A DNA stretch of 64,000 nucleotides from contig CDRNST010000436.1 of assembly GCA_977016875.1 (NCBI GenBank), forward strand, positions 4,898,001 to 4,962,000. Direction: 5' to 3'. Of this stretch, positions 1 to 64,000 are shown one piece after another (position 1 is the stretch's first letter; the number at the start of each line of letters is the position of its first letter). The position numbers and the translations under genes were made by a program. The notes beneath the pieces were generated by a model that searched no databases, had not been told where the DNA came from, and saw only the letters and a program-made list of their open reading frames with translations. This DNA is from Pavona decussata (taxonomy: Eukaryota).

Positions 1-13200: not shown

Positions 13201-14217
13201 ACTCAACTAACAATTAAGTGACTATGAGATAACCACGTATATAGAGTACTGTGTGACTCCCTCTAACCTGCCAGTTTCTTCTTCTGTAATGGTTCCGGTA
13301 AATGCGACAAGGATTCGGACAGCCATTCATCAAGCTGCTGCGCAAACTGGCGGATCGCTTGAGTCAAACTGAAGGAAAAGGAAAGGAAATGTTTATTTAC
13401 CACAACACTGAAAAACTGCGGTATGAAAACTGACTCATTGATAGAAAAAAAACCTAAAGTAAGAGCAGAAGCCAGAGGTTTTGAAGGTAACAGTGTGGTG
13501 ACTATGGAAAAGCGCGCGAAATCAGTGTGGTTGCGGTGAAAAAGCGCGCGAAATTAGTCTGGCGACCGACGGTAGCAAAGCGCGCGAAATCAGTGTGCTG
13601 ACCCGGAAAAGGGATGTGGTGGCCAATGGCTGGAAATAGCGCGCGAAATCGAAAGATTGTTCGTTGTATTTGCGTCTTTGATTGGCGCAGTAGGACTGTT
13701 CATATAATGGGCTATCCTTGTAGATTGGAAAATGGTGCAGCAAGAAAATCAAAAGCCTTCCGTCTTTTTCTTTCAAATGATCGCAAATTCATACCTTGCT
13801 GGTAAAGGCTGAAGAGTTCCAGGGATAAGCACTCCACTGATGGCTTTGTATAAGATGGTATCACATTGACCAATCAGATCCACAACTTCATTAGAGCCCA
13901 GTACCTCCAACATGTGGCTCGGCATTCCTTGCCAGAAATGAACTAAAAAGTTCTGTACCTGAGATTAAAAAGAAGCATTATTATTACTGTTCAAATAACG
14001 CTGGAAACGAGAGCAAATATGGCATGATATTCGTATAGTTATTGTACTGTATAAAACGGATTGGTGGTTATTCGTACAGTAAAAAGTCGGTTTTCTCGTG
14101 CGCGCTCGCTCATCTTGTTTCAGTTTTTCCCCATAGGCTTCTTTTTTACTATTACAAAGAGCGATACTAAACACCAGAACATCTGATATTTAACAATTAT
14201 TCCACGAGCACGCGTTA

Positions 14218-14250
<33 letters not shown>

Positions 14251-17200
14251 AAAGCCGAGTTGGCTATAATCATCTCATATCCAACAAGCGTGAGTGGAAT
14301 AATTGTTTTATTCTTGCTGATTTCGCTTTGCAAGAACAATGAGAGGACAACGTACTTAATGGTCCCTATTTCTCGGGCATGGTATATTGGCTCATATACC
14401 ATGGCAGCTAAGCCAATTAAATCCCTGGAATTGCATTATACAATGATCTAGTTTTTAATAAAAAGATATATTCATTCAAAATTATCCTGGTTTTTCGAGT
14501 AGGATACTGTCAATGCAAACATTTCTTAAATCTTAAAGACAGATAACACAATTGTTCGATCTGGCCATACAAAATCATTTTATAAATGTAATTATGCTCT
14601 TATATTAACGCACCTCTCCAAAGTTTGCTCGTAGAATAGTGTCCAGTATTCTTTGACAGTGAGCTCGATACATAATGAGAAACGTCTTCACCTGTGGAAA
14701 ATATATTGACTTGAAATAAGTTTTCATATTCTGGCTTAAAACAGCTGACATGAAATGGTCGTGTTTGTTTAAGCTGTTGGCTTATTGTTCGTACTATAAA
14801 TTCGACACACACTGGAACAGTTTGACGCTCATTGTAGCTCACCTTTTCATGAGGCACATCCTCTGGTAGGCTCAATTTACTGGGCTTAGGGAAGTCTGGC
14901 AATAGAGTCCCACCTGGGGCCGCCGCTACGTATGTCCCATTCCCATGAGGGCTCTTATGAAGTGCGTGGCCCTGGGTCCTCTCATCCACATCATTCTTGC
15001 TATATGATTGGCTGAAACTGTCGAAACCATGCAATATTAGTTGATTGTTTTCACGATTATTACTTAGGGTTTAAGAACACTAAATGAAATTTGGTAATTG
15101 ACTTTTTCACACAGTAAATTATTATGAGAATCCATCACATAAGATGTCGGTGATTTCTTAGTTTGCAATAAGTAGGAATATGGAATGGTTCTTATCTTGG
15201 TGAAGTCTTTCTGCTTCTTTTAGTACTGCTCAATAGTTTTTTATTTTAATTGTCACACTTAAGAATCCCATCCACAGACTCAACAACTGGAATCACATTA
15301 TATATACAGCATAATAAACAGCACTACAGGAAAGTCAGTACTGCTCAGTAGCTTTCATTTGAATGGTCACACTTTAAGCTTTCATCCACAGACTCGAAAG
15401 TTTGAACCACCATGTACAGCATAATAAACAGCACCAAAGGAAAGTACTGCTCAGGAACTTTCATTTGAATGGTCACTTTATGATTTCATCCACAGACTCA
15501 AACGTTAGAACCATATTTTCTGGCCGGCTCAAGGTTTCACTCTAGAATATAAGTGATATCTTACCCAGTGTTGCTTTGTCTTGCTGCATTACACACGGTG
15601 TCATGGTATGGTGAAGTTGATTTTATTGTGATCCCATAGTAGTGATATCTAAGGATTAAGACATTCGAGTTATTACAAACATTATCCTGTTTATATTATT
15701 CTGTTCGAGGCTGTGTGGAGAACGAAGAGAAGATTGCACCCGATCGCGAGGAGACAAATTCCGAGTGGTAAACGTAGAGAGGATCAGTTCTCCTCACAAT
15801 AATTCTACCCCGTCCACATTTTCTTGCTCCCTTCAATCTGAACTTCTGCAACAGGCTAGCTGTAAATTCTCCAAAGTGGCATTCAAAATTTTCTTAGAGA
15901 AGTAGTAAGGAGAATTGTTTAAATATCAGCATTTTTCTGCGGCGGATCATTAGCTAAATTCTCGCTCATAATAACTGATTAACAAGGAATATTGAAATGG
16001 AATTTTCTTAAGTGAATCCTTAAGTGAAACTGAGTCTTTTGTTCCATAAGTGGAAAAATTTAAAATGACTCATTTAGTAGGTCAAAATGCTGCATTTGTG
16101 CTACTTTGTAAGATATTGAGACAACTTATCGATTTCATTGGTTTTTAAAAGCTCCAAATCTACTACACACTGATACAGGAATGAGAGACGCCTTTATAGC
16201 AAATAGAACATTGATTGTTTTCCTTCAGACTTGATCTGTTTTCTATTCCCTACAAAAGCACAAAAACCTGTATTGAGTTGGTTATATTTCTTTAAAAAAT
16301 GTTTTGTTGCAGTAGATGTATTTGCGCGTAACTTTTATTGTAAGGCAAATATTTTAAGTATTCCTCGAGGCAACCTTTCTCTTCAAACTAACGCAATATA
16401 TCCGTCCGACTACAAAGGAAACACGATATAAATACAGTTCCCACTTCCTTGGCGAAGAATCGACCAGAATAATCTCCATCATAAAGCTGCAAAATATCTA
16501 CATTTTCTACTAAAACTCCCAGAAAAATCCTGAAGTGAAAATTGGTAGTATCGTAGACATGACACCCGTCTTTTGTTAAGCCTATTCGAATTTTCTAATG
16601 TGCGTTTTATCACGTATAATGCTCTTAAGATCGCGCCAAGCAACCAAATACTGTTTCGAGTGGTGCCCCGGGTGGAAGTCATTTAAACAGTAAACTTCCT
16701 TGCGTTCCTTACAGAGTATTGTTTCAAGGTTTTTTTGTATTTTTTCTGGGCGTTTAAACACCGATAGCTTTTCAAACAAAGGGCTATTGTCGATATAAGC
16801 TGAATTACTGAAATGTTTAAGGGCATTTAGACTACAACAATGGCATTGTGCAACCATGTGCTTCTAAGAGGATTGTGGTATAAAATAAACTGTCGACGGG
16901 ATTAGAGGTGCGAAAAGTGAGGAAAAATTAAAAGAAAATTACGCTGAAACAGTTGCTTAATTATGAGGTTCTTGTCCAGCTTAATTTTTTAGTAGAGGAG
17001 AGTAAAAGAAATAAATTTGAAAAGCACATATGGTTTTTACGCCCATCCGTGGGAAAAGCCAAAGAGGTCTTCAACTGCATAGCAACATGGTTATATTTTT
17101 TATAGCTATTGCATGCGAATTTCCTGAAGTATTGGACGGAAAACAAAAGCCAATGAAATTAACACCCCCGCCTTAGGTCAATATCGACTAATAACAACAT

Positions 17201-20200
17201 CCGCCGGACCGCAAACTTACTTCGATTGGCCACGTGTTCCAAGTCTTCTGGTTTTCAAGTTGGGAAAGGTGTGTCGAATTATCTGTTGGGGAAAAAAAAA
17301 AACATTTTATTTGATTTATTGTGTTTTCGATTATTCAATGATTCCAGTGGATACGGTGTGGCTTTTTTGTTGTTGTTGTATATGCGTCATAGTTTGTCGC
17401 CAGCTTTCTTACGGTAATTCCGCTTTTGTGTCTGACCAACGTGGGGTGCGAAGCGATACCATTGCAGGTGTATTTCTCAGTGAAAACAAAAATGGCTATG
17501 TTTTTTTTCTTTTTTTTTTTTTCAAAAGATCACCCTGAATGACGGAAACTGTACAGTATAATAAACATTACTGATACAATTTTTTGTTCAGTAGCTTTCA
17601 TTTGAATGTTCACATGTTAGGATCTCAGTCACAACCTTGCGCCATCTTGTACCGCGATAAACAGTACCACAGGAAAGTACTGCTCAGTAGCTTTCATTTG
17701 AATGGTCACACTTTAGGATTTCATCCACAGACTCAAAAGTTAGAATCACCTTGTACAGCATAATAAACAGTACCACAGGAACGTACTGCTCAGTAGCTTT
17801 CATTTGAATGGTCACACTTTACGATTTCATCCACAGACTCAAAAGTTAGAACTACATTGTACAGCATAATAAACAGCACCACAGAAAAGTACTGCTCAGT
17901 AGCTCTCACTTGAATGGGCGCACTTTAGGATTTCATCCACAGACTTAAAAGGTGGAACCACATAGCTTGAGTCTTTGTGTGATTACAAAAAAAAAGACGT
18001 AGGTAACTTACCTTGCCAAAACTTGCTGCATTTACTGGCGATAAGTTGTTCTTTTCGCAGAAATCCAAGTAATGAGAATACAGAGCGCTGCGAGGCAAGC
18101 TCACGCCCTCGGAAACCTCATAATTTTCATTCAACCTACGAAAAAAACTCAAATTAGTCATTAATTCATCTCAGAAGTTTTGTAAGAAGATGGACAAAAT
18201 GCCGTGGTCGGTCTTCAATTCTTCATCAATAATCGTCTTCTATTTATTGGTATTGTGTTATTAAGCACCCACCAAATTTGTGTTTTCTGAAAGCATTCTT
18301 GCGAACTATAATGTTTTATACTCTGTCTTGCTGTGTTAAGAATCAATTTACTGGTTTGTTTTGATCCTAATTTACTCATCTGTTTTTGTAATATACGCCA
18401 TTGCACTAAAAGCCCTAATCTTTATTCTGCAAGCGTAACTTAGGAAAGACAATTATTGAGATGGTAACTAGGTGGTTATAATCTTTTGTCTCTGGTTATA
18501 AAAACTGATCAGATGATTTCTTGTTTCGCGTAGCAGTTTGTTCGTGTTGAGATATTCTGGAATAGCAATCAGTTTCCTCGGAAAAGGCAGAATTGCGTTT
18601 TCTTGGGGACATCAGTTTTTGTTGATTAATTGGGGATTCAAATAGTTCAGTGTTCTCTTTTGGGGATTTACAGCTTCATTTTACGAATTATGCTTGTCTT
18701 TAATCGGAAATCGAATATCAGAAAAGTCCCATGCAATAGAAGCGACATTTGGTATAGAGACAGACATTTGATATAAAGACAGCTATAACTACCTGTAGAT
18801 GACGTTAAGTTGCTTAAGCATTTGAATACATAGGCGCCAGCGCGTATTAAGGAGGAACAATTGCAACAGGTTGCTGTATTTAAACTTCACAGTATTTTAA
18901 TAGCATTAACTGAGACCAAGTGTTGGTGCAAAAGTATCGGCATCACGTGTTAATGGAATTTCATGTTTGCTTGCTACTTCAGCTATCCAATGTCATTGGT
19001 AAAATTGATCTTAGATACGTCTTTTTTCTCGGAATCATGCAAATTAGCCTTTTCTTTCCCAATCCTAAAGTGTGGCTATTCAAATCAAATCAGTCTTGAG
19101 CGCCACTTTCATGTGGTGTTATTTATTTTGTTGTTCAAGCTTGGGTAAAAACTGTCATCTACAAACGGGCTAATATAGTCACTGTTAAAATTAGTGCCTT
19201 CCTCTTCAGCTGTTTGTTAAGCTGCACAAGGTGGTTTCTAGCTGTGGATGAAATTCTAAATTGTGTCTTCAAATGAAAGCTACTGAGCAGTGCTTTCCTG
19301 TGGTGCTGTTTATTATGTTGTACAAGGTGGTTCTAACTTCTGAGTCTGCGGTTGAAATTCTAAAGTGTGACCATTCAAATGAAAGCTACTGAGCAATACT
19401 TGCCTGTGGTGCTGTTTATGATGTTGTACAAAGTAGTTCTAACTTCTGAGTCTGCGGTTGAAATTCTAAAGTGTGTCCATTCAAATGAAAGCTACTGAGC
19501 AGTACTTTCTTGTGGTTCTGTTTATTATGCTGTACAAGGTGATTCTAACTTTTGAGTCTGCGGTTGAAATTCTTAAGTGTGCCCATTCAAATGAAAGCTA
19601 CTGAGCAGTACTTTCCTGTGGTGCTGTTGATTATGCTGTACAAGGTGATTCTAACTTCTGAGTCTGTGGTTGAAATTCTAAAGTGTGCCCATTCAAATGA
19701 AAGCTACTGAGCAGTACTTGCCTGTGGTGCTGCTTATTTTGCTTTACAAAGTAGCTCTAATATTTGAGTGTTGTACAAGCCCGGGTGTGCAAGGTGGTGT
19801 CTGTGAATAAAATCCTAAAGTGTGGCATTCAGTGAAGGTCAGTGTGAAGTACTTTCACATGGTGCGCTTTGCCTTTTCAATATCGCCGCATTTGCAAAAT
19901 TTTTAATTTGTGGGAATGAAAAAACTAATCAGTGTTTTTAGCTAACTCGACCTTTTTTGCTAGACCTTACGAAGTTTATCTATTCACACGTTGTATAAAG
20001 GTCCTGTAGAGAGATAGATACATACCACTGAATTGTCAGAGGTGACTGAAGCTTGCTGTGGGATACGTAATGACTGCTCGAGTACATTGTCTGTTGGCCT
20101 GGAATGAAAACAAGTTAAGTGAGAAAAAAGCCGGCATTGCGTGTTTATAAGGTATCATTTAATGTATTTTAATTGAAACAGGAAACACCTGTAGTTGCCA

Positions 20201-23200
20201 AAGCGAGAAATTTATTCATGTTAAATTTATAACTTTTAAACAAAAGAACACGAAATAAAGCCCTGACAGATTCCTATTTAAGGTTCCAAAAATTCTTAGT
20301 CCTTGCGTAGGATTCGTATTAAGTTTTAAATTTCAAAGCTCTTTTCGTTCAAGCCCCAAGTTTCACTTACTGCAATTTCGAGCGATTCTTGGTTTCTTTA
20401 CCCGCTTCCTTGCTTTTCCTATTCTTAATGTCTTTTTACGCTACGCAAGGTGGCCTGTAACTTAGTCTAGCCTACGCATTCTACTTCCCATTGCGGCTGT
20501 TTATTTTCATTTATATTTTGGATCGTATTTCATCATTTACTAAAACATACCCCCTCTTATTTCTTTTCTCTGCCACAAAGCCTGCTCTAGGAGACGGGGG
20601 TAAGACGCCTTTTTAAGCCGATCTAACAGGCTAACTCGTTTAACGTCGTTTACAGGTAAAACATGTCGAGATGACACCGACTAATAAAACTTTTAACTTA
20701 TTAGAATGAACAACGTAAAATTAAGGTTAGATCAAGGCGCTAAACCTGTTCTTGCTTATGCCTCGTTCAAGTCATCTTTTTTTGTAAAAAACAGTTAAGT
20801 TGAAAAGCAAAAAAACACGCACTTGGACTACGTCACGAACGGTGCCAAAATCATTTGTGGAGCACGTTTGCATTTTTCAGCTCGTGGTTTTAATCGATTT
20901 TATGCTTGAAAACCGTATTTCAAGAGGAAACTGGATTCTCCAGTTATTGGCAAAAAACCAGAAACATGTTTGGAAGGAAACAACTACATATGATGGAAAA
21001 ATAATTCGCGATAGCTAAGGAACGTACGGTAGTTTAGAACTTATCACGCACAATATATTTCACGTTGATGGGGATTTGCGAGAGCTCATTTACTAAAGGA
21101 CTGGTGACTCAATTTCAAATCAGCTGTTTCTCAAATTCTGTTTCTCGGAATGCAAGCAATCGTTCTTTTGAAAGAAATGTTTCGTTTATCAACGGAGTTG
21201 ATAACTAAAGGTAAATTGACCAGCGTAAAGAGATTCGAGTGCTGACATTTCGAGCGTTCGCCCTTCGTCAGAGCTTCGCTGACTCGAATCTCCTTACGGT
21301 GGCCAATTTACCTTTAGTTATCAACTCTGTTGATAAACCAAACATTCGTTTCTACTCCCCACCGACGTGGCACCGCACTTTCTTTAGAAGCTAACACCTT
21401 ATCCATTTGTCAAGTTCATTTGAAACAGTTTGCAAGTCCAAGATCTCAAAGCAGCCAATCGCTGACAAAATATTTCAGGCAAAATTGATGTCTTTGTTGG
21501 TTGCGTATCAAAAAGCAGCAAACATGTCTTATTTTACCGATCGACGTCTTTTGTGTTCAGTAATCGTTTGTTTTGATCTCTTTCTCCTCGTGTGAAAAAT
21601 GACAAAGTAGATAACGTTCAAGTTAATGCATTATAATGTATGCTAATGCCTGCGATAAACCGAAGTTTGCAGACAAGTGTTACAGGTGACCAATCAAGAG
21701 ACAGGTTATGGGAAAAGAAAACCATTATAATGTGTACTGCGTTTTTGAAGAGAGTATTAAAGCTCTAGTGGTTCCAACTATTGCCAAGATAACAATTTTT
21801 TTCTACTAATTGGTGATCAAGTTGTATCAGAATCCATTCTTTCTTCTCGCGCAATCGTTCGAGCGAAAGTCGTGATTATCTTACCGAAAGTTTAAGCTGA
21901 GGGTGGGTGTTTTATTCAGCACCCTGCGACGGGTAAGTTGTTTCCTTAGACAAAAAAGCTCATAACCGCATTGTCTTTCTCCAGACAGCGCAGGTGTGTA
22001 AATGCGTGCCGGGGAACCGTTAGGCTATCGTTTGAAATCTGTCTCCAACTTCCTCCAATAATTCTTTTTTTTTTTAACAACTTTACCGGGCTAGACAACA
22101 AGAACTACAAAGCGATCCACATCTATGTGGCTCAATCGTGAGAGAAACGATTAAACTTAGCTATCATTTCAAACCACGATGACGAACACCTTACATAATA
22201 AGAACTACAAAGCTATGTGCGTACCAAAAGAAGTAGTTACCCAAACGCACAGGTCTTGAGCGGGACGCTAGTACCCATGTAAGGCGCCTCCCGCAAATAT
22301 AAAAGAACTAAGACATATAAACAATCAACTCATAAAGAACGCATTGATCTGGTGACAAGGACAGTCCCTTGCAATTGCCAAAGTACAAGTCTTTTCAACG
22401 TCAAAAACAGACATCAATTGTGATGAGAAATAACGAGAAAGAAATTTCTTCAATTTAGTGACACTGGGTAAACTATGAGGATAAACTTTACAAACAGTCT
22501 TAACAAACACATGGACAATCCGATCGGCCAAGCATATTCTTGATTTGTTATTCATTGGAGTTTTTCTACCTTAATTAACCGCTATTTAAGTTTTCCTTTA
22601 ATCCGAGGATAGTGACCAAGATGAAATTTCTCCTAACATCAGCACTACCTTGATAAAGCATTCAAATCATGAGAGTAAAGAGAATGATCACCAATGATGA
22701 AATATCTTGATGTTTAAACAAATTCTCCTTACTAGTAGCATAAGAATGGTATAGAAAATAGTTATGAGAATACGCGCGTTGATATTGGGAATTAAAAGGT
22801 TAACAATGCTCTGCAGGTCGAAAGACAAATTGACTAAGACAGCGAATTTTACTTTTGAATCTGTCACCAAAATTCGCGACCAAAACAATCTCTACAGAAA
22901 CTACAGTCAAAATCATATCAATGTATTGTAACAGAAAAAACGTATTTGAAATCTCCTTTGGTAGAAATATGCTTCTAGAACTTAGACTGATAAGAATGGC
23001 TTGTAAATGTTCTCCATCGTTGTGATAGTTGCTAAAAAAGAGTTGAAACTGTCAAAATTTTCCTGTATTTTCAGCCCATGTTTCAAATGTTACCATCTTT
23101 TAGCTGAAATTGCTGTAGATTGAGAACAGTACGTTAGGAAGTGAGTTGAATTGCAAACATCCATTCTAATAAACGAGTTCAATTGTTACGCCCTGTCAAT

Positions 23201-24795
23201 GTCAGCCAATATTTGTTGGTTAAAAATGTTAACAATTGCGACGTAAATTTATTTTAAATTATTCTTTATGTGATTCACACTACGACTTGTTAATTTTGTG
23301 GTTTTCCTAATTAGACCAAAAACAATCTTCATTAAGTTTTAAGTTTAATTCTAAGTACAAGATTTACATCAGAGGCCATCGGTCAGTAGAATGCTCCAGC
23401 CGTCAAAAATCTGAAGAACTAAAATTTAAGCTGAATAGGTGCTATTAAAGTAGCCATGTGCATTTCTTGAAAAGGAAAACAAAGTACGTCTTAGCTCTTG
23501 AAATGCAGTAAATTATTTGTCACGGGAATGTAGATTCACAGGCGCCAATGAACAATTCTGTAACCTCCTTCACACCCGTTGTTGAAACTTCATCGAACGA
23601 TACTGGAGCCAGTTGAAGTAACAACTTCTTGGAAATACTGAATTCCCATTTTGGAGTGTTATTTTATAGTTTGGCCTCAATTTCCGTTTGCGATAACCGA
23701 GATTGATTTCGGCGAAGAGACTTTATGCCACATGCCTGTTTCTTAATAGAACAATAGAAAATAGAAAGCAATTTTATAATATCTATTGTTTAACCCGTCT
23801 CGCTTCACTTCCCGCCAATCATGGAGCATAAACTAATTGATGGCACGCGCTCATCTTTACAAAATACTCCATAATTTACATTTTAGCTGAGAAGAGCGTC
23901 TTAATTCGCAGCAAGTTTTCTTTGATCTTTTAGTCGTGTTTGATCAGTCGGTGGCTATATTAACATGATCTGCATACTGTTCAGTCAAAGAACTTCGCAC
24001 GAATTAGTTTCATCGAAATGTTTCCCGAGTTAATCCAGACTTGTTCTGTGCGTTTACGAATTTCAAAGTTGTTTAAGTTTACGACGATGAGTAAAACAAA
24101 GTTGTGACGGGAAATTTTGTTTAATTAGTTTGTCTGGTTTTGAAGCTAAACAATCCGGAAATATCTAGGATAAATTAACGCAGCATCGTACCAATAACCT
24201 TTTTGTTTGACAACTTTGAATTAGTATCACCGTTATTTCACTGATAAACTGACTTCACATTCGTTGTCAAGTTGCTCTGTGTTTAAAATATTCTAAGGCT
24301 TCGCTGTGACTTACAGTTTATTTACACTCTCGAGTATGTCAGGTATTAAGCGACTGTCCTCGTAAAAAGCAACTGTTCAGCGTTATTTTGCAAAGGAAGT
24401 CTCGTATTGAGTTGTTTGGAATACATTAAACAGTGAGCTGCATTTTGGAGTACCTTAAAAAATCGGGCAGAATGTTGAAATTTTATGGCGGCAAAGCCAA
24501 TCTGTTCGCGTGATTTAACATGTACAGGTCTCCGTTGTTTTAGTACTAGGCCGAATATGACTGTCGATAATTTTTTCCGTTAGTCATAGAGACGGTGAAG
24601 CTTGGAAACGTACATTATTCAGCTGTAGTTATAATTGACGCATGCCTTAGGCAGCGCCATGCTAACAGACTCTTCAGTGATTCCCATCTTGTAGATAATT
24701 ACATACTGAGTATAAAGTGATAATTACATAGCTACGTGCTAGAGAAAAGAAGACAAATAATCTGAACTATTTAATATACCTGGTCCGCGAGGCAT
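10285..24795 (-). CDS. RFX4: RFX transcription factor, RFX4/6/8 group (closest to RFX4); coding exons 24780-24795(?), 20026-20098, 18012-18135, 17221-17282, 15565-15648, 14843-14999, 14614-14691, 13795-13958, 13268-13368, 12950-13008, 12643-12787, 12433-12527, 11996-12113, 11519-11647, 10285-11099
   Basis: Winged-helix [29 protein letters not shown]...[37 protein letters not shown] regions [14 protein letters not shown] and [14 protein letters not shown]...[13 protein letters not shown]. Dimerisation domain FLLKWSFF...[22 protein letters not shown]-rich tail. All introns are GT-AG with consistent phases. The first coding exon and start codon (24795) are tentative. Confidence 0.9.
15220..15515 (+). 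repeat. ~106-bp satellite array (RFX intron)
   Basis: Same unit. Confidence 0.9.
17550..17965 (+). repeat. ~106-bp satellite array (RFX intron)
   Basis: Same unit, about 4 copies. Confidence 0.92.
19200..19870 (-). repeat. ~106-bp satellite array, reverse orientation (RFX intron)
   Basis: Reverse complement of the unit, about 6 copies. Confidence 0.92.
21184..21400. mobile_element. Penelope-like element terminal remnant with ~57-bp inverted arms around the ribozyme motif
   Basis: 21184-21240 is a near-perfect reverse complement of 21282-21339. Confidence 0.6.
21241..21274 (-). ncRNA. Minimal type I hammerhead ribozyme motif in a Penelope-like pseudo-LTR
   Basis: Minus strand reads GCT-CTGACGA-A-GGGC-GAAC-GCTC-GAAA-TGTC-AGC: CUGANGA and GAAA core boxes, a 4-bp stem II, a GUC cleavage triplet and GCT/AGC stem I. 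Confidence 0.65.
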
Positions 24796-27700
24796 CTTGG
24801 AAAGAGTGGCTCCGCTTCCAAATTCTTCTTCCAACGTCTGCAAGTAAATCAGATGTACAAGAGATGTAGCGACCAAGTGTATTCTCTCCTACTACTAGCT
24901 CTGCACTGAGCTGTTGCTGGTAAAGGCAACGTTTTTAAACAGAGGTTTTGTTTACGAGCTGTCGTTACTAAATAGCTTTTATAGTGTGAGTAAACCAACC
25001 ATATCCAGGATCTTGAAGCAGTGGGTATGCAGCCACACAACTCCTAAGGTGACACTATGAGAAGGCTCTGCGATCGTGTCTTAGTTACGAGTTCTGAAGA
25101 CAATAGCGCCTATTGTTGTGAACCTAGCGTGGTTTGCTTATGGCGCGTGTGTCACTGCCCATTGTCCATTGTCGTTTAGTTAATTGCTCTATGCCCACTA
25201 GATATACAATCATAGATTGTGGCACGCGTACACAATTAATACGAACACTCGCCACGTGCCCGGCCGAGTATTGTTATCTTCTCGAAGACATGATCGCGTC
25301 TCGGAGATGCAATGAACCGGTGACTTGAGTACCATGGATGCCTGAGGAAACTGAGATAACCCCGCGCTTACTTAAGGCGCCGGTTCAGTGCTAATTAGTT
25401 GGTTTCCTTTGTGAAAAAAGTCTCGCTAGTCTTTGCTAATATACAGCTAATGAATGACCGTTGGCTTGCCTGCTTTCAACAGCTGGTAAAGTGAATCTCT
25501 TTGTTTTACTTTGTATTGAGCAAAAGAGTCGGTCACAGGTGTTGGCCATTACTAAAAACGCCTTATCGTCTCCGTCGAACACGCTTGCCGTAACAGCCAA
25601 TCGCGCCAGCACACGCTTTACAAAGTACGCCGGCGTACACGAGACAGCGGATCTCTCGATAAAAATCTATAACGTGCTCCATTCACAATTAAAGCACACA
25701 GAAGAATATTCGCTTAAGATGAAAAGATTAGGGGTAAAATCTCTGGAGGATTTGAGAAAGTGATGGACTTCACAAGGCCCTTCGTTGGCCGGGCCGAGAG
25801 AGATTGGATCCAAAATTTGAAGGTGTCGTTGACGGCTCCTTGTAGTCTTGTTTACAAGCACAGGAAAGGTTCCTTTGTTACCTGCAGGAGTTAACATCCG
25901 ACAAACAAGGCCACGAATAAACGGTTAACGTTCATTACGCTGTTGGATACCAAATAAGTTCGTTACACTATCTTAGTCTGTTATCTACAAACGAGAAAGG
26001 CGTTGGTCGGGGGAAACTGATATCAAGAGTTATTTTGTCAGACAATAACTTACGACATCGTGACTCTCTGAATTTGGTTTTGCACACATCCACCAGTCAG
26101 CTTCCTCCACCGCTGATCAATGTATTTACATATCAATATTGGGTATGAGATAATATGCCGTATTTTTATGACATGAAGTCTGCACAATCTATTGTATGGA
26201 GGAAGATGGTGCCAGTTTCTAGGTAATGGTTTTTGAATTGGCTGGAACGCACGTGTTGAGAATTGAATTTTTAATCACTGCAGAATTACTATTCAAAGAC
26301 AGGCACATAATTGCTAAATAAAAGATGTATCCTCGAAAGAAATGGGCCTTTGATTTGAAAAACTACAAAATAGAGTACGATCTTTGATCTCAAAGGTAAT
26401 CGAAGGTTTTTTTATCTAAAAGCAATCGAATTATTCATCGCAAAAGCAAATATATCTGAGAGTTCTTTAGCGCACATTTTCCTTTTGTTCTAGCGCCATA
26501 TCGGAGGGAAAAGTGTGAAAAATCATTTATCAATATGCAAACTTCACGCCATTTCGTGGGAATACGAAGCCCAAACCTCCTATAAACTCATACATATTCT
26601 TTTATTATTAAATAAATTAGGCATATGCCTGACTCGTTTTTAAGTCAAAGGATACCATGTAAGCCAATTTACAGAATTTTTCCCTGTTTTGTTAACTATT
26701 GATTAAACTTCTTTATTTCTGAATTTTATCATGTTCCGGCAGAAACAACTAGAAAGCAAGGCGATTTAAAGCCCAGTGTGGGCGACATGCGACACACAGG
26801 AAGCGTTTTAAATGCGCAGCTTAAAACATAACTGAATGCGTCTTAGATATGTCGGAACACGTTATATGTCTATTGTAAATAATGTTCGTGAATTGATAAC
26901 AATGAATAAAAACTCTAGATGAAGCAACTTTCGAGGAACTTGTGGGGAGTCCGTTTGCCTTTTTGAACACAGAATCTCTAAAATAATAAAACCATTATGT
27001 CATTCGCTGCAATTACATTTAGTTAACATAAACTGATTAAATTCTAGTTAAGGTCTTTCAAGGAGACATTTTCTAGATTTAATTCGAAGATTTGATAAGG
27101 ATTATACGGCAAAAGGCACTTGAGATACCCAGCAGTGCCGCCGAGCTGATTTGATCACAGATGAAAAACGTTTGCGGAAATCCACTGTCATTTTAGATAC
27201 AGAAATAGATGGAAATGACTGGTACATTTAAAACAGCTGGCTGGCTTACGAAATACACACAAAAATGGTCTCATCGTTTAGTAAAATAAGCAGTGACTGA
27301 AAAAGCCAATATATTTATTGCCCTTTCAGAAAACTTGAACCGGTTTTGTTACTGAGATGGTAGTACACTGAGTGGAGATTGGATACAAAAGGTTTAGAGA
27401 CGTACTTTGCTCATTTTAAGTTAGTTCCTATTGGCGGCGAACTTTTAAGATCGGCATGTCTGTTTCCATTTTAGTTGAGAAATGATTCGACATGAAATCA
27501 GCGATAAGAGCAATCTACTCCTGAGAGAGCATTCTGTCTGAAGCGATCGCGCGGAATATCACTTGATACTAAGCATAATCCTCAATCTCTTACGAGAGAA
27601 TTCAAATGCTTTGGTTTATGTTTTGTAGCCTTAGAATGTAGTAATATACACGGTCGTTGCAAAATATAGCTTGCGTGTCAGTATGATCAACTGAATAACA

Positions 27701-30700
27701 AATTCAGCTATCGTGAATTACAGATCACTTGTGCAGATACTTGTTGGTCAAGCGCCGGATACTATCAGAGAAGGCAAACTCTGAAATCCCGCCTTGAATT
27801 GCATATCCATGGAGGCGTTGAGGGCTTGCGTCGAAAATCGATCAGTGCATTTAAACGCGCAAAGTTTCTCCTTTTCAATCATCGGAGAACAGTTTCTGCT
27901 TGAATGAAGAGCTTCTAAGAAAAATGTGTCGTCGTTGTTGACTCGCACTGGAAGAAGCGGACACGTTGGGGAGCCGGTGACGTTTCGCAACAGTCCGCCT
28001 TCAAAGTGTGGTAAACTTTCGCAACCAAAAAAGATGTACATCAGCTCTTTGGGATATAAATTTAAAACAAAACGAATCGTTCGCTGGCAAAATTCTATGG
28101 AAGCCAACACAAGTATGCCTTCTTTGATATTTCTATGCAACCGAATCAACTCACGGAGGGGTAGAACCCGTTTCCCTAAGTTACAAATAGTGGAAAACAT
28201 CCTTAGTTGCTCAGGAGCGGGTAAAAAGTGTGCCTTACCTTAAAACAACGAGAAAATGTCCGTCACCAGATGAAAAGCGGCGAACGTAAACCTTGAGCAA
28301 GTCTGTAGAACCTTCTTCCTTGTTCGGACTTCAACCTGACGGCCTCGAAAAACATGGGTTGTTATTTTTTTTGGCTTATTGTGCCCGTCTTTTGTAATTC
28401 AAGTTAAACAATAAAAACTGGATCTCTCATCATATTTATGACTTTGATTGACGTGTGGGGTTTTCTTGTAAAAAGCTCTTGGAAGTTCCCCACCTTTGAC
28501 GGCACCGCATACAATAGGTAGCTAATTCTGCTTTCAAGGCTGCATACCACACTTGAACTTCAAATATCCATGGCTATGTTGACCGAGCAAGACCTTGAAC
28601 TGTGAGCATGCAATTTTTATTTTTATTTTTAGTTTGCTAATGCGCAAGGCTCTACCAGCTCTCGCGGGACATACGCTATTTTCGCGTTCGTTTCATTGTT
28701 TTTTAACATGTGCAAGTTCCGTTGAGCGAAAGCAAATTGTTTAAAATGTCAAAAATTCAACGATTATGTGTGTGGTGCTGGCGCCTTTGTGCATCTTTCA
28801 TTCAATGCCATGATCACCTCATTTCTAAAAAAAGTGACTTTTTAAAACGCGTTCAACTGACGCACAGTATGATAATGTCAACGATTATATTTTCAACTAA
28901 CTCAAATTTTTTTTCTGTCTCAGTGGCTTTTCCAATTTGTGCTCTTAAAAAATTAATTCGGTTAAATTACGTTAAGTCCCCCTTGCATGTGAAATTCATT
29001 TCTACCCTGGCTCCTAAAGTTTATTTTCACGGCGTATTGTCTCCTGCGCATGTGTTAAATGCTTCTCTCCCCGAGGCAAGAGACATTCAATGCTTTCTTT
29101 TAACATGTGCTGGTAACATAAAGGTTTTCAATAAAACAATTGGCGTTAAGGTCCGTCCAAAAGAAATGAAAACCTTTTTTGGAATTTATATAGAGTTTTA
29201 ACAATTGGATCAGGAGTCAAGCCCAGTTACGGTGCTGCTAAACACGTAAAAATCGCTCCCTTTTAGTTACTCTTCAAAAGCGCGCCAGAAAATTGCGCGG
29301 TAATTTTCACGTTTTTAGCAGCTTTTTCCCTATAGGCTCCTCAACGTATCCACGTAGCTGTTGTTCCTTAGCAAGAAACCATGGATATAAAAACACCCCT
29401 CGAAAAATTCTTATTCATAAATTCAATGCCGTACTAAACCGAGAATGAACAACATAAAATTCGCAATGGGAAATTTTATTCCGTGAACGTCTAAAGCTTA
29501 AAACATGGCACATTTTCATTTACTTCTGGAAGTAATGCCTAAAAAACAAACCGCATGGTGTGTGCTATATAATTATTTTTATGCTTCAAACTTTAATTGA
29601 TCTTGCACCAAGCGAAAGATCAAAAGTCATTCCCTTGACGCTACAAGCAGCAGGTTGTCGCTTCACAATCCTTGAACAAGTACACTTCTTCGATATTTCG
29701 ATATTTTGACTTAAGTTTAGTGAATATTAACAGTTTCGGAATCAAGTTGTATCTTAGCAAAACACGTGCGGACACGATAAGACCATTGTGAATAAGTTTT
29801 CACAAATCTTCTCTACACACAGCCCTGTTTGTAATCAGGCTCTAATCACGGTATCCTCCCGCAAGCTTTTGCAAACTTTCATTTAAGGTTATACGAAAAG
29901 GAATTTTCATCAGTAAAAATAACTTTGAAAGTCGGCTTAAACTTTGCTAATTTGTCCCTCTTTGTGTCAAAGGAATCTTTGAGTTTACTCTTGTGTATTC
30001 CTAACAATGAGTATGATCTCATTAACATGGCGGGTTCTTCTCACTCACTAATAACGCTTTCTTGGTAATCGTATTTGCACGTCGCTAACTTTTTGGCTCT
30101 GTTTTAAAGCCGCCAAACCAACAATCAGGAATGTTTACAAAGTTCTTTTAGCGCTGACCAAAAAAATCACTTTTTTGTCAACAGTGCGGCATTCGTTGTA
30201 ATTAAAACATTGTTACATTATTCAAAGCGTCTTGTCACTTGGAAAGATTGAATTCATTGTGTGTGTTTTTCAATGCGTGCTTGTTGCCATGTAGCTTCTG
30301 CTTCGTTTTGTGTGATTCTATAACCTATGCTATCGCGGTGATCACTCAATCTATTGAATAGCAGGGATTCACTTAGAAACTATAAACTGCTGAAAATCAT
30401 TAATTTGTTTACAGTCCCTGAATCAATGGACAAGTTGAAAGGAAAAACAAATATTGCCTTGAAAAACGGCGGATGTTTACTTATAAATAAAGTTATACAG
30501 TCGAACTGTCGAAATAAACAGCTCTTTAAAATGGAAAAACTGTGATATAAGGGTTTCACACGCGGTTAAGTGAAATTCCACGATTAAACACTATTGTTTC
30601 TATTCCAAGGAATAAAGCAATTTCTATCAAGAGTAAACACAAGAAGCGCATATTGCGCTTTAATATGTAATTAGCTCTTGTAAAGTGTAAAAGATTAAAC

Positions 30701-32087
30701 TTAAAGGAGAAGGTTACTATAGGAATCACGTATTTTTTTAATAAAAAAACGGTGATCATTGCTGGCGTTAAATTTCTGATGTACATTTAGAAAACAGTTC
30801 TGAGTAGTCGGTACTTTATTAAAAACTTGCTTCTATTTATTTATTTGATGGAACTAAATAACTCTTGCGAAATACAGAACAAACCCTTCTGGCTTAATGG
30901 CGTCAAATCTCGCTACAAGTATTTTGATTCTACTGAGTTAAGTTTGGGATAAAATCCTAAAATGTGACCATTCAAATACAAGCTAGTTGGTTTTCCCTCT
31001 TTCCCCAGCCATGAGTATCAATTTTGAAACTCAGATGGTCAAATTTGGCTGTCTTCAGAGCCAAAAGGCTAACCTCGTGGAATTTTTTAAAACTTGTTTT
31101 CGCGTCTGTGTGATGGATTAAACTTGAGACCGCGAATTAGCAGTTACAAAAAGGGAAGAAACGGTTTTGTAATTAAGTGATTTCCTTTGAGCTTGTTTAG
31201 TTTAAGCACAAATGCTTCGACATGTTAGTGTTTAAGAATTAATAGGTGTATAAGAATCCAACATATGAAACTGACAAAAACTTCTAAATTTCCCCCTCTG
31301 AACATTTGGGAAATATGACAAATTAATTCGAGCAATAAAGAAACTCTTTTGTTCTCTACCAAATGCAAATTGTCAAGGACAGACTGCGAAAGTAAGTGAC
31401 CGTAACTACAGAATACACACAAAAAATCAATCAAGTTAATCAATCAATTAAGTCAAATCGATCAAGTTTTTGATAATCTCCGTAACAGAGCAAAATGTTC
31501 TTCAAGCAAAATTATACCAGTGTGGTTGACAAATTCAAAACTATCCCTGTGCTATTATCACAAGTGGCATGCTGAGAAGTTATTTAGAAATGCGTTCACA
31601 CGTTTGGTAAACTAAACATGCTGTTTTTAATCTGTCTGTGGCTAGCCTTTTCGCACTGGTTACTTGAACGTTTATGTATCAATGAATAAGTAATTAATTG
31701 TCCAACGTCCTTTATTCTTCAATTCTTCAACTTCTGAGATAATTTTCGAGGGATTATTTCGGAATCATTTGCATATGTTAAGTTGGGTATTGTTTAGCAA
31801 CGGGAAGGATTTGTCTCCAGAAGAATTTTAGACCAAATATTTTTCTTTAATCCAGCAAATGGCTCTTCTGTGTGATCTGCTGAAAAATGCGCGAAGTTGG
31901 TCAAAGAGCAGACACTACGTTGGACGTTCGACAAAATTAAAATGCAACCTCATCATCTAGTTTTGACACACCAAACGTTCAGTTACGGAAAAAACCGCAA
32001 CCACATAGCTTTCACAATTGAATCATCCACTTGAGAGAGCGCGGTTAGTCCACCTACTGTTGCATTGTTCAGTTTAGTCACTTCTGT

Positions 32088-32390
32088 CAAGAGACTATGA
32101 GATAAGAGAGCTAGCCTGCGAGCAAGCTCTCTTGTGGGAGAGAGCTTGCTCGCAGGCTATAAGAGAGCGAATCCCTGCTCCCCATGATAATTATTTTCAA
32201 TCTTTTTTAGTTCGCGCCATGCTATTTTGGGAAATTATAATCCGCCATTGAGTCTAAAATTAAATGACGTCAACTGACCAATAAGATGTCGACATTAAAA
32301 TAGCAACGCAAACAAAAATAGATTTAAAAAAATTTTCATAGGAAGAGGGGCATGTATGGGGGATTCGCTCTCTTACCTCATAGTCTCTTG
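32088..32390. mobile_element. Non-autonomous TIR element with a 7-bp TSD (P-element-like)
   Basis: CTTCTGT|CAAGAGACTATGAG...CTCATAGTCTCTTG|CTTCTGT. Confidence 0.85.
32112..32159. mobile_element. 48-bp micro-MITE with a 9-bp TSD, nested in the left TIR of the previous element
   Basis: TAAGAGAGC|TAGCCTGCGAGCAAGCTCTC-TTGTGGGA-GAGAGCTTGCTCGCAGGCTA|TAAGAGAGC. Confidence 0.9.
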
Positions 32391-33289
32391 CTTCTGTGTA
32401 ACTGAATAGTTGGCGTTATATAACAGGACTATATGGCGAGGGTAACTGGTCCAAAATTCCCCTATGGGTCACGCGTGGAAAATTTCCTGTTGCTTGAAAT
32501 TATGGTACAATTTTGACAAAATCATAAAGCAGGGAAAAGTAAAAAGTGAAATATTTATACACGTGTTGAGTCGGTTATATTAAAAATACCAGGTGCGCGG
32601 AAAAGGTAGCACGAGATTTGTTCAATATATTAACATCTAAAAGGCGGCCAAATAGACAAAAGGCTCGTAATGTTCCTTAAGAAGTGTTAATATAAAACAA
32701 ATGGACTTATTTTCGTCATCACACTCCCCGTACAGTAGTCGGTAGGGATTCATTCAGTCAGTGGCTAAACAGTTTTTAAGTGGTTCAGCTCCAAACCAAT
32801 GATATGCGGAGAGGAAGCGTAAAACCAAACGCTAAACAAATAAATTGCAATCTCATTTTTCTGTTTCTATTTTAAAACAATCCCTCTCGTGCGAGTTCAT
32901 CGTGCTCGTGGTATTTTCCTGTCAACTCGGAGGATTGAAGGATAGATAGATACTTTATTATAAACACCATTGCAGCCATAAGCTGAATTACGGGATATTT
33001 ACAAATTCAAATAATAACAAAGAGAAAATAAGAAAATTATCTACATCTTATAGGCATGGCTAAAAATATAATAACAAAGAGGAAATGAGAAAATATCTAC
33101 ATCTTATAGACATGGCTAAAAATAAAACTGTTCTTCAAACGCTCGGTCTTACATAGGGGGAGAGTGAAATCACCAGGATTTCAACACTTCTTCTCTGATT
33201 TTTCCGGACGTGTTCATCCCTTAACCCGCGACTTGAAATGGCCATTTCCCGTAGTATCTCGGCCTTGCGTTTGAGCCCTCTCCCCACCA

Positions 33290-33980
33290 TGGGTTTATTA
33301 TCCCGTATCCCTCTCCTAAAGTTCACACCATCCCGCCTAAAATAGAGAGCGCGTCCCGTTTCCCGCAAAGGTATTGTTATCCCTTACCCTTCTCCTAAAA
33401 TTCACACTGGCCCACATCCCGCCTAAAAACAGAGAGGGCAACCCGGTTCTCGCAAAGGTATTGTTAACCCATATCTTTCACGGCCAAAATCACACCATCC
33501 CGCATTCCGGCAAAAATAAAGAGAGCGCGTCTCGGTTCCCGCAAAGGTATTGTTATCCCTTACCCTTCTCCTAAAATTCACACTGGCCCGCATTCCGCCT
33601 AAAAAAAGACAAGGCAACAAGGTTCTCGCAAAGGTATTGTTAACCCATATCTCCCACGGCCAAAATCACACCATCCCGCATTCCGGCTAAAATAGAGAGC
33701 GCGTCTCGGTTCCCGCAAAGGTATTGTTATCCCCTACCCTTTTCCTAAAATTCACACTGGCCCGCATCCCGCCTAAAAAAAGAGAGGGCACCAAGGTTCT
33801 CGCAAAGGTATTGTTAACCCATATATCTCTCTCCAAAATCACACTATCCCGCGTCCCGCCTAAAATAGAAAGCGCCTCGCGGTTCCCGCAAAGGTATTGT
33901 TATCCCCTATCCTTCTCCTAAAATTCACACTGGCCCGCATCCTACTTTGTTGTTGTTATTTTTTCCCGTATCCCGCTTTT
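33290..33980. repeat. Tandem repeat with ~87-bp monomers arranged as an A/B dimer (~175 bp)
   Basis: GCAAAGGTATTGTT at 33365, 33452, 33541, 33628, 33715, 33802 and 33888, with alternating downstream sequence. Confidence 0.92.
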
Positions 33981-35325
33981 AAAGTCCATAGTATCCTGTT
34001 TCCCTCCTTGGTTTTAATCAGGGCGCAGAATAACGCGCACACGAGTGTAAGCACAAGAGAGTCATTTTTTCACAGCGTAAACAGGCTCAACACAATCAAT
34101 TCGAAACCGTATGTCTCGACACAAAAATTGCCCAGTGGTGTGAAAAAAGTCAGGCTGCTGTTTTTGAATGCGTTTTCCACCATCGCCACCTACTTTCAAA
34201 ATAGCCCATACAATCCTGATCAAAAAGGCTAAGATTTTTCTCCCAGCTAGCCCAGAGTATATGTGGCTCTTGATATTTCGCCATTTTTAGAAGGATTTTC
34301 TTTGGGCATTTATTTGTTACAAGTGCGTTTGTGTTTGTGCTCCTCTTGAAAACCAGACTTAACTTTCATTTGGGAGAGCGTACTGGCTCGAAACTGAAAA
34401 AAAACCCAAAGATTGCTTTGAGACAGATAGAAAAAGAAACAGAAACACAAGAAAGAACTACTCAGTAGCTTCTGTGTAAATAGTCATACTTTATTTTTCA
34501 GTTGCTTATGTACACTTTCATGCAAAATAAATTAATAAATTACACAAATAACAAACTTACAAGCTAGAACCGCCTTACAACAAGATAAACTGCTCTGCAG
34601 CATAATAACATTTTTCATCTGAATGATTTAAAAAATTTCATCGAGGCATGGTTAGTATGATCTAGGTGAACTAAGCCCAGCTTAATTGTGTTTAAAATAA
34701 ATACAATAAGTTCTCCTGGAACACGCGTCTTACTAGTGAATCATTTCAATATACAACAATGGATACGTATTGTTCCTGACGTATACATTCCTTTAATCTA
34801 ACCATTCAAACAATTATTTCTTGCTCTTGTAAGTTAAGTTTTTCGTTCTCTTTTTGGTAAACTCAGTCATTTTCCCTTGAAGTTGAGTTAATTTCAAATA
34901 CGGTATCTTACAATAACTTACACAAGCCTTAATTTCCTATACAATTAAACTTATTATTCAGCACATTGTAACACTGTCCAAATATGGTCAAAGATGTCCT
35001 GCGATAAACGTAATTTCGTTATCGAAAAATGGCAGAGTGCTTCAAACAAGCTACGACCTCGGAAGATCGTCTCCAGCTTCTTTCAATAAAACTGTGCTTT
35101 GTTATCAATGTGTTAAATAATAAAACAATTATCCTGCTCAATCTTGTGGAATATCCTCTGATTTTTGCCAACTCGGCCTACAGCCTCGTCGACTAAGAAT
35201 CAGGCGATATTCCGCGCAATTTCGCAAGGAAATTGTTAAATTTATGTCTGGCTTTTTTACTTCGTCCAAGACAGACACCCTTTACTGAGGAATGACCTAC
35301 TGAAATGCAGATTACTGTATTCAGT

Positions 35326-37686
35326 CTACATAAGAACACATTTGTCAACTTTCTTCGTCGTTACTGTTACTGCGTCTGGCAACTGCAAGCAGTAAAAAAG
35401 CTCTCCTAAAATCGAACGATTTCGACGGAGAAGAGTTGCTTTTCTGTTAGCGCTCATCTGTAGTGAGTCCAGGTAGCTCTTAACAGCAATCAGTTGACGA
35501 ATTTCTTTCGCTCTTTCTTCAGTGCATCCCTGTTCGTCGTCGTCGAAAAGCCAACATTTTACCTTTGGTATTTTGTCATTTCTAGGAGAAAATGTGATAT
35601 GTTACAATCTATTAACAGCTAGTCTTATATCCTATATTCGTTTGGCGGTTTTCCGCCAGTGTACGTGTGAAATATTTCTCAACCGGGCTGCTAGCTGTCC
35701 CATTGTTCCCCTGTTACAAGAGGTGCTTACCATTTACGCAAACCACCCGGATGGAAATTTTCGGCATAAATACAAAATGATTTAGCTTGTCTTAACAGAA
35801 GATGGATAACATGCAAAATGTATGAACATCAGCTGTAAATCCCACAAGGAGTAATAAAAATGCATCACTTTGACCAGAATTTCAGAATGATGCGTACCCT
35901 TTGATTTTCCAACTGGAATTTCCGGGTTTTCCACCCAAGTTTACCCGGGGGAAGAACCTCATACAGAAACGTTTGTCTGAATTTTAAAAGAAACATGCTA
36001 GAGAGAGTGCTTGAGTACAGTTCTTACCTGTGAGGAAATGCCTGATGTGCCTCTTGGCTTTCTCTCCCCAACTGTTTGGAGCAAAGCAAACAGAAAAACT
36101 TCCCACAGGTGCCACACCTCATTGCGTTGCAGTCCCCAGGTTCTTTAACAGCGAGAACCGCCGCTCGGTTAGATGCCCTGCATTGGTTGTTGGGACACCT
36201 CACGGCGATGGCTTGAGTGAGTACTTCAAGTAACTGGAGGTTAGCGTCGGTGTCGCTGACACTTTTTTCAGGGGGGCAGATGTGGTCTGAGTAGCCTTGA
36301 GAGCTCAAGGGGAGTTTACAAGTGAGGCAGTAGTCCTTACGACATCTGGGGCAAGGAATGAAGAGTTGTTCAAAATCCGTTTCCTCCAACTCAGCTACGA
36401 AGAAGTAGGGACATCTGGGGCATTGAATGCGTGAGCCTCTCCAAACTGCATCGTTTACCGCAAGATTGTTCAGTTCTTCGGTAACGGGGACTCGTTTTGT
36501 TTGAGACAAAACGTCTTTCAAGATAGTGAATTCGATTTGTGATCCACAGTGATCGGATAAAGGACAGCTCAGGCCAGTTGGCTGCCCAGCCACTGTACGT
36601 TCAGCTGTTGTGCGTGACTTAAACCAGTTTACCACGCATTCATGGCAGAAGATGTGTAGGTCACTGAGGCATCTGATTATCTGAACAAAAATAAGACAAA
36701 ACAAAGAATACTATGAGCATCATTGGGCAATTTTTTCAAGTTCCATCTAAATATTTGCTAAAACCTGATTATAGTTTATTATTCCACGGAGAAATCATTT
36801 CATATTTTTATCCTGGTGCTGTAAGAGCAATTTAATGTTAGAAAAGAGGTTCTTAGTCAAACATTGGAGCAGTTTTAACCAACATACAGCAAAATCTCCG
36901 CGACAGTGCCTCTTTAAGTTTCGTACGGTGGTCTTTCATACATTGAAATCCATAATCCGCGGCAGTCATTCACTTATATGATGGATAGATATTTTATAAT
37001 ATTTCACATTCATTTTTTTTTTGTTTTGCTTCCTCGGTGGGTTTATTACGAATTCACAAAATGACCAGTGCTTGACAGCTCAATAGGTAAAGCACTGCAC
37101 CGTTATCGTAGAGGTCATGGGTTCAAATCCCGTACGAATTTGGGTTCTTTCCGGGTTTATTTCCCCAGCTGTTTAAGTTGCGAACGTAACTGCCTTGTTC
37201 TTTCGTTTATGAAAATCTTTCATCTGCACTTCACATATAAATAATATATTTCACATTCGTGAAATCTAATGTTACTTAGACTTATGCAATTATACAAAAC
37301 ATTGCATTAAAAACAGTTGAGATCAGAATATGACTCCGTCGTGCCGTAGTTTAACTACCTATTTACTTTGGTGAAATACAAACTCTCGCGATCGGTTGTA
37401 TGATGAATTCTTAAAAGCAATACCTCGGCTTCGTAATTTCATAAAATTATGCAAATTGTTGTAAATGAAATCTATAGTGTAGGGGGGCAATCTACCAGCT
37501 TGAAACATGGATGACTAGCTGAAAAAGGGATGGCTAGATTCAATAGTAAAATAATCAGTGTGTCCACCAAATACGAACTTAAGCTACATCCTTACTGATC
37601 AAATCAAAATAACCACAAACATTATTTCTTACCAATGAATTTGTCGTACCGCAACTGGCACATTCTGCAGGTTGACGAGTCGCCAT
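35326..37686 (-). CDS. RBR (RING1-IBR-RING2) E3 ubiquitin ligase-like protein, ~320 aa, with C-terminal CaaX (CVLM); exons 37633-37686, 36028-36680, 35326-35581
   Basis: RING1 CASC...C-LSDL-HIFCHEC...CPLSDHC spans exons 1-2. IBR CPRC...CPRC-RKDY-CLTC...HIC. RING2 CPNNQC...KEPGDCNAMRCGTCGKFFCLLC...AH...CWLF. GT-AG introns in phases 0 and 2. Ends TTKKVDKCVLM-stop. Confidence 0.85.
37065..37200 (+). mobile_element. tRNA-derived SINE remnant in RBR-gene intron 1
   Basis: AGCTCAATAGGTAAAGCA (A-box-like) and GGTTCAAATCCC (B-box), without a proper acceptor stem. Confidence 0.65.
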
Positions 37687-38169
37687 TAAACTTGTTGTAG
37701 GTGGAGCGATAAAATTGCTTTTCAACTGTTTTGTTGTTCCTGTTTGTGTTGCAAGTGAATATTGGCTTCGCTCAGGTGTGCTCCCAGTTTTATTAAAACA
37801 AAGTGCGTTTATTTTAGGATCCATCGTTGTCATTCGCAAAAATAAATCATACCATAATTGGGTTTAGTTTCAGAACAGAAAGGGTTATACATCACGTTAA
37901 TTAGAAAATGAAATTTTCAATGCCAATGCTTACGTAAATCGATTGTAAACTTGTTTTGATAGAGTCGTTGCTCTGGAGACATGTTATTCAGCCTACCTAA
38001 ATAAAGATATTCATGTTTTGTAGCCCCCATTATTTTTGGTGACTTTGTAACGTTTCTGACGCAGATGAAAAAGGCTGACGAAGCTGGTTTTTCGCGTTCA
38101 CCCCTAGTGGCCAAAGAGGCGATTAGTTTGTTGAAATGTGATTTCCTAATCAACTTGAGTGATAGAAAT

Positions 38170-39575
38170 TTAAATTAAGAGGAATAAATTTGATAACAAA
38201 CAAGCTAGATATAAGGTATTTCTCTTTTCATAAACCTTAAAATATCGTTGCGTGACTTGATCTTGTTCCCAGACCTCTCTCTTTTTCTTCGAACGAGGTT
38301 GGATTTAGATGTTAATTTGCGTCAGTGAATGTTGTTTTGAACCAGGAATAGCTACTATTTGCAACCATTGCGTCTTTTCTGTTGTATTTTTATCAAGTAG
38401 TTTTCTAGTTTTATGATATCAACAACGACGTAATCAAAATCGCGCTATTTTGATCAAAAATTTAGGAAAGTCTTCCTATATTCCTGATTCATGGACTATA
38501 TACAACCTCACAAATGGAAACCCCGTTATTATGTGGACGTACGAAAATAGTTACAGAAATTTATAAACTTGTTTTCGCCCAAACCTTGTTCCCCCGAAGC
38601 TTATCTCGTTCAGCAGAAGTTTTACCTGAAACTAAATTAAGAGCACCTGTGTTTATTGCTGACCTTTGCAGCATTTCTAACTCGCAGTAAAAAACTGACG
38701 AGCCATTTTCTAGAAGGATTAAATTGTCAAAAATGATTTACTTACAAACTTTCATCGTCAAAAATTAAATTAAGTAGAACAAATTTAATAACAGACAAGA
38801 TATTTATCTTTCAAAACCATCAAATCTCGCGGCGCTAGCTATAAGGCTATAAGGTATAATCATGTTCCAAACGTTGCTCAAGATTTTTCCCCGAACGAGG
38901 TAGGATTTGCGTCAACAAGCTGGAATAGCTTTGTATGCTATTTGCAGTCATCACATATTTTTTGTTTATCAACGGTGATTTTCTACTTGTATGATGTAAA
39001 CCTGAGCGACGTAATCAAAAATCGCGTTGTTTTGATCTATTCAGTTTTCAAGTTCAAGGCAAGTCCCCACATATTGATTCATAGACTATTTACAACCAAG
39101 AATTTCAGGAAAGCGGACTGCACGCTAATGACGTTATTCAGTACGTAACAGCTTTTTTTTTTTTTTTTTTTACAAACTTTCATCATCAAAAATTAAATTA
39201 AGTAGAACAAATTTGATAACAAACAAGATATTTCTCTTTCAAAACCATCAAATCTCGCGGCGCCGCTATAAGGCTGTAAGGTATAATCATGTTTCAAACC
39301 TTGCTCAAGATTTTCCCCCGAACGAGGTAGGATTTGCGTCAACAAATGTAGCTGGAATAGCTTTGTACGCATCTTCAATCATCATATTTTTTTTTGTTTA
39401 TCAACGGTGACTTCTACTCGTATGATGTAAACAACGGCGTAATCAAAAATCGCGCTGTTTTGATCTATTTTCTCAAGGTCAAGGCAAGTCCCCATATATT
39501 GATTCATAGACTATATACAACCAAGAATTTTCGGAAAGCGGACTGCACGCTATTCAGTACGTCAATAGCTTTCTT
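38170..39575. repeat. Three tandem copies of a ~400-bp segment (about 38170-38510 diverged, 38742-39150, 39170-39575)
   Basis: Shared blocks AAATTAAATTAAGTAGAACAAATTT, CGAACGAGGTAGGATTT, GTAATCAAAAATCGCG and GATTCATAGACTAT. Confidence 0.85.
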
Positions 39576-40544
39576 TTAAATAGTTTGTTAGGAATACACA
39601 TAAAACATTACCTATACTAACATCCGCAACACACAGAAAGAGAAATAGGTAAATAAATAAATTATTAAATAAATAAAAGACCCCTTCGATTCTTTTTTAC
39701 TACATACAACTTGTAACTGAATGTGAACACGGTAAATAACAAACAAATAAATAAATTTACGTAAGTACATAAATCGTGGATGAACTTGTTTTTACCGAAA
39801 ACGTTGCTTCTCAGAGGCCAACCTAAGTCATCATAGTTTGATCTGAAACTGAAATTAAGATATTGATGTTTCAGTGCCTGTCGTTTTGGCCGACTTTTCA
39901 GCATTTCGTATGCACGCGAAAAAGGCTGACGAAGTTAGTTTCTGGCTTTCTCCCCTTTTGACGAAAAAGGTGATTAATCAGTTCAAACTAGGATTTCCCA
40001 TTTTCCCATTTTTCTTCCGATAAACAAAGGCACCCAACGAGAGCATTTCACGGAACAAAACACTTACAAATATTCTCATTCTTGAATCTTCCCAGATCTC
40101 CGTAAGCTAAAGCTGTTTGACTGTTCGGGTTCTATGGCTGGAAATATATACTGAAATATATAATAGAAAATTTTAAGAACTGAATCTAATTCCCCGAATT
40201 TCTGGTCTGTTGTTAGCTCTCAAAAACACAATTGCCCCTCCAAAGAGAAATTGGTTTTTCAGGGCTACGAAAAATTGAGGTGAGATTTCTGCCCTTCGTA
40301 TAAAAGACAAGTTGATGTTTTTCCTCATCTCCACCAACGAGTTCTGAAATGTGCGTGCATTTGAAATAGGGTTAATATACAACTGCTGAAATAGGGGATA
40401 TCTTCCAATTAGTGGATTTCCGCTTTTGTGTTTACAACAATAAATAAATAAATAAATAAAATAAGAAAATATAATTGCGTAGTAGGTTGGGGCATGGGAC
40501 AAAGTGTGCGAGCTTTGGCCTGGTTCCTCAATCTTTAATCCAAA

Positions 40545-43500
40545 ATGGCGACGTCAATGGAAGTTCAACCTTCCTCTTCTAAAGATGTTTCTGACACCGT
40601 TGTGGCGAGTTCTGCTTCCAGTGGAAGTGTTTCAGTGGCTCTTCATCCCCTAGTTATCATGAATATATCTGAACATTATACTAGAATAAAAGCGCAATAC
40701 GGAAAGCCGAATCCACAAGGTTGGTTAATTTTTCTTTCTAATGATATTATATTTGCTACACATCTGTGCATGTTTTCTTGTGTTCTTGTACGAAATATGT
40801 AAAGAGAGTTTAATGTGGAAATACCCTGAATTTCAATACTTTAATACGGGTTGAAATTCTCTTGAATGGTAGATTAAAACAAACGCTCAAACTGTTCTGC
40901 GCAGGGAAACGTCAAAAACGAATTTCGTGCACTCGGTCTTTAAAAACATGTACTTCGTTTGCCCAGTTAATGGCCTAACTTCTTTAACAGTTCTGTAGAG
41001 ACATGTTCCATCAATTTTTTTCTTGGCTAAGCTATGGAATACAGGGCCACTTTTCGAGTTATACCTTAACCTATCCATGCCAACTTTTTCTAAGTCAAAT
41101 GAGTGAGATTTCTGTTTCGTCATTGACCGGGATTTCTGAAAACGTCCGAGCTACCTCCGAAGATTTCTGACGATTTTCCAAAGAGTTTCGAACGTTGCCG
41201 AAAATGTCGGAAGATATTCCGTACACTTACGATTCGAACGGATTGTAGACATTTGAAAGCTTTTGCGATTGTTATAAAGAGCAAAGAAATAATACATAAC
41301 AAATCTGAAATGAAATGATACTTTCTAGAACAACTCGTCTGGATTTGTGAGTCAGGCATGAGAAATTGTCTTCGATGCATGAGATTGATGTCTTTAGTCC
41401 GCAGGGGTGCCACTCCCGCATAATGCATGAGAGTTGGCAGGTATACCTTAACCTTTTGAGCTGGCTCGCCAGCTAATCAGTCCCTCCTAAAAATATTAAA
41501 CTGGACTAGCAAGCTGCAGAGACATAAAATATACACATCTTCCTCATTCTTAAAACGTTAAACTCAACTGGCAAGCCGTCAAACCACTAAAATATATACA
41601 CTTCCTCATTGTTAAAATGTTGAACTCAACTGGTGGGTCCATGATTGCGACCATTGTATTTAAAGATTCAATTTGATAATTTGCATTGCTGCCATTGTTA
41701 AGTCTGAATTTGAAAATGGCTATATTGTGGTTCATATCCTTGGTTTACATTTTATCTTCCTATTGTTCTTGGGTATGGTAGTGTATGATAATGAGTTTGA
41801 AATAATGGAAAATAAAATTAAAACCCAGGATAAAATCGAACCACAACAGCTACATTCCATAAATTTTGTTTTACATCATTGTTGTTGTTGTTTTTATGTT
41901 TCATTTGATTGTTCCTTGCATTTTAGTGATTGGAGCTCTTCTTGGAACTCAAGATGGTCGTAACATAGAAATTTTCAATTCCTTTGAGCTGCAGTTTGAT
42001 CTGTTTGATGATGGACAAATTGTTATTAACATGGAATATTACAGAACAAAGGAGGAGCAGTGTAAGTTGATTAAAACATTAAAACCTGCACCTAAGAACA
42101 GGGGCACCCAACAGATCGTTTCGGTAAATTATCTGTTCGGAAGGCCCTTAATCCCCTACAATTTTCTAAAAATAATTTTCGCCTCGAACTTTCGTGATAT
42201 GGGAAATTTAAGGCCTGGTGTTTTTTGGATTGATAAAAATGTCGTTTCGGGTACCCAAAAAAGGTCAGCTAAGATTTTCGGAAAGGAAATAAGACCTATA
42301 TTTTTTGGGAAATGGACAAAAATGCCCAAGTAATTTCGAAAAGACTCAAGTTCCCCTAGAATGACCGAACAGATAAAAATATTATAGCGCAGCTTTAAGT
42401 GAATCTACAGAGCTTTAAAAGGCACTCCAGATAGCCTAAAATAGCGTTTCAAAGGATCTGAGAGAAAACTCCCATTGGGTGCCCCTGTAAGAATCCCCTG
42501 TACCTTGGCATCTCCTATGAGCTGACACTTATTAAGTCTGGATATTGGCCATGGCTTTTAGAAATCCTAAATTTTCACTGGGAAAAAATAATCAACAGCA
42601 CCACAAAAAAGTACTGCTCTGTAGCTTTCATTTCAATGGTCACACTTTGGGATTTATCCACAGACTCAATAGTTAGAACCACCTTGTACAGCATAATAAA
42701 TGGCACCGCAGGAAAGTACTGCTCAGTAGCTTTCATTTCAATGGTCACACTTTGGGATTTCATCCACAGACTCAAAAGTTAGAACCACCTTGTACAGCAT
42801 AATAAACAGCACCGCAGGAAAGTACTGCTCAGTAGCTTTCATTTGAATGGTCACGCTTTAGGATTTCATCCACAGACTCAAAAGTTAGAACTACCTTGTA
42901 CAGCATAATAAACAGCACTACAGGACAGTACTGCTCATTAGCTTTCATTTGAATGGTCACACTTTAGGATTTCATCCACAGACTCAAAAGCTGGAACCAC
43001 CATTACATCACCAAAAAACAGCACCACAGCAAAGTATTGCTCCGTAGCTTTCTTTTGAACGGTGACACTTTAGGATTTCATCTGCATTGCTGTATAAGGT
43101 TAGGGTTAGAAAATAATGTTTTAGTAGCTCTTTTAAGGATTTCATCCACAGAAAAGTTAGAACCACCCTTTGTACAGCTTATAGTTAATAAACGACAGTA
43201 CAGGAAAGCCTGCCCAGTAGTGTTCACATGATTGATCACACTATTAATGGATTTTTTCCACAGAATCAAAGGTTAGAACAAAATGAAAACAATTTACTGT
43301 CTTTGTTCACTGGAGTTTTTACAGAAGCGTGGCTTTCAACAAATTTCAATGTATATTTATCTGCTCAAGATTATGTTATTAGACTTATTACATAATGGCA
43401 TTTTTTTCCCAGTTCATCAGGTGTTCAAGAATCTGGATTTTCTTGGTTGGTATACAACAGGTTCTTTACCAACTGAAAATGATATCAGAGTACACAAACA

Positions 43501-46500
43501 GGTTAACTTTTTTCTCATTTTAAAGTAACACATACTAGTCTTACTTTTGAGTACTTTTCTGGTGGCTAAGGTGCATTTCATCAAAATTCTTCAGTTGCAA
43601 TTCAGATCCATCAGTCATTCTCTAATATTTTTGTGCCTCTTACTTGCACAATGGCAGTTTTTGTCTTCATATTTTTTTATGTTCTAGGTTCAAAGTAGGT
43701 TGCACATTTGACTTGCATAAATAGTTCAACAATTTATGAAAAAATAGTGATACCCTATACCCCTGTCACCAAAGCAGAGCCTTGAGCCCTTATGACCCCT
43801 GAAATCGTTAGAATTAAGAAACCTACAAACTACATTGTATACAACTCTGTGGATTACCAGAAAGCCTTAGGTTGCGTTCGATTGACCATCTTCCTAAACA
43901 AGAATAAGCAGAATAGCAGTTAGATTTTTCTTTATTTAGGAAATTTAGACATTCCTACAAACTTTCACTGACATGTGATAATGCAAGAGCCATTTCATAC
44001 TCCAGTAACTCCTAAAACCTCTTATGAGGGATTTCTTGTAATCATTGTATATATTCGTATTCCTAAATAGGGTCAATTGAATATACCCTTATTGTTGACA
44101 AGGTGTTTTCATTTTCTAAAATCTATAACTTATGGTATTTTCTTTTTTTCCCCTCAGATGTGTGAGATCAATGAAAGTCCATTATTTCTGAAACTCAATC
44201 CATTAGCCAAGACAAATGATGTAAGTTATTTGTTTTTGTGTTGTTGTGATTGTTTATTTATAGAATGTGTAGCTGTGACCTAGCTTTACAGTAGAATCAT
44301 TATTTTTGCTAAAGAAGATTTGACAAAGTTTTACAACATAATATTATTGTGAAACACAGTTAATGGAGATGAGGCCCTTAAGCTCATGTTTATCACGTTC
44401 ATCACGTTCTATTTGTGTCACGAAAAGCGCTAGTTGAATGTAAGCACAGGACGTAGCAAAAATCTGTGTCCTTAATGTAATTTAAACCGATGACCATTGA
44501 ATCTGCTCACTGTTCTGATATGGGAAGGCTTGTTGTGAGCTGCGGTGTAGGTCATTTTTCTAGGCTGGTACATTCTTGTTTTAAATCATTATTGTTTAGA
44601 AGCAGGAACATTTGTTTGAAATTATTCTAAACAAAAGCACAATTTGAATCCTAACAAGATGGCAAATTAATTTATTAATAATTCAATGTTTTTGCAAGGT
44701 CAGCTAAGTTAAACAAATTCTCTCTATTTCAGCTACCAATCAGTTTGTATGAGTCAGTGATCGACATTGTCGAGGGAGCGGTAAGGCTTTAATTTTTTTG
44801 CACTACAATCCATGCAATTCTAATTCCAAGGTTATGATATAAGTTATACAGTGTAATAAATGGTGCATGTGTAAAATGAAAATGTTTTCTTTGTAAGTTA
44901 CTAAGACTCCTGGAAGTATCATGGCAAGTTCCCTTATTGCTGAGCTCTCTGAGTCAATAACACTGTGTGTTTATTAAGCTTCTTAAAAATCTGGAATTTA
45001 TTTTCTTAATCGAGCAAAGATGCTGTATGTTTAACTTTCAGACACGCATGCTGTTTGTCGAGACTCACTATACCTTAGCTACAGAAGAAGCTGAAAGAAT
45101 AGGAGTGGATCATGTGGCAAGATTGTCTAACACTGGCACTATTGATGCTTCTACAGGTTTGTATGGCCAGTCTTTTTGTATGTCTGCAAAAATCAAAATG
45201 AAGCTCATGGCTACTTTTAAACAAAATTGTCCTGAGAGCCAACGTTTAAGCTGGAAATTCTGGTATGAAATTGGCTTGGCCTGGCCATTCTCACCTTTAG
45301 TTGTCAATCAACCATCAGAGTGAAAATAACTGACAAACACCATTGCATCATTTTCTATGACACTTTTCTTACTGGTAAAATTGGCTCAGTTTTTTAAATA
45401 AACCCTATTAACCAAATTACAAACTAATGTCTTATATTGCTGTGGTGATACTATGAGATTTGGAGGCAACTTGCCACAACTGAACAGCAGCTAAATTTGC
45501 ATTTTACACCTGCAATGGTGTGAAAGGAAGGAGTCTTTCCTACCTCCTCTCCTCGCTCCCTTGCTCCCCCTCACCTCTGGTGAATGCGGTAGAAATTGAG
45601 TATACCTGGCAAAATAAGTCTAATCACTACCAATAAAGTTTTTTTGTTATAAGCTTTTTTCATTCCTTGTTACAGTATCAGAGCATCTCTTAGCTCAGTA
45701 CAATGCAATCAAGATGCTTCATTCCAGGGTAAAGATGATTTTAGAGTATGCCAAAGCTGTTAAAAATGGTAAGAAAACTGCTTTTTTAAAAATTTACATT
45801 TATATTAAAATAGGAATTCAATGTCAGAATATTTTGGGCAGTTGGTTTGTGTTTAGAGGTATGTTGCTGTAGAATAATTCTTGTATTTGTGTTCATTTTT
45901 GTCATGTCGATAAAGTGGCCCATGTCAGTCCATTTTTGCTCTAGAGCCGTTGTGGGTCACTTTCACCCCTTGATAATGGACAAATTCCTTGGTTAATATT
46001 TTTTTGTATTCTCCACAAAGGAGAAGTTCCATGTAACCACGAGATAATGCGTGATGCCCTGAGTTTGATTCAGAGACTTCCAGTCATGAAGACAGATGTA
46101 TTTAGAGAAGACTTCTACAATGTAAGTCTGCTTTCAGTTGCTTGTTGAGTTGCAATTTTTTCCCTCTAAAGTTGAAAGGGCCAGAAAAACTCTGCATGTC
46201 AAACAATTCTCTATTTCTGGGGTTTTATTAAGATTTGAACAGGCAGGAGTCTAGTGCACCTGGGCAGGTTAGTTAACTTAGATAATTATGGTCTCTTATT
46301 GAAAAAGTTAGTTGAGATGTTAAAGTCATGTTCACAGACAATCAATTTGCCCGGAGTCTGGCCCTTAACACACACCCTTTTGTTCTCCTTCTGGTGATGA
46401 TGACAGTTATAATGATGACCTTGCTACATCCTGTCCTGACTTCCACTTATGTCCAGAAATGCACCTAACTCTGAATTTGGTTACATCATATAAAACAGGC

Positions 46501-46922
46501 CTTTTTGCTGTTTTCATATAACTTCATGTTTGAAAGAGTTATGTGTGTTTTAGTGAGAAGTAAGGTTAGGGGACACCTCTTGATGTCTATCATACAGTTC
46601 ATGAATCTCATTGGCATGTATTTCTGGACATAGCTCCTGACTTTGACTCTCTCCATCATTTTTCAGCAATGTAATGACGTTATGCTGATGTGTTATTTGT
46701 CTACAATAACAAAAGGTGCTAACAGCTTAAATGAGGTATGTTGCTTAGTCTTTGCTGGCCTGTTGAGAAATGATGATGCAACTGTTTACTGCACTTTTCA
46801 ATTACATGCAGACTCTGAAGTTGAAGTTATTATTATTATTTTCTATTTTTTAGTTCATCAACAAGTTCAATGTAGTTTATGACAGAGGAATGGGCAGAAG
46901 AATGAGAGGAACCCTCTTCTAG
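40545..46922 (+). CDS. COPS6: COP9 signalosome subunit 6; exons 40545-40719, 41927-42061, 43413-43501, 44158-44220, 44733-44780, 45042-45156, 45676-45768, 46021-46121, 46667-46735, 46854-46922
   Basis: MPN domain motifs [68 protein letters not shown] and [18 protein letters not shown]; C-terminus GRRMRGTLF. All splice sites are GT-AG and in frame. Confidence 0.96.
41072..41445. mobile_element. hAT-like MITE with an 8-bp TSD (COPS6 intron 1)
   Basis: CCTTAACC|TATCCATGCCAACT...AGTTGGCAGGTATA|CCTTAACC. Confidence 0.75.
42099..42487. mobile_element. TIR MITE with a 6-bp TSD (COPS6 intron 2)
   Basis: TAAGAA|CAGGGGCACCCAA...TTGGGTGCCCCTG|TAAGAA. Confidence 0.85.
42585..43280 (+). repeat. ~106-bp satellite array (COPS6 intron 2)
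   Basis: Same unit, about 5-6 copies, degenerating toward the 3' end. Confidence 0.92.
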
Positions 46923-48264
46923 GATTAAAAAAAAAAAAGTTCAGTCTTCACTATTGTTAAATTTTCCAAGAAATCAGATGAAGGAGTATGCAGAGCAAAG
47001 AAGAGCTTTTGACTGCTTGTTTTGATCTTACTTCATTTTACCATAGGCGGCTTTGTACCTTGAGGTATAGCTCCTTAGAGTGTAGGCTATAACAAAACTC
47101 CCTTCCTGGTTGAAACCAGTTTTGAGCCTGTTAATAATCACCATTTGCAGCCTACTTAAGTGAATACCACTAAAGGATGCTGGCTACAGACGCTCAGGCC
47201 CCACCAAGACTAATCTGTTCAAATTAAGAACTTGTAGGTCACCAACAATGAAATGCTGATGAAAACTTAGACATAAGAAAACTGTTTCAAAATGGAGACT
47301 TTCAAAGCACATTGTTTTAAAAAACGTGTTCCCTTTAATGTGTATGGGTGAAAATGTATTGTTTCGAAAATGCATTTGTTCATGAACAAGTGAAAACAGA
47401 GACTTTTGAAAACACCAAGACTGATTTCAATCATTTTCTTGAAAGCCCCAATAAACTTAACCAGCCCAATAAGTTTTTTTTCTAATCCATTGTTTATCAT
47501 TTGTTACTGAATTTAGCACAAACTTACGAACATGGCACAAAATGATAAATACAGTACTATAAAATTTAACTTTCAAAGTCAATAAATACTGAGTGTCTGT
47601 TTAGGAAGATCATTTTGCATGCAAGGTTATTAGTTTTGTGCCTGGTAAGTTGCCGGGTCTTTCAAGAAATGGACCTCTAGTCCAAACCAGCCAGAATATT
47701 ACATTTTTAATCTCTCACAAATTGACGCTTATAAGTGGAACTTTGAATTTGTTCGCAAAGGTTTGTCTGTACTTAAATTTCATCCTCAGAACTGTCAATG
47801 AATAGGGTCTTGTTATGATCTTTAAAATCGCATTTCTATGAATCATAAGCTGCTTTTTACATGTTCCATTCTATCCCTCAGGAATTTTCTTTAGTTGTCT
47901 GTTATCTGGCTTTCTTAGTAGCATATTTATAAAAACACGCTGTCTTTTAAGCTTTTCAGTAATTCTATTTACCTTGGATCATTTCTGTTATCTCAAGTAC
48001 TAACATTTAAGCCACATGTTCATCAGTGTATATATACCTGGTTCATTCAATAAATTCCTTACCTACTTGTTTTGGTAACAAACAAAAGATTTGACATTTA
48101 ATTGTTTTGTTCCCCAAAACTTTATACCTACCTAATAATATTTGTGCAACTGGCAAATAATAATAATAATAATTGGCAAAATAATAATAATTATTTGAAA
48201 TATCAAAGGAAATTCCAAGTCCCTAACAGGAATCACACCCATTGCACCTGTACCAGTATGTAAC

Positions 48265-48470
48265 AGGGATGTCGCAGTGGTGAAAGCACTTGCCTTCTAA
48301 CAATGTGGCCCAAGTTCGATTCCCACACTTGGCGTCATATGTGGGTTGAGTATGTTGTTGGTTCTCGCCCTTGCTCAAGAGGTTTTTTTTCCAGGTACTT
48401 GAGTTTTCTCCCCTAAAAAAACCAACATTTCCAAATTTCAATCTGATCTGGAATCTGAGGGACACAGTTG
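48265..48470 (+). mobile_element. tRNA-derived SINE with a V-domain-like core; further copies at ~53015-53170 (+) and ~56820-56980 (-)
   Basis: A-box-like GCAGTGG and B-box GTTCGATTCCC; the copies share GTTGTTGGTTCTCG...GGTTTTTCTCCGGGT.CTCCGGTTTTCC...AAAAACCAACATTTCCAAATT. Confidence 0.8.
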
Positions 48471-48474
48471 TTTC

Positions 48475-48625
48475 NNNNNNNNNNNNNNNNNNNNNNNNNN
48501 NNNNNNNNNNNNNNNNNNNNNNNNNNNNNNNNNNNNNNNNNNNNNNNNNNNNNNNNNNNNNNNNNNNNNNNNNNNNNNNNNNNNNNNNNNNNNNNNNNNN
48601 NNNNNNNNNNNNNNNNNNNNNNNNN
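48475..48625. other. Assembly gap (N run); a second gap lies at 50229-50367
   Basis: Runs of N. Confidence 0.99.
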
Positions 48626-48814
48626 GGTTGATGGGTTGGTTGATTGATCGATCGATTGATTGATTGATTTTCCTGTCCTCCTCATTACCCTGTGGAGGGG
48701 GATGGGTTAGTGAAGTAAAAAGTCGTAGTTTTATAATATTCTGAAACCGAAAAAAATTAAGAGTAAATTGTACAAGAATTCTTACATTCAGAGTTCATTC
48801 CCCCAGCAGACCTG

Positions 48815-49066
48815 GGCCCAGTTGTTCAAAGCCCGATTAAGCTAATCCTGGGTTAACGTGAACTTTGATTCAAGTATATTTACTAATAATTTTATTATCC
48901 GTAAGGATTCGTCCAAAAGATTTTTGTCCCTTAGTTTTGCTGTAGACTTTTCTTTACCATTAGCTTAAAATGAGCCTTTTAAATCATTTTTAATGAGTGA
49001 GATGAAAACCTTGGTTAACTTTTAATCGGAGATTAGTGTTAATCGGCTTTCGAACAACCAGGCCTT
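48815..49066. mobile_element. Harbinger-like MITE upstream of INTS4
   Basis: GGCCCAGTTGTTCAAAGCCCGATTAAGCTAATCC...GGAGATTAGTGTTAATCGGCTTTCGAACAACCAGGCC. Confidence 0.7.
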
Positions 49067-49445
49067 GGGCTTACCGGAAACCACTGTACCTGGTAAATTT
49101 TTTTCTGAATTTTTGGTGGGTGTGTGTTCCTGTTCGCATAATTCTAATTCCGTTTCAAACCGAAAAAATAAAATCCGTGCCTTTCTTTGTCCTAAACGAA
49201 AAGCTAATAACTTCAAAAGTCTGCTTTGCGTGAAAATGCGTGAAGCAATGCGTGCGCGTGAAGCAGTTCGTGACGCGACCGTGAAGCATCAAAATTGATT
49301 AGTGTCCAACCTTCCTCTGTAACACCAAACTGAGGCTTCCACAAAATCCATCATGGCGGTCGAAGAACACAATATCATGTTTGGTTCTTCTCTATCGAAT
49401 TTCCACAGCTGGAGGTAGTAAGTCTCCGCATATCTGTCAGAAACC

Positions 49446-52400
49446 ATGAAAAGGACTAACCCGGATTATTCCACGACAGTTGTCGAGGAGAAATCTTCAG
49501 AGACCCTCGATTATGGTGCCCAGACGCAGCCGGTATTGAAACTCAAGCGAAGTGGTCAAACTGTTGATGCTTCGAAAAGACTTGCTTTTGAGCTTTCGCA
49601 GTACTCAACGCAGCAAGAGATCCTTCAAACGCTTGTTGATCTTGAAAAGGAGCTTCCTGTAGAGTCGTTGGAAGTTGCTGAATTCGTGATTAGAACTTTG
49701 TGGGAGAGGTTTTACGAGACTTTGGACACTGCTGTTAGGGTCAAAGTAGTTTCTTTACTTGCAAGCGTTGGAAGATTTCCTGGGTTGAATGTTCACGCGG
49801 TGATTGAAGATTTGATCAATCTTCTGAACACAAACGACGAAAGCAGAAGTATAGGTAGTGTGATCCATCTTTTGCTGCATTGTATGTTTAGTTATAACAA
49901 ATATACTGGAGGGTGCATGGGGGACGGACTGAAACACCAACCCTCTCCAATGCCAATAAAAGAACGGGCAAGATTTCTTCATAACCCTATACATTAATTA
50001 TGAATACCATTTATTTTTTATTTTTTTTACTCAAACTCACTTCATACTCATCATTGTTGGAAGAGGATTAGTGTGGCAGTAGTGCGTGTATAATGTACAG
50101 GGCTGTGTAGAAATCTGTGTAGAAATTTTAGTTGAGTTGATTTAAATTGCTTTGATTTAAAAGGGGATACCCCCGATAGGGATAACCTCTGGTATCTCCT
50201 GTTAATGGTATTGATGTTTACATTGATCNNNNNNNNNNNNNNNNNNNNNNNNNNNNNNNNNNNNNNNNNNNNNNNNNNNNNNNNNNNNNNNNNNNNNNNN
50301 NNNNNNNNNNNNNNNNNNNNNNNNNNNNNNNNNNNNNNNNNNNNNNNNNNNNNNNNNNNNNNNNNNNGTCAAAAGCTGGTTGAGGAGGTGGGGGGGGGGG
50401 GGGGTGGCACACCTTGGAATATTTGGTGGGGGTGTGCCTCCCAGTCGTTCAAACCTCCAGCCTGTTTAAGACCAATACCCATTTTACAATAGCTGTCAAA
50501 ATTCTGGCACGCTGTGTGGCTTATACATGTAGCTATTGTCTATAAGAGTACAGACAATAAAAATTATGTCAGATGTAACGTGCACGCTTTCTCAATGGAA
50601 TATAAATTCCAATTCCATGTTATTGTAAAAATCAAATAGACAGCAGGTATCTATGGTCTATACTCTATAGACCATAAAATGACACTATAAAATGTCCAAA
50701 ACTCTGCAGTAAAACCACTCAGATCCACTTGAGTTTTGAACATTTTATGATGTCATTTTATGGTATATAAGAGTACAGACCATAGAAAACTGCTGTTGAT
50801 TTGTTAATTTTCAGAGCCAGCCGTTAAAATCCATACTCATTTTTACACCTACTTGTAAATTGTCTCCAGACTTAAGACCAACCACTGTCATACTAACCCT
50901 CTTAGATGGACATGTATATAGAGATTATACAAGCCTTTCCCAAAGCTTTCATTACACTAGTGTCATATCACTAGATCCTGACTGCCATAACCATTACATT
51001 CTAATAATGATTAAAAAGTAGCTTAATCTTTTCATAGAATCTCACAAAGTACGCGCTCAGATATTTCACACTCTGTTGCAACTTGGAAAGCTGTTTAATG
51101 GAGAGGTAGGTTACATGTTATTTAACTTTCACATGGCTAAGAACAAAAATTATGTACAAGAAAAGGAGACTTTTAAAAGGTATGTCTGGTACCATTCCCC
51201 GGATGTCTGCCAATCTCACAAGGCCATCCCCCTTTGTTAGCCTGTTTACCATTGTCCAACCCATCCACTGCAGATTTTGGGATTACAAAAAAGAAAAGCT
51301 AATTTGATATTAACATAATTTTATACCTCCCAGCATTGATAAAAGCCATACAGCAAGTGGGGTCACCCAATTCAAATTTAGTGTAGGCTGTCATGGATGC
51401 TTTTCAGCAGACTTCAAACAGAGCTTCAAATTATCATTTTGTAATCATAGTAGTTTTCAGCCCTAATGATGCTGGGCTTCCCCCTTCCTCTTTGGTTTCA
51501 TATACAACCAAGCACCCTGAACATTGAAACTGCAACAATGGCAAATAGAGAAGAAAAAATGGTTGTCTTACATTTTGCAGAATTCTGTTAGGGCTTCTTA
51601 TATTTTGTTGTTTCTTTTACCTCAGGCAAAGATTGTTCGCCAAATTGAGAAGACTGCTACTCAGGTAGTTTTGCAACTGTATTATTGTTTGTTTGTTTTA
51701 TTATTCATTTGCAACTATCCAACTAACTACTAGGAAAGACGGTTGCTTAATACAAGAGGTGTAAATGTCATGTTTGCGGTTATTTTTATTAACTACAAAA
51801 ACAAAACGAAAGATGCGAAATACCACTTTAAGGTGATGTTTCTGATGTTTTGACGACTCCATATATGTGTGTTCACGACAAGTAACTTTTCTTGCTCTTG
51901 TTTTAAATGTCAAAAGATAATGACTGAGTAGTATCTTTCAGTTAAACTTGTTGTTTGCTTTAATTTATTTCTATTTAGCATCTTAAAGATTCACATACTT
52001 CTGTGCGATGTCAGTGCCTCTCTCTGATTGGCCATCTTTCTCAGGGATTAGAGCATTCCCCAGCTTGGGTTGGGTCAAGCTCAAAGGGTGATGTACAAAG
52101 TTTGCTAGCAAGCTTTTCAGTGGACAGTGACCCTAGAGTACGGACAAGTGCCTTACAAGCTCTGGTAAGTTAACCTGTTTAGGCCTGGAATGGCTTCTCG
52201 GTCAGACAGAACAGCATCTGTTTGTAGAAAGTTCTATACACATTCAATATAAGGGATTGTGGGAGCTGATGTATGCAATAAACAATTTAAATTCGTCTCA
52301 GAAAGCACTTGACCAAAGTTACATTGTAGACTCTGGCAAATTTTTTTTTTACAATAATTATTGTTTAAAAGACAATTCAACTCAAGTCGAGAATGCAACC

Positions 52401-55400
52401 TGAATTTATAAGTTTTAGTTTGTTATTGTTGAATACTTGATCACTGATGTATTTTCAAACTACATTTAAACCAGGCTCTTGTTTCTCCTGGTAGCTCACG
52501 CTTCATGAGAGAGGCCAGTCTTTAGACATGGCAGTGTATGACCAAGCATCACTGGCTTTGGATGACGACTATGAAGATGTCCGATTGGTGGCCATAAAGT
52601 TAATTTGGGTCTTCAGTCTTGCAGACCCTGAGAGGTGGGTACAAGACTTTAGGCACCAATGATGACCAGGGACTAGATTCATGACATCTTCCTAAGTATG
52701 TAGATGTATTTTAGTAGTGACCAGCATTCAATTTGTCATTACAATATTCACTGTTGATCAACCACTCAGGTTGTGAGAATAATGGAAATGATCACCAAGG
52801 ACAAGTTGTTTTGATGTGTAAACAAATTCTCCTCACTGGTACCATAAGAAATGTTTGAGAACAGTTATGAGAAAATGAATATTGATATCGGGGCTTGACC
52901 ATAGCCGTTGTTGGCATAACAATCGGCTATTATCAGGAAACAATACTTAGGAAACATCTTAACTAAGGAAGACTTCATGAATCCAGCCCAGGATCTGAGT
53001 TCTCCGTATAATATATTTGTTGTTGGTTCTCGTCCCTGCTCCGAGGGTTTTTCTCCGGGTTCTCCGGTTTTCCTCCCTCCACAAAAACCAACATTTCCAA
53101 ATTCCAATTCGACCTGGAAACAGTGGATGGAAGAACCACCCTGTGGAATCCACTAAAATTCTCATTTCCCATTAATATCAGTATAATTATGATCAAGTTC
53201 TCCCAAACCTAATAATAATAATAATTTACATTTGCTTAGCGCCAACCTCTATGTGGATATATTCGGTTGCGCTTCACAATATTGTTAAAATAGAATTATG
53301 TTAAGAGCAACTAAGAACACAAGAAACTATTAAAAACTTCAAGCCCATACAATCAAAGGCAGTGATTACCTAGTCAATAAACTAGTTAAAAGACAAGACA
53401 TGAATAAAAATCTATTTAAAGGCGTAAAATTAAAGAAATGAGTTTAACAGCAGTCTTGAAAGTGTCCAATGTCTTAATGTTGCGAATTGTTGAAGGTAAT
53501 GCATTCCAAAGATAAGGTGCCGCTGACTGGAATGCACGATCACCAAGGGTTGGACGAGTCTTAGTGCCAGGTACCTCAAGTAATAAAGACTCGTTTGACC
53601 TAAGAGAGTACCTGGATTGCTTTTTGATGCTAATTAATTCAATCAAATGATTAGGAGCTAGACGAGATAAGCACTTAAATGTCAAAAGTAGAATCTTAAA
53701 CTTTATACGGTAACTAATCGGGAGCCAATGAAGGTGACAAAGCAATGGTGTAACATGACAGAATCTTGGTGTTCCCATGACCAACTGAGCTGCGGCATTT
53801 TGGAGAAGTTACATTTCTAAATTGCATTTGAGATACACAGAGAAAATGTTTTCAGTTTTGTTTAGATTACATGTACGGCTGTATGAAGCACAAAAAAACA
53901 TACCAGATTCCTGTAGAATAATAGCACAAGTATGCAGCTTAAGTTTAAACTGAACAAAAAATGCATTGACTAAATGATGTTTTTTTTTAATAGACCATTT
54001 CCGAGTTGCTTCGAACCTCATTATGAAAGCGAGGCTAAGTGTAAAGTTTTTGTTATGAAAATTAGTTTTGATTCAAATGCATACAAATTTGATTTTCATA
54101 TGAAAAGTTTTACACTTAGCCTCGCTTTCATGGTGAGGTTCACAGCAACTTGGAAATAGCCTATGACATTTCTGTGGTTTTCTTGTAGACTTGTCAAGCT
54201 ACCATCCTCAGATGATGCTCGCCTTATTGATGACGCTTTTATCAAAATTTGTCACATGGTGAATGATTTGTCCATGAATGTGCGTAGTGAGGCTGCACGT
54301 CTGTTGGGATCACTCCATCTTGTCAGTCCAAAGTTTCTGGAGCAGACTCTGGATAAGAAGCTTATGTCTCACCTAAAGGCAAGTCAAATGATGATTTTTA
54401 AAATCAAATCAATCAAACTTTATTCACCATACAAATGCAAAATACAAAATTCATAGAAGAAAGGTTACACGCAAAACAGAAAGAAAAAGAAAAGAAAAGA
54501 GGTGAGGAAGCTTATTTTTGTACGCAAGTATTTTTTCTAAAGACTTTGTATTTGTCTCGAAAATAAAGTGAAAATCAGTTGACCGTGCAAGGGATAATTT
54601 TTCTTCCTAAGATGTTTCACTGAGGCACTCTATTTGTATCATGATCTACAAAAGTGTTTATTGTGTTTCCCACCACTTAAATATTACATGAACATTTCCA
54701 AATTCACTTAAGATCGTGGTGACTACGCTGCAATTGTGCCCTTTCTCTTTCATCAAGAAAATTGCTGTTGTATGATGTTGTGGTTCAAAACATTTGGGGG
54801 TTAAAAATTTTCAAACCAGTTTGATTTTTATTTCCCTTTATCTCAGATTATGAAAATGAATACTGCATAAAGGAAAATAAAAATGAAACTGGTTTGAAAA
54901 AAATTAAACCACAACATATACATGTATTATGAGTTGACCCTCAATATATCATTTTACCACATAGCCACTTCTTTATTAATATCCAAGAAATTCATCTATC
55001 CCGGAAAGAACTAAATTATTAGTAACCGTGTTTCCAGATCAGGGTCAGAGATCTACCCAAAAGCTTTGTCATGAGCAAGCGAATCCAGTGTACAAAAGTT
55101 TTTAGAAAACTTCTTTAATCACTTCTTTATTCTTGCATTTTTAGAGGAGGAAAACTGAACATGAGAAGCGAAAGGAGATTCATGCAGCAGGTGGGTCTGA
55201 CGAGGGCTGGAGCACTGGGAGAACATGGGGTGATAAAGCCCCTGAAGCTGAACTGGATCCTGAGGATGTCAGTCTCATGAGCAGTGGAGCATGTGGAGCT
55301 TTTGTTCATGGTCTGGAGGATGAATTCCTGGAAGTGCGCACCGCTGCTGTGGACTCGCTTTGTGAATTAGCCTATCAGAATGCACCATTTGCTGTGCTTT

Positions 55401-55741
55401 CATTGGATTTCTTGGCTGACATGATGAATGATGAAATTGAAAGTGTGCGATTAAATTCTATAAACAGTCTGCGTAAAATAAGCCAGCATATTCAGCTGCG
55501 CGAGGATCAGCTGGAGACACTGCTAGGTGTGTTGGAAGATTTCTCTAGTGACACCAGGGAAGCTGTGCGCGAGTTGCTGTGTCACTGTGTCTTATCCACA
55601 AGGGCAAGTTTACATGCTGCCATCCATGCTCTACTGGGGAATTTAGCAAAATATCCCCAGGATAGAGCATCTATTTGGCGGTAAGTACACAGAAAGCAGC
55701 TTGGAGGCATTTTTGTCAACATGAAATAATAATAACCATAC

Positions 55742-55794
<53 letters not shown>

Positions 55795-56794
55795 GACAGT
55801 GTGAAAGACAGTGCTCTTGGGAAGTGTGAGAATGCTCCGCAGAGTCCTTGGTATCTAAAGTGACTTTATTGACACCTGGCTGAGGATGGTAACACCACCA
55901 GCATTTGTGCTGTGAACAGTTATATCATCATCATCATCATCATCATCATCATACCACCTAGCACAACATAATAAACAACACTAAAGAAAAGTACTGCTCA
56001 GTAGCTTTCATTTGAATGGTCACACTTTTCATTTACAGGCTTAAAAGTTAGAATCACCTTGTACAGCAAAATAAACAGCACCACAGGAAAGTACTGCTCA
56101 GTAGATTATGTTTTTTTTTTTATGTGGAAAATTCAGTGTTCCAGATAACTTTCAAAATCAGAGAATCAATGAAGAATTTTGAGGAGTCAATAGCTCTGGT
56201 TCTCTCTAAATCTTCCTACGTTTGCCATTTATTTTGTCGGGTCAGGAAGCTAGGCTTCTTGGATTTTTGACCTGAGATCGCTCTCTTATCTGGAACACTG
56301 GAAATGAAGAAACTTGAAACTTGAAAAATGTAAATGAGAATGGTCACACTTCAGAATTTATTAATGGTTCAGTAACTTAACAGCAATACATACCTCCATG
56401 TTTAATTCAGAGACAGAAATACTTCCTAAACATAAACAAGAAAATAACAAGAAAATTATAATTTTCTTTTTATTCCTTTCTCTTTATTCTCAGATGTGCC
56501 AAGTTTCTAGGGGAGAAGCATCAACACCTTGCATCATCCCTTGTACCAGAGCTTCTCTCCACTCATCCATTCTTTGCCACACCCGAGCCATCCATTGACG
56601 ACCCAGCCTATGTGGCCATTCTTATTCTAGTCTTCAATGCCACAGCTAAAAGTCCCACCATGTTGACTATGTTTCCTGATCACACTACACGTCACTATGG
56701 ATACTTGCGTGACAGCCAGTCTGAACTGGTGCCTCATCTTGACATAGAACAAGGGGATGTCAACTTGGGTGAGAAAAAGGCTGAAGCAGAAGGT

Positions 56795-56826
<32 letters not shown>

Positions 56827-59362
56827 TTTATTTAGGTGTCAATGTATTTAGCGCAGAGCACTAATTGCGGACACTTTCCAGATTGAATTGGAAGTTAGGA
56901 ATGTTGGTTTTTGAGGAGAGGGGAAAAATGGAGTACCCAGAGAAAAACCTCTCAGAACAAGGACCAGAACCAACAACAAGAGAGAAATGAGAAATGATAG
57001 AGTAAAATTCTGAAAACATGTATATCAAGACTGTTAAATTTGATACCATTTCCACCAGTGTTCGACACTAACGCTTGCCTGATTGCCCGGGACAAATAAG
57101 ATATCTCTGTAGGCTTGTTAAACTCTTCTAAAACTTGCCCGATCGGGCAATCACATTTCTTGTTCCTGAAATTAAGCAAACTAAAGGGAGAGTACTGCTC
57201 AGTAGCTTTCATTTGAATGGTCACACTTCAGGATTTCACCCTCAGACTCAAAAGTTAGAACCACCTTCCACAGCACCACAGGAAGGTACTGCTCAGTAGC
57301 TTTCATTTGAATGGTCACACTTTAGGATTTCACCCACAGACTCAAAAGTTAGAACCACCTTCTACAGCTTAATAAACAGCACCACAGGAAAGTACTGCTC
57401 AGTATCTTTCGTTTGAATGGTCACGCTTTAAGATTTCATATACAGATCCAAAAGGTAGAACCACCTTCTACAGCATAATAAACAGCACTTTCATTTGAAT
57501 GCTCACACTTTAGGATTTGATCCACAGACTTTGTTTGGTTAGTCCAACAAACTTCGCAAGTCGCATTTTCTTTTACTGTCGACAATCACCTAACTGGCTT
57601 TCTTATTTGTTTGCAGGGTCACAAAATGCAAAGAGCTTTTTTGAAAGCGTTCAGATGCGGCTTATGACTGTTTCATCACGGAACCCAGTAAACGTGCAAC
57701 AATGTCTACAAACAGCTATTCAAGACCTACTTCATGTAAAGAGCATCGACTCGTGTCTTTCTGTCGATGCGGAGTGTCTTTCATTGTACCTCCAGTGTCA
57801 GCGAATGGTACTCCAAGCTCAAAATGATAAGATATGGAACATACCAGCAGCACTTTGTACTCATCAGGGGTCGGGTTTGAAATCCCTGGTCGAAAACATT
57901 CTCTCAACTTCATATCGCATTGAACATACTTTCTCGGGCTTGAGTCCTCAACAAATCTTCCTGCTCCGGCAGTTAAGGCTCATCGCGCACGCGTTACAGA
58001 TTCTTGTCACGCAACGCTACAGCAGCGCGCGTGAAAGAGGTTTGAACTCCATGCTTCAAGTATGGGAATCATTTTTGATGAGAATCAAAACCTTTTCAAA
58101 TTTTATCAATGCTGAAAACATCAGTACAGATGCCTTCTGTGCGGGTATAGTCTCCTTTCCTAGTTTCTTTGAATCAAACATTACCAACCCTTCAGGAGTG
58201 ATAGATTATGTTCACTCAGTCATACTTCCTCATCAAGTTGCATCACTTCAGTTGACTACAAGTTTGCGCCAAGCATCTGCTGTGTTGAACGAACCCCGCG
58301 GTGGGTCGGACAATCCCCTTTGTTTTTCTGCTGGCCTGACATTGGGAATCAATGTTGAAGCAATGTTGGAGAACGTGGCGGATGCAAGCAAGATCAGGGT
58401 ACAGGTAGGCATTGTGTGTAATTTCCTCGTGCGTTTTTGTATCTTATGAGTGATTAATCACTCAGTTGATCTGCAGCCCTCGTATGCTCCGGTTGGTTGA
58501 ATCTCTGGCGCTCTGAAAGAGTTTTGAATCTGTTCGAATTTTCATCAAAATCAATGATAGTCCTAACTTGTTTCACGGTTAATCAATTTCTTACAAATTA
58601 TTTGCCTTATTCTCTTGGTCCATCTTTCTTACGTTTATGGTCAGGAGAATTTAAGGGTTAATCAATTTACTTCATCTTGACAGGTCGTGTTCCCGGATTT
58701 AAGCTGTCATTGGTTCATTCCCAAACGCGATGACCTTCACGATTTATCTCCGAACAAGCAACGACTTTCTACGACTGTCATCTTATCGCATACTGGATGG
58801 TCTGGTAAGTCTTCTTCTGTTACTGTCTACCCCGCTCCTTATTTTCCTCCATTCCTTTAGTTTTATGAGAGACTGTTGTTTATTAACCCACACAAACTTC
58901 AGCCGTTCAGCTCTGCGCACCCGTGGTGCTGTTAATTTTGTTAAAGGTGGTTCTGATATTTTGCGTCTTCACATTCTCTTATGTAAACTGCTACGCTATT
59001 CTTTCCTGTAGTGCAGTTTATTATGTTGTACAAGGTAGTTTCGACTCAAACACAAAATCCTTGGCTTCTATTTTTCCGGTTACTTTATGCCCTGCTTTTT
59101 TTTTTTGGGGGGGGGGGGGGTGGGAGGAAGGGGGGGCAAGGGCAAGTCTTCCGTGAATAAGCAACGAATGACCGTTTTTGCATTACAAACGGGTACTTCA
59201 TTAACCAGCTGCGTCTAAGTAGATGTATAAACAGACAAGAAATTAAGACCATGCTACGAAGATGGATTATCCAATCTCTTTAGCAGGCCCCCATTTAAAC
59301 CAGCATAAGCTGAATTGTACCTGCCTGCATAAATATCGCTGATAAATAAATAAATAAATGAA

Positions 59363-59401
<39 letters not shown>

Positions 59402-60242
59402 ATATAGCAGCACCTAACAGAGGTACTGTTTGTAATGCTGTGCGAGGTAATTCTTAAGTTGGTGTGGCTCATAACTTAAAGGTTACAAGTCCAGCTATAA
59501 TATAACAGCAGCTCCTTGGTGGAAATTCAACAAAATTTGACAGATTTCTCCTTGGGATTGTTGTGGAGGTAATGGACTAAACTAAGTCTCAGTCTTTTTC
59601 TGGCCTTCAACGCGAAGGTTACAATTCAAGCCATAATTTATATGAATTCTTTATTAACAAATGCCAAAAGAAACATCCCCGGAGTCATACGTCTGGACTT
59701 ACAGTTTCATATAACTAACTACTATAAAAAAGAGCTAATCCCAAACTATTGAGAAATGTGCAAAGACAGTTAGATAAAATTGGAAAGGCATCTATTCACA
59801 AAACAGCGTTTATGACGTTCAGTTCTGACACGTGGCAGGATGTAAGGGTGTCCCCTTTTCCTAAGGCTTCTTGATCTCTGGGGTGGAAGCAGTTCATGAA
59901 GGGGATGAGTATTATCAGCAGCAATTTGAGAGTATTTTCCTTCGTGGAAGTTATTAAAAAAAATTACAGATTTCACAACGAGGTTTTTGAAAAGGTACTG
60001 GGTTAATTGAAGTTTCTCCTACTCCAGAGCCAGGACTGATCGAGGTGTCGCTTGTTCTCAAATACACACCTGATGTTGACGAGGAGAGTGTATTGAGCCT
60101 TGGGTCACATCCAGTCAGCGGCACAGATAAAGAACCCAAGGTTGTGAAGAAAACGAAGAACACTACTGATAGTCTGATAGATGGTGTTATTAACCTCTGC
60201 CCTCCCGTGCAAGTGTGTATCATGCCCAAGGCTATACGATGA
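49446..60242 (+). CDS. INTS4: Integrator complex subunit 4; exons 49446-49854, 51038-51105, 51626-51664, 51979-52164, 52495-52634, 54189-54378, 55145-55680, 56494-56792, 57617-58404, 58684-58804, 60028-60242
   Basis: HEAT-repeat protein with INTS4 signatures DSDPRVRTSAL, RLIDDAFIKICHMVNDLSMNVR, FLEQTLDKKLMS, SGACGAFVHGLEDEFLEVR, SLDFLADMMNDEIESVRL and YPQDRASIW. Frames are consistent across exons; intron 54379-55144 is GC-AG. Confidence 0.94.
53212..53810 (-). mobile_element. L2-clade LINE 3' fragment in an INTS4 intron
   Basis: HVTPLL.HLHWLPI..RIKFKILLLTFKCL...GDRAFQSAAPYLWNALP...FKT, followed by a 3' UTR ending in (TTA)n. Confidence 0.85.
53992..54162. mobile_element. Palindromic MITE of the same terminal type (INTS4 intron)
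   Basis: AT|AGACCATTTCCGAGTTGC...GCAACTTGGAAATAGCCT|AT; internal IR ATGAAAGCGAGGCTAAGTGTAAA/TTTACACTTAGCCTCGCTTTCAT. Confidence 0.85.
55742..55793. repeat. (AAT)n microsatellite; others are (ATC)n at ~55924-55951 and (TAAA)n at ~59342-59402
   Basis: Direct reading. Confidence 0.95.
57185..57530 (+). repeat. ~106-bp satellite array (INTS4 intron); a shorter copy lies at 55965-56105
   Basis: Same unit. Confidence 0.9.
59680..59950 (-). mobile_element. LINE 3' fragment in the last INTS4 intron
   Basis: HPLHELLPP...LRKRGHPYILPRVRTERHKRCFVNRCL, typical of a LINE ORF2 C-terminus. Confidence 0.7.
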
Positions 60243-61560
60243 CATTGTGTACCTACTGCATTGAGGGGGTGGGGGTGGGGTGTATTTCTTTCGCTTTCCT
60301 GTCCAGCGTGAGGAAATTGTTATAAAGTGTTGATGGTAGTTTAATTGAATTATCAAACTTGCGATTATAACAGAAAATGTTTCTTTTGGTAACGTGTAAA
60401 TTGACTTCGACGTTAAGTGAACACGTGATTATACTAGTAATATCATTTGCACGTATGAGAAAACTGGTTGCTGCCTGAGGATCGAAAGTGTTCCCTTTAT
60501 AAATTAATTCGCATACCTTTCAGGCAATCGCCCTGAAGATGATCGACACTCGATAAAGGAAAATTCTTGAAAGTTATGTTGTTGACATTGATTACCCGGG
60601 TTGATTATTCTTATTATTCGCGATTTCGTCTCGAATTCCACATAGTGCCATGTCTGCCTTCACTTTATCGATTACAGTGGTAGCTAACAAGTCGTACAAT
60701 CTGTCAAATTCGAAAAAACTCGAGAAGTAATGTACAGTTGCCCTGTAGTAAGAAGAGTGGTTCGCTCCGATGGGGAATGACTAAGGAGACAACATTCAGG
60801 CTACGGTTATAATTTGAGGACTACCTTATCCGAAAACCAAAGAACGCATATACAAGGCGTGTGTTTGTAGAAAAATGGTCTTACACCAGAACTTTGGCAG
60901 ACCATAATCTTGCCGAAATCGATAAACGAATTTCCAATCATGCAATCTTCCATATCATCTCTCGTTGGCATTTTTTTTCAGCAGGGTAAAACTGCATGAA
61001 CAGCTGAGCTTAAACATTACACTTGAATGAAATAGGTAATAAATACGCGATAAAATGTTTGAAAAAAGTTTCCGAAATTTTCATCGTGTAATTATTACGC
61101 TTACGCTTTTTAGCCTAGGTGATACGTTACAATTGGGGCTCTGCCCTGTTCGTCTCTCCGGTCACGCCACAGCATTGTTATTCTTCTTCTTTTTCTAATG
61201 TCATATGTCAATATTTATGTATTTATTTCCTTGTGACGAATTACAATAAACTAAACTATTATTTCATTTCCATACCATCGGGTGGTTGGCTGGTTCGCTA
61301 AATATTTGAATGACACTTTAATTGTTTTACTGGATATTAAAATCGTTTTCAAATGACAAGCTTGACATGGCAACATTTTATTTTATTTCAGATTTTTCAT
61401 TACGCGACTTTCAACATCCCAGTGGGTTGTTATACACATTATTTGTGCATTATACTGAGTTGTCTTGCTTCACGTAGGCACAATAGGCCACTTTCAACCT
61501 TCCCTTCCTATTCAGTGTCACTTCCCTCCCAGTGGCAGTATTTACTGCCGTTCCAGTATA

Positions 61561-61562
61561 CA

Positions 61563-61598
<36 letters not shown>

Positions 61599-62007
61599 GA
61601 ACGTCTAATTTTGGAGCTGAGGCTGAACGTTCTTATATCTTTGCGATTTGAGGCTGAAAACGTTCTTAAGATGTTCGTAAATTACACGGTATACACTACA
61701 TGTATTTCAGTAGATCAATGCGGACGTGACCAAGAAACCTCTCAAAGTACATTGCCTGCTGAGATATGGTGTCAAGAACTGCTGATTATGACAAACTGAG
61801 ATGTGTGTCACCATTGTTAATGTTTATACGAAGGTATTTTGGTTAATTTACATTTGTGACCTTGATTTTATATACAGATTTTCAAAATAAATGCTTAATC
61901 GACTCTCAGCCTGAGGAATCATGTGTTCCTAATACGTTCTTGAAATTTTGCATAATCTCAGCCTCGACGTTCTTATAAAAAAAGGTTCTTATAAAAAAAA
62001 CGGAGTG
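61561..62007. mobile_element. TA-flanked TIR MITE
   Basis: TA|CACTC(T)nATAAGAAC...GTTCTTATAAAAAAAACGGAGTG|TA; internal CTGAGGCTGA/TCAGCCT repeats. Confidence 0.7.
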
Positions 62008-62411
62008 TACTAGTTTTAAAATATGTTAGTTCAGAAGATACGCTGTTTCATGCAAACAACTAAGTCGGGTACAATTTAATAAAACTTTTACTCGTCTTGT
62101 AGCCAAGAAACTGCGCTGTTTTAATTACACACCAATGCACGAAATGATTGCAACAAACGTTGTTAAAAGTCTTTTACGATGAGGATTATGAACTCGTTTT
62201 TGAACTCTTTGTTAAGTTCTTTCTCATGTTGGCACGTACAAGCAGGGGTCTAATTTGTATTTTTTATTTACTGCACATGATCGTTTTACATAAGGTTACA
62301 GTGCGTAAGAAAGGAGTGGAGAAGGGCATAATATTGTTAACTTATTGTATGCCCTTTAAAATTACGATACAATAGTTGTTAAGATAGAAAAAAAAAAAAA
62401 AGGAAAACCAA

Positions 62412-62675
62412 TTATAAATAGAGGACAAGAAAGGCGGAAAACGTTTTATAAGGTTGTGTAGTAGTGATTAAAACTGAGCAAAATAATACAGCTCGTTTAA
62501 GTAGTTGTTTTGTTGGTTTCCGACGAATAGATATAGCAATATCATTCCAGTAATAGCATCCAATAATTGTTGGGAGTAGTATGGCACATGAGGGGATCAG
62601 CGCCTTTTTCCAAAATATGGTTAATTTTTTGCGCTGATATTTTTTTAAAAAAAATAGAATCAATTGTTTTTCCAA
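62412..62675 (-). CDS. Small intronless ORF (87 aa) divergent from the pPolB-like gene, possibly part of the same element; unknown function
   Basis: Listed in the ORF track; composition matches the adjacent element; no domain recognised. Confidence 0.25.
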   Translation of the reverse strand: MEKQLILFFLKKYQRKKLTIFWKKALIPSCAILLPTIIGCYYWNDIAISIRRKPTKQLLKRAVLFCSVLITTTQPYKTFSAFLVLYL

Positions 62676-62913
62676 GTCGAAATATCCTCAAGGCATTTTC
62701 AAAAGAAAACTTTTTTGGAATTCTATATTAAAATATCCACAAAAGTGCGTTTAAAAAATCATCATATGGAATCAGGAGTCATTTCGACGCTTGGGTGTTA
62801 TTTGAATAAATATGGCTCAGGCGAAGCGACGATGGAGTTACCGCTTTTAATTGCGCAGATAATTTCCCAAGGTCAAATCCAAAAGGCTTAAAAAGAAACC
62901 GCTTATATATAAT

Positions 62914-64000
62914 ATGGAGAAAATTCCAGAAAAAAAATCTAATCCTATATATATGGAAAAATTATCAAAATCTGAATTATTAGAAATCATTTATAAGCAA
63001 AGTGAGAATGTTGCTGCATTAACAAAACAAGTGAAGCAATTAATCGAACGAAACAAACCAGTTCCAGCCCCGAGAACGAAAAAAGGTATGAAGCGACCTA
63101 TTCCAGCACCACATAAAAATGTCAAGCAAATGATTAAAGAATATGAGGAAAATATTATTACACCAATTCCACCTCCCCGCACTAAAATAAAGCAAGTGAA
63201 TATAGCTTTAAAAGGTTATACTGAATCATATGAGGTAACAGTAATCGATGATAAAGATCCATTAGTTCAATTGCAAAAAACAAGACAAAAACTAGGATTT
63301 TATATCAAAAACATATTAGAATCCATGAAAGGTTTGAAGTTTATTGAAACTCTGAAAGTGACGTTTGAAAAAACAACAGGCGATATAATTATATCCAAGA
63401 CGGCATATTTTAACAATAAGGCTCAAACGATCATCAACCAAACAGAAATTGCTGAAGCACTAAAATTGACTGCAGAGCAAATCTTGAATAGGATAGCTCA
63501 ATGGATATCAGAGGGTTCAGGATGGATCATAAAATCAATCGACAATCATTATCTGAATATTGTACGATATAAACCAATGAAGGGTTCATCGTATCTTAAA
63601 CTGCCAATTGAATTACAAAATAAGAAAGGATTAATCAATCTGCAGAATAAAGACAATGAATGTTTTAGATGGTGCCATGTGAGACATCTTTGTCCAATGG
63701 ATAAAGACCCGCAGCGTATTAAAAAATCTGACCGAAAATATGTTAGTGAATTGAATTATGATGGAGTTGTATTTCCTGTTTCCATCAAACAGATAAATAA
63801 AATTGAATTACAAAATTAAATCAATATCAATGTTTTCGGTTATGAGAATAAACAACCATATCCACTTTATATATCAAAAGAAAAGTTTGAAGATCATATG
63901 GAATTATTGCTTATATCTGAAAATGAGAATAAACAATTTGTGTACATCAAAGATTTTAATAGATTTATGTTTAACCAAACCAAGCATAAAAATAAGAAAC
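62914..64000 (+). mobile_element. Polinton/Maverick/adintovirus-like protein-primed DNA polymerase B gene, N-terminal part, with in-frame stop at 63817-63819; continues beyond the window
   Basis: Intronless, very AT-rich ORF with EGSGW...YKPMKGSSYLKLP..L.NKKGLINLQN.DNECFRWC. The same frame resumes after the TAA with INVFGY...YPLYISK...YIKDFNRFMFNQTKHKNKK, the pattern seen upstream of pPolB in invertebrate Polinton-like elements. Confidence 0.75.

Follow-up and report, generated by a model that had tools for sequence, protein, structure and literature searches.

A minimal RBR-type ubiquitin ligase with a C-terminal CaaX box in the coral Pavona decussata: a candidate lipid-anchored family of anthozoans

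How do RBR ubiquitin ligases reach membranes? They are known to do so via transmembrane helices or via binding partners, and the membrane RBRs RNF144A/B, RNF19A/B and RNF217 use transmembrane helices. The protein predicted from a locus of Pavona decussata likewise has an RBR core followed by a putative C-terminal membrane-targeting element. However, it differs from RNF144, RNF19 and RNF217 in lacking a hydrophobic segment, and its proposed anchor is a prenyl lipid.

C-terminal CaaX boxes are found among other components of the ubiquitin system. The CaaX-bearing F-box protein FBXL2 is described as a ubiquitin-ligase component that its C-terminal CaaX box directs to membranes (PMC9988375), and Legionella AnkB is farnesylated and targeted to membranes via its C-terminal CaaX box (PMC5506055). 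FBXL2, FBXL20 and AnkB resemble the coral protein in being ubiquitin-ligase components with a C-terminal CaaX box. These three are, however, SCF substrate receptors without a catalytic cysteine, whereas the coral CaaX box is located on the predicted thioester-forming enzyme itself.

In the literature retrieved for RBR ligases together with prenylation or CaaX, with subscription papers incompletely covered, we found no description of a natural prenylated RBR ligase. One paper that mentions both terms (PMC12778051) was set aside, since the CaaX in it is only a GFP-CAAX marker. Searches for RNF14 in corals, or for RBR subfamilies in Nematostella, returned nothing relevant. Here, we analyze the coral gene and its relatives, which together make a good case for a candidate RBR family with a lipid anchor.

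The three-exon gene of Pavona decussata

The gene was examined within a 64,000-nucleotide stretch of P. decussata DNA, hereafter called the window, and all positions refer to it. The original prediction joined three GT-AG exons into a protein of about 320 residues, and this model is borne out. The locus lies on the minus strand and consists of three open segments with canonical GT-AG introns between them, which total 963 nt and give 320 codons. Exon 1 (37686-37633) encodes MATRQPAECASCGTTNSL, including the start codon and the first cysteine pair of RING1 (C9 and C12), and ends at the donor TTG/GTAAG (slashes mark splice sites). After intron 1 (36681-37632; 952 nt, GT-AG), exon 2 (36680-36028) extends from the acceptor TTGTTCAG/ to the donor CACAG/GTAAG and contains 217 full codons plus two bases. 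It encodes the remainder of RING1 (to 36546), the IBR (36273-36428) and most of RING2 (from 36203). Intron 2 (35582-36027; 446 nt, GT-AG) is in phase 2 and splits an AGA codon, which is begun in exon 2 and completed by the first base of exon 3. Exon 3 (35581-35326) follows the acceptor TCTCCTAG/ and encodes the conserved cysteine of a CWLF motif (codon 35554-35556), the helical tail and the CaaX box. Its C-terminal end reads ...TTKKVDKCVLM-TAG, with the C-V-L-M box at 35329-35340 and the TAG stop codon directly after it, at 35326-35328. In-frame ATGs are present upstream of position 37686; all of the homologues, however, begin at the MA.R position.

The window exons were searched one by one, and the whole-protein analyses were performed on database homologues, for the most part on P0011, with 55% identity across exon 2. 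A word search detected 17 homologues of exon 2. Two of the homologous proteins, P0011 (321 aa, present on 13 RNA-type contigs) and P0012 (320 aa), are intron-free and derive from short RNA-type contigs of related species. Both predicted junctions run through uninterrupted in these two sequences, as ...SSL/IITC... and as ...AFPH-R-N...CWLF. Moreover, other coral assemblies (L003-L008 and L015) contain the same three pieces, each as an exon of its own and with their order unchanged. The exon 1 pattern MA.R...C..C.T..SL recurs in other coral assemblies and forms a separate exon in L003, L006, L007 and L008, while the genomic exon 3 frame from the species of P0011 (P0126) reproduces the intron 2 junction. 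The transcript evidence and the coral assemblies thereby match both junctions. The original prediction also named skipping of exon 3, or its reading in another frame, as grounds for doubt. The relatives' transcripts use exon 3 in the predicted frame, and the CWLF cysteine that it holds is kept even in the most distant relatives.

Is the window copy nevertheless a decaying or non-expressed duplicate, or is the three-exon model wrong, such that no CVLM protein is made in this species? The transcript support for the junctions comes from related species rather than from P. decussata, degenerate tandem copies exist in other genomes, and the family evolves fairly fast, with dN/dS values against L006 of 0.53 for exon 2 and 0.80 for exon 3. 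In contrast, dN/dS of exon 2 is 0.20-0.28 against L003 and L007a, and the window gene is under purifying selection. The three exons are open with canonical splice sites, the zinc ligands are all intact, as are the catalytic cysteine of RING2 and the CaaX box, and the junctions agree with the relatives' transcripts. Furthermore, the window gene is the sole copy of this RBR gene detected in the 602 Mb genome. We therefore consider decay of this copy, or an incorrect model, to be very improbable, and we are highly confident that the locus is a real three-exon gene with an RBR identity.

A tandem array was observed in another coral assembly. The loci L007 (ENA ERZ25067868 ctg79218), L017 and L018 belong to this one assembly, in which at least four copies of the RBR gene are arranged over about 90 kb. 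The copy L007a (P0008) retains the catalytic cysteine and ends in CALM, and in one other copy the catalytic cysteine is replaced by glycine. Two copies (P0010 and P0015) have no CaaX box, one by read-through (GKCVQFLRSFYR) and the other by a diverged tail.

Intron 1 of the window gene contains a truncated tRNA-like element at 37077-37133, on the plus strand. It reaches 29 bits with the Rfam tRNA model, just at the gathering score, spans model positions 9-63 of 71 and occurs once in the window. ARAGORN calls no tRNA in this intron, and the element probably represents either a pseudo-tRNA or what is left of a tRNA-derived SINE.

The RBR core and its relatives

The predicted architecture, in which RING1, IBR and RING2 are followed by a helical tail, agrees with the Pfam match to the IBR, the ligand patterns and the predicted structure of P0011. 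In the translation, RING1 has the C3HC4 ligand pattern C9-x2-C12, C22-x4-H27, C30-x2-C33 and C57-x5-C63. Pfam detects the IBR (PF01485) with an E value of 4.8e-10, which passes the cut-off of the model. The GDCNAMRC segment of RING2 aligns with GGCNHMQC of the ARIH2 RING2. The predicted catalytic cysteine, Cys202, lies within this GDC-NAM-x-C motif (codon 36129-36131), and both this cysteine and the adjacent asparagine are invariant in an alignment of 16 sequences. The CWLF cysteine would complete the final zinc site of RING2, in which case the catalytic domain would be intact only with exon 3.

When sequences of known structures in the PDB were searched with a single sequence or with the first profile, the results were nearly blank, and significant RBR matches appeared only with the wider family profile A3. 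Against solved structures, the 27-row family profile matched the whole RBR of ARIH2 (E 3.5e-5), HOIL-1 (6.5e-5) and HOIP (5e-4), and the IBR of HOIP and of HOIL-1 was matched by the family profile as well. The ESM Atlas returned generic RBR clusters only.

An AlphaFold model of P0011 based on the 27-row alignment was usable (pLDDT 79), while a 17-row alignment gave a model of insufficient quality (pLDDT 59.8). The pLDDT of the usable model exceeds 90 over RING2 and the tail, which forms a long helix after RING2, and the last four residues are disordered. The top Foldseek matches of the model are all RBR ligases, with RNF216 first (8eb0_A, E 3.9e-8). In the VIA structural alignment, residues 5-301 of the model superpose on residues 512-772 of RNF216 with a Z score of 8.8, and the piece comprising RING2 and the helix (model 161-304) matches residues 652-772 in 7m4n and 7m4o. 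In addition, RING1 of HOIP aligns with this homologue model over 81 residues (Z 6.9, rmsd 3.0).

RNF216 (TRIAD3) thus has the closest structure along almost the entire protein, and in both proteins a helix directly follows RING2. However, the long N-terminal region of RNF216 is missing from the coral protein, in which RING1 starts from residue 9, and the coral protein is 320 aa long with a CaaX end, which RNF216 is not known to have. A sequence-level kinship to RNF216 was expected and then dropped, since the family profile matched no RNF216 chain at E values up to 10; we claim a structural likeness alone. A faint precomputed Rcat_RNF216 match is present on the relative P0005.

An exhaustive profile search returned six cluster representatives at E <1e-30 and 11 at <1e-10, and the weaker matches are generic RBRs. 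Members with a name come from Pocillopora and from Nematostella, whose orthologue is XP_048588314, and carry the automatic NCBI name 'E3 ubiquitin-protein ligase RNF14(-like)'. This name raises the alternative that the protein is the cnidarian RNF14 orthologue and that its CaaX-like ending has no special meaning. The coral protein has the RBR core in common with RNF14, but it has a CaaX box, a different tail and no RWD domain. Pfam finds the IBR alone in full-length P0011 and P0012. The predicted protein begins eight residues before RING1, and in P0102 and P0021 no more than about 14 residues precede the first cysteine of RING1, leaving no room for another domain. Lacking an RWD domain and starting so close to RING1, the protein gives no support for the RNF14 name. 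Moreover, the nearest structure is RNF216 rather than an RNF14-type ligase, the ending is kept over a deep divergence, and in the tree the family forms its own well-supported clade, with protist proteins as its nearest sequence relatives. RNF14 orthology is accordingly scarcely credible.

By these sequence searches, the family is instead a small RBR family so far restricted to anthozoans, namely a sea anemone and stony corals. Placement within an RBR family with documented prenylation would have counted against the original prediction; the tree gives the family its own clade, and the literature that we found describes no such prenylated family.

P0027, a sequence of the dinoflagellate Gymnodinium smaydae, is among the nearest non-cnidarian relatives, together with the transcripts P0024, P0026 and P0029. 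These four sequences share the AH..FPH...C(P/W)LF motif after RING2, in the form AH..FPH...CPLFN, and the helical tail, have no CaaX box, and form the sister group of the anthozoan clade on long branches. This relationship may stem from an ancient lineage of RNF216 type or from gene transfer.

Three public gene models of the family look faulty. In P0022 (Nematostella), the RBR is fused to an unrelated C-terminal part of 450 aa, and P0116 (Nematostella) has an odd repetitive N-terminal extension. The stretch that lies between IBR and RING2 is missing from P0017 (Porites lobata), yet it is present in the near-identical exon frame P0014.

Conservation of the C-terminal CaaX box

The window ending CVLM conforms to the CaaX pattern, with the cysteine at -4, an aliphatic a2 residue and an X residue that the general prenylation rules make compatible with FTase or GGTase-I. 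The original prediction would have been weakened by orthologues lacking the terminal cysteine. The terminal CaaX box is kept in 12 of the 17 lineages, which span Nematostella and the stony corals, although these lineages share phylogeny and do not amount to 12 independent observations. In all 12, the cysteine is located at -4 and the stop codon follows three further residues. The ending is CVLM in the window and L003, CALM in L007a and L020, CVTM in L015, CILM in P0011, CVIV in Porites lobata, CVIL in Pocillopora damicornis and P. verrucosa, CIIL in P0124, CPIM in Nematostella vectensis, CTIL in P0020 and CTIS in P0025. The 10-20 residues upstream of the CaaX cysteine vary in both sequence and length. 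The codons for the cysteine, the leucine and the stop at the CaaX end show synonymous differences between species, indicating that the conservation acts at the protein level.

The CaaX box is absent from the other five lineages: P0012, L006, P0019 and the tandem paralogues P0010 and P0015. Each of these copies is nested beside CaaX-bearing sequences in the tree, which points to separate losses from an ancestral CaaX box. L006, which groups in the same subclade as the window gene, has a long branch. The absence of the motif from these lineages, including L006, indicates that the CaaX box is dispensable in some copies.

An X residue of M or S directs farnesylation, and L directs geranylgeranylation; CPIM, CVTM and CVIV are less canonical prenyltransferase substrates. 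Within the family, the X residue shifts between the M/S and L classes, while the cysteine stays. These changes between the farnesyl- and geranylgeranyl-type classes suggest that the presence of a lipid anchor is more important than the identity of the lipid.

Does the conserved C-terminus serve another function, as a PDZ-type ligand, a C-terminal degron or a redox- or metal-binding cysteine, on a ligase that is soluble? The hydrophobic endings V-L-M, I-L-M, V-I-L and V-I-V could suit a hydrophobic class of C-terminal ligands, and a second membrane signal is not conserved, as described below. However, the sole invariant residue is the cysteine at -4, while position -2 is aliphatic or threonine and the last residue is M, L, S or V. 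This is the rule for a CaaX box and not for a PDZ ligand or degron. The switching of X between farnesyl-type (M, S) and geranylgeranyl-type (L) residues around a constant cysteine argues in the same direction, and the end of the tail is disordered in the model and lies outside any zinc site. A function other than prenylation is thus quite improbable, and the pattern of conservation makes it very probable that the CaaX box is functional and under selection.

Membrane anchoring and its implications

How would this protein associate with a membrane? In exon 3, P0011, P0102 and P0021, we found no transmembrane segment, as the highest mean Kyte-Doolittle value over 19 residues is about 1.0. The lysines upstream of the CaaX box had been likened to the second membrane signal of Ras- and Rho-type proteins, but this part of the original prediction is not supported, because the 12 residues that precede the CaaX cysteine carry a net charge of anything from -1 to +5 across the family. 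There is also no conserved palmitoylatable cysteine upstream of the CaaX box. With such variable basic content and no such cysteine, the family has no conserved second signal, and stable binding to the plasma membrane is therefore not predicted. By analogy with singly lipidated proteins, we would expect an endomembrane or transient association instead.

The genome encodes candidate enzymes for the modification. Matches to the prenyltransferase beta-subunit (PF00432) are present at three loci, with a best E value of 7.9e-112, and there is an ICMT-like gene (PF04140, E 7.6e-14). As a separate observation, the prenyltransferase match at G000:C8:2564069-2565064, on the minus strand, covers the whole Pfam model in an open frame of 412 aa with no stops, which suggests an intron-less copy beside the two multi-exon loci on C67 and C161.

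Based on these results, we propose the following mechanism. The cysteine of CVLM would be farnesylated, in keeping with a methionine as the X residue; the last three residues would then be removed and the cysteine carboxyl-methylated. The prenyl group would hold the ligase at a membrane, on its cytosolic side. There, ubiquitin would pass from the E2 to the predicted catalytic Cys202 of RING2, and then to the substrate. The RNF216-like helical extension after RING2 probably helps to position the ubiquitin, and by its structural likeness may have a role in chain formation. We consider it probable that this full mechanism applies, namely that the protein is a minimal 320-aa RBR ligase of an anthozoan family, and that CVLM is a functional CaaX box by which it is farnesyl-tethered to a membrane. 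The idea of a prenylated ligase, as first put forward, gains from the conserved CaaX box, the lack of a transmembrane segment and the presence of prenylation genes, while lipid attachment itself, like the membrane location and ligase activity of the predicted RBR protein, is inferred.

A conserved CaaX box on the catalytic enzyme would give the RBR class a reversible, drug-sensitive lipid switch, and a compact 320-aa RBR without accessory regulatory domains would serve as a model for the control of RBR activity by membrane recruitment. For coral biology, the family represents a fast-evolving, anthozoan-restricted ubiquitin ligase that is mislabelled as RNF14-like in the public annotation.

A more far-reaching reading holds that the protein is the first natural prenylated thioester-forming E3, specific to anthozoans. 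Its RBR module would have been exchanged between dinoflagellates and cnidarians, or would descend from an old RNF216-like branch that other animals lost, and the cnidarians would have added the CaaX box, placing ubiquitin chain building on a membrane, for instance in endomembrane or innate-immune signalling. We regard this scenario as unlikely. An ancestral role specific to the symbiosome is also unlikely, because the family is present in Nematostella, which is not known to host dinoflagellate symbionts.

Several other open reading frames on the plus strand of the window have recognizable domains. The frames at 2825-3844 and 6005-6565 match the Pfam Ion_trans domain (E 1.9e-24) and a cyclic-nucleotide-binding domain (E 9.3e-12), and probably represent exons of a channel gene of the HCN/CNG type. 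The frame at 57517-58449 contains the helical-bundle domain of Integrator subunit 4 (E 6.8e-49) together with its C-terminal domain. Finally, about 4 kb from the RBR gene, the frame at 41866-42333 contains a JAB/MPN domain (E 3e-5), which is of a ubiquitin-system type.
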